This document shows positions 1 to 50,058 of a stretch of 50,058 nucleotides of DNA, piece after piece. This DNA comes from Promethearchaeati archaeon (lineage in GTDB: Archaea; Asgardarchaeota; Heimdallarchaeia; JABLTI01), in the NCBI GenBank assembly GCA_013166835.1, contig JABLTI010000008.1:1-50058 (forward strand). Direction: 5' to 3'. The notes below the pieces were generated by a model. The model did no database searches, was not told the origin of the DNA, and was given only the letters and a program-made list of their open reading frames with translations. The position numbers were made by a program, and so were the translations under genes. The stretch's first letter is position 1, and each line of letters starts with the position of its first letter.

Positions 1-2
1 AC

Positions 3-590
3 ATTGGGCAACCACCTGCAAGAGTATTTGATTTAGGTTGTGGTGTGGGGCGTCATACAATTTATTTCGCTTCTCTTGGGTATGAAGTTGATGCTTCAGA
101 CCTCTCTAGTGATGCTGTTAAAAGCACACAAGAATGGCTCAAAAAAAATGAACTCAAGGCGAATGTTTACCAAGGGAAAATGACCTATCTTACTCAACCA
201 GATAATCATTACGATCTAGTACTTGCGTTTAATGTGATTTATCATGCTTACAAAGATGATATGATCCATGTTATCAATGAAATTTACCGAATTATTAAAC
301 CAGGAGGTTTCTTCTTTGGGACTATCTTAACCAAAGATCCAAATCAACCGTTTTATAATCCAAAAGGAGTTATTGATGAACAAACACTCATTAAACTAGA
401 AGAACCTGAAAAAGGCATTCCACACTTCTTCTCTTATACTGAAGATGTACTAGAGTTCTTCAAAAATTTTGAAATAAAAGATCTCTACTATAAAGAATGG
501 TACCGTGCTCCATATACAATTGAGAGCATTAATGACAAGAAGGGATATGGACATTATATTCTCTTTGCTCAGAAACCCAAAAAGAAGTAA
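3..590 (+). CDS. Class I SAM-dependent methyltransferase (5' end lies outside the window)
   Basis: The frame is open from base 3 and reads IGQPPARVFDLGCGVGRH (motif I), followed by DLS, YDLVLAFNVIYH and IKPGG. The track start at 45 is internal. Confidence 0.85.
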   Translation: MGQPPARVFDLGCGVGRHTIYFASLGYEVDASDLSSDAVKSTQEWLKKNELKANVYQGKMTYLTQPDNHYDLVLAFNVIYHAYKDDMIHVINEIYRIIKPGGFFFGTILTKDPNQPFYNPKGVIDEQTLIKLEEPEKGIPHFFSYTEDVLEFFKNFEIKDLYYKEWYRAPYTIESINDKKGYGHYILFAQKPKKK

Positions 591-593
591 AGT

Positions 594-1796
594 TTACAAT
601 AGTAGAACAAGAGCAATAATTGCTCCAATAATCGTTAGAAAAATTGGTATACCAATTGCTAGGGCTTTCTTTACATTCCTAAATTGATGAGTGTAACATG
701 CTTCAGGACATATTTCCATACATGTAAAACAGGAAATACAGCCTTTGAAATCAATAATAGGTTTCTCATTACCTTTCTTATCTTTAACTATCTTTATCAC
801 TTGTTCCGGGCAAGCTCGTTCACAATCTTGACATCCAATACAACCTGATGTATATTTAGGATGTCTGATTGAAATATTTGTGAATCTTTGGAATGGTATG
901 ACCGCAATTTTTGCTGTTACTGGTAGTTTGAATTTCTTTTGGTGATCTTCGATTTTTTCTCCAAGAATTGTAATCTTGGTTAGATCTATTTCACCTAATC
1001 CTTGTTCGGCAGCATATCTTGTTGCAGGAACTTTCTTTGGATCATGTCCCATTAATTTGAAGGCAACAGCATCTAAAGCGACAGCATCTTCACTAGCTAA
1101 AATAAGATTCATTTCAACTGCTTGTCCACTAGCTCCAGGTCCCATGCCTTCTAGAGCGATAATTGCATCCATAACATTGAGTTTTATTTTGGGTTTTTCA
1201 AAAGCATATAAATCAACCAAACATTGTGAAAATCCTTTGATACTCGCACCTAAAGAATGAATTCTTGTTTTATCTCCTCCAGTTATAGTACCAAAGAGGT
1301 TTTTAATTGCTCCAGTATAAAGTGTCATTGAATGAGTTTTCATTTTAGGGACATTAATTATCGTTTTAGCATCCAGAATATCTTTAGCAATGTTTACTTT
1401 TCGAAGCTTCTTTCCCTTAACATCAACATTTATCGGTCCATTTTTCTCTAAACTTCGAATTTCAACATTATCAAATTTCTCACTTATCTCAAGATAATCG
1501 CTTTGTAATATAGCTTCTCGAGTTCCACCATCATGACCAGCTGCACTACAATCCCCAATGATAACTTTTTTCTGAAGTTCAAGAAGCATTTTACTTAAAG
1601 CTTCAAGAACCCTAGGATCCGTTCTAATCTTATCCCGGACTTCTTTTTTTTTGGGGGCAATTAATAAATTAGGTTTAAGTAAAATCACATCTTCATCGGA
1701 AACGAATTGTTCTATACCCCCTAGAAGATTTACAGCTTTTCGAACTGCTGTTTCTACATCAGATTTTTCCACATAAACAATCGCTACGCTGCTCAT
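594..1796 (-). CDS. DUF362-family protein with 2x[4Fe-4S] ferredoxin domain and C-terminal hydrophobic tail
   Basis: LLKPNL, INVPKMKTH, GAIKNLFG, EGMGP and DAVALDA motifs; CIGCQDCERACP and CISCFTCMEICP. Likely start is MSSVAIV at 1796 (track start 1838). Confidence 0.85.
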   Translation of the reverse strand: MSSVAIVYVEKSDVETAVRKAVNLLGGIEQFVSDEDVILLKPNLLIAPKKKEVRDKIRTDPRVLEALSKMLLELQKKVIIGDCSAAGHDGGTREAILQSDYLEISEKFDNVEIRSLEKNGPINVDVKGKKLRKVNIAKDILDAKTIINVPKMKTHSMTLYTGAIKNLFGTITGGDKTRIHSLGASIKGFSQCLVDLYAFEKPKIKLNVMDAIIALEGMGPGASGQAVEMNLILASEDAVALDAVAFKLMGHDPKKVPATRYAAEQGLGEIDLTKITILGEKIEDHQKKFKLPVTAKIAVIPFQRFTNISIRHPKYTSGCIGCQDCERACPEQVIKIVKDKKGNEKPIIDFKGCISCFTCMEICPEACYTHQFRNVKKALAIGIPIFLTIIGAIIALVLLL

Positions 1797-1873
1797 TGGT
1801 AATTCATCACTATTTATAGAAAGAAGAAATATATTCATTGTGCTTCACAAAAAACGAACATCGGGAAGCCAAA

Positions 1874-3178
1874 TTATACATAAATCTTACAGCGATAACA
1901 ATACCATCGATCATATTGTTTGATATAAGATAATTTGCTTCCGCATTTTGGGCATCGCGCTTTTGATGTTTTCACTTCTTCATCTTTCTTAGGTTTCTTT
2001 TCCACCTCTTTCTTTGGTGGAGATTCTAATTCTGGTGAAACAACATCCTCTATTATTTCTTCATTCTCAGTTTCTTTTAGAATATCAGTAATTCTTTCCT
2101 CATCATTATTCTCTTCTAAAATTTCCATCGATTCAAGTGAGGTTCTATCTAAAGCTTCGAAACTCGTATCTTGTTTTTTCTCTGTTGTTGTACTTATATC
2201 ATTTAAAGAAGGGACAGGTATCGTATCAGTCATCTCTGAAATCTTAGTGTCAACAAAAACTGTTTCATCGATTGGGCTATTAGTATCTATAGAGAATACT
2301 TCTAGTTGATTTTCCAAGCTACTTATTTTCTCTTTTAACTCTGTAATATCTGCTGCTGTTGTATCAGCTGATACTTTTTTTGTTTCAACATTCAGTAATC
2401 GTTCTTCTAGGGCAATAGTAATTTCAGTTAGTTGACTGATTTTATCCATTACTGTTTTAATAACAAATTGAACTTCATCACTTTCCAATTCTGCCAAGTC
2501 TATTTTATCAACTTTAACTGCTTTTTCTTCTTGAGTTAGGGCATCGGGCACAGTAATTAAATTTTGTACTTCTTGATGATGTTTTTCTAAAGTTTCATCA
2601 TCTATTTCTGTACCTTGCCCCTCAAAAGGGAAACCCTCTTTCTCCAGAAACATTTTTCCCATCATTTCAAAAGCTTCAGGGATGTTTTCTCCTGTTTTCG
2701 CAGAAGTCGCTAAGTAAGCTGCTTCTATGTTCTTCTTTTTCCTTAGTTTTTCAATTATTTTCTTTATATCTTCATCTTTAATCTTTATCTGATCTTTCAA
2801 ATCATGTTTGTTCCCTAGAACAATAAAGATTTTTAGAAAACTACCAGAATGAGAAATTGCTTCTTCAGCCCACTCTTCAAGTTTTTCCAAAGTATCTGGT
2901 TGTGTGAGATCGAAAACTAAGAAACCGCATTTGCACCCACTGTAAAAAGATGATCTAACGTGTCGATACATCTTTTGTCCAGCAAGATCCCAAATTTGGA
3001 AGTGAACCTTATTTTCACCAAGTTCTATAGCTTTAGAAGCAAAATCAGCACCAATTGTTTTGATGTATTCACTCTTAAAGCCTACACCCATAAATTTAGA
3101 ACGTATACTAGTTTTCCCTACCGATCCTTCACCCATCAGTACAACTTTAAAGACAAATTCCCGTTTTATGTCTGACAT
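1874..3178 (-). CDS. Rab-like small GTPase with coiled coil, acidic linker and C-terminal zinc ribbon
   Basis: G1 GEGSVGKT, G2 YIKTIGADF, G3 WDLAGQ, G4 NKHD, G5 TSAK; C-terminus CPKC-x14-CYRC; GGAG upstream of the start. Confidence 0.9.
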   Translation of the reverse strand: MSDIKREFVFKVVLMGEGSVGKTSIRSKFMGVGFKSEYIKTIGADFASKAIELGENKVHFQIWDLAGQKMYRHVRSSFYSGCKCGFLVFDLTQPDTLEKLEEWAEEAISHSGSFLKIFIVLGNKHDLKDQIKIKDEDIKKIIEKLRKKKNIEAAYLATSAKTGENIPEAFEMMGKMFLEKEGFPFEGQGTEIDDETLEKHHQEVQNLITVPDALTQEEKAVKVDKIDLAELESDEVQFVIKTVMDKISQLTEITIALEERLLNVETKKVSADTTAADITELKEKISSLENQLEVFSIDTNSPIDETVFVDTKISEMTDTIPVPSLNDISTTTEKKQDTSFEALDRTSLESMEILEENNDEERITDILKETENEEIIEDVVSPELESPPKKEVEKKPKKDEEVKTSKARCPKCGSKLSYIKQYDRWYCYRCKIYV

Positions 3179-3410
3179 TTCTCAGGACTCCTTTTGGTAG
3201 ATTATGGTATTAAATTCATTAATTTTGGTAAATGGATTTATTTGGCTGCAATTAAATATTTGCTATTATGTAAAAATCTATCTAATCAGTCCTTTTGTTC
3301 TATTAATAAATACTTGTCTGTTTTTTTGTTCCCTTTTGCAAGATTTATTAAACGGTTCTTCACACATATATAGTATTGAAGTGTATGCGAGTAGTTTGGA
3401 GTCTTTGAAT

Positions 3411-4238
3411 GTGCCTCGTCGTCAATCTAAGAAGATTAAATCTTTGTGGAATGAATATCCTGATTATTCCCCAATTAATAATGTTGATGAAAAACCTTTG
3501 TTTGATGAGACCAGAGTAAGTGATGAACATAGGGTACTAGGACAGATTATACGAGAGAATTGGCATCTTATACATCCGCTTCCTCGAGATTATATGCTTT
3601 CATCAGCCTCAGAATGGAGAACATTACTCACAGAGACAGGAATGATACAATCAAATTTGGATACAAAGCAAAGAAGCCTTGCTGGAATTCAAGAGGAATT
3701 TGACAAAAAGAATCAAAGAATACTTCTAGAAAAAGATGCTGAAATTGAAAGAATCAGAGAAGAAATTGCAGAAAGCTTCCAAGAAACCTTAGAACAAAAG
3801 GATCAAGAGATCGCTAACTTGAAAATATTTGTTGATTCTGTTGATGAAACCTCTATAACAAGAAGTAATATAGAAACCGAACTTAGTGAAAAGGATCGCA
3901 AAATAACTGAGTTGGAATCTGTTATCAATGGTTTAAATGATAAGTGTCGACAGCAAGAAGTTGAAGCAATGAATGTTCAAACTGGAATTAGTAAAAACTT
4001 TCAGCAGCAAATCAATAGTATAACCAAAGAACTCTATGAGAAACAAGAGCAAATTGACAAACTTCGAGAGATTTTGAATAAGGCGAAAGAACAATTAATA
4101 ATCTTAAAAGGAAAAAGTTCGGATTCTTCGGAATCAAAAACTCAATTGGAAACAAAAGTTGAAACTCTGGAACGCATGCTAGCAGAACGAGATGAGAAAC
4201 TCAGAAAAGTTGTTAAGACAATAGAAAGCTTAGAATGA
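3411..4238 (+). CDS. Hypothetical long coiled-coil protein
   Basis: E/K/Q/L-rich heptad pattern over about 200 aa. GTG at 3411 is preceded by GGAGT; the upstream extension in the track (3204) looks non-coding. Confidence 0.75.
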   Translation: MPRRQSKKIKSLWNEYPDYSPINNVDEKPLFDETRVSDEHRVLGQIIRENWHLIHPLPRDYMLSSASEWRTLLTETGMIQSNLDTKQRSLAGIQEEFDKKNQRILLEKDAEIERIREEIAESFQETLEQKDQEIANLKIFVDSVDETSITRSNIETELSEKDRKITELESVINGLNDKCRQQEVEAMNVQTGISKNFQQQINSITKELYEKQEQIDKLREILNKAKEQLIILKGKSSDSSESKTQLETKVETLERMLAERDEKLRKVVKTIESLE

Positions 4239-4256
4239 GATTTTGGAGTATAAAGT

Positions 4257-5192
4257 TTATATTGAACAGCATGTTTCGATTTGTTCTACTACCAATCCAA
4301 ATTTTCTCTCAGCAAAATCTATTGATTTCTTTTTAGGAACTGCAACTCTGTTTATACCAGCTAGTATTGCTGCTTGTTCGTAATCAATTTGCCTTACTCT
4401 CATGCAACCAAGTGATTGTTCTAGGGCTGGTTTTCTTAATCGAGTATAAAGTATTAATCTAGTCAAGAAATCTTTATTGATAATTTTTGAGTTTTCCATA
4501 ATTGTTCCTTTAGTTGGGATTAAACCCAAAAAAACAATTAATGGTATTTCATATTTCAGAGCAGTTTCTAAAGCATCTAAATTTCCTTTTTCTTCACCGA
4601 AATGAAGTCCAAGACAAATATGAGGAACAACATGCAGTCCTGCATTAACTAGAGATTTAAAGGAATCAATGTAGTCTTTTCCTCGTTTATCATTCTTTAT
4701 TACTTTAGAAATAACTTCATCGTCAGTTATCAAATCAAAAGAAACAGCATCTACACCAGCATTTGCTAGTGCTTGAGCCTGTTTAGAACTTACTAGACCG
4801 GGATGAACATTGATTTTCAAATTAGTTTCGGATTTAATGCGAGAAATAGTATCCAAGTAAGGCTCTAATGGTACTATAGATTCTTCATCATATCCTCCAC
4901 TTAGTAGTATCCCTTTCCCTTGATTTTTTTCTAATTTAATTGCAAAATTCACCAAGTCATCTGCCGAATTAATCTGATGCATATTTTTCAAGTAGTGTTT
5001 ATTACAATGTAAGCAATTCAGAGCACAGGAAGCTCCTGTTACACTAATAGATGGGAATTTTTTACTAGGATAATAGACTTTAAGAGTTCGTCCAAAATTA
5101 TTCCAACTTAATGATCTTCCTTCTTCTAAAAGCTGGTCTAATTCTTTCTGTGAGGTATTTAGTACCTCTGTAAAACCTATTTTATTATTCAT
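4257..5192 (-). CDS. Radical SAM protein (archaeal biotin-synthase-like family)
   Basis: SVTGASCALNCLHC (CxxxCxxC), LLSGG, NVHPG, VPHICLGL, LGCMR and a C-terminal ETCCS. Confidence 0.85.
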   Translation of the reverse strand: MNNKIGFTEVLNTSQKELDQLLEEGRSLSWNNFGRTLKVYYPSKKFPSISVTGASCALNCLHCNKHYLKNMHQINSADDLVNFAIKLEKNQGKGILLSGGYDEESIVPLEPYLDTISRIKSETNLKINVHPGLVSSKQAQALANAGVDAVSFDLITDDEVISKVIKNDKRGKDYIDSFKSLVNAGLHVVPHICLGLHFGEEKGNLDALETALKYEIPLIVFLGLIPTKGTIMENSKIINKDFLTRLILYTRLRKPALEQSLGCMRVRQIDYEQAAILAGINRVAVPKKKSIDFAERKFGLVVEQIETCCSI

Positions 5193-5311
5193 ACAATCCT
5201 ACCGAAACTTCATCTATTCTACTTAATGCATATTTACCAAGGTTTTTAATACATTTTGTGGAATTACATTTGTAGTTGATTATTATATTAAACTCTCAGG
5301 AGAATTAACTC

Positions 5312-6022
5312 ATGGGTTACTTGAAAGGATTCTTTACATCTCTTGGCATCACTTATCCAAGTTTTCTATTCATACATATCTATTTGAATAGCATGACAGT
5401 TACTCAATTCTTTGAGGAAATGATAAACACTCCTTCTTGGGAATACTTGTTGGAAGTCTGTGAAACAGCAATAGTGGGACCCATCAGTGTGTTTTTCGCC
5501 CCCAGAGATGCAATTAGTATCGTTTTAGTTTTACTTCCTTGGGTTGTTGCAGCATTCGTTGCTAGCTTTTTCTTTAGAAAGAAGCATGCAGCTCGTGGTG
5601 GTTTAGCAACAATATATATCCTAATCCTAATAGCTGAAGTTGTTTACTATATAATATACCAAGCCGGATTAATTGGTACTTCATTATTCACTTCCTTTGA
5701 TAGCTGGTTTTATGGTTTCTTAATAATAATTGGTGTGACTACTCTAATTGGAATCTTATCTGGATTGATAAGTCCATTCAAAAAAGATGGTATGCCTGCG
5801 AGACGAGTTAGAGTTCCACAGATTGTTATTGAAGAAGAGGAAACCATTCCAGAACCTTACTATATGCCAACTGAGAGTCCAAGCAGAGACCAATATGTAG
5901 CAACACATCAAGCACAACCAACAACAAGATCACAACAAACAACTTGTGAATTCTGTGGATCATATTTAGATTATGATACAGAATTCTGTAGTGTTTGTGG
6001 TAATCGAGTCCACAATGGTTAA
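5312..6022 (+). CDS. Membrane protein with C-terminal zinc ribbon
   Basis: About 4 hydrophobic segments, a Q/P/T linker, then CEFC-x10-CSVCG; AGGAG upstream. Confidence 0.75.
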   Translation: MGYLKGFFTSLGITYPSFLFIHIYLNSMTVTQFFEEMINTPSWEYLLEVCETAIVGPISVFFAPRDAISIVLVLLPWVVAAFVASFFFRKKHAARGGLATIYILILIAEVVYYIIYQAGLIGTSLFTSFDSWFYGFLIIIGVTTLIGILSGLISPFKKDGMPARRVRVPQIVIEEEETIPEPYYMPTESPSRDQYVATHQAQPTTRSQQTTCEFCGSYLDYDTEFCSVCGNRVHNG

Positions 6023-6047
6023 CCAAAAAATACGTTGATAATTGCTT

Positions 6048-6281
6048 TCAATCTTCTCTAATTAGCATCGTCATAGTACTTGAGATATTGGCGTATGATC
6101 TTATTTCTTCTGTAACCAGTTTATCAAGGGCACCGGCCGAGTCAGCTTCTAACTTGAGGATAATGTCAAACAAACCCCAAACTAAAGAGATTTCTTCTAA
6201 GCCAGATATCTTAGTTAGCTCTTCAAATAAATCAAATTCTGTTCCGCCTTTCACATTGATCAATACATAGGCTTTAACCAT
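6048..6281 (-). CDS. Stand-alone Lrp/AsnC ligand-binding (RAM) domain protein
   Basis: VKAYVLIN...VWGLFDIILKLEA...IRS...STMTM pattern; GGTGA upstream of the ATG at 6281. Confidence 0.85.
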   Translation of the reverse strand: MVKAYVLINVKGGTEFDLFEELTKISGLEEISLVWGLFDIILKLEADSAGALDKLVTEEIRSYANISSTMTMLIRED

Positions 6282-6437
6282 TATTTCACCAACTGATCTA
6301 CAGTTTTTATATACATAATTTCCCAAAGCTTTGGTGTAATTATTTAACTCTTAATAAAAATAGTTTAATCCAGATAATAAATTTTTATATGAAGACTAAT
6401 GTGTTTTGTTCTCAAAACCATCTTTGGCGTTGTTAGA

Positions 6438-7037
6438 ATGAATTCAGATACTCAAAGACCCTACAAAACAGAAAGCGGTATAAAATTACTAGTCTACTAT
6501 ATTCGGCAAGATGATCCTAAGAAATGTACGGCCGTACATTTGAACAAAATGGGTAAGGTAGAAATGGTTCACAAAGCAGGCAATCTCCCACGAAATGCTG
6601 TTTTATTGAATCCATTTTCATTGAAAGCTTTATCGATTGAGGATCTCCCAGCGATACAAACTAAAGGATTAATTGGCCTTGATTGCTCATGGGTTTCTGC
6701 GAAAAAAGTTTTTGGAATAGAAGAGGGTAATGAGTTACAATTAAAGAGCAAAGGAAGCTGGCGATTTGTTGATAGGATTCTCCCTTATTTACTTGCAGCA
6801 AATCCCGTTAACTATGGAAAACCCTGCCAACTAAGTACTGCAGAAGCATTGGCTGCGGGACTCTATATTGTCGGTTATAAAAAAGATGCTAGGTATTTAA
6901 TGGATGGTTTTAAGTGGGGTGAAAACTTTTTTGCTCTGAACTTCGAGTTACTCGAAGCTTATGCTGCTGCAAAAAGTAGTCTAGAGGTAGTTCAAATACA
7001 AAATGATTATTTGGATACAATATACAAAAAAGAATAA
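6438..7037 (+). CDS. tsr3: SSU rRNA aminocarboxypropyltransferase Tsr3
   Basis: QDDPKKCTA, LDCSW, LPYLLAANPVNYGKPCQLSTAEALAA and FKWGENF motifs. Confidence 0.93.
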   Translation: MNSDTQRPYKTESGIKLLVYYIRQDDPKKCTAVHLNKMGKVEMVHKAGNLPRNAVLLNPFSLKALSIEDLPAIQTKGLIGLDCSWVSAKKVFGIEEGNELQLKSKGSWRFVDRILPYLLAANPVNYGKPCQLSTAEALAAGLYIVGYKKDARYLMDGFKWGENFFALNFELLEAYAAAKSSLEVVQIQNDYLDTIYKKE

Positions 7038-7110
7038 ACAGTAATTAAATTAATTAGGGTAATAAATTGAATATCTATTAAGGAAAAAAACATCTCATAA
7101 TTAAAGGAGT

Positions 7111-8328
7111 TTGTTGAATTTGTTGATAGGAATTGTTGGTAAACCATCGAGTGGAAAAAGTACTTTTTTGAATGCTGCATGTTTAACTTCTTCGAAAGTA
7201 GGAGATTATCCCTTCACCACAATTGAACCAGTGCCAGGTACAGGTTATGTGAGAATTCCTTGTGCTTGTAAAGAATTAGGTGTAGAAGATAATCCTCAAA
7301 ATTCAATATGTATCGAAGGAACAAGATTAGTACCAATTCAATTGCTCGATGTTGCGGGTCTAGTTCCGGATGCATGGGAAGGTCGTGGCCTTGGCAATAA
7401 GCTCTTAGATGATTTGAGACGTGCAGACGTATTAATACATGTCGTAGATTTTTCAGGTTCATTAGATGCAGATGGAAATAATATCGAACGAGGAACCTAC
7501 GATCCAGAGAAGGATATTGTATTTTTAGAACGAGAAGTAGTGAAGTGGTTAGAGCAATTACTTCATAAAGATTGGATTCGTATTAGTCGAACTTCTGAAA
7601 CTGAGAAAATTCCCATAGATAGATTACTTGCAGAAAAGCTTGCAGGATTACAAATCAAACAATCACACATAAAGAAAGCTCTCACAAAATCTGGTTTAAA
7701 CATAGCAATTCCAACTAAATGGTCTAAAGAGGAAATCCTCCAATTCTTAACTATACTTAGATCAATTGCTAAACCAATGATTTTTGCAGCAAATAAGATT
7801 GATATTGAAGGATCGGAGGGTAATTTCAATCGTCTAAAAGATCAATATGAAAAGGATTTAATCCCCTGTTCAGCATTAGCTGAATACTTTTTGAGAAAAT
7901 TTGCTGAAAAAGAAATTATCTCTTATACTCCTGGAGACCCCGATTTTACAGTAACAAAACCCGATAAATTATCAGAGAAGGATAGCGCAACACTGGAAAA
8001 ACTGCGTGTTGATATTCTTCAGAAACATGGTTCAACAGGAGTTCAAGCACTCATTAATCGAGCTGTTTTTGAAATAATGGATGTTATTGCAATTTATCCC
8101 GTTGAAGATCAACAAAAATACACCGATCATGGCGGTAATGTTTTACCTGATGTTTATTTAGTTCCTAGAGGAACAACTGCAAAAGAATTTGCTGGATTGA
8201 TTCATCAAGATTTGGCTAAATCTTTCATTAATGCAATACTTGTGAAAACACAGAGAAGAATCGGTGATAATTATGAACTTGAAGACGGAGACATTATTAA
8301 AATAAACGCAGCTGAAGGGTTAAAGTAA
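7111..8328 (+). CDS. Obg-family translation-associated GTPase (YchF/Ygr210-like) with TGS domain
   Basis: GKPSSGKST, YPFTTIEP, DVAGL, NKID; C-terminal TGS-like IHQDL...LEDGDIIKI. Confidence 0.9.
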   Translation: MLNLLIGIVGKPSSGKSTFLNAACLTSSKVGDYPFTTIEPVPGTGYVRIPCACKELGVEDNPQNSICIEGTRLVPIQLLDVAGLVPDAWEGRGLGNKLLDDLRRADVLIHVVDFSGSLDADGNNIERGTYDPEKDIVFLEREVVKWLEQLLHKDWIRISRTSETEKIPIDRLLAEKLAGLQIKQSHIKKALTKSGLNIAIPTKWSKEEILQFLTILRSIAKPMIFAANKIDIEGSEGNFNRLKDQYEKDLIPCSALAEYFLRKFAEKEIISYTPGDPDFTVTKPDKLSEKDSATLEKLRVDILQKHGSTGVQALINRAVFEIMDVIAIYPVEDQQKYTDHGGNVLPDVYLVPRGTTAKEFAGLIHQDLAKSFINAILVKTQRRIGDNYELEDGDIIKINAAEGLK

Positions 8329-8346
8329 TCAAGTGAGGAAGACGCC

Positions 8347-8721
8347 ATGAGTAAAAAAATCGATGACTATCCTATTCTAAAGAAAGAAGTTGAAAAAAAG
8401 GAAAAAATGGTTCATCTACAATATGTTGACGAAGTGTTGGTAAAGCAAATAGAAGAAGATATAGAAAAAGAATCAGAGCTCTCTGAGAAAATTGTTTCCA
8501 TGCCTGATCCCTTTAAATTCGCTGGCTATGATCCAAATGTTGTAGATTTTATTAGACGCTGTGATACATTAGACCAAGCTATGGAAATTATTGATTATCT
8601 AGAGAATATTGGGGACATAAGTACATCAGAAGGAGAAAAAATAAGAAAACAAATAGAGACAGAAGGTTTGAGGAGCTTTGGCCCCAAAAAAGAGAAAGGA
8701 TTCTACTTTACTCAAGATTAA
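8347..8721 (+). CDS. DUF2095-family archaeal protein
   Basis: GYDPNVVDFIRRCDT...AMEIIDYLE...GLRSFGPKKEKGFY signature. Confidence 0.8.
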   Translation: MSKKIDDYPILKKEVEKKEKMVHLQYVDEVLVKQIEEDIEKESELSEKIVSMPDPFKFAGYDPNVVDFIRRCDTLDQAMEIIDYLENIGDISTSEGEKIRKQIETEGLRSFGPKKEKGFYFTQD

Positions 8722-8743
8722 TGAAATTTCTAAAAACAATTAT

Positions 8744-10297
8744 TCATTTTAATTTAATGAATTCCCAGGGATATTTCTCATCAACAACACGATTTTCAAC
8801 AATACCTTCGATACTCATACCATGTTCTTTGAGTGCTCTCCTCCAACCTCCTAATCCTCCTCCCAATTTTGCAACTAATTTCAAAGGTTCAGATATTTCC
8901 TTGCCGCTAATCGATAGAATTGTTTGAATTCTTGACATTTTTGGATTTGTTATTTCACAATCTACTTTTGCGATATTTTTTATTTTGCTTTTCAATAGTT
9001 TACTTTTCGCTTGTAATTCTTTCAAAGAAAATAGTGATTTACCTTGATATCCTGTCCAAGGTTTTGGAACAAAAAATCCACATGAGAATCTTAATTTTCT
9101 TATTTTTTTTCCTGCGTTGGACATTTGTTCTGCTAATGTGGCTATCGCTTCTACATCATCTGCAGTTTCATCCGGCAATCCAAGTATGAAGTATGCCTTA
9201 ACTCGAGAGAGTCCACCTTCAGAAGCTGTCTTAACAGATTGGATAATCTCATCATCATTTACTCCTTTACATATTTGTTTTCGGAGTTTTTCAGTTCCAG
9301 CTTCCGGAGCAGTCGTAATTGTTCTTTGCTTAGCTTTTACTAATAATTTGACTAGCTTTTCTGTTATTTTATCTGCTCTAATAGATGGAAGAGAAAATGT
9401 GAGATTATCATTCAAGATATTTTCACACAAGTTTTCTAAATCTTTGTAATCTGAGATCCCTGAGCCGATGGGCGTAATTTTATTAACATTACACTCTTTA
9501 GTTCCCGCACGATATAATTCTGTAAGTTTCTCTAGTGAACGATCCCTCTTCGGTCGATTAATTCTACCAGTCAAGCAAAAAGAGCACCCACGATTGCATC
9601 CTCTCACAACTTCTAACATAAAGGATTTTCCAAATACACCGTACCAAGGATCCTCTTCCTCAACTTGTGGAATAATTTGTTTTATTGGATAGAAGTAATC
9701 GTCAATATTCCCTTTTGGTGCATATACTACAGTTTTATCCTCTTCTATTTCCGGAACCCACATCCATTCAAATTCATTCAAAACTTCCATACGATTCCTT
9801 CGGTTATTATTCCCAAGCAATCCTTCAGTCATGAATTCTTCATTTACTGGTTCTAAATCACCAATCATGAATGCATCAATAAAAGGTGACATTGGAACGG
9901 GATTCGATTGTACACACGGTCCACCAGCAATAACAAGAGGATGGTTATCATTTCTCTCGCTTGATTCAAGTGGAATATTTGATCTCTCTAATATTTCGAG
10001 TACATTCGTAAAATCATCTTCATATTGTAATGTAAAAGCAATAACATCCATTTCTCTTAAAGGTCGATCAGACTCAAGTGTATATGGTTCCACTGTTTTT
10101 TTGAGTGGAAGAAATGTTCGCTCACATGCTACTCCCTCATATGAATTCCATAGTCGATAAATTAACTGCAAACCAAGTGAAGCCATACCTGCTCGATAAT
10201 TATTGGGATAACAAAAAGCGATTTTTAAATTCATTTGTGAAAGGTCTTTTTTAACAGCATTGATTTCCTCTATATGAGCTTCAACCAGTTTACTCAC
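8744..10297 (-). CDS. Radical SAM protein with B12-binding-like N-terminal region (COG1032-type)
   Basis: YPNNYRAGMASLG, IAGGPC, EVVRGCNRGCSFC, SLPSIRAD, APEAGT, YFILGLP and FVPKPWT. Confidence 0.85.
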   Translation of the reverse strand: MSKLVEAHIEEINAVKKDLSQMNLKIAFCYPNNYRAGMASLGLQLIYRLWNSYEGVACERTFLPLKKTVEPYTLESDRPLREMDVIAFTLQYEDDFTNVLEILERSNIPLESSERNDNHPLVIAGGPCVQSNPVPMSPFIDAFMIGDLEPVNEEFMTEGLLGNNNRRNRMEVLNEFEWMWVPEIEEDKTVVYAPKGNIDDYFYPIKQIIPQVEEEDPWYGVFGKSFMLEVVRGCNRGCSFCLTGRINRPKRDRSLEKLTELYRAGTKECNVNKITPIGSGISDYKDLENLCENILNDNLTFSLPSIRADKITEKLVKLLVKAKQRTITTAPEAGTEKLRKQICKGVNDDEIIQSVKTASEGGLSRVKAYFILGLPDETADDVEAIATLAEQMSNAGKKIRKLRFSCGFFVPKPWTGYQGKSLFSLKELQAKSKLLKSKIKNIAKVDCEITNPKMSRIQTILSISGKEISEPLKLVAKLGGGLGGWRRALKEHGMSIEGIVENRVVDEKYPWEFIKLK

Positions 10298-10305
10298 TGT
10301 TTTCC

Positions 10306-11568
10306 CTAACCTTTCTTCTTCTTTTTAGGTTCAACAATCCATTTTTGTGAGCTTGTTTCTTGGGTTATGTGTACGAAAAGATTCGATCCTATATTTCTAT
10401 TAACAATTACTCCAGTTCCAATAGCTGAATTATTACCAACTATTACCCCTGGCATAAAAAAGACATCAATAGCAGTTTTCACATTATCACCCATAATAAC
10501 TCCTATTTTTCTTCTCCTAGTTGATGTTACTTTCCCATCTACTTCGGCTTTGACTGTTTTATCATCTAATCTTAGATTACCAGTTATTGTTCCTGCTCCA
10601 AAATTACAGTCTATTCCTATGATGGAATCCCCGACATATGATAGATGAGCAATATGTGTTCCATCAAAAACAATAGTATTTTTTAACTCACAACCATTCC
10701 CGATTCTTACTTTGTTACCTAAAGAGACTCCTTTTCTAATGTAGCAATTTGGGCCTATGTTACAATTTTTTCCAATTGCTAATGGTCCTTCTAAATAACT
10801 TCCAGCACGGATTCTTGTTCCTTCTCCAATGGAAACTTTCCCGATGATTGTAGCTCCTTTCTCAATGGTTCCTTCTTTACTCTCTTCAATATTGTTAATT
10901 AGAACTTGATTTGCATCTAAAAGATTCCATAAGTAGTTTATCTGCCAAAACTCCATTTTTTCCTCTTCAAAAACCAAAGTTTGTGTTAAACTTCTGGTTT
11001 GATTCCTGACTTTGGTAAGGATATCATTTACACATTTCGCGTTTAGAGTGCTCGAATCCAAGAACTTCTTATCAAAATAACCTAATCCAAGACATTCTTT
11101 CTTTTCATCATCATTTTCTACTAAAGCTATTTTTCCTGTTCCCTCAGCTTTTCCCATAAACTCATCCAAGAATGCTGAACTAAAAATAACGTTTCCATCT
11201 AACCAGATAGAATTCTTTGTTAGTAATCCCTCATGTAAAGTGTCCTGTAATTCTTTGGTTATGCCTTTAACAGGATCAAAATCGATGATTGTGAAAGGAC
11301 CTATCTCATTAATAGGAGCACTAACCTCTTGATAATCTCTAAGGGCATCATACAATAATTTTCGATCATCTTTATCAGCTAGTAATATTACCTTTTCAAC
11401 CCCATGGTTTTTGCCAATTTCATAGAACCATTCAGCTATGGTTTTACCTGCTACTTGAAACAGTGCTGCAGGTCGATTCTCAACCAAAGGAAATAATTGC
11501 TTATTCTTTATTTGAGAAATGAAAACTATCATTGAATGTTTATTTTTAGTTTCAGCCAATATAATCAA
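10306..11568 (-). CDS. glmU: GlmU-like protein: intact left-handed beta-helix acetyltransferase with degenerate nucleotidyltransferase domain
   Basis: Hexapeptide repeats with HLSYVGDS and NFGAGTITGN; the N-terminal domain lacks LAAGxGTR; lies directly downstream of glmM. Confidence 0.75.
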   Translation of the reverse strand: MIILAETKNKHSMIVFISQIKNKQLFPLVENRPAALFQVAGKTIAEWFYEIGKNHGVEKVILLADKDDRKLLYDALRDYQEVSAPINEIGPFTIIDFDPVKGITKELQDTLHEGLLTKNSIWLDGNVIFSSAFLDEFMGKAEGTGKIALVENDDEKKECLGLGYFDKKFLDSSTLNAKCVNDILTKVRNQTRSLTQTLVFEEEKMEFWQINYLWNLLDANQVLINNIEESKEGTIEKGATIIGKVSIGEGTRIRAGSYLEGPLAIGKNCNIGPNCYIRKGVSLGNKVRIGNGCELKNTIVFDGTHIAHLSYVGDSIIGIDCNFGAGTITGNLRLDDKTVKAEVDGKVTSTRRRKIGVIMGDNVKTAIDVFFMPGVIVGNNSAIGTGVIVNRNIGSNLFVHITQETSSQKWIVEPKKKKKG

Positions 11569-11576
11569 GCCAACCT

Positions 11577-12968
11577 TTATTTCTGAGCTTTTTTAATCTC
11601 TTGTTCTACAATCTTGGAATAATTTTCTAATCTTTCTTCTGATTCTTTCTTAGTCATCGCTTGTGAAGTTACTCGGAAGTAGGGTTCTGTACCGCTTGGA
11701 CGAATTAGCACCCAGCTATCATCCTCAAAATTAAGTCGTAATCCATCCATTTTAAGGATGTCCTTAAAATCATCTTTTGCAGTTAATTTCTTATCTAATG
11801 CTTTTAGAACCACTTGTTTCAGTTCATTTTCACAACTTATTTTTACTCTATTAACTGGAAAATCCTCTACTGAATCAACCAACTTGTAAAGTGGTCCACT
11901 ATCCACGACCCATTCAAGAATTTTCAAGCCAGTGAGAGGTCCATCAGGGCATAAATGATATTTAGGGTGTATCCATGCACCACAAGGTTCCCCGCCAAAG
12001 ATTGCTTTTTCTTCAGCAACCATGTTTCCTATAGCAACGTCTCCTACTTTAGTACGTTTTACTTTCCCACCCGCTTCTACAACTAGTTTATCTATTAACA
12101 TAGATGCATCAACATGAGTTATTACAAGTCCTTTGCCAGAATTTTGTTCAACAACATACTTGGCATAAAGTGCAATTAATACATCTTGTGGCACATATCT
12201 ACCTTTTTCATCCACAGCAACGCATCTATCTGCATCTCCATCATATGCTAAACCTATTGTTTTATTTTCACTTTTCTCTGCTTGTTTTTTCACTGAATCA
12301 ATGAGTTGCGTAAGATTTTTTGCTTCAGGTTCTGAAGGTCTTACTGAGAATGTGGGATCAAACATTCCATTTATTGAAATCAAATTAATCCCAAGTTCTT
12401 GATAGGTATTGTAAATGGTTTCACAAGCAGCTCCTCCACCAGGATCAGCTATAACTGATTTGAAAACACTAAAATCTACATCTACTACAGCATCTAATAA
12501 CATTTCATTATATAATTCTGAACCTAAAATTTCAACATCTGCACCAAATTTCTCCCAAGGTTGGATTGGTAAATCATTATTAGCAATTGCTTCCTCTATT
12601 TTTGCCTCATCAATAGGTGATAATCCCATGCTTGTTTTATCAAAGACCTTTATTCCATTATATTCTGCGGGATTGTGTGAAGCTGTTAACATAACTCCTG
12701 CACATGCATTTGTTTTATGTGTATGATAAGCTAGAGCAGGAGTTGGCATAATTCCCTTTCGCTCAATGCTGCTGCCACCAGAAATAAGACCTGAACAAAT
12801 TGCATGTTCTAACATTGGTCCGCTTGATCGAGGATCTCGAGCAACAATAACATTAGATTCTGCATTCTGACAAATAGCATTGCTTATTGCTAATCCTACT
12901 TTAACCACGAAATTTGGCGGGAGTTCAGAGACTTTGCGACGAATACCTGATGTGCTGAAAAGCTTCAT
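11577..12968 (-). CDS. glmM: Phosphoglucosamine mutase / phosphohexomutase
   Basis: FSTSGIR, TASHNP (phosphoserine loop), DGDADR (metal loop), GGEPCG and IRPSGTEP. Confidence 0.88.
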   Translation of the reverse strand: MKLFSTSGIRRKVSELPPNFVVKVGLAISNAICQNAESNVIVARDPRSSGPMLEHAICSGLISGGSSIERKGIMPTPALAYHTHKTNACAGVMLTASHNPAEYNGIKVFDKTSMGLSPIDEAKIEEAIANNDLPIQPWEKFGADVEILGSELYNEMLLDAVVDVDFSVFKSVIADPGGGAACETIYNTYQELGINLISINGMFDPTFSVRPSEPEAKNLTQLIDSVKKQAEKSENKTIGLAYDGDADRCVAVDEKGRYVPQDVLIALYAKYVVEQNSGKGLVITHVDASMLIDKLVVEAGGKVKRTKVGDVAIGNMVAEEKAIFGGEPCGAWIHPKYHLCPDGPLTGLKILEWVVDSGPLYKLVDSVEDFPVNRVKISCENELKQVVLKALDKKLTAKDDFKDILKMDGLRLNFEDDSWVLIRPSGTEPYFRVTSQAMTKKESEERLENYSKIVEQEIKKAQK

Positions 12969-13061
12969 TTAAATTCAATCCATTAATCTAGCGTTAATAG
13001 TTCTACTGTAGAAATCACAATAAACAAGCAATTCAAAAATTTATCTTTAGAAATAGCATTT

Positions 13062-13113
13062 AGAAGAAAAGAAAACAAAAAAAGAGGGGTTATCCTCGCA
13101 TTTTCATGCGAGG
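13062..13113 (-). terminator. Hairpin plus U-tract downstream of the wHTH gene
   Basis: Minus strand reads CCTCGCAT-GAAA-ATGCGAGG (8-bp stem, 13094-13113), followed by a long T-rich run. Confidence 0.6.
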
Positions 13114-13165
13114 CATATTTAACCATCTTGAATAGTGAACAAAGTTAATTAAGTTGACCGAAATT

Positions 13166-13405
13166 TTAACCTGTTTCTACGAAATATTTTGATGAACGCA
13201 TATCAAGTAGGTAAGGTGCCTTTTTGACTAGGCCCTCTTTCGTTAAACGTTTTAAGGCATATCTAACAGTTCTAGGTGCGAGATCGCACTTTTGAATTAA
13301 ATCCTTTGAAGTTAAAGGTCCTTGCTCAGATAAGAGTGTGTAAATCGCTCTTGCTGATGGGGGTAATTGTTCTGCGACAGTCAGCATATTAATAGTCATC
13401 TCCAA
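13166..13405 (-). CDS. Small archaeal winged-helix DNA-binding protein (MarR-like)
   Basis: LPPSARAIY...GPLT...LAPRTVRYALKRL...DMR matches a conserved archaeal wHTH family; the start may be 13399 or 13387. Confidence 0.85.
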   Translation of the reverse strand: MEMTINMLTVAEQLPPSARAIYTLLSEQGPLTSKDLIQKCDLAPRTVRYALKRLTKEGLVKKAPYLLDMRSSKYFVETG

Positions 13406-13827
13406 GAAGAAAGAGCATTCATTTCAATATAAAAGAACTCTGAAGAATTCTTACCTTACATCTAGTAAAGTTCTTCCGTGTTCTAGCAAATCTATCCGCA
13501 TAATTTTCTTCGAATCTTTGCCTCTATTCCGTTTTTTCACGGAATTTCATAACTCTTTCTTATTTTTCCACGATTTATGCTGTAAAACAGCCGAAATCGT
13601 TTCTATGGTTTTTATATTCGATCAAATAGTAGCTATTTTATCGAATGATAATCGCTCTTGTTTTATTGTTGGAGTGTTTTGTATTTAAATGCCAATAATA
13701 TCTAGAATGGTATTTATTTGGAGAAGGATAAAATTCAAAGAAATGTTAAGATATATATGGCAGTAGCGATATATTATTACTGTAATTAATTGTTGGAATT
13801 ATTACAAATACAAAAAGGTAGTCAAAA

Positions 13828-14310
13828 TTGGTAGAGGAAGAAAATCTTCGAGATAGTATGGCTTTTAAAGAATATTCAACAGGCGAGAGATCTAAGATCA
13901 AACATCCTTGGATTACAATCGTTATTTCGGGTATTCTCGTGTCAGTAGCTATGGTTTTAACAAATTTGTTAGCTGTAGCATTGCATGCAAATCCGTTTTC
14001 TTTTAATCTTATCCTGGGTTTATATGGAATTCCAGCTGGTTTTGCTTGTGCTTGGAAAAATAAAACTCTTAGTGCTATCACATCTTTAAGGTATTCTTCT
14101 TATAGTGCATTGATTGCAACAGCTACATATTTCCTTATAAGTTTGATAATGTTATTGATTTCTCCAACGAATGCTGTAGGGGCAATTCTAAGTATAGGTT
14201 CGTTAGTAATTGCTTGTTTAATATTAGCTGTATTCTTTATTTGTGTAACTTTTGCAGCCGGTGCAATGGTTGGAACGATCGCTCTAGGCGTTAGAGATAG
14301 CAAAGGCTGA
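13828..14310 (+). CDS. Hypothetical membrane protein (about 4 TM)
   Basis: Hydrophobic segments; fills the gap between flanking genes. Confidence 0.65.
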   Translation: MVEEENLRDSMAFKEYSTGERSKIKHPWITIVISGILVSVAMVLTNLLAVALHANPFSFNLILGLYGIPAGFACAWKNKTLSAITSLRYSSYSALIATATYFLISLIMLLISPTNAVGAILSIGSLVIACLILAVFFICVTFAAGAMVGTIALGVRDSKG

Positions 14311-14422
14311 ATCATTTTTCAAATCACTTTTCGCTCAATTATGAGCGATAAAATTAAGTATTATGTAATTTATTTGATTTTAGAATTATTAATTTCTTAG
14401 TTTATAATTTGGAAGTGAAATA

Positions 14423-14812
14423 ATGACTCCAAAGAAGAAAAAGAGCTCTCAAACTCGCAAAAGAAGATATGGTACTTGGTTTTTGGTTGGACAAGTCCTC
14501 ATTATCGTTGGTGCTGCTTTAATTATTGCTGCAGCAATAATAGACATAATTAATGGACTAGGATCACCGAATGATTATTGGGAATCTTACACTTTCGGTC
14601 AATTAAATCCTATAGTGGGTGTTGTTATAGCTTTTGTAGCTGCAGTAGCGATTCTCTGGCTTGCTATTGATAAACGAGCGTACTACGGATTAAATCTCTA
14701 TCTTTATGCTGTAATTATCATTATCCTTGCTTGTCTTGCAGGAAATGTCGGAGCATTAGTTTGTATGATTGGTGCACTAGTAATAATTTTCTATCGGATA
14801 TCTCGAGATTGA
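14423..14812 (+). CDS. Hypothetical membrane protein with basic N-terminus
   Basis: KKKK/RKRR N-terminus followed by about 4 hydrophobic helices. Confidence 0.7.
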   Translation: MTPKKKKSSQTRKRRYGTWFLVGQVLIIVGAALIIAAAIIDIINGLGSPNDYWESYTFGQLNPIVGVVIAFVAAVAILWLAIDKRAYYGLNLYLYAVIIIILACLAGNVGALVCMIGALVIIFYRISRD

Positions 14813-14825
14813 ATTCTGAGAAAGG

Positions 14826-15374
14826 ATGAGTTTTATGCCCTCTAAGAGATCCAAAAGGAAAGCAAAGCTAAGTACAGGTACAAAAGAAAATATTGATACA
14901 ATTATTACTGAATTATCAATTATTATAGGCCGAAAAGGCTGGCCTAAAGATGAACCAGGAAAAGTACTTGGTGATGCTTTCAAAAATGTAGATACTCACA
15001 TAGCTGCCGTTTCTTTAGCGGTACCTGAAGTTGACCCATTGTGGTATGAATCAGGAGCAAGAGAGGCTTTCCTAAAAATAAGACGAAATAGAAAAAGAGC
15101 AATCGGATTTTTGATTACTATTGCAGTTATTATTGCCCTTGTTGTCCTAGCAAGTGCTATCGTAGCTGTCCTTTTGATATCTGATTGGTATAAGTGGATT
15201 ATACTTCTCGGAGCTGCTTTAGTTTTATTTCTGGGTTCTTCGAGTATTCCGAAATATATTATGGGTCCATATATGGTGAAAAAGGATTTACAAATTCCTG
15301 AAAAATTCAATTCGGAATGTGTTCTGATAAATAAATTTGTAAAAGATCTTATTCAACTCAGGAGAAAATCTTGA
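14826..15374 (+). CDS. Hypothetical membrane protein (2 TM hairpin)
   Basis: Soluble N-terminal region and two long hydrophobic segments; starts 13 nt after the previous gene. Confidence 0.7.
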   Translation: MSFMPSKRSKRKAKLSTGTKENIDTIITELSIIIGRKGWPKDEPGKVLGDAFKNVDTHIAAVSLAVPEVDPLWYESGAREAFLKIRRNRKRAIGFLITIAVIIALVVLASAIVAVLLISDWYKWIILLGAALVLFLGSSSIPKYIMGPYMVKKDLQIPEKFNSECVLINKFVKDLIQLRRKS

Positions 15375-15507
15375 ATTTCTCCTAACAGTCTTTTTTTTTC
15401 CCTCTAATTTCTTGCTCATATAGAAAGTCTTTTTCGATTGAATGACAAAGTTATCATAGAACAAAAAACCATTATGAAATGAACTGCTAAGTGAGGTGTA
15501 AATTTAG

Positions 15508-16752
15508 ATGGTTTCTGTAGGTGTTATTAAAGTCAAATGCGATGCTTGTAGAGAAATCATCAAAGGAAAGTATATTCATTTCTCAGACGGTTCAATTTTT
15601 TGTAATGAATGTTTTCATTATCTCCCGAAATGTATTAGCTGTAAAAAACCTATCATTGGTGGCGAAGATAGCTCAATAGATGGTTTTTGCTCTATTTGTC
15701 ACAATAGAGCACCAAAGTGTGATATTTGTGAAAAAGCAATCATTGGTAGTTATACAAGATTTACTGATAAATCAATTTCATGCGATGACTGCATGAAGAA
15801 ATATCTAAAATGTGAACGATGCGGAAAACCAGTAGTAAGGTATACAAAAATTCGAGGAAACATTCTCTGTAGATTCTGTTTAACACACGCAACTCGTTGC
15901 CATGTTTGTAGCAATCCAATAATTGGCACATATTGGATTTTTGATAAGGATATCGTTTGCGATTATTGCTATAAAATTTATGAACGTTGTAATATGTGTG
16001 GCATACCTAGTCAATTCTTATTTACTGTACATGATAAGAAACTATGTTATATTTGTCAAGAAAAAGCTAAACGTTGTTCTGCTTGTGGTTTACCAATTGT
16101 AGGTCGATATTATTCTTACAAAACTAAGGAAGGGATATTTTGCGAACACTGTGAGCATTTAGCTCCACATTGTGATTCATGTGGACGTCCATTAGGGATT
16201 CAATATGTAGACATTTCAGATGGAAGGAAAATCTGTCTTGAATGTCAAAGAAGTGCTATAATCACAGAAGAACAACTAAATGATCTGATTAATACAGCTA
16301 ATAGTGGATTAGCAAGTTTTGGATTGAAAATAAACCATAATATTAACTACAGACTAATTTCAAGAAATCTACTAAACAAGCGAATAAAAGAAGCAGGCGT
16401 GGACATAGCTGCTGGTAAGAATCTTGGGTTATTCCAAAGAAAGGAAAACAAAATGAATATCTATATACAATCGCATTTACCTATACAACTAGCGTTAGGA
16501 ACTATTTGTCACGAAATAGCTCATGCATGGTTGTCAGAGAATGTCAGAATTGAAACACAACCACTTCATATTCGAGAAGGCTTTTGTGAATGGGTTTCTT
16601 ATAAGATACTAAAGAAATATGGTTATCATGGTCAAGCGGAATTAATACTTTCAAGAGATGACATTTATGGTCTTGGATTTCAGAAATTCTTGGAATTTGA
16701 AAAGAAAAATAGTATTCATGCACTTTTAGAATGGGCAAAAATAGTTCGTTGA
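15508..16752 (+). CDS. LIM-like zinc-finger repeat protein with DA1-like zinc metallopeptidase domain
   Basis: 16 CxxC motifs in tandem; C-terminal HEIAH...EGFCE and IYGLGF resemble the DA1 peptidase domain. Confidence 0.8.
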   Translation: MVSVGVIKVKCDACREIIKGKYIHFSDGSIFCNECFHYLPKCISCKKPIIGGEDSSIDGFCSICHNRAPKCDICEKAIIGSYTRFTDKSISCDDCMKKYLKCERCGKPVVRYTKIRGNILCRFCLTHATRCHVCSNPIIGTYWIFDKDIVCDYCYKIYERCNMCGIPSQFLFTVHDKKLCYICQEKAKRCSACGLPIVGRYYSYKTKEGIFCEHCEHLAPHCDSCGRPLGIQYVDISDGRKICLECQRSAIITEEQLNDLINTANSGLASFGLKINHNINYRLISRNLLNKRIKEAGVDIAAGKNLGLFQRKENKMNIYIQSHLPIQLALGTICHEIAHAWLSENVRIETQPLHIREGFCEWVSYKILKKYGYHGQAELILSRDDIYGLGFQKFLEFEKKNSIHALLEWAKIVR

Positions 16753-16774
16753 TTTTGAGAGAATATGCATTAAT

Positions 16775-17152
16775 TTACTCAAAAAAACCACTTTCAATTA
16801 ATTCCCCAAATGGATCTTTATTTACTACTACATAAAGAAATACTTCATATCCTAATTCTTCAAGAAAGATTCTCTCTCGGTTATAAAATTCCGGTACTCC
16901 TTCCAGCTTGTCAATTTTTTCTACCGTTTTTTGCGGGACCTCAAAAATCTCAATATGGATTTTATTCACTTTCTCAGATGGAAAGAGAAGAGGGAAACCA
17001 CCGTCAGAATACATTTGATAAGGAAGTTGAACTAATCCTCGAAAAATTGGTTTCCTAGGGTTTAGGTAGTAAAAATAATTTGGAAAATTTTCTTTTAGAG
17101 TTCCATACACTGCAAGCAGAAAGATTTCCTCATTATTCCCCTGATTATTCAT
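16775..17152 (-). CDS. Gamma-glutamylcyclotransferase (AIG2-like) family protein
   Basis: VYGTLK, GGFP and DKLEG...YNR motifs. Confidence 0.85.
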   Translation of the reverse strand: MNNQGNNEEIFLLAVYGTLKENFPNYFYYLNPRKPIFRGLVQLPYQMYSDGGFPLLFPSEKVNKIHIEIFEVPQKTVEKIDKLEGVPEFYNRERIFLEELGYEVFLYVVVNKDPFGELIESGFFE

Positions 17153-17203
17153 TGGAATTTCCCCAATAGGATTAATTGTTATTTCTAGCTTTTTCGTTTT
17201 TCT

Positions 17204-18715
17204 TTATGCACCAATTTTGCCTTCGAAAAACTGTTGCACTTTCATTTGAGATGATTTTTTATTCGTTTGATCTCTCACATATGATCGAATCATACCAATA
17301 AAACCGATTGTAATTGCTACCATAAAGAGATAAAATGGAACTGTCCATTTTGACATAACTAATAGCCAAATATTAAACCCGAAGAACATCACTCCAGCAG
17401 TTAGCATACCAATTGGTAAGTACTTCTTATCCGATGTGAAATGTGTTAATGAACCGAGTAATGCTATCAATATCATTGGTGTGAAATACGCAGTATAGAA
17501 TTTGTATACCCCTCGAGGCATGAAAATATGAGTGAAAATTGTATAAGCAGCAATCCACTCGAAAAATTCAATACCATCAAGTTTAGATTTATATGACCTC
17601 CAAAACATGAAAACTGCAATAATACTAGCACTAAGGATCATCCAAAGCATTGAGTAATTACCAAACGATGCCAGAACTAACAAAGGACCACCCAACCCTA
17701 GCTGTTCCAGAGATTTTGCGAAGGAGACACAATCATTTGAAGCTGGATTAACTGGTTCGAATCTTAACTCTATTGGTCTTCCAGGGAACAGCATATGTCT
17801 TCCATATTGATAGGGAGAAATGAATAACCATGGAACAGATAATAAAAGAACTACCCCAACAAACAAAGCAGCATTCATTATGCTTTCAACTATCGCTTCC
17901 CTTACAGATTTATTTCTAACCTTCTCACCGAGCATTACCATGAACAATGGATAGGAAAAGAATAAGGCATTCTGTTTAGTCATTGTAGCAATTGCTAACC
18001 AGAAAAATGCTTGCCACCATTTCTTCTTAATGGCAAAGTAAAAAGCGATGATCGTCAGAAGTGTTACCGGACCAGGATTTAACCAATACACTCCATCATA
18101 AATGATATTTATTGGCGCTAATGCCATGAGCAATCCACCGAAAATAGCAATGCCACGTTTATGTTTGCTTTTAATGATGTTTTTGAGTATTAGATATACT
18201 ACGCCTGCACACGCAGCATCAGTGAAGATCATGGGAAAAGCCATCCATAGATTGCTCATACCAGGTCTCCATGTTAGAACAAGGAAATACAGAAAAACAG
18301 GCGGATACGAATAGTAATCTAAAACATTAGTTGGTTCTATCCAACGATATGGATACCAATTATCAGTATACCAAGCTGTAATCCATGAGTGATAATAAAA
18401 CCCAAAATCTGCAAACCCTCTGAAATCTATATTGTTTATTCCAAACGGTAAACCATAATTCCAAACATTAAAACCGGACCCGTAACCCCAAGTATCTCGA
18501 AATTCATATGATAATAAAATTCTAATGAATAAAGCCATGGAGATTAATAAAACAATAATAGAAATATCTAGACCAATTTCAGACCAATTCTCTTGTTTAA
18601 TTCGATTATTTAAACCATCAGAAATCTTTTGATTGAAATTCCTAAAATAATGTGCTAAACGTGAGGTGGGTTCTTCTGTGATAGTTTCGTCGCTTCCTGT
18701 TTTACTAGCTGGCAT
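17204..18715 (-). CDS. Polytopic GT-C-fold glycosyltransferase (GT87/PIG-M-like)
   Basis: About 11 TM; loop ADFGFYY...YSYPP, FTDAAC, TKQ. Family assignment by pattern only. Confidence 0.65.
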   Translation of the reverse strand: MPASKTGSDETITEEPTSRLAHYFRNFNQKISDGLNNRIKQENWSEIGLDISIIVLLISMALFIRILLSYEFRDTWGYGSGFNVWNYGLPFGINNIDFRGFADFGFYYHSWITAWYTDNWYPYRWIEPTNVLDYYSYPPVFLYFLVLTWRPGMSNLWMAFPMIFTDAACAGVVYLILKNIIKSKHKRGIAIFGGLLMALAPINIIYDGVYWLNPGPVTLLTIIAFYFAIKKKWWQAFFWLAIATMTKQNALFFSYPLFMVMLGEKVRNKSVREAIVESIMNAALFVGVVLLLSVPWLFISPYQYGRHMLFPGRPIELRFEPVNPASNDCVSFAKSLEQLGLGGPLLVLASFGNYSMLWMILSASIIAVFMFWRSYKSKLDGIEFFEWIAAYTIFTHIFMPRGVYKFYTAYFTPMILIALLGSLTHFTSDKKYLPIGMLTAGVMFFGFNIWLLVMSKWTVPFYLFMVAITIGFIGMIRSYVRDQTNKKSSQMKVQQFFEGKIGA

Positions 18716-18896
18716 TATTTGTTATCCTCTGAATGTATATCTTTCTTACAACTACTTTAACTATTAACTTTTTTACCGAAAACGAAAATACTATTCAGAA
18801 TGATTTATTAGTTGTGGAAAAATTTTTGAACAAAAGTTTAAAGTAGGATTAAGAGTTCTCCAAATAATAAGGGAGTACCTTCGGAGTATTGGACCA

Positions 18897-19649
18897 ATGG
18901 TAAAAGAACCTAGTAAAGATGATATGATTTTCGATGGAATGCTTTTTGCAATAAATACTGAATCTGGCCCAGTTCTCCGCCTGAATATCAGCTCCTTATC
19001 AGAACGAGAAGCAATCTCTACGGCTATTCATGGAATAACTGCTATAGGATTAGGAGAAGATCGAAACAGAGGTTTATTTGGCCCAATCCCAGTCCCATAC
19101 AATACACAATTTCGGGCATTGATATACGTTTTTTATGTAGAAACACAAACTAGCACAGATCCAATTGCTCAAGAAAAAGGACAATTTTGTGGCTTATTCT
19201 TTATTTTCAAAAAAGATATGATTAGATATATTGCCAATGTCTATTCAATGATTGAATCTTTGCTAAATGTTTACCAAGAGAATTATCTAGTAAAAGAGGA
19301 TCAATTGCAAAATGACACAATACAGTATATCTATGATGATTTAATTGCAAATCTAAAATTAAAACCAAAAATTCGAGTTTTTAGAGTAAATGATGGAATT
19401 ACAGTCGAATTCGAAGATGGAACAGTAAAATTAGGTAATGAATTAACTTTCCTAATAAGCGAAAAAGAAAAAATCGTATATTCCTACATCCCAAAAAACT
19501 TAGAGAAAAACAAGAAAGAACAAGTAATGAAAATTCTCGAACATATAATTAAAACCGAATACCAAAACTCATACAAATTAAAGAAAGTTTCATCCAAAAA
19601 ATCTTTTCAAGGTATTCTGAAGAAAAATGAGATAATTCTAATAAACTAG
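18897..19649 (+). CDS. Hypothetical protein, possible longin-like plus gelsolin-like domains
   Basis: 250-aa ORF with GGAGT upstream; domain calls come from sequence pattern only. Confidence 0.6.
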   Translation: MVKEPSKDDMIFDGMLFAINTESGPVLRLNISSLSEREAISTAIHGITAIGLGEDRNRGLFGPIPVPYNTQFRALIYVFYVETQTSTDPIAQEKGQFCGLFFIFKKDMIRYIANVYSMIESLLNVYQENYLVKEDQLQNDTIQYIYDDLIANLKLKPKIRVFRVNDGITVEFEDGTVKLGNELTFLISEKEKIVYSYIPKNLEKNKKEQVMKILEHIIKTEYQNSYKLKKVSSKKSFQGILKKNEIILIN

Positions 19650-19705
19650 AAAGAATTTTCAGAATTACTAATTAGCTGTTTTTAAAGTAAACATGTTGAG
19701 AATGA

Positions 19706-19725
19706 AACCAAAGGATCCTTTGGTT
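19706..19725. repeat. Perfect 20-bp palindrome
   Basis: AACCAAAGGA|TCCTTTGGTT, ending 7 nt upstream of the ATG at 19733. Confidence 0.85.
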
Positions 19726-19732
19726 AAAAGAA

Positions 19733-20851
19733 ATGAAATGTGAAAAATATTTCCTTGATACTCAGAATATATTCTGTCAAAACCTAACATTAAATGCTCT
19801 TCATCTAAGTAACCAAAGTGAAATTACCAATTCCTATCAATTTAGAAAACATGAAGCTGAAGATCTCACAAAAAGAACCCTCATAATTGTTCCTGGTTAT
19901 TCTGTTTCAAATCCTCCAAGAATCGGAGATCATCGACATTATATACAAGCATTACAATATCATCCAACTAGAAATCCCAAAGGATATAAGAAAATATGCG
20001 TTTTTGATTTGTATTCCAAAAAAGATGGTCGTTGTAATTTTCAACATGATATTACAACATTAGCAGTAGAACTCATGAAAAGTATTGAAACATCTCGAGA
20101 TAATTGGTCGTTTTGCGAAAATGGTGAGATAGATTTTATCGGAGCTTCGATGGGGGGATTAATCGTTCGCAAATTCATACAAGATTTTATGGTAGGTGAA
20201 AATCAAATCTCAACAATATCTTGGGGAACACTACGAATAAAAAACATAGTTCTAATAGCAACTCCAAACTATGGTTGTAAAATTGTTGATTTATTGCAAA
20301 ATCCAGTAATTCAATTGTTCTTGCGTATTTTTTATGGTAAAAATAATTTTTCGCAAAGTCAACAAGTTCAACAAATTAGTGTTGGGCGTATCAATGTTTG
20401 GGAACCACTCTTTCGTAAATTAATTACAAAACATACCCCTATCAATGTCTTTCTTAAAAGATTAAATTCGGTAATACAAACACCCGGTAATATCAGATGG
20501 GTTACAATACGTGGAACAAAAAGAAAATGGTTTACACGTTTACTTTATAATAAGAATGTTATGACTGATGGAGTTGTTGCTGCAGCAAGTGTCCCACTCA
20601 AAGGAGCAGAAAATATCTCGGATAAGGATTTCGGGATTGGTTTGTCTTGGAATCATAGGGATCTGTACAAAAACGAGGATTTCTGTAATTTTCTAGTAGA
20701 TCTTCTTTTATTTAATATGCAAATAACTGATTATCTCGAGAATAACCACTTAAATTTCACTCATAAAATTTCCAAAAATAAAAGATTCAGGATGAACACC
20801 CTAAAGGGAATATTGAAACTTCCAATCCATTCATACGAGAAATCTTCTTAA
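19733..20851 (+). CDS. Alpha/beta hydrolase (lipase/PGAP1-like)
   Basis: IIVPGY oxyanion region, GASMGG nucleophile elbow, IATPNYG, TDGVV (Asp) and WNH (His). Confidence 0.8.
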   Translation: MKCEKYFLDTQNIFCQNLTLNALHLSNQSEITNSYQFRKHEAEDLTKRTLIIVPGYSVSNPPRIGDHRHYIQALQYHPTRNPKGYKKICVFDLYSKKDGRCNFQHDITTLAVELMKSIETSRDNWSFCENGEIDFIGASMGGLIVRKFIQDFMVGENQISTISWGTLRIKNIVLIATPNYGCKIVDLLQNPVIQLFLRIFYGKNNFSQSQQVQQISVGRINVWEPLFRKLITKHTPINVFLKRLNSVIQTPGNIRWVTIRGTKRKWFTRLLYNKNVMTDGVVAAASVPLKGAENISDKDFGIGLSWNHRDLYKNEDFCNFLVDLLLFNMQITDYLENNHLNFTHKISKNKRFRMNTLKGILKLPIHSYEKSS

Positions 20852-20987
20852 AAAAATCCTCATCAACATTGAGGACTTTAAAAACTAAATTCTATATATA
20901 TCAGTAGTTAAGAATTGAATTGCTTGGAATTAAAAGGTCAATAATCTGCTGATCTCATGATTACTTGGAAAGGACTTGTAAAAAATC

Positions 20988-21179
20988 TTGGCAACTGAAT
21001 CAGAAAAAGAAGTACTAAAAAAAGTATCTCCATTTTCACTCGAGAGTATGCATATAGATTTCTGTGATTCATGTCTCTATTCATGGTGCCTTCTAAAAAA
21101 GAAAGTAATTTATTGCTCGCTACGATATAAAGGGGAAATTGGATTTGTTTGCACAACAAATTCATGTAAAATCAAATAG
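20988..21179 (+). CDS. Small cysteine-rich protein, paralog 1
   Basis: C-x2-C-x4-C-x8-C-x11-C-x4-C shared with the next ORF; TTG start with AAGGA upstream. Confidence 0.7.
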   Translation: MATESEKEVLKKVSPFSLESMHIDFCDSCLYSWCLLKKKVIYCSLRYKGEIGFVCTTNSCKIK

Positions 21180-21321
21180 AAATACTTGAATTTTCCGCCC
21201 AAAAAACTGATCATCCTACTTCTAAGGTAATACTGTCATATTCTCGGCATATTAGCAACTTAATAAGTCTAGATTAGAGGATTTGTTTACTTGGATGATC
21301 ATTTAAAGGACCGAGGTAGAA

Positions 21322-21528
21322 TTGGCAATTATAGAGACGCCCAAAAAACAACTAGTTAGAGATAAACCGTTTAAAAGCAAACGATCTTCTATTTTTTGTA
21401 CTGATTGTGTTATCGACTGGTGCAAAATAAGAAACAAGGTTAGTTATTGCTCCCAGAAATACAAAGGTACAGGATGTTACAGCTGCTCTGACACAAAGTG
21501 CTCAGTTAAGAAAATTGCTGGATCCTAA
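21322..21528 (+). CDS. Small cysteine-rich protein, paralog 2
   Basis: Same Cys spacing and FC, WC, KV-x-YCS-x2-YKG residues as the previous ORF; TTG start after GAGGT. Confidence 0.7.
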   Translation: MAIIETPKKQLVRDKPFKSKRSSIFCTDCVIDWCKIRNKVSYCSQKYKGTGCYSCSDTKCSVKKIAGS

Positions 21529-21558
21529 ATCATCTCTTTTTTTTCTTATACTCCCTTT

Positions 21559-21840
21559 TCACATTGCGTTTAGTAATTTATTGAACATATCATTATCTAT
21601 TGATTCTAGTTCATCTTTTATTGTATATTGCTTTTCAATTAATTTCCTAAATTGTAGAAGTTTTTCTTTTGAACAATCCCCTTCCTTAATCATGGCATAA
21701 GAATCATTTACTAAAAGCTCTAGACCATTTAAATCTGTGAATCTAATTCGTACTATATCACTAGCCTCTACATCAATCCCTACAATTTCGAAACCTGCAT
21801 TTGTTAATTTCTCTGTAAGTGTTATTATTTTTTCTTTCAT
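21559..21840 (-). CDS. Hypothetical protein
   Basis: 93-aa ORF with GAGGTGA upstream of the ATG. Confidence 0.65.
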   Translation of the reverse strand: MKEKIITLTEKLTNAGFEIVGIDVEASDIVRIRFTDLNGLELLVNDSYAMIKEGDCSKEKLLQFRKLIEKQYTIKDELESIDNDMFNKLLNAM

Positions 21841-22098
21841 TTTATCACCTCGTAATTATTGGATCAAAGTGTTAATCTTTAAAGTTCAATTTTCAGTAAT
21901 TTGTTTTCAAATGATAAAATCGATTAACCAAAAATGAATGGTCAATTTAACGTAAATTATTGTTCTTTAAAAACCTCTACTATCTGTTAACTATGTTTGA
22001 CTTTTAATCTTTTATGGAAAAATTCTCCGCATGTAATTATAATCATTTTTTAGTGAATTCTATCCCTTATTAAGCATTTAGATTAAGAATTTAATTGG

Positions 22099-23538
22099 CT
22101 AATTCTCAAAAATCAATGTTTTAATTACTACTGGAACTACTTGTTTACTTGCCATAGGTTCGCCTATATCTATAAAATCCCCTTCTCTTAATCCGAGTTC
22201 GTCGATAGATATGATATTTGTTTTCAATTCTGTTTCTCTTTTCATAACATTACCCACACTATTTCCAATATCATCATTGAAAACTAGAATCAAGGGCATC
22301 TCCTTCTTAACAATAGTAGGTACTGCTATAACAATGCCTTTTGCAAAAGATTTTAGTCGCTCATAAGATAGACCAATTGTTTTATGAAAAGACAATGCAA
22401 CTGGCCCTTCCCCTTCCTTCATATCGATTCTTTTGTAAGCCATATCAATTGCATATTTGATTTCTTCTTCAGATGGGTTTTCTTGAGGGAGATAAGGCAC
22501 TATAACAGGGATATTTCTTATTGGAAATTCATTATCATCAGTTACTAAGGTTGTTGCACCACTAACCTGTAAAGAATATTGACCTGCTCCGATAACTGTT
22601 GCACGAATTAATTCTAGAGGTTCATGCAATTTGAGCTTACTTTTCTGGCTTTGCTTCTTAATTTCTTTAGCAACTTCCTTACCTATATCATCATAATATT
22701 CATTGGTTTTACCATAAATGTATTCAGCGACTCCACCAGAAAAGGAAAAGAGATCTACTTTTCCATCAAAAGTCAATAAAGGAGTCAACATAATTTTCAT
22801 AGTTACTTGAGAAATATTGTCTTGTTTAGTTATGACTTCAATTAGAGCTTTTACTAATCCCTTTGCTATTTGTTCTTTATTTTCTTTGGAAACCGGTTTT
22901 CCAATTTCTACTATTATACCAAGATCATCTGCAACAATCTGTGCTGCGGGTTCTATTTTCTCAACAATGTTCTCGGAACCACTTGTAACCAATAACCTTC
23001 CACCAACATTTATACAAGCGGTATCTATGATATCTCCATCAGGAGAAATAACTGCAATATTTGAAGTTCCACCACCAGTATCAATATTCATGATGGTTTT
23101 TTTCAATTTCTTAGCTTGAGTTACTGCACCACTACCCATAGCTGCAATGACTGATTCAAAATTTGGTCCTGCTGTTGCTGCAACAAATTTACCTGCCTCA
23201 GCAGCTAGTAAACTTACAATTTTTTCAGCATTCTTCTTTTTTGCAGTTTCCCCTGTTACAATAACTGCTCCAGTATCTATATCTGTTTTAGTAATTCCAG
23301 CATTAGTGAATTCCTTTTGGAAAATCTTAGATAATTCGTCAAAATCAATGGTTTCCTTATCAACAAGAGGGGTCAAATAAATGTTCCCGCGATAAAGGAT
23401 TTTACGATTAACAATCTCAAATTTCTTTGAGGATCGACTCATTTGCTTGACAAGGTGTAATTTTGAAAAAACCATGTGAGATGTTGAAGTACCAACATCT
23501 ATCCCTACAGAAGTAATAAATAGCTCTTGAACAGTCAT
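22099..23538 (-). CDS. eutA: Ethanolamine ammonia-lyase reactivating factor EutA-like (ASKHA ATPase)
   Basis: SVGIDVGTST, VTGETAKKKNA, FVAATAGP, NIDTGGGTSN, SFSGGVA, IRATVIGAG and VPVVIKTLIF. Confidence 0.88.
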   Translation of the reverse strand: MTVQELFITSVGIDVGTSTSHMVFSKLHLVKQMSRSSKKFEIVNRKILYRGNIYLTPLVDKETIDFDELSKIFQKEFTNAGITKTDIDTGAVIVTGETAKKKNAEKIVSLLAAEAGKFVAATAGPNFESVIAAMGSGAVTQAKKLKKTIMNIDTGGGTSNIAVISPDGDIIDTACINVGGRLLVTSGSENIVEKIEPAAQIVADDLGIIVEIGKPVSKENKEQIAKGLVKALIEVITKQDNISQVTMKIMLTPLLTFDGKVDLFSFSGGVAEYIYGKTNEYYDDIGKEVAKEIKKQSQKSKLKLHEPLELIRATVIGAGQYSLQVSGATTLVTDDNEFPIRNIPVIVPYLPQENPSEEEIKYAIDMAYKRIDMKEGEGPVALSFHKTIGLSYERLKSFAKGIVIAVPTIVKKEMPLILVFNDDIGNSVGNVMKRETELKTNIISIDELGLREGDFIDIGEPMASKQVVPVVIKTLIFEN

Positions 23539-23642
23539 AATCCGTTTAATTATTAATTCAATTTTTATCCTTTTCTAATAATATTGAATTTAAAAAAACT
23601 GATTGTCAGATGTTGGAGTTCATATTTCAAGAATAGGGGATA

Positions 23643-24740
23643 TTATTTTTCTAACCCCATTTCTTTTATCATTTCTTTCTCGTTTTTGTACCCTTGATTT
23701 TTAGCGATTCTTTCGAGAGTACTTTTAATCTTTTCTTGAACTTCAAGATCAGATTCTGTTTCTAATGTCTTGAGAAGAACCTGTACACATTTCTTTGTTT
23801 TTGGAACGAGTTGTCCAACTGATAATGCAGCTGTTTTTCTCACACGAACACTTTTATCATCTTTTAAAACATCAAGTAAAATATTGGCTGCTTTTTTGTA
23901 CTGCATGAATCCAAGAGATAAACATGACCAATAACGTACAGTTTCATCTTCATCTACTAATAATTCAAGGAAAACTTCTGCTGCTCTTTTATCTCCTATT
24001 TCCCCTAAAGCATAAGCTATTGCTCTGCGGCTTTCTACATTCTGACTCTTTTGCAGGAAATTAATCAGTGGTTCAACTGCAGTTGGATCCTTTAATCTTC
24101 CCAATGCTGTTGCGGTTTTCACTGAAACACCAATTCCATTGTCATTTTCTAGAGTAAAAATTAAATTTGGGACTACACGTTTATCCCCAATTAAACCTAA
24201 AGCTTCTGCTGCTTGCCCTCTAACCCAAGCTTCTTGATCATCCCTAAGAATTATCAATAATGGATCTATTGCTTTCGAATCTCCTATCAACCCTAAAGAT
24301 TGGGCTACATTTTCTCGAATCTCTCCATCCTTATTATTGAGCATCTTTAATAAAACATCTAGAGCCTGTGTTGCCTTCAGCATACCAAGGGAGCTAGCTA
24401 CTTCAATAACAATCGATGGATCTTTTGATGTTTTCAATGCCTCAATTAAGGAAGGTATTGCAATTGGGTCCCCAATATTACCTAGAGATTTTGCTGCATT
24501 TTTCCTTAATACTGTTAGATGATCTTTCAGCAAAATATCATGTAATAACTTAATACTTTGAGTTACTTTTCCTTTCCCAAGAACTTTAATAGCATCCTTT
24601 CGTATTTTCCAATCTGAATCGCTTTTAGCTATCTCTAATAAAAATCCTTGAACATCTTCTTTTTCTTTCTCTAATAAATCTAATAATTCATTTTCTTTCT
24701 TATTTAATATTAAAAATCTAATATCATCCTTAGTAGTCAA
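23643..24740 (-). CDS. HEAT/PBS-lyase repeat protein
   Basis: About 9 repeats of VR-x2-AA-x-ALG-x-IGD-x2-A-x2-PL. Likely start is TTG at 24740 after GGGGATGA (track start 24800). Confidence 0.88.
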   Translation of the reverse strand: MTTKDDIRFLILNKKENELLDLLEKEKEDVQGFLLEIAKSDSDWKIRKDAIKVLGKGKVTQSIKLLHDILLKDHLTVLRKNAAKSLGNIGDPIAIPSLIEALKTSKDPSIVIEVASSLGMLKATQALDVLLKMLNNKDGEIRENVAQSLGLIGDSKAIDPLLIILRDDQEAWVRGQAAEALGLIGDKRVVPNLIFTLENDNGIGVSVKTATALGRLKDPTAVEPLINFLQKSQNVESRRAIAYALGEIGDKRAAEVFLELLVDEDETVRYWSCLSLGFMQYKKAANILLDVLKDDKSVRVRKTAALSVGQLVPKTKKCVQVLLKTLETESDLEVQEKIKSTLERIAKNQGYKNEKEMIKEMGLEK

Positions 24741-24816
24741 TTTTTCATCCCCATGAATTAGTAAGGAAATTATAATGTCTGTTCGTACACTGTATCTCAA
24801 ATGTTAATAATCGATT

Positions 24817-24839
24817 AATTTAACAAAATTTGTTAAATT
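24817..24839. promoter_or_regulatory. 11-1-11 perfect inverted repeat in a divergent promoter region (operator-like)
   Basis: AATTTAACAAA-A-TTTGTTAAATT between the HEAT gene and comB. Confidence 0.5.
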
Positions 24840-24989
24840 CAACAACTTCACACAATTCTATGCTATTTTTGATTAACAATTAACTAATCCTTTTTCATCT
24901 TTTCTATTTCAAGGAGAAAAACAATGAAATGTTATAACAGAGCAATTCCTTAAAAACAGAAAATACGTGTAAAACGCTAGGTGTAATTT

Positions 24990-25769
24990 ATGGAAGTTTT
25001 AGTTTGTGGAAATTACGAAGGGTCAAAATTAGCAGCAGATTCGAAAGGAATCGCTATTGTCGTCGATGTTCTAAGAGCAAGTACCACTATTCCTGTGGCA
25101 ATGTCTAAAGGCATTGAGATATTTTACGTGGCAAAAGAAGTCGAAGATGTTCGTTTAACACAAACAGAATTAGACACACTAATCATTGGTGAAAGAGGGT
25201 GTGTAAAACTTCTCGGTTTTGATTTTGGTAATAGCCCTGTGGAAATGTCTAATCAGACAAAATTCAGAAAAAATATTTCCGCATTTACTTCCTCAACCGG
25301 TTCTAAAAGAGTTGTAGAAGCTATTGGCTCACAGATAACAATAATTGGTTCAATTATTAATGCAAAAGCTGTGGCGGAAAAAGTAATTGAAATTTCAAAA
25401 CAATTATCTGAAGAATTGAAAGTTGTTATAATTCCAACGTTTACACACGGATCCCTTATTGAAAACGAAAACACCGAAGATCAAATAGGTTCTCTTTTAA
25501 TTGCTCGAGAGTTTTTAAGAGCAGGTGTTGAGCTTTCATCAGAGCTTAAAGAAGAAATTACTTTTCTAGAGCAAAAAATGAGTGAACAATCCCTAACTAA
25601 AATTCTTGAAGAAACAGAACATGGCAAGAAACTCATAAATTTAAACTTTAAACATGATGTTGAATTCTGTAGTAGACTTAATGAGTATACTCATATTCCT
25701 ATATCAAGAAATGATGTTTATACATTATCAAATGGAAATAATATTGTAAAATTAATTTTAGAAAAATAG
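24990..25769 (+). CDS. comB: 2-phosphosulfolactate phosphatase (ComB) family protein
   Basis: VVDVLRASTTI, GERG, FDFGNSP, TSSTGS, ED and HGKKL motifs. Confidence 0.85.
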   Translation: MEVLVCGNYEGSKLAADSKGIAIVVDVLRASTTIPVAMSKGIEIFYVAKEVEDVRLTQTELDTLIIGERGCVKLLGFDFGNSPVEMSNQTKFRKNISAFTSSTGSKRVVEAIGSQITIIGSIINAKAVAEKVIEISKQLSEELKVVIIPTFTHGSLIENENTEDQIGSLLIAREFLRAGVELSSELKEEITFLEQKMSEQSLTKILEETEHGKKLINLNFKHDVEFCSRLNEYTHIPISRNDVYTLSNGNNIVKLILEK

Positions 25770-25796
25770 CAAAAATAAAGAGAAAGAGATATTTTG

Positions 25797-26852
25797 CTAT
25801 TTTAGCTTTGGATCCAATGCATCCCTTAGTGCATCACCCATAAGGTTGAAACCTAACATCGTTACGAAGATCATTAATGCAGGAAACGTAGGCATCCACC
25901 AATAGGTTAACAATACATCTCTATAAGCAGCAAGATCATCACCCCAAGAAACTGCAGTAGGATCACCAAACCCAAAGAATGCGAGTCCTGTAATACTCAT
26001 AATTGTTCCTGCAATACCAAGGCTTGTAATAATGATTATTGGAGATAAAGCATTCGGTAAAATATGTTTAAAGACTATCCGAGTATCCTTTGCACCTAAA
26101 GCGCGTTCCGCCTCTACAAATTCACGAGCTTTAAGACTTAGGACAGTACTTCTTACAATTAGACTTATACCACCCCATTGTATTAAACCCAAAATTGTTA
26201 GAACAATGATGTAGTATGCTCCTTCAAATTTGAAAAATCCTATGTCCCTGAAAAGTGACACAGCAAAAATGAATAAAATGAAATCAGGTAACCCAATAAT
26301 AACTTCATTTATTCTTTGAATAATATCATCGAATAATCCACCATAGAATCCTGATACTGCTCCAACAATTGTACCAATTACTGTAGTGAACATTTGACCC
26401 ACTAAACCTAAAGTCATAGAAAGTGGAGTGCCAAAAACCATTCTGGAAAAGATATCATGACCTAAAGAATCTGTACCAAAAGGATACTGTAAATTGGGTG
26501 GAGTAATTTCATCACCTACAAGAATATGTTTTGGATGTGCAATTAATCGAAAGTATTTATTTGTTCCCGGAATCCAAATTTCAATAAAATAATTGTGGAA
26601 ATCCCAAGGATCACCAGTAGGATTATTCAGACCAAATAAAGCATCATATTGTTGTATAATAAATGCTACAATGGCAATGATTATTAGTGCAACAACTATG
26701 CCTAATCCAAACATTCCAAGGGTATCCTTTCTCATTCTCTTATATGTGATAGACCAAAGATTGGAGCCTTCTACAAGCTTTAAGGTTTCGAGAATTTCTA
26801 CTTCACGTTCAGAATGTTTCGTAATTGACTCTTGTTGTGATGCTGATGCCAT
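25797..26852 (-). CDS. Oligopeptide/dipeptide ABC transporter permease (DppC/OppC-like)
   Basis: PFGTDSLGHDIFSR, EFVEAERALGA (EAA loop), HILPN and FNLMGDALRDALDPK. Confidence 0.92.
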   Translation of the reverse strand: MASASQQESITKHSEREVEILETLKLVEGSNLWSITYKRMRKDTLGMFGLGIVVALIIIAIVAFIIQQYDALFGLNNPTGDPWDFHNYFIEIWIPGTNKYFRLIAHPKHILVGDEITPPNLQYPFGTDSLGHDIFSRMVFGTPLSMTLGLVGQMFTTVIGTIVGAVSGFYGGLFDDIIQRINEVIIGLPDFILFIFAVSLFRDIGFFKFEGAYYIIVLTILGLIQWGGISLIVRSTVLSLKAREFVEAERALGAKDTRIVFKHILPNALSPIIIITSLGIAGTIMSITGLAFFGFGDPTAVSWGDDLAAYRDVLLTYWWMPTFPALMIFVTMLGFNLMGDALRDALDPKLK

Positions 26853-27012
26853 ATAAATTTGCCCGCCTAATCACCATTTTAACGTGCGGTTATATCCTTA
26901 ACATTTTAACTCTTATCTAAAAGCATATCGCTTCGTATGAGTATATTAATTTTGAATTATCTAGGGAGATTTTTTATGCTAAAAACGGATTAAATAACTA
27001 GGTTAAGGAAAT

Positions 27013-27270
27013 ATGTCAGAATACTTCAAGTTCTTCTTTGTAAAAGCAGTAGGAAATGGTTCATTATTTGTCGGACCAAAATATTCTGTTCTAGAAGATT
27101 CGAAGGAAAAAGAAGAATTAATGTATCAAACACACAAAATTCTGACAGATGCAGCAATTGATGTATCCCGGATAATGGAAGATGAGGATTATGGAGAATT
27201 GAGATTTTATATCAACAATAAACTAGAAAGAGCTTTAGAAATACTCCATGAAATAGATGAGGAATTTTGA
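27013..27270 (+). CDS. Hypothetical protein
   Basis: 85-aa ORF with AAGGA upstream; its stop codon abuts the tRNA-derived repeat. Confidence 0.65.
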   Translation: MSEYFKFFFVKAVGNGSLFVGPKYSVLEDSKEKEELMYQTHKILTDAAIDVSRIMEDEDYGELRFYINNKLERALEILHEIDEEF

Positions 27271-27300
27271 AAAGAAGAATTGGTGCCGACAACAGGATTT
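27270..27300 (-). repeat. Duplicated 3' end of tRNA-Asn (att-like direct repeat)
   Basis: aaaagaagaattggtgccgacaacaggattt matches 28478-28508 (aaaagaagaattggcgccggcaacaggattt) at 29/31. Confidence 0.9.
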
Positions 27301-27401
27301 TAATAGATAGTACAAAAAATTTTTGATTATCATAAGATATTATCTGAAGTTCATTAGAGTTGACATTATATTAAAATCCTCTTTTAGTATTATTAATTTG
27401 A

Positions 27402-28436
27402 TTGTCAATGGAAAATAGAATTAAGATCTTTACTAATATCTTAAAAAAACTACAAAAAGAGTATAAGATTCCTGGTTTAACATTTGCTATTATTCATAAG
27501 AACAAAATAATAAGTAAGGAAGGATTAGGTTATGCTGATATTGAAAATAAGATAAAAGCTGAAGCTAATACTCAATACAGAATTGCATCACTCACTAAAC
27601 CAATGTCTGCGACAATTATCTTAAAACTAGTAGAATTAGGAAAATTGAAACTGGATGATCCTATTGCTGAATTATATCCAGATTATAAAGAAAAATTCCT
27701 TAAGTTTAAGGAATTGTTCATTAAGAAAGAAATCACAGGAGTTATTGAGAATTATGATTTTAATAGAGAGGATATAACCATAAGACATCATCTAACTCAT
27801 ACTTCAGAAGGAGTTCCAGGTGATAATTACAGATATAGTGGTTTCTTATATGGAGAATTAACAAAAGTTATCAATAACGTTTCAGAGGAAGATTTCGAGT
27901 CTTTAATTAAAAGAGAAATAATTGAAAAGTTGAAAATGGAAAGTACAATAACTTGTAAGAAAAATGAGGAATATGATAAGGAACCTGAAAGACTAGCTGT
28001 TCCATATTATACTGATGAAAAGGGAAATGTAATAAAAAGTGTTTATCCTCTTTTTGATTTAAATACTGCAGCAGGAATTATTTCAACTGTTGAGGATTTA
28101 GCCAAATTTGATAAAGCTCTAGACAAAAATCAAATTATATCAGAACAATCAAAAGAATTAGCATTCACTCCTATGATCTCTAATACAGGATGTACACTTC
28201 CTTATGGATTAGGTTGGTTCATTCAAAATCATGTTACATTAAATCAAAAAATACTCTGGCATTTTGGATTTGGTGATAATTCTATTTCATCATTATATGT
28301 TAAAATCCCAAGTGCAGAACTCACTATGATATTACTCGCAAATTCTGATGCTCTGTGTAATTTCGATGGATTCGCTGATGATGAAGATGTATCCCATTCG
28401 CCTTTTGCTAAAGCTTTTCTTGAAGCATTTATCTAA
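27402..28436 (+). CDS. Serine hydrolase, beta-lactamase/AmpC-like family
   Basis: IPG, YRIASLTK (SxxK), HHLTHTS, PG-x3-RYSG, YGLGW, HFG and LANS; the start may be ATG 27408. Confidence 0.9.
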   Translation: MSMENRIKIFTNILKKLQKEYKIPGLTFAIIHKNKIISKEGLGYADIENKIKAEANTQYRIASLTKPMSATIILKLVELGKLKLDDPIAELYPDYKEKFLKFKELFIKKEITGVIENYDFNREDITIRHHLTHTSEGVPGDNYRYSGFLYGELTKVINNVSEEDFESLIKREIIEKLKMESTITCKKNEEYDKEPERLAVPYYTDEKGNVIKSVYPLFDLNTAAGIISTVEDLAKFDKALDKNQIISEQSKELAFTPMISNTGCTLPYGLGWFIQNHVTLNQKILWHFGFGDNSISSLYVKIPSAELTMILLANSDALCNFDGFADDEDVSHSPFAKAFLEAFI

Positions 28437-28488
28437 AAATGATTTCTTAGTTAATCAGATAGTGTTTTAGAAAAAACAAAAGAAGAAT

Positions 28489-28563
28489 TGGCGCCGGCAA
28501 CAGGATTTGAACCTGTGGCCACTCGGTTAACAGCCGAGAGCTCTACCGCTGAGCTATGCCGGC
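28489..28563 (-). tRNA. tRNA-Asn (GTT), intronless, CCA encoded
   Basis: Acceptor stem GCCGGCA/TGCCGGC, D arm GCTCAGCGGTAGAGC, anticodon arm CTCGG-CTGTTAA-CCGAG, T arm ACAGG-TTCAAAT-CCTGT, ends in G-CCA. Confidence 0.97.
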
Positions 28564-28787
28564 ATTTTATGCGTTTTATTTGCCTTCAAACTTATTTTAT
28601 ATTCTTTTTGGTTGATATGTGAAAGGTAAAAATTTTCGATTTCAATGATTTTTACTTCTACCTCAATAACTTTGTTTTACCGTTAAAATAACAAATGCTT
28701 ATTATTTTCCAAAATCACTGTCTTGTAATTCACACTGATGTGAATTATTCCTATCTATTACTATCTGTATGGAGCTATAGAAAAACA

Positions 28788-29153
28788 ATGGTTAAATTAG
28801 ATAAGATTGGGTTCTTCTCTGCATTACTTGGAGGGCTCTTTGGCGTAGTAGCTGGTATTTTGGGCTTTGTAGACATTACCATATTTACCCCTTGGTATCT
28901 TGGTGGTAACGGTTTACTTGGCTGGCTTATTGATCCAACTTTTACAAGTATTATTTGGCCAATAATATTCATTGCTTTATGTGGAATTGCTCTTATTATA
29001 GGTGCGACAAAATCATTCTTTGGTATTCTAGAATTTGATCTAATTATTTGGGGAATTATTCTAGTAATAATTGGCGCACTTGTTTGGGGTATAGCTGGTT
29101 GGTTAATTCTACTTGGTGGTATCCTAGTTATTGTAGCCAAATTCTTGGATTAA
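28788..29153 (+). CDS. Small Gly-rich membrane protein (about 4 TM)
   Basis: Hydrophobic helices with GxxxG-like motifs; likely start MVKLDK at 28788 after GGAG. Confidence 0.7.
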   Translation: MVKLDKIGFFSALLGGLFGVVAGILGFVDITIFTPWYLGGNGLLGWLIDPTFTSIIWPIIFIALCGIALIIGATKSFFGILEFDLIIWGIILVIIGALVWGIAGWLILLGGILVIVAKFLD

Positions 29154-29298
29154 TAATACATGAAATCAATTTTTTGATTTCTCTTTTTCCTTTTTTTTAA
29201 TTTCATCTTTGCGGTACAAATCAAACAGAAAGTTTTTAGTAAAATCTAGTTAACTAAATCAGAAAACATAGCTATAGTTCTTCTAAGGAGAAAAATAC

Positions 29299-31002
29299 AT
29301 GCCTGGCAATGAACCTCATGACGAAGATAAACAAAGTATTTCATCCATTCCTGAAATAACAGATTTATCTTTTATTGAGCAAGACTATGAGGAGGATTTG
29401 TCAGATAGTGCATTAGAAGAAATTCCTGAAAGAGAAAAGCTCTATGGGCGCTCTATTTTATCTAATTTCAGTTTTGGAATGGTTGATCCATTTCTTACCA
29501 CAATTGCAGTTGATATGGGAATTTCCGGTAGTCAAATGGGTTGGTTGAGAGCAATCACAAATCTTCTTGGGAATTTTGTACAACCAGTCTTTGGTTTCTT
29601 ATCTGACACAATACAGAGACGTACGATTTTCGTTGCCCTTTCAAATATTCTATACTCTAGTGTATGGATATTATTACTATTTGTTAATCAAATATGGATG
29701 ATTATCTTAATGGCTGGGATAATCTCATTAGTTGTGTCAATGGGGACTCCCGCTTGGACAGCATTGCTTGGGGAAGTAGTGCCTTCGAAAATAAGAGGGA
29801 AAATAATTGCTAAAGTAAATTGGTTATCCCAGTTTTCGTATATAGCTTCAACGATTCTTGGTGGAATTATCTTAAATTATGTTATTGGAAATTTGTCTAT
29901 AGGCTCTCGCACAATTAAACTTAATATGCTTTTAACCATCTCAATAGGATTACTGGCAGGTTTAATATCCGCGATAATCATCATGACTTTCAAAGAAAAG
30001 AAAGCACGTGATAGAGGGCAAAGACTTAACGCTTTACTCGATGAGGAAAATCAAAAATTATTGTTAAGATCAGATAAACAATTTGATGAAGGTCCTTGTT
30101 TAATAGAAGAAGATATCATTGTTGATAAAGACCCTCAGAGTATAGTAGCTAGTAGTCAAGAGATAATTTGTGTTTCTTCAGAGGATCAAACCAAGAAATC
30201 TATAACTTTGGATTCAACAAAAGATAAACTTCTCACTCGAAAACCATTTTCTCAAAGAGTAACTGTGATGTTAAAGGATAAAGAATTCATTAAATTTACA
30301 GTGATCTTTGGCATTCAATCGTTTTTCATGTCTTATTGTTGGCCTCTTTTCCCAATAAGACAACGAAGTGAAATTGCAGCAAATTTCGTTGAAATAGCGG
30401 TATTCTCTGTTATTATGAGCGTGGCTTCACTTTTAACAATTCGTTATGCGGGAAGGATTTCAGATTTAATTGGTAGGAAACCTCAGATGTTCTTAAATCG
30501 GCTAATACTAATTACTATGCCACTAGGCTATATGTTTGCCAGTCAAGTCTGGCATATAATTCTCATTCATGCAATTATTTGTATTCCACTCGGATTAAAT
30601 TCTGCTGTAATGCAAGCGTATCTCATTGATGTTACACCAGAAGATGATCGGAGCATGTATGTTGGCTTCTATAATATGTTTTATGGGCTCTTTCTTTTCT
30701 TAGGATCACTCGCTGGAGGTTATATGGCTGATTTCTTAAAGGGAATAATTACGATCTTCGGGTTTACACCTGCTTTCGATCCAATCAAAGCTATAACAAT
30801 TGCTTTTTCAGTTGGATTTGTTGGTCGATTGTTAACAACGATACCCTTTCTGTGGCTCAAAGATGTAAAATCATTCCCCTATAAATTAAAGGATTTGCCA
30901 AGATTGGTTTTAACAAGCAAAAAGCTATTTGCGTTAATTGCATCGGTATCCATTTTCTTTGGCATCATTTTCATATATGTAGGTATTACGGGCTTCGCTT
31001 AG
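29299..31002 (+). CDS. MFS transporter with long central loop
   Basis: 6+6 TM; GFLSDTIQRR and GRISDLIGRK (motif A). Confidence 0.9.
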   Translation: MPGNEPHDEDKQSISSIPEITDLSFIEQDYEEDLSDSALEEIPEREKLYGRSILSNFSFGMVDPFLTTIAVDMGISGSQMGWLRAITNLLGNFVQPVFGFLSDTIQRRTIFVALSNILYSSVWILLLFVNQIWMIILMAGIISLVVSMGTPAWTALLGEVVPSKIRGKIIAKVNWLSQFSYIASTILGGIILNYVIGNLSIGSRTIKLNMLLTISIGLLAGLISAIIIMTFKEKKARDRGQRLNALLDEENQKLLLRSDKQFDEGPCLIEEDIIVDKDPQSIVASSQEIICVSSEDQTKKSITLDSTKDKLLTRKPFSQRVTVMLKDKEFIKFTVIFGIQSFFMSYCWPLFPIRQRSEIAANFVEIAVFSVIMSVASLLTIRYAGRISDLIGRKPQMFLNRLILITMPLGYMFASQVWHIILIHAIICIPLGLNSAVMQAYLIDVTPEDDRSMYVGFYNMFYGLFLFLGSLAGGYMADFLKGIITIFGFTPAFDPIKAITIAFSVGFVGRLLTTIPFLWLKDVKSFPYKLKDLPRLVLTSKKLFALIASVSIFFGIIFIYVGITGFA

Positions 31003-31241
31003 ATATATTCGTTGCAGCATAACCAATATTTGCAGTGAAAATAAGCTATTTTAATACTAAATCTAAGTACTATATAGACATTAGATAAGGTTTCTAAATG
31101 TCACGCTATTAAGAAGAACTAGGCAAAAATCCACTAGAATATACGTAAATTTTTGTCAGAAGACTTTAAAACAATAGCACAAATTTATATTGTACCAATA
31201 TTTAAAATTGGTAAATTAAGTTAGTCGGAGTTGTATAATTA

Positions 31242-31973
31242 TTGTCTGCCAGGGTACCATTAAAAGAAATAGCTCTTAATTGCAAAGGCTGTAATAAAGA
31301 TATCAATATACCCATCTATGTAGACGATCTTAAAACCCAGGTGGGTGGGTTATGGCAAGTATCATTCTTACATGACGACCATGTAATTACTTTACTTCTA
31401 GACAAAAATCTATCATTACGACAGCATCGTGCATCTACAATTGCACGAACAAGTAGAGAAGAAGCTTCTGCAAGGGCTTCTGTTGGCGCAACCGCACAGG
31501 CCGCCTCAACATCAGCAGCTGCAGCAGCAACTCCCAGTCCTAGAGCAGAGGCAAGAGCAAGCATTACTCTTATGCTTAAAACATTCGGAAATACTCTCGA
31601 GTATGTGATGAAACCCGTAATGGTAGGAACGACAATCATCGTTTCTGGCGATCTTGCTCTTATGGAAATCGCTATAGCTACTTTGAAGATGTTTGTCCAT
31701 AAGAAAGAATTACGAGTATGTTGGTTTACTGAAACTTTTGTTGATCCAAGAGATTACGATATTATTGGAATTGCACCAGAACTACGCGATTACTACGAAA
31801 CTGAAGTGAATTTAGCAATTGATCAAAAGAAAGTCATCAATGGTGAAGAGTGCGATTATTGTCGTAAGGTCTTGAAAGGTCTAGATAAGATGAATGAAGC
31901 TAAAGCCGCTAATGAGCTAAAAGATCGAATAAAAAACGTTTATAGAAGTTTATTATGGATGCATCAAATTTAG
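31242..31973 (+). CDS. Hypothetical protein: CxxC...HxxH zinc-binding domain, Ala-rich linker, DENN-core-like domain
   Basis: CKGC...HDDH, then AAAAATPSP, then an alpha/beta domain with TIIVSG and DIIGI. Confidence 0.65.
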   Translation: MSARVPLKEIALNCKGCNKDINIPIYVDDLKTQVGGLWQVSFLHDDHVITLLLDKNLSLRQHRASTIARTSREEASARASVGATAQAASTSAAAAATPSPRAEARASITLMLKTFGNTLEYVMKPVMVGTTIIVSGDLALMEIAIATLKMFVHKKELRVCWFTETFVDPRDYDIIGIAPELRDYYETEVNLAIDQKKVINGEECDYCRKVLKGLDKMNEAKAANELKDRIKNVYRSLLWMHQI

Positions 31974-32115
31974 CTAAAGAATTAGCTATTTGGTGTTCTT
32001 CCATGTTATTTTTATTTTTATGTGTTTTAATTTGCAATAATTTTTCATTCAAGAAAACAACCAATTAGCTAATATATCATAAAAGCTTAAATGCATTTTG
32101 TAGAGTTACTTTGTT

Positions 32116-32529
32116 GTGAAAAAGATGGCATTAACAATTAGTAATCTCCCTTTAGCTTTTGTACTCGCAATTGCATTTGCATTTGGGTTATTTCTATTTG
32201 CTTTCATATTCATCTTATTAAGAAAACCCTTCAGGAAAAAAGTGAAGGATGAAGAAGCAAAAAAACTCAAGCAAAAAATTGTTTCCACTAAAGCGAGTGG
32301 TAAATATCTAAATCGATATTTGTCATATGCTATGTATATTGTGGTTTTTGGTATAATTGCTGTTTTCCTAATGCTGTCATTTTTCACAATTAATGATATA
32401 GTTGCTTTAAGTGATATGTGGCCATTTATTTTCGTTGTTGTTGTTTTAATCTTTTGTAGTCTTGTAATTGTTGAAAAAGTTAAGACAGAGAGCAAGAGAA
32501 CTGTACAGAGAGATATGCGCAGATTGTGA
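32116..32529 (+). CDS. NuoA-like 3-TM membrane subunit (divergent)
   Basis: TM1, long loop, then RYLSYAMYIVVFGIIAVFL, resembling NuoA RYY-x2-A-x2-FV-x-FD-x-E-x2-FL; first gene of the operon. Confidence 0.55.
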   Translation: MKKMALTISNLPLAFVLAIAFAFGLFLFAFIFILLRKPFRKKVKDEEAKKLKQKIVSTKASGKYLNRYLSYAMYIVVFGIIAVFLMLSFFTINDIVALSDMWPFIFVVVVLIFCSLVIVEKVKTESKRTVQRDMRRL

Positions 32530-32873
32530 AGGAGAATGAGGAAATGTCCAATAACGAACGTCCTAAGAAAAGAATCGACCAGTGGTTTATCCGGGGGATT
32601 GGTGTAGTTACTGCAAGTATTTTTCTCACTGTCATGACTTTCACTCTATTGGATTTACAACAAGGTTTATTCTTTACTGAAGGAACACAATCCGTAGGTT
32701 TAGATTACATTCTTTTAATACAGCAAATTGGCCAATATCTTTGGACATTTCGTGTGCTAGATTTAGTCTTAATTTTGATCATTTTAGTTTTAATTATAAT
32801 TTCAACAACTTATCTGATGAATTTTAAAGCACAAGTAATTAGAAGAAATCAAGACAGAGGGAGGTACAGATAA
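32526..32873 (+). CDS. NuoJ C-terminal / MnhB-like membrane subunit (divergent)
   Basis: IGQYLWTFRVLDL motif before a TM; start overlaps the previous stop (GTGA). Confidence 0.55.
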   Translation: MKENEEMSNNERPKKRIDQWFIRGIGVVTASIFLTVMTFTLLDLQQGLFFTEGTQSVGLDYILLIQQIGQYLWTFRVLDLVLILIILVLIIISTTYLMNFKAQVIRRNQDRGRYR

Positions 32874-33280
32874 TGCTTGATTGGACTTCTTTCTTTCCCT
32901 ATACACTTATTGCTTCTCTAGTGCTCTTTGCAATCGGTATTTATGGAATCATTACTTGTAAGAACTTTTTACGTGCTGTTTTTGGCATAGAAATTTTATT
33001 ATTGACTGCTAATTTATTGCTTTTGTCTTTTGGTTTAGGAAGTAGTGAAGAAACATCTTTGATATCTGATCCTTTTGCACAAACTCTCTCCTTAATGATT
33101 ATAGCAGTTAGCGCAGTCTTTCTTATACTTGGTTCTTCAATAAACAAACTTTTACAAGAAAACAATGATGAGATTCTAGATTTTAATTTTGAAGCTGAAG
33201 ATGCCCCCTTTAAAAAATCAGAAGAACAAGAAGAGCAAACAACATCACCTGATACAATCAAGGAGGATGAGGAAGAATGA
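32873..33280 (+). CDS. NuoK/MnhC-like subunit
   Basis: LFAIGIYGII-x2-KNFLRAVFGIEILL-x2-ANL and DPFAQTL; TAATG coupling. Confidence 0.8.
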   Translation: MLDWTSFFPYTLIASLVLFAIGIYGIITCKNFLRAVFGIEILLLTANLLLLSFGLGSSEETSLISDPFAQTLSLMIIAVSAVFLILGSSINKLLQENNDEILDFNFEAEDAPFKKSEEQEEQTTSPDTIKEDEEE

Positions 33281-35196
33281 GTGGATTACTTTTAGCAGCA
33301 CTTCTGATTATAATTCCTGCTGCTGGAACCTTAATTGGTTTGTTTCTATCTCAACTCGAAGATTCTGTAGCAGCTGAAGGCAAAACACGAGATTGGATGC
33401 TATTTATTTTGATCTTTTTACCTACCGCAATAATTTCCATAGTTTTGCTTACATATCTTAGGAGTAGCAGTTCTTTCTCAATAGCTTGGCTACCTGGTAT
33501 TGAGATTGGATTGCATTTAAACAGAACTTCCATTATTTTTGCCTGTATAATCGCAAATTTCAGTGCCTTAATTGCTCTTTATTCTATATCATTCATGTCG
33601 TTCGATAGGTATCGAACCCAATACTGGTTCTTCTATCAATTAACATTAGCTGCAATGATGATGGGAATATTCTCAAATAATCTCTTCTGGTTATTTGGTG
33701 GATTTGAGGTTGCATCAATAGGAGCTTTCTTTTTAATTTCTCATTGGCATCGTAAATCTGGAGATGAAGGTCAAAAAGCAGGGAACGCAGCTATTCGTTA
33801 CCTAATTATTAGTATCTGTGGTGATATTTTTCTCCTTATTGGGTTTGGATTAATCCTGGTAGCTTTCAACACTTCAATTTTAGGCGAGCTATTCGACAAA
33901 TGGGTAGCTGTACCGGTTAAAATTATCGGAAGATCAAGTACTTCAACTAGATCAATTATCACATTTTTCTTAGTTTTTGGAGCATTGATTAAATCAGCTC
34001 AAATACCAATTTTGTTGTGGCCTTTAGGTGGCAAAAGTAAAGATTATGATTTAGCGAAGTCACCTATAACCGTTGCAGCATTTTTGGTCACAGTTACAGT
34101 CGGTAATATTGGCTTGTTTATTTTGAGCGTTTTTCAACCAATCTTTTCTACGACCATTACTGAAATTGGAACTGGGGTTCCTCTCTTTAGTGCTATGCCA
34201 TTCGTTCTCGTAGGATGGTTTGCAATTTTAACACTTATTATTGCCATAGCGTTAATGTTAACAGCTGATAATATCAATCGGATAGCGATATCTGCTGCAA
34301 TAGCTCAACTCAGTTTTTCATTCATAGGTTATAGTGCTGGAAATTCAATAGGTTATGCTTCATCAATTTTTCATCTAGTAACTAGTATACCTGCTAGTAT
34401 AGCAGTTTTTGTTCTCATGGGGATGATAATAGAATCAATTCGAATAAGGAATATATCGCGCCTTGGAGGATTAAAAAATAAATATCCCTCGTTATTCATA
34501 TTTGGTTTGATAGCAATTCTAAGCTATTCAGGATTCTTTCCATTTGGAACTCATTTCAGTCTAGATATGATCTTTCAAGCACTTCTCACAAGTAGCATTC
34601 CATCCAGTAAGGTTATCCTCGCGATTAGTTTTATCTGTTCTATTTTACTTATTTTTGCTATAACAAAACCATTCATGAAGCTATTTAATGGGAAATTTGA
34701 AGGAGATTTATCAACTCGTCAATTAAACAAAAACTCAATTTCTGTGGAGTTAATGGCTCTAGTAGCGTCTGCTCTATCAGGTTTCTTATTAATATTCGTG
34801 GGATATCCAAATCCGAAATTTGTTTCACTCTTACTTGATCAAAAGGTATTTTTGGGATATGATTCACCATTATTTAGCAATTGGCTTGTATCAATATTGT
34901 ATTTAATTTTAGGAATTGGTATTTTCATTTCAACAATGATTTTATATCGTGATGGAAAAGCTACTGTGTTAGATAAAATTAGAAACACGAAATTTGTAAG
35001 CTTTACCAAGAAATTTTTCGCAAATGGAATGTACCTTGATAATGTATATGAAGCATCTGTATTCCAACCTATTAATTTCTTAAGTAGATTTTTCGCTTGG
35101 ACTCGAATCAAGGCACCTTTTGCTAGTATAATATGGGCTGTGCTAGCTTTAGCATTATTAGTATCAATATTTGCAGTACTAGGAGGAGGAATATAA
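33277..35196 (+). CDS. NuoL/MrpA-like antiporter subunit (partly degenerate)
   Basis: NNLFWLFGGFE, GDIFL, IKSAQIP, IFHL, LGGL, and C-terminal FFANGMYLDNVY amphipathic segment; ATGA coupling. Confidence 0.85.
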   Translation: MSGLLLAALLIIIPAAGTLIGLFLSQLEDSVAAEGKTRDWMLFILIFLPTAIISIVLLTYLRSSSSFSIAWLPGIEIGLHLNRTSIIFACIIANFSALIALYSISFMSFDRYRTQYWFFYQLTLAAMMMGIFSNNLFWLFGGFEVASIGAFFLISHWHRKSGDEGQKAGNAAIRYLIISICGDIFLLIGFGLILVAFNTSILGELFDKWVAVPVKIIGRSSTSTRSIITFFLVFGALIKSAQIPILLWPLGGKSKDYDLAKSPITVAAFLVTVTVGNIGLFILSVFQPIFSTTITEIGTGVPLFSAMPFVLVGWFAILTLIIAIALMLTADNINRIAISAAIAQLSFSFIGYSAGNSIGYASSIFHLVTSIPASIAVFVLMGMIIESIRIRNISRLGGLKNKYPSLFIFGLIAILSYSGFFPFGTHFSLDMIFQALLTSSIPSSKVILAISFICSILLIFAITKPFMKLFNGKFEGDLSTRQLNKNSISVELMALVASALSGFLLIFVGYPNPKFVSLLLDQKVFLGYDSPLFSNWLVSILYLILGIGIFISTMILYRDGKATVLDKIRNTKFVSFTKKFFANGMYLDNVYEASVFQPINFLSRFFAWTRIKAPFASIIWAVLALALLVSIFAVLGGGI

Positions 35197-35198
35197 TC

Positions 35199-36794
35199 AT
35201 GGCAGGAATTTTGATTAACTTCACTATGGTTTTCCTTGTTATTCTTCCATTTACTATTGCAATTATTATATTTGGCTTCAGAAAGTGGTTAAAGAATTTT
35301 GCAGGTGAAATGGGCGCAGCTACAATAATTGCTGTTGTAGCATTAATTGCGGCATTAAATTATGGCTTAAAATCAAATCCTTCTACAAATATCCTATATG
35401 GAATTTATAATACATCTCAAGGAGCAGATTACGGTCCACCTCTTGGTGTGCAATTAAGGGTTGATGCTTTTACAAGTTGGTTCCTTATCTTCATAAATAT
35501 TGTAATTCTTTTCATCTTCATTTATGAATCAACAAAACAAAGAGGGAAGCCAGAAGGACCTATCCATATAAGTTTGCTTCTGTTCATAACTGCAGGGATA
35601 AATGGAGTAATGATTGCTAACGACTTCTTTACTTTATTTTTAAGTTGGGTCATAATTGGGATTGCTGTCATCTCACTAATTACTTTTAGACGACGTGCAA
35701 TTGATATAAAAGAAGGTGGGATTAGATCATACATATTAATTGGTTTAAGTATTTCATTCTTGCTTCTTGCTGTCATTTTATGCTACGGTATCTTTGGTAC
35801 CTTGAATTTTGATGTAATTAAAAACGATGATACAATATTATCTTCTTCCCGATTACAAAACCTAAGTCTAGTTCTCTACACAATAATAGCTCTTGTTATA
35901 GTGGGTTTTGGATTGTTTGCTAATATTTTCTTACTAAATCTGTGGATGCCTAAAGCCATTGAACATTCTCATGCCAGTACACAAGTATTCACAACTGGTA
36001 TTACTAGCAGTATTGCTTTGCTTTCTATTTTCAAAGTACTGTTTTCCTTCTTTAATCCCGAAAGTTTTGCAGGAATTGCATATCCTCAAGTATTAGCGAT
36101 TATAGGCATACTTACTGCATTAGAAGGAGCACTTCTTATTATCTATCAAGTAACAAGAAAAGATGAAGATAAAGCTAGTTTAACGAAGATTATAATCTAT
36201 TCTGCTATAGTAAATATAGGAATTGCACTCACAGGGATTTCATTAGGGGGTTTCACTGTCGAGGTTGAAGGCGAAGGCATCTTTAATTTAAGTGACATAA
36301 TCGGGTACAGCGCTTTGCAATTAATTAATTTAGCAATAACTATGTTTCTAACTCTTACTGCGAAAGAACGATTGGTTTCAAAGAGAGGGAGTGAAAAATT
36401 GTTTGCTTTAAGAGGTTCTGCAAAAGATTATCCATTGACTATTTTCATGTTAATTATCGGTTTATCCTCAACCATTGGTTTACTACCCACTTTTGGTGGA
36501 GTTAATATCTATATGCTTGTTTTTTCATTGATACAATTGAATTTTATTGGATATGCCATTTTCATAGTTCTTATTCTAGTGCTGTTGTTAATTGGTTATC
36601 TAATTGTATTCAAATTCCTAATATTTGATAAACCAACAAAAGAAACGAGTTTTGGTAGTGGTGGTATTAGTCAGGATCTCTCGTTGCATACATTCCTAGG
36701 ACTCTTAATAGCTCTTGGATTAATTGTATTAGGGATTGTACCATCCATTATTAGTAACTCTATTCTAGAAAACACTAGCTTAATGCTGCCTTAG
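35199..36794 (+). CDS. MrpD/MbhH/NuoN-like antiporter subunit (degenerate)
   Basis: GPPLGVQLRVD, NDFFTLF, GTLNF, LWMPKA, KIIIYS and GLLP; strong AGGAGGAGG RBS before the ATG at 35199. Confidence 0.85.
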   Translation: MAGILINFTMVFLVILPFTIAIIIFGFRKWLKNFAGEMGAATIIAVVALIAALNYGLKSNPSTNILYGIYNTSQGADYGPPLGVQLRVDAFTSWFLIFINIVILFIFIYESTKQRGKPEGPIHISLLLFITAGINGVMIANDFFTLFLSWVIIGIAVISLITFRRRAIDIKEGGIRSYILIGLSISFLLLAVILCYGIFGTLNFDVIKNDDTILSSSRLQNLSLVLYTIIALVIVGFGLFANIFLLNLWMPKAIEHSHASTQVFTTGITSSIALLSIFKVLFSFFNPESFAGIAYPQVLAIIGILTALEGALLIIYQVTRKDEDKASLTKIIIYSAIVNIGIALTGISLGGFTVEVEGEGIFNLSDIIGYSALQLINLAITMFLTLTAKERLVSKRGSEKLFALRGSAKDYPLTIFMLIIGLSSTIGLLPTFGGVNIYMLVFSLIQLNFIGYAIFIVLILVLLLIGYLIVFKFLIFDKPTKETSFGSGGISQDLSLHTFLGLLIALGLIVLGIVPSIISNSILENTSLMLP

Positions 36795-36926
36795 AAGAAC
36801 TATCAGCACAAAAAATATGATAAGGGAATGATACCAGAACTCTTATAGAATAATTAGAAAAGCAATTATGCTATTTATTTGCTGAAAATCGTAAGTAATT
36901 ATAGAGAATATTGTTGTGATAGAAAA

Positions 36927-39900
36927 TTGGAAATAATTGCCTCCGATGAAATGAAAGCATATTTTCAAAGATTAGAAGACGAAGTCATAGAACTCTATAA
37001 GGTTGCTGAAAAGGCAAGAGAGAAAGGATTGGATCCCGAATTAGAACCGGAAATACACTTAGCAAAAGATGTTGCAGGAAAAGTAGAGGGGCTAATAGAA
37101 ATAAAGGGGATAGCAGATAGAATTCGTTCTTTAACTTTACAAATGGATCGAGAAAATGTTGCTTTTAAAATTGCTCAAGAAATAGCTGATGGAAAACTTG
37201 TCGGTAATATATCGGAGGAAAAAAAAGCGGATCTTGCTATACGAGCAGCTCTTGCTATTTTAACAGAAGGAGTTACAGCTGCTCCTTTAGAAGGCATCGC
37301 TAAAGTAAAAATCAAGAGGAATGAAGATAATACTAGATATTTAGCTATATACTTCGCAGGACCAATTAGAGCAGCAGGTGGAACAGAAGCAGCTCTCACT
37401 GTCTTAGTCTCAGATCATGTTAGGAAAGTTTTGGGCTTATCCCGCTATAAAGCAACAAGACAAGAAATGATGCGTTTTGTAGAGGAAATTGACCTCTATA
37501 ACCGAGTAATGCATTTACAAAGCCCCACAACTACAGATCAAATTGAAACAGCAGTTGAAAATCTCCCTGTAGAGGTAACCGGAGAAAAGACGAACCCAGA
37601 GGAAGTATCTGCTTTTAGAGATCTTCCTCGAATAGAAACGAATTGTCTGAGAGGAGGAGCTTGCTTAGTCTTAAATGATGGGATAATTGGTCGTGCAATG
37701 AAGATATTAAGAACTGTTAATGCAGTTGGATTGACCGACTGGGATTGGTTAAAAGATCTAAAAGCTACTGTGGCAAAAGCACAAGATGATCAAGAAAAAG
37801 AAGAACAAAAAGCAAAAACACAACCATCTTATGGCTACATAAAAGATGTAATATCAGGAAGACCCATATTTTCACATCCCTCACAACCCGGTGGATTTAG
37901 AATTAGATATGGGCACTCAAGAAATACTGGTTTAGCTGGTATAGGGATTCATCCAGCAACAATGAAAGTTGTAATGGAGTTCTTAGCACCAGGAACACAT
38001 ATCCGAACTGAAAGACCGGGGAAGGGTAGTGTAGTTATGCCCGTGGATTCCATAGATGGTCCTATTGTGTTACTAAAAGATGGCACAGTCTTACAATTAG
38101 ATTCATATGAACAGGCAGAAAAATATTCCAAAAAAATTAAAGAAATACTCTTTTTGGGTGATTTACTTGTAGGATTTGGTGAGTTTTTAGAAAACAACCA
38201 TCCTTTGATCCCTTCAGGTTTTGTTGAAGAATGGTGGGTATTGTATTTAGAATCCAGAATAAAATCTCGTTGTGATAATGACCTTGCTATTGCTGCAAAA
38301 ACCGTTGGGATGACAATTGAACGTTTACGAGACTTTTTGAACCATCCTATTGCAACAAAACCAACTCAAGAAGAAGCTTTGAGTTTCTGCTATGAATTGT
38401 TACTTCCTTTGCACCCGTATTATACTTATGCTTGGCATGATATCTCATTTGATGAGTTTTTTGAATTACGAGATCAAATACTGGAAAGGAGAATCACAGA
38501 TAAACAAAAAATATCTCAATATTCCAGAAACCCGAAAGCAATAATACTTGACCAAGATTTTTCCGCTAAAAGATTTCTAGAAAGAATTGGTTTACCACAT
38601 AGAGTGAAGGATGGATGTGTTGTTATTGAAGAAAATAATCTTATTATTGAACACTGCATGCAATTAGAAAATAAAGAGTTAGATCCCTCTTCAATAGAGC
38701 GAACTGTAGAACCACCCTTCGAATATATTGTTCCCTTTGAGATTAAAATGAAAAACCCAATTTACTCAGGAGCAAGAATGGGGAGACCAGAAAAAGCAAA
38801 AGAGCGAAAAATGAATCCCCCAGTCCATACTCTCTATCCACTTGAGATGGAAGGCGGAGGAAATAATAGATTAATCTTGGAAGCAGGAAAAAAGAAGAAA
38901 ATAGAAATTACAGTAATACAACGGGAATGTAAAACTTGCAGTATAATTACTCATCTTTCAAGTTGCCCAAATTGCCAGAGAGGGACGGAAGTGATCAGAA
39001 GCTGTTACATCTGTGGAGTAGAAACTGAAGACACTTTTTGTAAAGAATGCAAACGCCCGACAGTTACATACAATACAAGACTAGTGAATATTGCTCAAGA
39101 AATAACTCGAGTGAAAAAAGCATTGGGTGGCTCGATACCTCCAAAAACAAAAGGTGTAAAGAAATTAATGAATCGTGGACGCATTCCAGAGATTTTAGAA
39201 AAAGGTTTCCTTAGAGCAAGACATGGCTTGAATGTATATAAAGACGGCACAATAAGATTTGATTCGACTGATATTCCCTTAATGCATTTTAAGCCAAGAG
39301 AGGTTAGTGCAACATTAGAACAACTAAACAAGCTAGGTTATACAGAAGATGCTAATGGAGAACCATTGACAGATGAAGAACAAATCTGCGAATTGAAGAT
39401 ACAGGATGTTGTTTTAAATATTGACAATGGTGAATTCCTCGTAAGAGTTTCGAAATATGTTGATGATATGCTAGAATCCGTTTATGGATTACCTCGATTC
39501 TATAATATTACCCGAATTACAGAACTTATTGGACATTTAATTATTGGTCTAGCTCCGCACACCTCCTCTGGAATAACAGGAAGAGTTATTGGTTTCACAA
39601 GTGTAAAAGGTAATTTAGCTCATCCTTATTGGCATGCTGCGAAGAGGAGAAATTGTTTTCCTGGCGATACTGAAGTCCTTGTTGATATTGAAGGGAAAAT
39701 TACTCGAGTAAAAATCAAAGATCTATATGAGAATGAGTTTGATAATGAAATAGAGGAAAAGATGGTCTTAGTTAAAAAACAACCAAAGAGAGAAATCAAA
39801 GCTTATTCATTTGATCACTCATTAGGAGAAGTAACACTAACAAATATTCTTGATGTAATTAAAACACCAGCACCTGAACACTTAGTAAAGTTTCATCTAG

Positions 39901-41843
39901 TTGGGAAAAGATCCTATACTACAACCGCAGGTCACCCAGTAATTGTTCATGAAGATGGAAAATTAGTAGAGAAAAGAGCATCAGAAGTTAGTAAAGGTGA
40001 TATGTTCATCCTACCAAGTCTAAGACTTGATGAAGAGGATATCCAAGAAATAGATTTACTTAAAGAATTTACAAAAAATGAGTTTATTGATATTAAGGAT
40101 GACTTAATGGTTAGGGGTATTAGCTCCTTTGTGCAAACCATTGTTGATAAGTATGGACTAAAAGAGCTTTCTGAAAAACTAGCAATTAACAAGAAAACTC
40201 TCAATAATTATTACAGAGAACGAGATTCCATGCCCTTGAGTGTTTTAGAAATACTATTGAAATTTGATGAACAAACTATAATGAATATTCCCCATTGCAC
40301 TTTGGGATTCAAAAGAGATCATACTTTCATAAATCGAATTATCCCCTTTAATGATAGCTTAATGAAACTTATTGGCTATTATCTTGCTGAAGGATTTTAC
40401 CGAAAGGTTGACAAACTTAACTATCAAGTTGATTTGGCAGTGTCTGAATCTGATTTGCGTGAGGACATGCTTTCCTCAATAGCAGAGGTTTTTGGAAAGG
40501 GATTCAAACCATATATAGATTCTAATCGTATTACCATTTCTAGTCGGATAATTTATCAATTTTTCAAAAATATATTGCAATTACAGACAGGTTCTCGAAA
40601 CAAAGCAATCCCCTCATTCCTCTTAAAACTACCAAAGAATAAGATTAAGCATTTAATTAGTACTTACTTCAGTGGTGATGGTGGAGTTGATCGAAAAAAT
40701 GGAACTGTTTTATGTTCCTCTTTTAGTAAAGAACTCTTGAAGGATTTTGATTTTCTACTGTTACGCTTTGGAATATATTCAGGATACTCAAGTTATTCGA
40801 GAAATTCAAATACAGAATATAAACTTGCAATAAGAGGTGAAAATGCTCTAGCTTTTAGTGATAAAATTAGCTTCACTTCTAAAAGAAAGCAGGAATTATT
40901 GGATGGCATTGTTAAATCCAAGAAAATAAAATCACAAAAGACATACAAAAACAATCGATTACTCACTATTAAGAAGAAAGAAATTATAAAATCAAGAACT
41001 GAATTTGTCTATTCATTAAATGCAGAAAATTATCATAACATTTTGGTAAATGAGTACGTTTTGACTCATCAATGTGATGGAGACGAGGATGCTGTAATTT
41101 TAATGCTTGAAGGTTTTCTAGATTTTTCAAAACAATTTTTGCCTATAACTAGAGGAGGTTCAATGGATGCTCCTCTGACTTTGGGTTTAATACTTAATCC
41201 TCTAGAAGTTGATGATGAATCACATGCTGTGGATTGTACACGAAGATATCCTTTGGAATTTTATGAACAATCCTTCAAATTCATTGAATCGAAAAAAATA
41301 GCTCAAATCATTGATTTGATTGGTAATAGACTCGAAACTCCAGAGCAATTTGAAAATTTCTACTACACACATGAAACTTCTGATATTGGTATTGGTCCTA
41401 TCTCAACTGCATATTCGCGATTTGGAAAAATGAGTGAAAAATTAGAAGCTCAATTAGCAGTCGCTAAACTTATTCGAGCTGTTCATCTGGAAGATGTTGC
41501 AGAGCGAGTAATAAATAAACACTTCTTCCCTGATATGATAGGTTGTTTGCGTGCATTTGGCACCCAGACTTTTAGATGTGTAAGGTGTAATACGAAATAT
41601 CGAAGGTTACCACTGACTGGGAAATGCACCGCTTGTGATGACGGTGGTAAACTGCTCCTCACAGTACATAAGAAGACAATAACTAAGTATTTTGAGACTG
41701 CTAATAATCTTATAAAAACATACAAACTTTCAGAATATCTTAAACAACGATTAGAGCTTTTTAATAATTCAATAGATGAATACTTTATCAAAGAAATAGA
41801 TGATCAAAGTAGTTTGATGGACTTCTTTGGTGAGAGTACCTGA
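36927..41843 (+). CDS. polC: DNA polymerase D large subunit (DP2), intein-containing
   Basis: TEGVTAAPLEG, YFAGPIRAAGGT, GGFRIRYG, RMGRPEKA, KDGTIRFD, GLAPHTS, HAAKRRN/CDGDED and a C-terminal Zn finger; start uncertain (36879, 36927 or 36951). Confidence 0.97.
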   Translation: MEIIASDEMKAYFQRLEDEVIELYKVAEKAREKGLDPELEPEIHLAKDVAGKVEGLIEIKGIADRIRSLTLQMDRENVAFKIAQEIADGKLVGNISEEKKADLAIRAALAILTEGVTAAPLEGIAKVKIKRNEDNTRYLAIYFAGPIRAAGGTEAALTVLVSDHVRKVLGLSRYKATRQEMMRFVEEIDLYNRVMHLQSPTTTDQIETAVENLPVEVTGEKTNPEEVSAFRDLPRIETNCLRGGACLVLNDGIIGRAMKILRTVNAVGLTDWDWLKDLKATVAKAQDDQEKEEQKAKTQPSYGYIKDVISGRPIFSHPSQPGGFRIRYGHSRNTGLAGIGIHPATMKVVMEFLAPGTHIRTERPGKGSVVMPVDSIDGPIVLLKDGTVLQLDSYEQAEKYSKKIKEILFLGDLLVGFGEFLENNHPLIPSGFVEEWWVLYLESRIKSRCDNDLAIAAKTVGMTIERLRDFLNHPIATKPTQEEALSFCYELLLPLHPYYTYAWHDISFDEFFELRDQILERRITDKQKISQYSRNPKAIILDQDFSAKRFLERIGLPHRVKDGCVVIEENNLIIEHCMQLENKELDPSSIERTVEPPFEYIVPFEIKMKNPIYSGARMGRPEKAKERKMNPPVHTLYPLEMEGGGNNRLILEAGKKKKIEITVIQRECKTCSIITHLSSCPNCQRGTEVIRSCYICGVETEDTFCKECKRPTVTYNTRLVNIAQEITRVKKALGGSIPPKTKGVKKLMNRGRIPEILEKGFLRARHGLNVYKDGTIRFDSTDIPLMHFKPREVSATLEQLNKLGYTEDANGEPLTDEEQICELKIQDVVLNIDNGEFLVRVSKYVDDMLESVYGLPRFYNITRITELIGHLIIGLAPHTSSGITGRVIGFTSVKGNLAHPYWHAAKRRNCFPGDTEVLVDIEGKITRVKIKDLYENEFDNEIEEKMVLVKKQPKREIKAYSFDHSLGEVTLTNILDVIKTPAPEHLVKFHLVGKRSYTTTAGHPVIVHEDGKLVEKRASEVSKGDMFILPSLRLDEEDIQEIDLLKEFTKNEFIDIKDDLMVRGISSFVQTIVDKYGLKELSEKLAINKKTLNNYYRERDSMPLSVLEILLKFDEQTIMNIPHCTLGFKRDHTFINRIIPFNDSLMKLIGYYLAEGFYRKVDKLNYQVDLAVSESDLREDMLSSIAEVFGKGFKPYIDSNRITISSRIIYQFFKNILQLQTGSRNKAIPSFLLKLPKNKIKHLISTYFSGDGGVDRKNGTVLCSSFSKELLKDFDFLLLRFGIYSGYSSYSRNSNTEYKLAIRGENALAFSDKISFTSKRKQELLDGIVKSKKIKSQKTYKNNRLLTIKKKEIIKSRTEFVYSLNAENYHNILVNEYVLTHQCDGDEDAVILMLEGFLDFSKQFLPITRGGSMDAPLTLGLILNPLEVDDESHAVDCTRRYPLEFYEQSFKFIESKKIAQIIDLIGNRLETPEQFENFYYTHETSDIGIGPISTAYSRFGKMSEKLEAQLAVAKLIRAVHLEDVAERVINKHFFPDMIGCLRAFGTQTFRCVRCNTKYRRLPLTGKCTACDDGGKLLLTVHKKTITKYFETANNLIKTYKLSEYLKQRLELFNNSIDEYFIKEIDDQSSLMDFFGEST
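39654..41072 (+). mobile_element. Intein (473 aa) with LAGLIDADG homing endonuclease in PolD DP2
   Basis: Splits KRRN|CDGDED; starts CFPGDT, block B TTAGHP, LIGYYLAEG and STYFSGDG motifs, ends VLTHQ before the Cys+1. Confidence 0.95.
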
Positions 41844-41848
41844 TTTTT

Positions 41849-42541
41849 TTAATATCCATACTTTCCAATTAATGGAACAAAGGCTACTCCACATTGAGTT
41901 TTTGTTTTAATACTCCCATCTTCTAATTTGAATACAATTTTAAGCTCTTGGAAATAATTTTTCCCACCAACTGGAATGACCAATCTTCCACCTGGTTTTA
42001 GCTGTTCAATAAGCGGAGGAGGTATTTCAGGAGCTGCAGCCGCAACTGTAATTTTATCAAAAGGTGCTTTTTCTGGAAGTCCTATTGTACCATCCGCATG
42101 AATGACAGTTACTCTATCAGAGTATTTTGTTTTTTCTAAATTTTCTTTGGCAAAATTAACCAATTTTTCAATGCGTTCTATAGTATATACCTGTCCCCAT
42201 TTTGATTTATCAGATCCAGTTGGGGCAACAATTTCGGCGACCACTGCAGCATGATAGCCTGACCCACCTCCAACTTCTAAACATATATCACCAATTTTTA
42301 GATCTAGAACCTCTTTGCTAACCATCATAGCTACCATATGTGGTGCGGAAATCGTTTGATTGGAATAAATTGGAAGTGGTCGATCCATATATGCTAATCG
42401 CTTTGGATTTGGTCCAATAAATTCTTCTCTTGGTACCGCTCGAAATGCTCGGATAATTTCCTCTGTTTTAAGATACCCATTTCTTTTGTAATGTGCAATT
42501 AGTTCTTCTTTGCGCTCTTTTAGGCTCTGATCTTTTGTCAA
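41849..42541 (-). CDS. pcm: Protein-L-isoaspartate O-methyltransferase
   Basis: VPREEF, AYMDRPL, QTISAPHM, LEVGGGSGY, APFDKI, QLKPGGRLVIPVG and FVPLIG. Confidence 0.95.
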   Translation of the reverse strand: MTKDQSLKERKEELIAHYKRNGYLKTEEIIRAFRAVPREEFIGPNPKRLAYMDRPLPIYSNQTISAPHMVAMMVSKEVLDLKIGDICLEVGGGSGYHAAVVAEIVAPTGSDKSKWGQVYTIERIEKLVNFAKENLEKTKYSDRVTVIHADGTIGLPEKAPFDKITVAAAAPEIPPPLIEQLKPGGRLVIPVGGKNYFQELKIVFKLEDGSIKTKTQCGVAFVPLIGKYGY

Positions 42542-42627
42542 GAAAAATCCTCAATTAGTTTATGTTTTAGTGAAAAATCAATATTTCGAAGAAAAAATAG
42601 AAAATCGTGGATTTTTCACTGGAAATT

Positions 42628-43650
42628 TTACTTTCCAGATATTTCTTTAGCGATTTTCATATCTAAAGAGTAATCACCTTTCCATTCGGGATTCTTTACT
42701 TTTTTGTACCATTCAAAGGTTTCTTTTTGACCCTTTTCAAAAGGCGTCGCTTGATAATCCAAGTCAATCCTAGCATTTTCTTTACTTAGAATTAAATGTG
42801 ATTCATACATAAAAGGAAACATTAGTTTCCAATCTTCAAACTTCAATTCTTCCTTTTTCAGAATTTCCGGATCATAATGAATTATTTCGGTCTCATTACC
42901 AATTATATCGCTAAGGATTTTCACATAATTCTTTAATGTAGTAGCCACTCCTCCAGTAGCATTATAAATGCGTCCAATAGCTTTCTTATTTTCTAATGGA
43001 GCAGCAAGCAACCATGCAACATCTTTACTATATACAAAATCGGTAAGAATATCACCATGCCCTGGCATGTAGATAGGTTTTTGGTCCATAATTCGATCAT
43101 AGAAATAGAACTCCCTATACATGGGATTATATGGGCCATAAATATAGGTTGGTCGAATGATTGTCATAGGAAAATTATTTTCTTTGAAACTTTTTTTGAG
43201 TAAGGATTCAGCTCTTCTTTTGTCACGACTATATGGTATTGGACCTTCCTCAGCTTCCGAACCGGTTGGTTCGTCTTCAGAAACTGGATAATACATTAAT
43301 TTTTCTTCATCATACACACTAGCTGTACTAACCATAATATAATTCACTAATTCTTCAGGTACAAAATCTAAAATTGCTTGTATATTTTTCTCGTTAAAAA
43401 CACAAGTATCTATTATCGCTGAGAATTTCTTACTCTGTAGTGCTTTTGATATCTGATCATTGTTTGTTCGATCAGCATGTATTATCTTAACTTTTTTCGG
43501 ATAATTGTATTTTTCAGTTTTATAGAATGATGAAATTGCTTGTTCAGATTTCCCTCGATTGAGTACAGTAACTTCATGTTCTTTCTTTACAAGTAATTCA
43601 ACCAAATTTTTGCCACTAAATCTACTACCGCCAATCACTAGAATTTCCAT
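42628..43650 (-). CDS. NAD-dependent epimerase/dehydratase (atypical SDR)
   Basis: ILVIGGSRFSG, NRG, STASVY, YSRDK (YxxxK) and RPTYIYGP. Confidence 0.88.
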   Translation of the reverse strand: MEILVIGGSRFSGKNLVELLVKKEHEVTVLNRGKSEQAISSFYKTEKYNYPKKVKIIHADRTNNDQISKALQSKKFSAIIDTCVFNEKNIQAILDFVPEELVNYIMVSTASVYDEEKLMYYPVSEDEPTGSEAEEGPIPYSRDKRRAESLLKKSFKENNFPMTIIRPTYIYGPYNPMYREFYFYDRIMDQKPIYMPGHGDILTDFVYSKDVAWLLAAPLENKKAIGRIYNATGGVATTLKNYVKILSDIIGNETEIIHYDPEILKKEELKFEDWKLMFPFMYESHLILSKENARIDLDYQATPFEKGQKETFEWYKKVKNPEWKGDYSLDMKIAKEISGK

Positions 43651-43743
43651 TTTGATAACCCTTAGAAATCACAAATACAGCAAAGTAATGCTACACAGAA
43701 ATAAAATTATTGCTACATATTCTGCACTTTACTTTAACAAAGA

Positions 43744-44094
43744 TTAAAATAAAATTCCTTTAAGTTTTGTTGACGTAATTTTTATAAAATCATTTTCAAT
43801 TTCAATATCAGTAATATCATTTGAAGTAAATAGTTTCCCTAAAACTTCTTTGAAGGCGGAAGTAATGACCTCACTAATTAATTCTTTTAAAGGGTGATTC
43901 TTAGGAATAAAATTCTGAAACGTTACGAGGAGCTCTTCCATTACTTTCTCAATTGTAGCTTTATATGCTAAAGCATAAGCAATGGATTTTTGCCAAGAAT
44001 ATCTTAAATTGGATTTGAACTCATTTTCAACTCTCTTCCTTTCTTCCTCTGACATATTACAAACGTTATGATTTATTGCATTCTTAGTCATCAA
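43744..44094 (-). CDS. Hypothetical helical protein
   Basis: 116-aa ORF co-oriented with its neighbours; GAGG upstream. Confidence 0.6.
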   Translation of the reverse strand: MMTKNAINHNVCNMSEEERKRVENEFKSNLRYSWQKSIAYALAYKATIEKVMEELLVTFQNFIPKNHPLKELISEVITSAFKEVLGKLFTSNDITDIEIENDFIKITSTKLKGILF

Positions 44095-44188
44095 TAGATC
44101 CTCTTTTTAGAAGAACTCTGCTAAGAAGTAGCAAAACTGAATATTTAAATCCTAAAAATTAAATTGATTCGTGGAAAAATTACTGATT

Positions 44189-45268
44189 TCACTTTTTGCG
44201 ATCAACAAGATAATTTGCTAAGGCAACTAGGTCTTTCTTTGGTTTCTCTTTTAATGGAGGATCTGCTTTTTCTAGTGAGTTTATGGCCTCTTGAGTTACT
44301 TGCTTAATCATTTCATAAGCATTATCTAAAGCTCCGGTCTCTTTGAAGATTTTTTGCACTTCAGATATTTCACTTTCTATGAGATCTACTTTTCCATGCA
44401 ATTCAGTTAATCTCTTAATTTGATCTTTTGTTCCCTTTTTCATTGCAAAAATTCTAAGGATGGTTTGTTTGTTTTCTCGAATATCCCCGCCAACGGGTTT
44501 TCCTAATTTTTTTAGCTCTCCAAAAATACCCAAGATATCATCTTGGATTTGAAAAGCTGTTCCAATTCTGCTACAATATCCCACTAGAGCTTGTATTTGA
44601 GTTTCAGTTCCTCTTCCTAATATTGCTCCAATTTCCACGGCTTTTCTAATTAATGCTCCAGTCTTAAGATTAACCATCTTCTTGTATGTTTCCTCACTTC
44701 CATCATGGAAAATTATATCACCTGTTTCTATAATCACGCCATCAATGACTTCTCGAAAAGCTTCGGTGAATGCATGAAGAGCATTATTACTTAGTTCTGC
44801 TGGGAAACCACTTTGGATTATGCTTTCGATAGCAAAAGGAAAGCACAAATCTCCAGCGAAAATAGACATTGCTTCTCCAAAATCATTTGCCTTCTCAAAT
44901 GCTTCTTGTTGCTTTTCAGAAAAAATATCTCTGAATATAACATGAAAAGCAGGTTTCCCTCTCCTAGTTTCGTCTTTATCAATAACATCATCATGTAATA
45001 AAGAACCGTTATGTAATAGTTCAATGGAAAGAGATGCCTTGACTATGTTACCTTCTTTGTGATCCCCACCAACAGCATCAAAAGCTGTCTTCACCAAAAA
45101 TGGTCTAATCCTTTTTCCACCATTTGTTAGGTAATCCTCAAATTCGTCATAGAAAATATCGCTAAATTTACCAAGGTCTATCCGTTTCATCCCAGTATCT
45201 TTGAATAATTCAATGAGTTCTTTATGAACGGCATCCATGGTTGATTTGAGTACTAATCTAATATCCAT
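44189..45268 (-). CDS. Polyprenyl diphosphate synthase (GGPP synthase-like)
   Basis: GGKRIRP, HDDVIDKDETRRG (FARM), LKTG, FQIQDDILG (SARM) and GKPVGGDIRENK. Confidence 0.92.
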   Translation of the reverse strand: MDIRLVLKSTMDAVHKELIELFKDTGMKRIDLGKFSDIFYDEFEDYLTNGGKRIRPFLVKTAFDAVGGDHKEGNIVKASLSIELLHNGSLLHDDVIDKDETRRGKPAFHVIFRDIFSEKQQEAFEKANDFGEAMSIFAGDLCFPFAIESIIQSGFPAELSNNALHAFTEAFREVIDGVIIETGDIIFHDGSEETYKKMVNLKTGALIRKAVEIGAILGRGTETQIQALVGYCSRIGTAFQIQDDILGIFGELKKLGKPVGGDIRENKQTILRIFAMKKGTKDQIKRLTELHGKVDLIESEISEVQKIFKETGALDNAYEMIKQVTQEAINSLEKADPPLKEKPKKDLVALANYLVDRKK

Positions 45269-45388
45269 AACAAATCACTTTGAAATGCGAGGAAATATAT
45301 TTGTATCTTTCCATTATGTGAATTATATTAAACAAAATAAATACGAGTTTCGATAATTAAAATATTCGATCTCGTAAAGTGGTGGAAA

Positions 45389-46111
45389 ATGAAATTACCA
45401 ATAATATTCGGTCATCGTGGAGCATCTTCTAGTGAACCAGAAAACACCATGAGAGCATTTAATCAAGCTTTTCAGGATGGTGCAGATGGAATTGAATTTG
45501 ATGTAAGATTAACAGCTGACAATCAAATGGTAATAATTCATGATTCATTAATAAACAGAACTTCAAATGGATTTGGTCTAGTAAGAGAAAAAACATACCA
45601 AGAATTATTGGAATTCGATTTTGGAAAAGGTGAGAAAATTCCTCTTCTAGAGGATGTTTTGAAGAAATTCGGAAATCAAAAATGGCTCAATATAGAAATC
45701 AAGGAACAAGGATTTGAAAAACAGCTTTTAGAGATGCTAGACAAGCTAAATTTAAATCAAAAATATGTGATATCCTCATTTGAAATTTCTGTAATTCAGA
45801 AAATAAAAGAACTAAACAGTGAAATCCCGACAGCATTACTATATCAAGTTGTTCGAATAAATTTACAAGCTCTTATTTCAAAATCACAATGTGACGGAAT
45901 CCACCCAAAACATACATTTGTTAATAAAAGATTAATTTCAGAAGCTCGATACTATAGATTGGCTGTTCGAGCTTGGACAGTTGATAGTCAAAGAAAAGCT
46001 TGGAAACTAACAAAACTGGGAATTAATGGGATAATAACTAATAATCCGAAAAAAATGCTTTTGTATTTAAAAGAAAAACAGCAAAAAACCAAGAAAAAGA
46101 GAAAGATATAA
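45389..46111 (+). CDS. Glycerophosphodiester phosphodiesterase
   Basis: GHRGAS-x2-PENT, IEFDV, IHD, NIEIK, WTVD and GIITN. Confidence 0.93.
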   Translation: MKLPIIFGHRGASSSEPENTMRAFNQAFQDGADGIEFDVRLTADNQMVIIHDSLINRTSNGFGLVREKTYQELLEFDFGKGEKIPLLEDVLKKFGNQKWLNIEIKEQGFEKQLLEMLDKLNLNQKYVISSFEISVIQKIKELNSEIPTALLYQVVRINLQALISKSQCDGIHPKHTFVNKRLISEARYYRLAVRAWTVDSQRKAWKLTKLGINGIITNNPKKMLLYLKEKQQKTKKKRKI

Positions 46112-46187
46112 GTCACTAGAAAATGCTATAAAACAGTAAACAGTAAAATAAATAACCTAAAAGAGCTACCTATAGGTTGGATGTAAA

Positions 46188-46646
46188 ATGGAAGACATAG
46201 AAACTATCCTTTCTGATTTCTCACAATCAACAGGTGTGAATACTATTGTAGTAGCATCTCGCTCTGGAATACCTATACAAACATTCGCTCCAGATGATTC
46301 GGAAGATTTGAAGGAAGCATTAAGCGCAGCAGCATCTGGTATAATTCATATTTCTGAATATGTATCTGATCTTTTGCAATTTAAAGGAGTAAGAGACATC
46401 CAAATAAATGTACCAGGTGACAAGCACATAGTAGCGGTAAGCGCCGGGCAAAATGCTTTAGTGATGGCTGTACTTGAAGGAGAAGCTTATGTTTCACAAG
46501 CTATAACTTTAGTGTTTATAGCTCAGAAAATAGAAAGAATTTTAGCTAAAAAACCAGAATTACTCCCACCTGGAGACAAATATATTCCAGACTATGATGA
46601 AGACTTCGATGAGAATCTAATCATCCCTGATATCCCTGAAGATTAG
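46188..46646 (+). CDS. Roadblock/LC7 domain protein with acidic C-terminal tail
   Basis: Helix, GV-x3-VVASRSGIPI, helix LSAAAS, then three strands ending AGQNALVMAV. Confidence 0.8.
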   Translation: MEDIETILSDFSQSTGVNTIVVASRSGIPIQTFAPDDSEDLKEALSAAASGIIHISEYVSDLLQFKGVRDIQINVPGDKHIVAVSAGQNALVMAVLEGEAYVSQAITLVFIAQKIERILAKKPELLPPGDKYIPDYDEDFDENLIIPDIPED

Positions 46647-46697
46647 CTCAAAGAAAATAGAAGAATAAATTGATCCTTGTGCTTTTTTGTAATTTCT

Positions 46698-46988
46698 TTA
46701 AACAGCATCTCTTTCTTCTAACCCCTTCCTAAGGGGCAATCCTGATCTAGGAAATAATTCTACAAATTCTTCATAATCGCATTGTTCACAAAAAATCAAA
46801 GCCTCGCATTGCACATTGCATTTTTCTGCGCATATTTCTGGATTGACAATATTCCCATCACCAAATGGACAATCCAAATAAAAATTCAGCGAACCTTCGC
46901 AACCAGGACAAGGAGACAAGTCGAGTCTGACTCTTGCTTGAACTGTTTCGATTTTTATTTTCTGAATGATCTTTTTCTTCGTCTGCAT
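46698..46988 (-). CDS. Small Cys-rich hypothetical protein
   Basis: 8 Cys including CPGC and CEQC; AAGGAG RBS and TTTTATAT box upstream. Confidence 0.7.
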   Translation of the reverse strand: MQTKKKIIQKIKIETVQARVRLDLSPCPGCEGSLNFYLDCPFGDGNIVNPEICAEKCNVQCEALIFCEQCDYEEFVELFPRSGLPLRKGLEERDAV

Positions 46989-47224
46989 GTTTTGCGCTCC
47001 TTGGTTAGTATATTATCAAAAGGTTATATAAAAAGTTGAGAGTGATTGGTGAAAGTATTTCCAAACCCCTCTTTTCCTGTTTGTTTAAAAGGAATATTTT
47101 TTCTCAGAGGTTGCTGAAAGTATTCTGATTTTTGCAGTTTCTCACAGAAGCTTTCTTTTAAATACGAAAATTTGAGATGAATTTATAATATGTAAAATGA
47201 CTTACAATATAGAGTTGGTCGATC

Positions 47225-47878
47225 TTGAAAACGAAAAAATTTGAGCAATCCATGCAAAAAATCAAAGTGATGCTTGAAGAAGAGGATAAAATAAGAGATT
47301 CTGTCCTTCATCAACAAAGAAGGATAATTAGGGTTTGCAGTGAAGCAATTAAATCAGTACATCGAAAGGAATTTGATATTGCTGATGAAAAAATTGCTGA
47401 AGCTAAACAAATGCTCAAAGAAGTACTCACAAAGGTTAAAGGATTAAATTCGCTTGAGTGTTGGCGAGGCTTAAATGATGCAGCACAAGAGCTAGGAGAA
47501 GCGATTTTTATCAGCTCTATGATCCGTTATGATGAAATTCCCTCAGTTGAGGAATGCCAAATATCATTCACAAGTTACATGCTCGCAGCTAGTGATGCAA
47601 TTGGGGAATTAAGACGATTTATGATGGATTCCCTAAGAACAAATGATTTTGAAAACGCTCAACGAGCATTTGATTATATGAATTATTTGTACTCAGAATT
47701 AATGACTATTGACTACACAAAAATGTTGGTTGGACCTTTAAGATCGAAATTGGATGTTGCCAGAAATCTTGTAAACAGGACCAGATCTGATTTAATAAAT
47801 GCAAAACAAGCTTTAGAATTAAAAGAATCAATGTTAAATCTCTCAGATAAACTCGAAAAATTCAAGAAAAAAATATGA
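47225..47878 (+). CDS. Translin/TRAX (C3PO)-family RNA-binding endonuclease
   Basis: AI-x2-VHR, QELGEA, Y-x4-SDAIGELRR and LRSKLD. Confidence 0.88.
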   Translation: MKTKKFEQSMQKIKVMLEEEDKIRDSVLHQQRRIIRVCSEAIKSVHRKEFDIADEKIAEAKQMLKEVLTKVKGLNSLECWRGLNDAAQELGEAIFISSMIRYDEIPSVEECQISFTSYMLAASDAIGELRRFMMDSLRTNDFENAQRAFDYMNYLYSELMTIDYTKMLVGPLRSKLDVARNLVNRTRSDLINAKQALELKESMLNLSDKLEKFKKKI

Positions 47879-48056
47879 TCCAATATTTTGCGAATCAAAA
47901 TTCTTCCCTTAAATCTTGACTCGGTTTAATTATTTCTTGATTCTTTTTTCACGTTAAATATATGGATTTTAGAGAATAACTAATAAGCAAAGGAACGAAT
48001 GTACAATGTAATTTTAAACAGTAATTTACCCAATTAATGGAGAGGGAAGACAAAAT

Positions 48057-49394
48057 ATGAGCGAAAATATCGACTGTAATCTCAGTGTAGGCGTTACTGA
48101 GACAGGTAAAATAGGAGAAGACATTATAATTGGAATTTTATCAATTGAAAAAGAAAATGAGATAATATTACTCGTTAACAATTTATTATATTCTAACCAC
48201 ATTGTTAATTTAATAGGTGTTCCAGCCAGTAAAAAAACTCAAACAGCTAGTTTAGACCCACAAATACATAAACGATATATAGCAAATTTAATGAGAAATA
48301 ATAACATAAATTTATCCCTTTTTAGACTACAACCTCATGAACAATTTAAACTCGTACAAGAAATCTCGATTTTAGAAGGACAAAAATTATACGAGATTGG
48401 GAAATCACTAGACTCATCAAATTATCAATACATAAGTAAAGCCTTGCAGTTAAGATATCAATATCCAAAATTATTCGTTGAAACATTTATTAAATCTTTA
48501 ATTCAATACTTGGCATTAAATCAGATAGTTAAAGAAGCAGATTGTGGTCATGCAGAACTTTTCAAACAAAATATCATTGAAGAACGAAGAATGGCTTTAC
48601 ATATTATTGTGAACGGAGGAGCCCAATATAGTTCCTATCAAGACATCCTCAATGACAATTTGAAAAACTTCTGGAACAAAATAAAAACAACAGAAGCATC
48701 AAAATTCTATTGGAACCTAATGGTAGCAACACATGGGATACAAAATGCGAAAAGCTATTACCCAGTTGTTTCCACAGTAGATTTTGTAACATCAAAAATG
48801 AATACAAATATCAATAATTTCCTCTATTCTGGAAATACTCTTAATGATATCACCGCAGAGAGTATTTTAGCTCAAACAGATCATGTGGGAAAATCAATCC
48901 TCGAAGAGCTCCATGAGCATTATTTAGAAAGAACCGGATCCACTTTTAGACCACCAAAACTGTGGCGAATAGGCGATTTCAATGACCTAGGTGAATATGA
49001 ACTTACACTACCATATTTAATGCTGCAAAAATCAATAAAAGAGAAAAAAATAACTGCGAGAGAAGTGGATGATAATGTCGAGAGCATCGATCGTTTCTAT
49101 CAATACAACAATCCTCTCGAGAGAGACGCTTTCATAATTGGGAAAATAAAAGAGAAAGACAAAGACAAAATAGAAGCACTAAGAGAATTAGGTATAGAAG
49201 GAATAACAATTGTTGATGAGAGTCTCATAGAAGAATATCGAACACTGCTAAATGATATTGGAAACTTTGTACAACAAGATGATTGTATCATCACAAACGA
49301 GGATCAAAAAGCAATTCTAGGGAAAATTGCAGCGTTTGAGAAAACAGATTTCAAGAAAATAGATAAAGTAAAAATTCCTGCTAATGTTATATGA
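48057..49394 (+). CDS. Hypothetical protein with probable inactive RNase HII-like N-terminal domain
   Basis: GVTETGK, GVPASKK, IIVNG and NAKSYYPVVS occur in RNase HII motif order. Confidence 0.6.
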   Translation: MSENIDCNLSVGVTETGKIGEDIIIGILSIEKENEIILLVNNLLYSNHIVNLIGVPASKKTQTASLDPQIHKRYIANLMRNNNINLSLFRLQPHEQFKLVQEISILEGQKLYEIGKSLDSSNYQYISKALQLRYQYPKLFVETFIKSLIQYLALNQIVKEADCGHAELFKQNIIEERRMALHIIVNGGAQYSSYQDILNDNLKNFWNKIKTTEASKFYWNLMVATHGIQNAKSYYPVVSTVDFVTSKMNTNINNFLYSGNTLNDITAESILAQTDHVGKSILEELHEHYLERTGSTFRPPKLWRIGDFNDLGEYELTLPYLMLQKSIKEKKITAREVDDNVESIDRFYQYNNPLERDAFIIGKIKEKDKDKIEALRELGIEGITIVDESLIEEYRTLLNDIGNFVQQDDCIITNEDQKAILGKIAAFEKTDFKKIDKVKIPANVI

Positions 49395-49450
49395 TGTAAT
49401 AAACAAGCTATTAGAGGTCAGCTAAAGAAATAAAGAATCCCTCTAAAGCT

Positions 49451-49999
49451 TTATTCTTTTTTCTCATTATTATGAATCTCAAGAACTTTTTTACGAACTT
49501 CTGAAGAACTACTCAAATCTCCACTCTCAAAATGAGGTAAACGAAAAACAGTGATTTTCAAGTGATGTTCTTTAATAAATTCAAGAAGAGGTTTATCATT
49601 TGGTAACTGATCATAACCAAGAATAATAAAATCAGGTTTAATGTCCAAGATTATATCAAAATAATTTTCTCCTTCCTTTCCAAGTTGTGCATAATCAACC
49701 ACACGCAGACCACTAATAAGCTTCAATCTTTGATCTTCAGTAAAAATTGGTTTACGTCCTTTGATTCGCTCGATAGAACTATCCCGAGCAAGAACAACAA
49801 CAAGTTCACAATCATTACAATTCGCAGTTTGTCTAGCTTCAACTAAGAACTTTAAATGTGCAGGATGTATAATATCATACGTTCCAAACACCAATACTCT
49901 TGCCTGTTCTTTTATTTTAGGGGGTTTTAGAACAAAGTATTGTTCTTCATTCCTATTTGTTGAAGCTTTTTTTGTCGTTGTTAGATCCTCCAATAACAC
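49451..49999 (-). CDS. ribL: Archaeal FAD synthase (cytidylyltransferase family)
   Basis: FGTYDIIHPAH, VVVLARD, KGRKPI, KPDFIILGYDQ and SSSEVR. Confidence 0.82.
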   Translation of the reverse strand: MLLEDLTTTKKASTNRNEEQYFVLKPPKIKEQARVLVFGTYDIIHPAHLKFLVEARQTANCNDCELVVVLARDSSIERIKGRKPIFTEDQRLKLISGLRVVDYAQLGKEGENYFDIILDIKPDFIILGYDQLPNDKPLLEFIKEHHLKITVFRLPHFESGDLSSSSEVRKKVLEIHNNEKKE

Positions 50000-50058
50000 T
50001 ACTTTGCTTTGAAATCAAGTCTTTTTATAACTTTTTAAGCGATTTATTATCAAATTTC

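Follow-up and report, generated by a model that had tools for sequence, protein, structure and literature searches.

The stretch of DNA analysed here (the window, 50,058 nucleotides of a contig from the Heimdallarchaeia genome G000) carries five coupled genes, A', J', K', L' and N', which as open reading frames read from the sequence fill positions 32116-36794 (Table 1). A' starts with GTG at 32116, with an alternative ATG at 32125, and overlaps J' through GTGA (32526-32529). J' and K' meet at TAATG (32871-32875) and K' and L' at ATGA (33277-33280), and the L' stop codon TAA (35194-35196) is followed by the ATG of N' at 35199, with AGGAGGAGG upstream of it at 35181-35189. We set the start of N' at 35199, and not at the 35133 given by the ORF finder, and the orthologues agree with this. 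The five uninterrupted and coupled frames of the original prediction, which had been made from the sequence alone, were borne out in their coordinates, their overlaps and this start. The AT-rich stretch 5' of A', with its TTAAAT box, is a possible archaeal promoter of the five-gene operon; a scan for bacterial-type promoters, of a kind that does not apply to archaea, gave 27 sites against 27.7 expected and hence no enrichment. Public records label these proteins "proton-conducting transporter membrane subunit."

Table 1. Features of the five-gene arm and of the D' gene on another contig
Feature	Position	Strand	Description
AT-rich intergenic stretch, 5' of A'	31974..32115	+	TTAAAT box at 32088-32093, read from sequence
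A'	32116..32529	+	137 aa, three-helix membrane protein, NuoA-like
J'	32526..32873	+	115 aa, two helices, C-terminal half of NuoJ (TM4-5)
K'	32873..33280	+	135 aa, NuoK/MrpC-like, acidic C-terminal tail
L'	33277..35196	+	639 aa, NuoL-type antiporter-like subunit
N'	35199..36794	+	531 aa, NuoN/MrpD-type antiporter-like subunit
D'	G000:C197:12406-13554		NuoD-like, PF00346 at 138 bits

The arm, as we call the five genes together, is followed on its 3' side by the gene for the large subunit of archaeal PolD with an intein, and not by polC as first supposed. The upstream gene (31242-31973) is a variable neighbour that a gene of about 900 aa separates from A' in three of six relatives, and this ~900-aa gene has no homologue in G000; with a neighbourhood that varies in this way, both were rejected as parts of the system. 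As had been stated, no NuoB-, NuoC-, NuoD-, NuoH- or NuoI-like ORF was found elsewhere in the window, where the sole match to the NuoI profile, on the minus strand at 594-1838 (E=1.3e-8), belongs to a set of >20 generic ferredoxin-domain matches in a genome with many generic 4Fe-4S ferredoxin-domain ORFs. Searches of the genome, which is 85% complete, with PF01899, PF04066 and PF03334 found no MrpE, MrpF or MrpG.

Among the three small membrane subunits, K' matches PF00420 above the Pfam cut-off (E=1.5e-12, 47.5 bits) and NuoK with an hhalign probability of 97%. Its TM2 Glu is kept here but in only 5/7 orthologues, with Val at this position in G008 and G010 and Asn in G011. The second NuoK Glu is absent, as had been pointed out, but it is missing from functional paralogues alike, so its absence is not a loss. 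The first two genes are tentatively read as NuoA- and NuoJ-like from profile and gene order, with J' corresponding to the C-terminal half of NuoJ only. A' is a putative NuoA on gene order and a weak profile match: NuoA was the best of seven subunit profiles (hhalign probability 65%, E=6e-5, aligning A' 66-112, or TM2-3) and the other six reached ≤1.5%, the NCBIfam NuoA model gave only E=0.33, and the position and length of A' fit the NuoA of the short-arm hydrogenases described below (order A-J-K-L-N). The NuoA TM2 Asp is Gly in A' here, at a position that varies among orthologues, and a basic C-terminal tail is conserved in the orthologue alignment. J' aligns to columns 80-156 of the 166 columns of full-length NuoJ with a weak score (hhalign probability 47%, E=2e-4), shares the motif LW-x2-R-x2-D-L with short-arm NuoJ and has R16, W20, F21, R23, W73, R76 and D79 invariant among its orthologues. 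It has two hydrophobic segments compared to the five helices of full NuoJ and lacks the N-terminal three of these, TM3 included. J' gave no match in Pfam and no sequence match in the PDB, and profile searches of the PDB with A' and J' returned nothing significant.

Residues in L' and N' were called from alignments to the PDB chains 6z16_A and 6cfw_H, respectively, and to paralogues in the same genome; the E. coli residue numbers are those of the original prediction. L' matches PF00361 above the Pfam cut-off (E=1.1e-23, 84 bits) and the NuoL model NF005141 with 148 bits (cut-off 556) in an alignment (7-611) that reaches the C-terminal region. In this genome it keeps the TM5 Glu, TM6 Asp, TM7 Lys, first TM11 His and TM12 Asp and lacks the TM8 His and Lys, the second TM11 His, the TM11 Lys and the TM12 Lys, which is Leu. 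Across the 31 members of the L' family, the TM6 Asp and the TM7 Lys are present in 30 each, the TM12 Asp in 28, the TM5 Glu in 25 and the first TM11 His in 18, and the TM8 His, TM8 Lys, second TM11 His and TM11 Lys are present in none. The losses first listed for L' hold on the 6z16_A alignment, but that of the TM12 Lys is confined to the subclade of the source genome, as 24/31 members have Lys or Arg there. N', which also matches PF00361 above the cut-off (E=3.6e-18, 66 bits), had been said to lack every central-axis residue, and the alignments to 6cfw_H and the paralogues confirm this for all 28 family members: the TM5 Glu, TM7 Lys, TM8 Lys and TM12 Lys occur in 0/28, and there is no TM11 His or Lys either. 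The 10 nearest outgroup representatives all have the TM5 Glu, the second TM11 His, the TM11 Lys and a Lys or Glu in TM12, and nine of them have the first TM11 His. The AlphaFold2 model of N' (pLDDT 83.2, pTM 0.88), in which the helices TM7 and TM12 are broken, matches MrpD, MbhH and NuoN chains at Foldseek TM-scores of about 0.8-0.88, and N' is on this model predicted to keep the full antiporter-like fold without the canonical charges in TM5, TM7, TM8, TM11 and TM12.

The claim that a redox module is absent holds for the window but gives an incomplete picture of the genome, in which D', H' with X, and C' are co-inherited at two other loci. The NuoD-like D' and a divergent NuoH-like H', followed by X, are found on contig C197, and a truncated NuoC-like C' is found on contig C204. 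D' and seven orthologues lack all four Ni-Fe cysteines (two CxxC motifs), which are kept in 8/8 other NuoD-like proteins aligned. H' keeps most of its membrane charges (E125, D127, D168 and K299); the NuoH tree left a three-way split and is silent on the origin of H'. X is a conserved six-helix protein in which Asp25 and Asp154, both inside hydrophobic helices, are invariant in 32/32 sequences, and it is 64% identical to its G011 counterpart compared to 34% for H'. It belongs to no Pfam family and matches no Nuo subunit by hhalign, a sequence search (Atlas) gave unnamed archaeal clusters only, and a fold search gave generic helical bundles with Z ≤10.3, below the level that is meaningful for helical proteins; X may be an unrelated conserved neighbour. 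PF01058 matched only the NuoB of contig C11 and the small subunits of soluble hydrogenases in 5/5 genomes, and profile searches, including hmmsearch --max for NuoB, found no extra NuoB or NuoI in the genome; at 85% completeness, a divergent copy of either may be missing from the assembly or lie beyond detection. NuoI-like ferredoxin ORFs on contigs C202 and C240 were rejected as partners of the arm, as they adjoin a formylmethanofuran-dehydrogenase-like gene. The search for a separate canonical operon, which had been proposed as a check, found one: a fully charged 11-subunit hydrogenase-type operon on contig C11.

Shared indels and phylogeny trace the arm to the short-arm complex-I-like group-4 [NiFe]-hydrogenase of sister Heimdall families, which we compared at the loci L059, L060 and L064. 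The enzyme of these families is encoded by H-A-J-K-L-N plus C-D-I-B, and the order A-J-K-L-N is identical in the arm and in the short-arm operons. L' resembles the short-arm L in a 7-residue insertion in the W-L-P...A-M loop and in a short TM5-6 loop, N' and the short-arm N have in common an insertion, an Asn at the TM7 His position and an acidic residue in TM9, and a 2-residue deletion is common to D' and the short-arm D. In the tree, N' groups with the short-arm NuoN with an SH-aLRT of 99. The primed subunits are only 20-30% identical to those of the C11 operon, which encodes a different type of complex.

Orthologues of N' were found in 12/12 genomes of the family and in 0/29 others, H' in 12/12, C' in 11/12 and D' in 11/11 genomes of the genus, a co-distribution counted within one family of related genomes, which does not amount to independent evidence. 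In G011, which alone represents the second genus, D' was not found, and H' lies 505 bases from the end of a contig. D', H' and X are adjacent in 7/7 fetched loci and in G001, and H' and X are adjacent in G011. The five ORFs of the arm are intact in 6/6 fetched relatives despite 40-65% sequence change, and 11/11 orthologue matches are free of internal stops. Between G008 and G010, dN/dS was 0.11-0.20 for A', J', K', L', N', D', H' and X (0.16 for D'), compared to 0.06-0.28 for the C11 operon, and between G000 and G003, it was 0.11-0.13 for K', L', N', H' and X and 0.26 for D'. The primed proteins are 35-60% identical in comparisons in which the C11 subunits of the same genomes are 53-89% identical, and the stem branches are 1.6 (N') and 1.21 (L') substitutions per site. 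With intact ORFs and dN/dS values of 0.11-0.20 the genes are not decaying, which confirms the earlier suggestion of selection, and a repurposed complex, as then proposed, is the right class of explanation for genes that are intact, coupled, stripped and under purifying selection.

Since D', H' with X, and C' are inherited together with it, the arm is probably not an orphan, and it probably belongs to an entire complex-I-like assembly stripped of its metal sites. In this one family the short-arm complex would have been split genetically over three loci and stripped chemically: the arm adjoins the PolD gene, D', H' and X are on C197, C' is on C204, and B and I have no second copy. From their co-distribution and common origin, we infer that the dispersed products join into one membrane complex. 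With no electron path of its own, no charges in N', no NuoJ TM1-3 and a K' Glu that is dispensable, such a complex could not be a redox-driven pump of the complex I or MBH type. A cofactor-less, non-pumping and complex-I-shaped assembly of the primed parts, degenerate and derived from a short-arm hydrogenase, is therefore the reading that we favour, with a likelihood that we put a little above even. The stripped complex probably serves a purpose that is not redox-driven proton pumping. Its retained role could be one of architecture, as a scaffold or docking platform, or it could be a residual non-redox ion path through H' (E125, D127, D168, K299), L' (TM7 Lys, TM12 Lys/Arg-Asp) and X (Asp25, Asp154). 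The Glu-Lys pair of L' and the TM12 Lys/Arg-Asp, present in most members, together with the membrane charges of H', could still allow some ion movement. That C', D', H', X, A', J', K', L' and N' are a whole respiratory-type machine turned into a cofactor-free, charge-poor "pseudo-complex I", whose task in the Heimdall membrane is mechanical or architectural, or which is built around X as a new ion-binding subunit, is a more specific proposal that we make only tentatively.

The leftover charges could also mean that the arm acts by itself, or together with H' and X, as an independent secondary ion transporter or channel, for instance by leaking cations or as an antiporter with a changed specificity, with these charges in use in place of the classical central axis. 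This would fit with the L' residues kept at the frequencies given above (TM5 Glu, TM6 Asp, TM7 Lys, TM12 Lys/Arg and TM12 Asp), with the four charges of H', and with an X that is far better conserved than H' and carries two invariant Asp in hydrophobic helices. However, the residues through which the half-channels of L' connect, namely the His and Lys of TM8 and the second His and the Lys of TM11, are absent in 31/31 members, N' is without charges in 28/28, and the L' TM5 Glu, the L' TM12 Lys and the K' Glu are each dispensable in some lineages, the source genome among them. MrpE, MrpF and MrpG were not found in the genome, and the retention of D' and C' is left unexplained, so we regard a free-standing transporter as rather unlikely. 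Exchange of the primed subunits into the C11 complex, giving a non-pumping or regulated hybrid that uses its NuoB, NuoC, NuoD and NuoI, or a role as its assembly chaperones, has a precedent in the NdhD and NdhF paralogues that swap into cyanobacterial NDH-1. A C11-type operon is present in every arm-bearing genome that was examined for a second operon, and no NuoB or NuoI belonging to the arm was found. Against this, D' and C' would be redundant, yet D' is under purifying selection and C' is kept in nearly all genomes of the family, the primed set comes from another type of complex than C11, and D' has no Ni-Fe site to take electrons, which together make a swap improbable. That the genes are functionless remnants in decay or an artefact of long-ORF annotation, as fast evolution, long stems and the loss of catalytic residues might suggest, is hardly credible and was rejected, given dN/dS values of 0.11-0.26 in two independent genome pairs, ORFs intact at such divergence and without internal stops, the translational coupling and ribosome-binding sites that are kept, and the confidently predicted fold of N'.

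Antiporter-like subunits are defined by a buried chain of Glu, Lys and His residues, and single mutations in this chain cripple complex I. Here all chain residues are gone from N', most of them from L' and every metal site from the head, and despite these losses eight or nine genes are intact and under purifying selection across the whole family. If the parts assemble, the complex I/hydrogenase superfamily would have here its first pseudoenzyme that is an entire complex, and a ready control for what architecture alone does (the lateral helix, the broken helices and the NuoH-NuoD interface), and a true pseudo-complex I would be a natural experiment that sets complex I architecture apart from its proton chemistry. 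Heimdall archaea are the archaeal class considered closest to eukaryotes, and "Nuo" or "Mrp" genes in Asgard genomes should not be scored as respiratory capacity.

The published texts that were searched describe no charge-less or cofactor-less complex-I-type arm. The short-arm complex-I-like group-4 [NiFe]-hydrogenases of Heimdallarchaeia are described in a preprint (bioRxiv 10.1101/2024.07.04.601786). Like the arm, they have two antiporter-like subunits, but they also have NuoB, NuoI, NuoC, a NuoD with four cysteines and a full-length NuoJ, their L and N are fully charged except for the TM7 Lys of N, and hydrogenase maturation genes are found nearby. Here, in contrast, B and I were not found in the genome, D' is without cysteine ligands, C' is a truncated version and J' has half the usual length, N' carries none of the charges and the genes are spread over three loci. 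The Ehr (energy-converting hydrogenase-related) complexes are relatives of group-4 hydrogenases without Ni-Fe ligands (PMC6349859). Their proposed activity is ion translocation driven by a redox reaction in the cytoplasm, and their electron-transfer subunits are retained. They share with our system a large-subunit homologue (here D') without Ni/Fe-binding residues and the presence of antiporter-like subunits, and they differ in that no dedicated Fe-S subunit was found in our genome and the proton-path residues are gone as well. Compared to complex I and NDH-1, L' matches NuoL models nearly over the full length and the fold of N' matches NuoN chains, but the arm has only two antiporter-like subunits and no NuoJ TM1-3, the charged central axis is absent in N' and interrupted in L', and there is no N- or Q-module with cofactors. 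The arm had also been likened to that of the cation/proton antiporter Mrp (CPA3), a reading that we do not retain, since its composition is not that of Mrp: MrpE, MrpF and MrpG were not found in the genome, Pfam showed no MrpB-like domain, N' lacks the Lys and Glu that are conserved in MrpD, and the arm derives from a hydrogenase arm and not from an Mrp operon. MrpD and MrpA are nevertheless among the best matches of N' and L' in structure and sequence.

ORF calling filled the membrane-arm locus of contig C156, whose assembly is 85% complete, with five genes called here A', J', K', L' and N' after the Nuo subunits that they resemble. The tightly coupled junctions of the original prediction were all found: GTGA between A' and J' (32526), TAATG between J' and K' (32871-32875, with GGAGGT just 5' of it), ATGA between K' and L' (33277), and TAA-TC-ATG between L' and N', where AGGAGGAGG precedes the ATG at 35199. 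This last junction, with which the orthologues concur, sets the start of N'. K' matches PF00420 (E=1.5e-12) and so belongs with NuoK/MrpC, and L' and N' both match PF00361 (E=1.1e-23 and 3.6e-18), L' being NuoL-type (NF005141, residues 7-611 aligned at 148 bits, far below the 556-bit cut-off) and N' NuoN/MrpD-type by NCBIfam. The predicted model of N' (pLDDT 83.2, pTM 0.88) shows TM7 and TM12 as broken helices and superposes on MrpD, MbhH and NuoN chains with TM-scores of ~0.8 to 0.88. No match to Pfam or to PDB sequences was obtained for A' and J'. In profile-profile comparison, A' matched NuoA TM2-3 with 65% probability (remaining subunit profiles ≤1.5%), and J' aligned to the C-terminal half of full-length NuoJ with 47% probability, sharing with it an LW-x2-R-x2-D-L motif. 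Since J' has just two hydrophobic segments, NuoJ TM1-3 would be absent from it. The profiles weakly suggest that A' is NuoA-like and that J' resembles the C-terminal half of NuoJ.

The first alignment set seven L' and seven N' orthologues beside the genome's own L, M and N subunits and the L and N of sister families, and the residue counts were then widened to every L' and N' family member found among 5.8 billion proteins. The predicted stripping of the MrpD/NuoN-like subunit was upheld throughout: the TM5 Glu and the TM7, TM8 and TM12 Lys of N' are each present in 0 of 28 sequences, and TM11 has neither His nor Lys. Among 1.84 billion representatives searched with a profile, there were only five full-length and three fragment members of the N' family, at 274 bits or more, the next match scoring 155 bits. 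All 10 of the nearest outgroups examined have the TM5 Glu, the second TM11 His, the TM11 Lys and the TM12 Lys/Glu, and nine have the first TM11 His. We saw no compensating charges in the hydrophobic segments of N', where the only conserved charges are the inherited Asp142 (start of TM5) and Glu309 (TM9).

For L', the TM8 His, TM8 Lys, second TM11 His and TM11 Lys are kept in 0 of 31 sequences, the first TM11 His in 18, the TM12 Lys or Arg in 24, the TM5 Glu in 25, the TM12 Asp in 28, and the TM6 Asp and TM7 Lys in 30 each. The losses proposed for TM8 His, second TM11 His and TM11 Lys thus extend to the whole family, but the change of TM12 Lys to Leu is confined to the subclade of the genome under study (G000), the non-Lys/Arg residues at this position being five Leu and two Tyr. 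K' retains the first Glu of the NuoK pair, as proposed, in 5 of 7 orthologues, but the second is absent from functional paralogues also. The NuoA TM2 Asp position is Gly in A' and variable among its orthologues.

Orthologues of N' occur in 12/12 genomes of family f1 (related, incomplete genomes, two of the genes cut by contig ends) and in 0/29 genomes from five other families of the class, where only matches of ≤29% identity to ordinary NuoN were found. The full set of five arm genes is intact and collinear in 6/6 fetched relatives, and the arm adjoins PolD in all 5 loci extending that far. By NG86, dN/dS between relatives G008 and G010 was 0.20 for A', 0.12 for J', 0.11 for K', 0.16 for L' and 0.12 for N', with 0.06-0.28 for the separate Nuo-type operon on contig C11 and 0.09 for PolD as references; between G000 and its relative G003, it was 0.13 for K', 0.13 for L' and 0.11 for N'. 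Over long spans, the arm genes have diverged about twice as much as the C11 subunits (35-60% versus 53-89% identity).

The original prediction also held that the arm has no redox module. Neither a second NuoB or NuoI nor MrpE/F/G was found in the 85% complete genome, but genes for NuoD-like (D'), NuoH-like (H') and NuoC-like (C') proteins exist on other contigs, giving the arm candidate companions beyond the window.

Arm, neighbouring, partner and comparison genes in G000
Feature	Location	Strand	Description
CxxC-pair protein	31242-31973	+	Upstream of arm; 243 aa; no family in Pfam search
A'-J'-K'-L'-N'	32116-36794	+	Five ORFs
PolD large subunit (DP2) with intein	36879-41843	+	Downstream of arm; 1654 aa
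D'	C197		PF00346, 138 bits
344-aa gene	G000:C197:13576-14610	minus	Surface-protein-like; between D' and H'
H'	C197		PF00146, 62 bits
X	G000:C197:15887-16519		210 aa; six-helix; adjoins H'; no family
C'	C204		140 aa; N-terminal NuoC-like; PF00329, 30 bits
Nuo-type operon	G000:C11:62-10606	minus	Complete, 11 subunits: A, B, C, D, H, I, J1, J2, K, L, M, N

D', H' and X are neighbours in 7/7 fetched relatives and in G001, and the H'-X adjacency is present in the second genus; H' orthologues were found in 12/12 f1 genomes and D' orthologues in 11/11 genomes of the genus. D' has lost its four cysteines together with the N-terminal GPQHP motif. H' has retained the FEGD motif, Asp168 (replacing the YEIP Glu), Lys299 and the C-terminal arginines and has lost the QxRxGP motif and the TM5-6 loop glutamates. 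dN/dS was 0.16, 0.18 and 0.15 for D', H' and X between G008 and G010 and 0.26, 0.12 and 0.12 between G000 and G003. C' was found in 11/12 f1 genomes, with a single weak match among 29 other genomes.

The separate full operon that had been sought in this genome is present on C11. Its NuoD retains both Ni-Fe CxxC motifs and its NuoJ is divided into two genes, by which the encoded complex looks like a complex-I-shaped [NiFe]-hydrogenase and not a quinone reductase; no haem-copper oxidase was found in 5/5 genomes of the genus. Sister families have a shorter complex (H-A-J-K-L-N plus C-D-I-B, with hyp genes and a maturation protease close by), which is of the kind described in bioRxiv 10.1101/2024.07.04.601786. 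The primed genes have derived characters in common with this short-arm type: in L', a loop insertion and a short TM5-6 loop; in N', an insertion, an Asn in TM7 and an acidic residue in TM9 (Glu309); and in D', a 2-residue deletion. N' and short-arm NuoN grouped together in the tree (SH-aLRT 99, subject to a long-branch caveat), and L' had no resolved placement. No ordinary short-arm N was seen in the f1 genomes searched.

That D' and C' have been kept speaks for the arm belonging to a putative complex-I-shaped assembly of its own and against its being a spare part for the C11 enzyme. The primed set lacks Fe-S and Ni-Fe sites as well as a charged axis, and, judging from residues and gene content, redox-driven pumping as in complex I/MBH would be excluded for it. 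The putative assembly may be purely architectural, or it may conduct ions via H', X and L'.

Several features of the partner loci are also recorded here. X is 64% identical between genera versus 34% for H' (X counterpart in L050:1590-2186), with Asp25 and Asp154 invariant within helices; the 35 homologues found are all at least 59% identical, and the named records are largely Heimdall/Asgard MAGs. The 344-aa gene has many N-x-S/T sequons and hydrophobic ends, and its insertion between D' and H' is confined to G000 and G003. A divergently transcribed Cys/His-containing gene of 93-113 aa borders C' in every case (loci L066-L076), and in 5/5 relatives' loci listed C' is followed by a ~430-460-aa gene with a very acidic N-terminus.

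An MFS transporter gene also lies upstream of the arm. The 243-aa protein has a CxxC pair at both ends and an Ala/Ser-rich middle and is 73-84% conserved across the family, only a C-terminal form of 133-135 aa being found in G005 and G011. A ~900-aa gene, roadblock/longin-like by eye at its N-terminus, lies on the same strand 26-58 bases 5' of A' in G005, G009 and G006 (L023:12562-15282, L024:12223-14922, L027:12322-15024); G000 and the loci of G008, G010 and G011 yielded no homologue. The DP2 orthologues of G009 and G006 are ~1166 aa and align in two pieces, indicating that they are without the intein; the long form is present in G005, G008 and G010.
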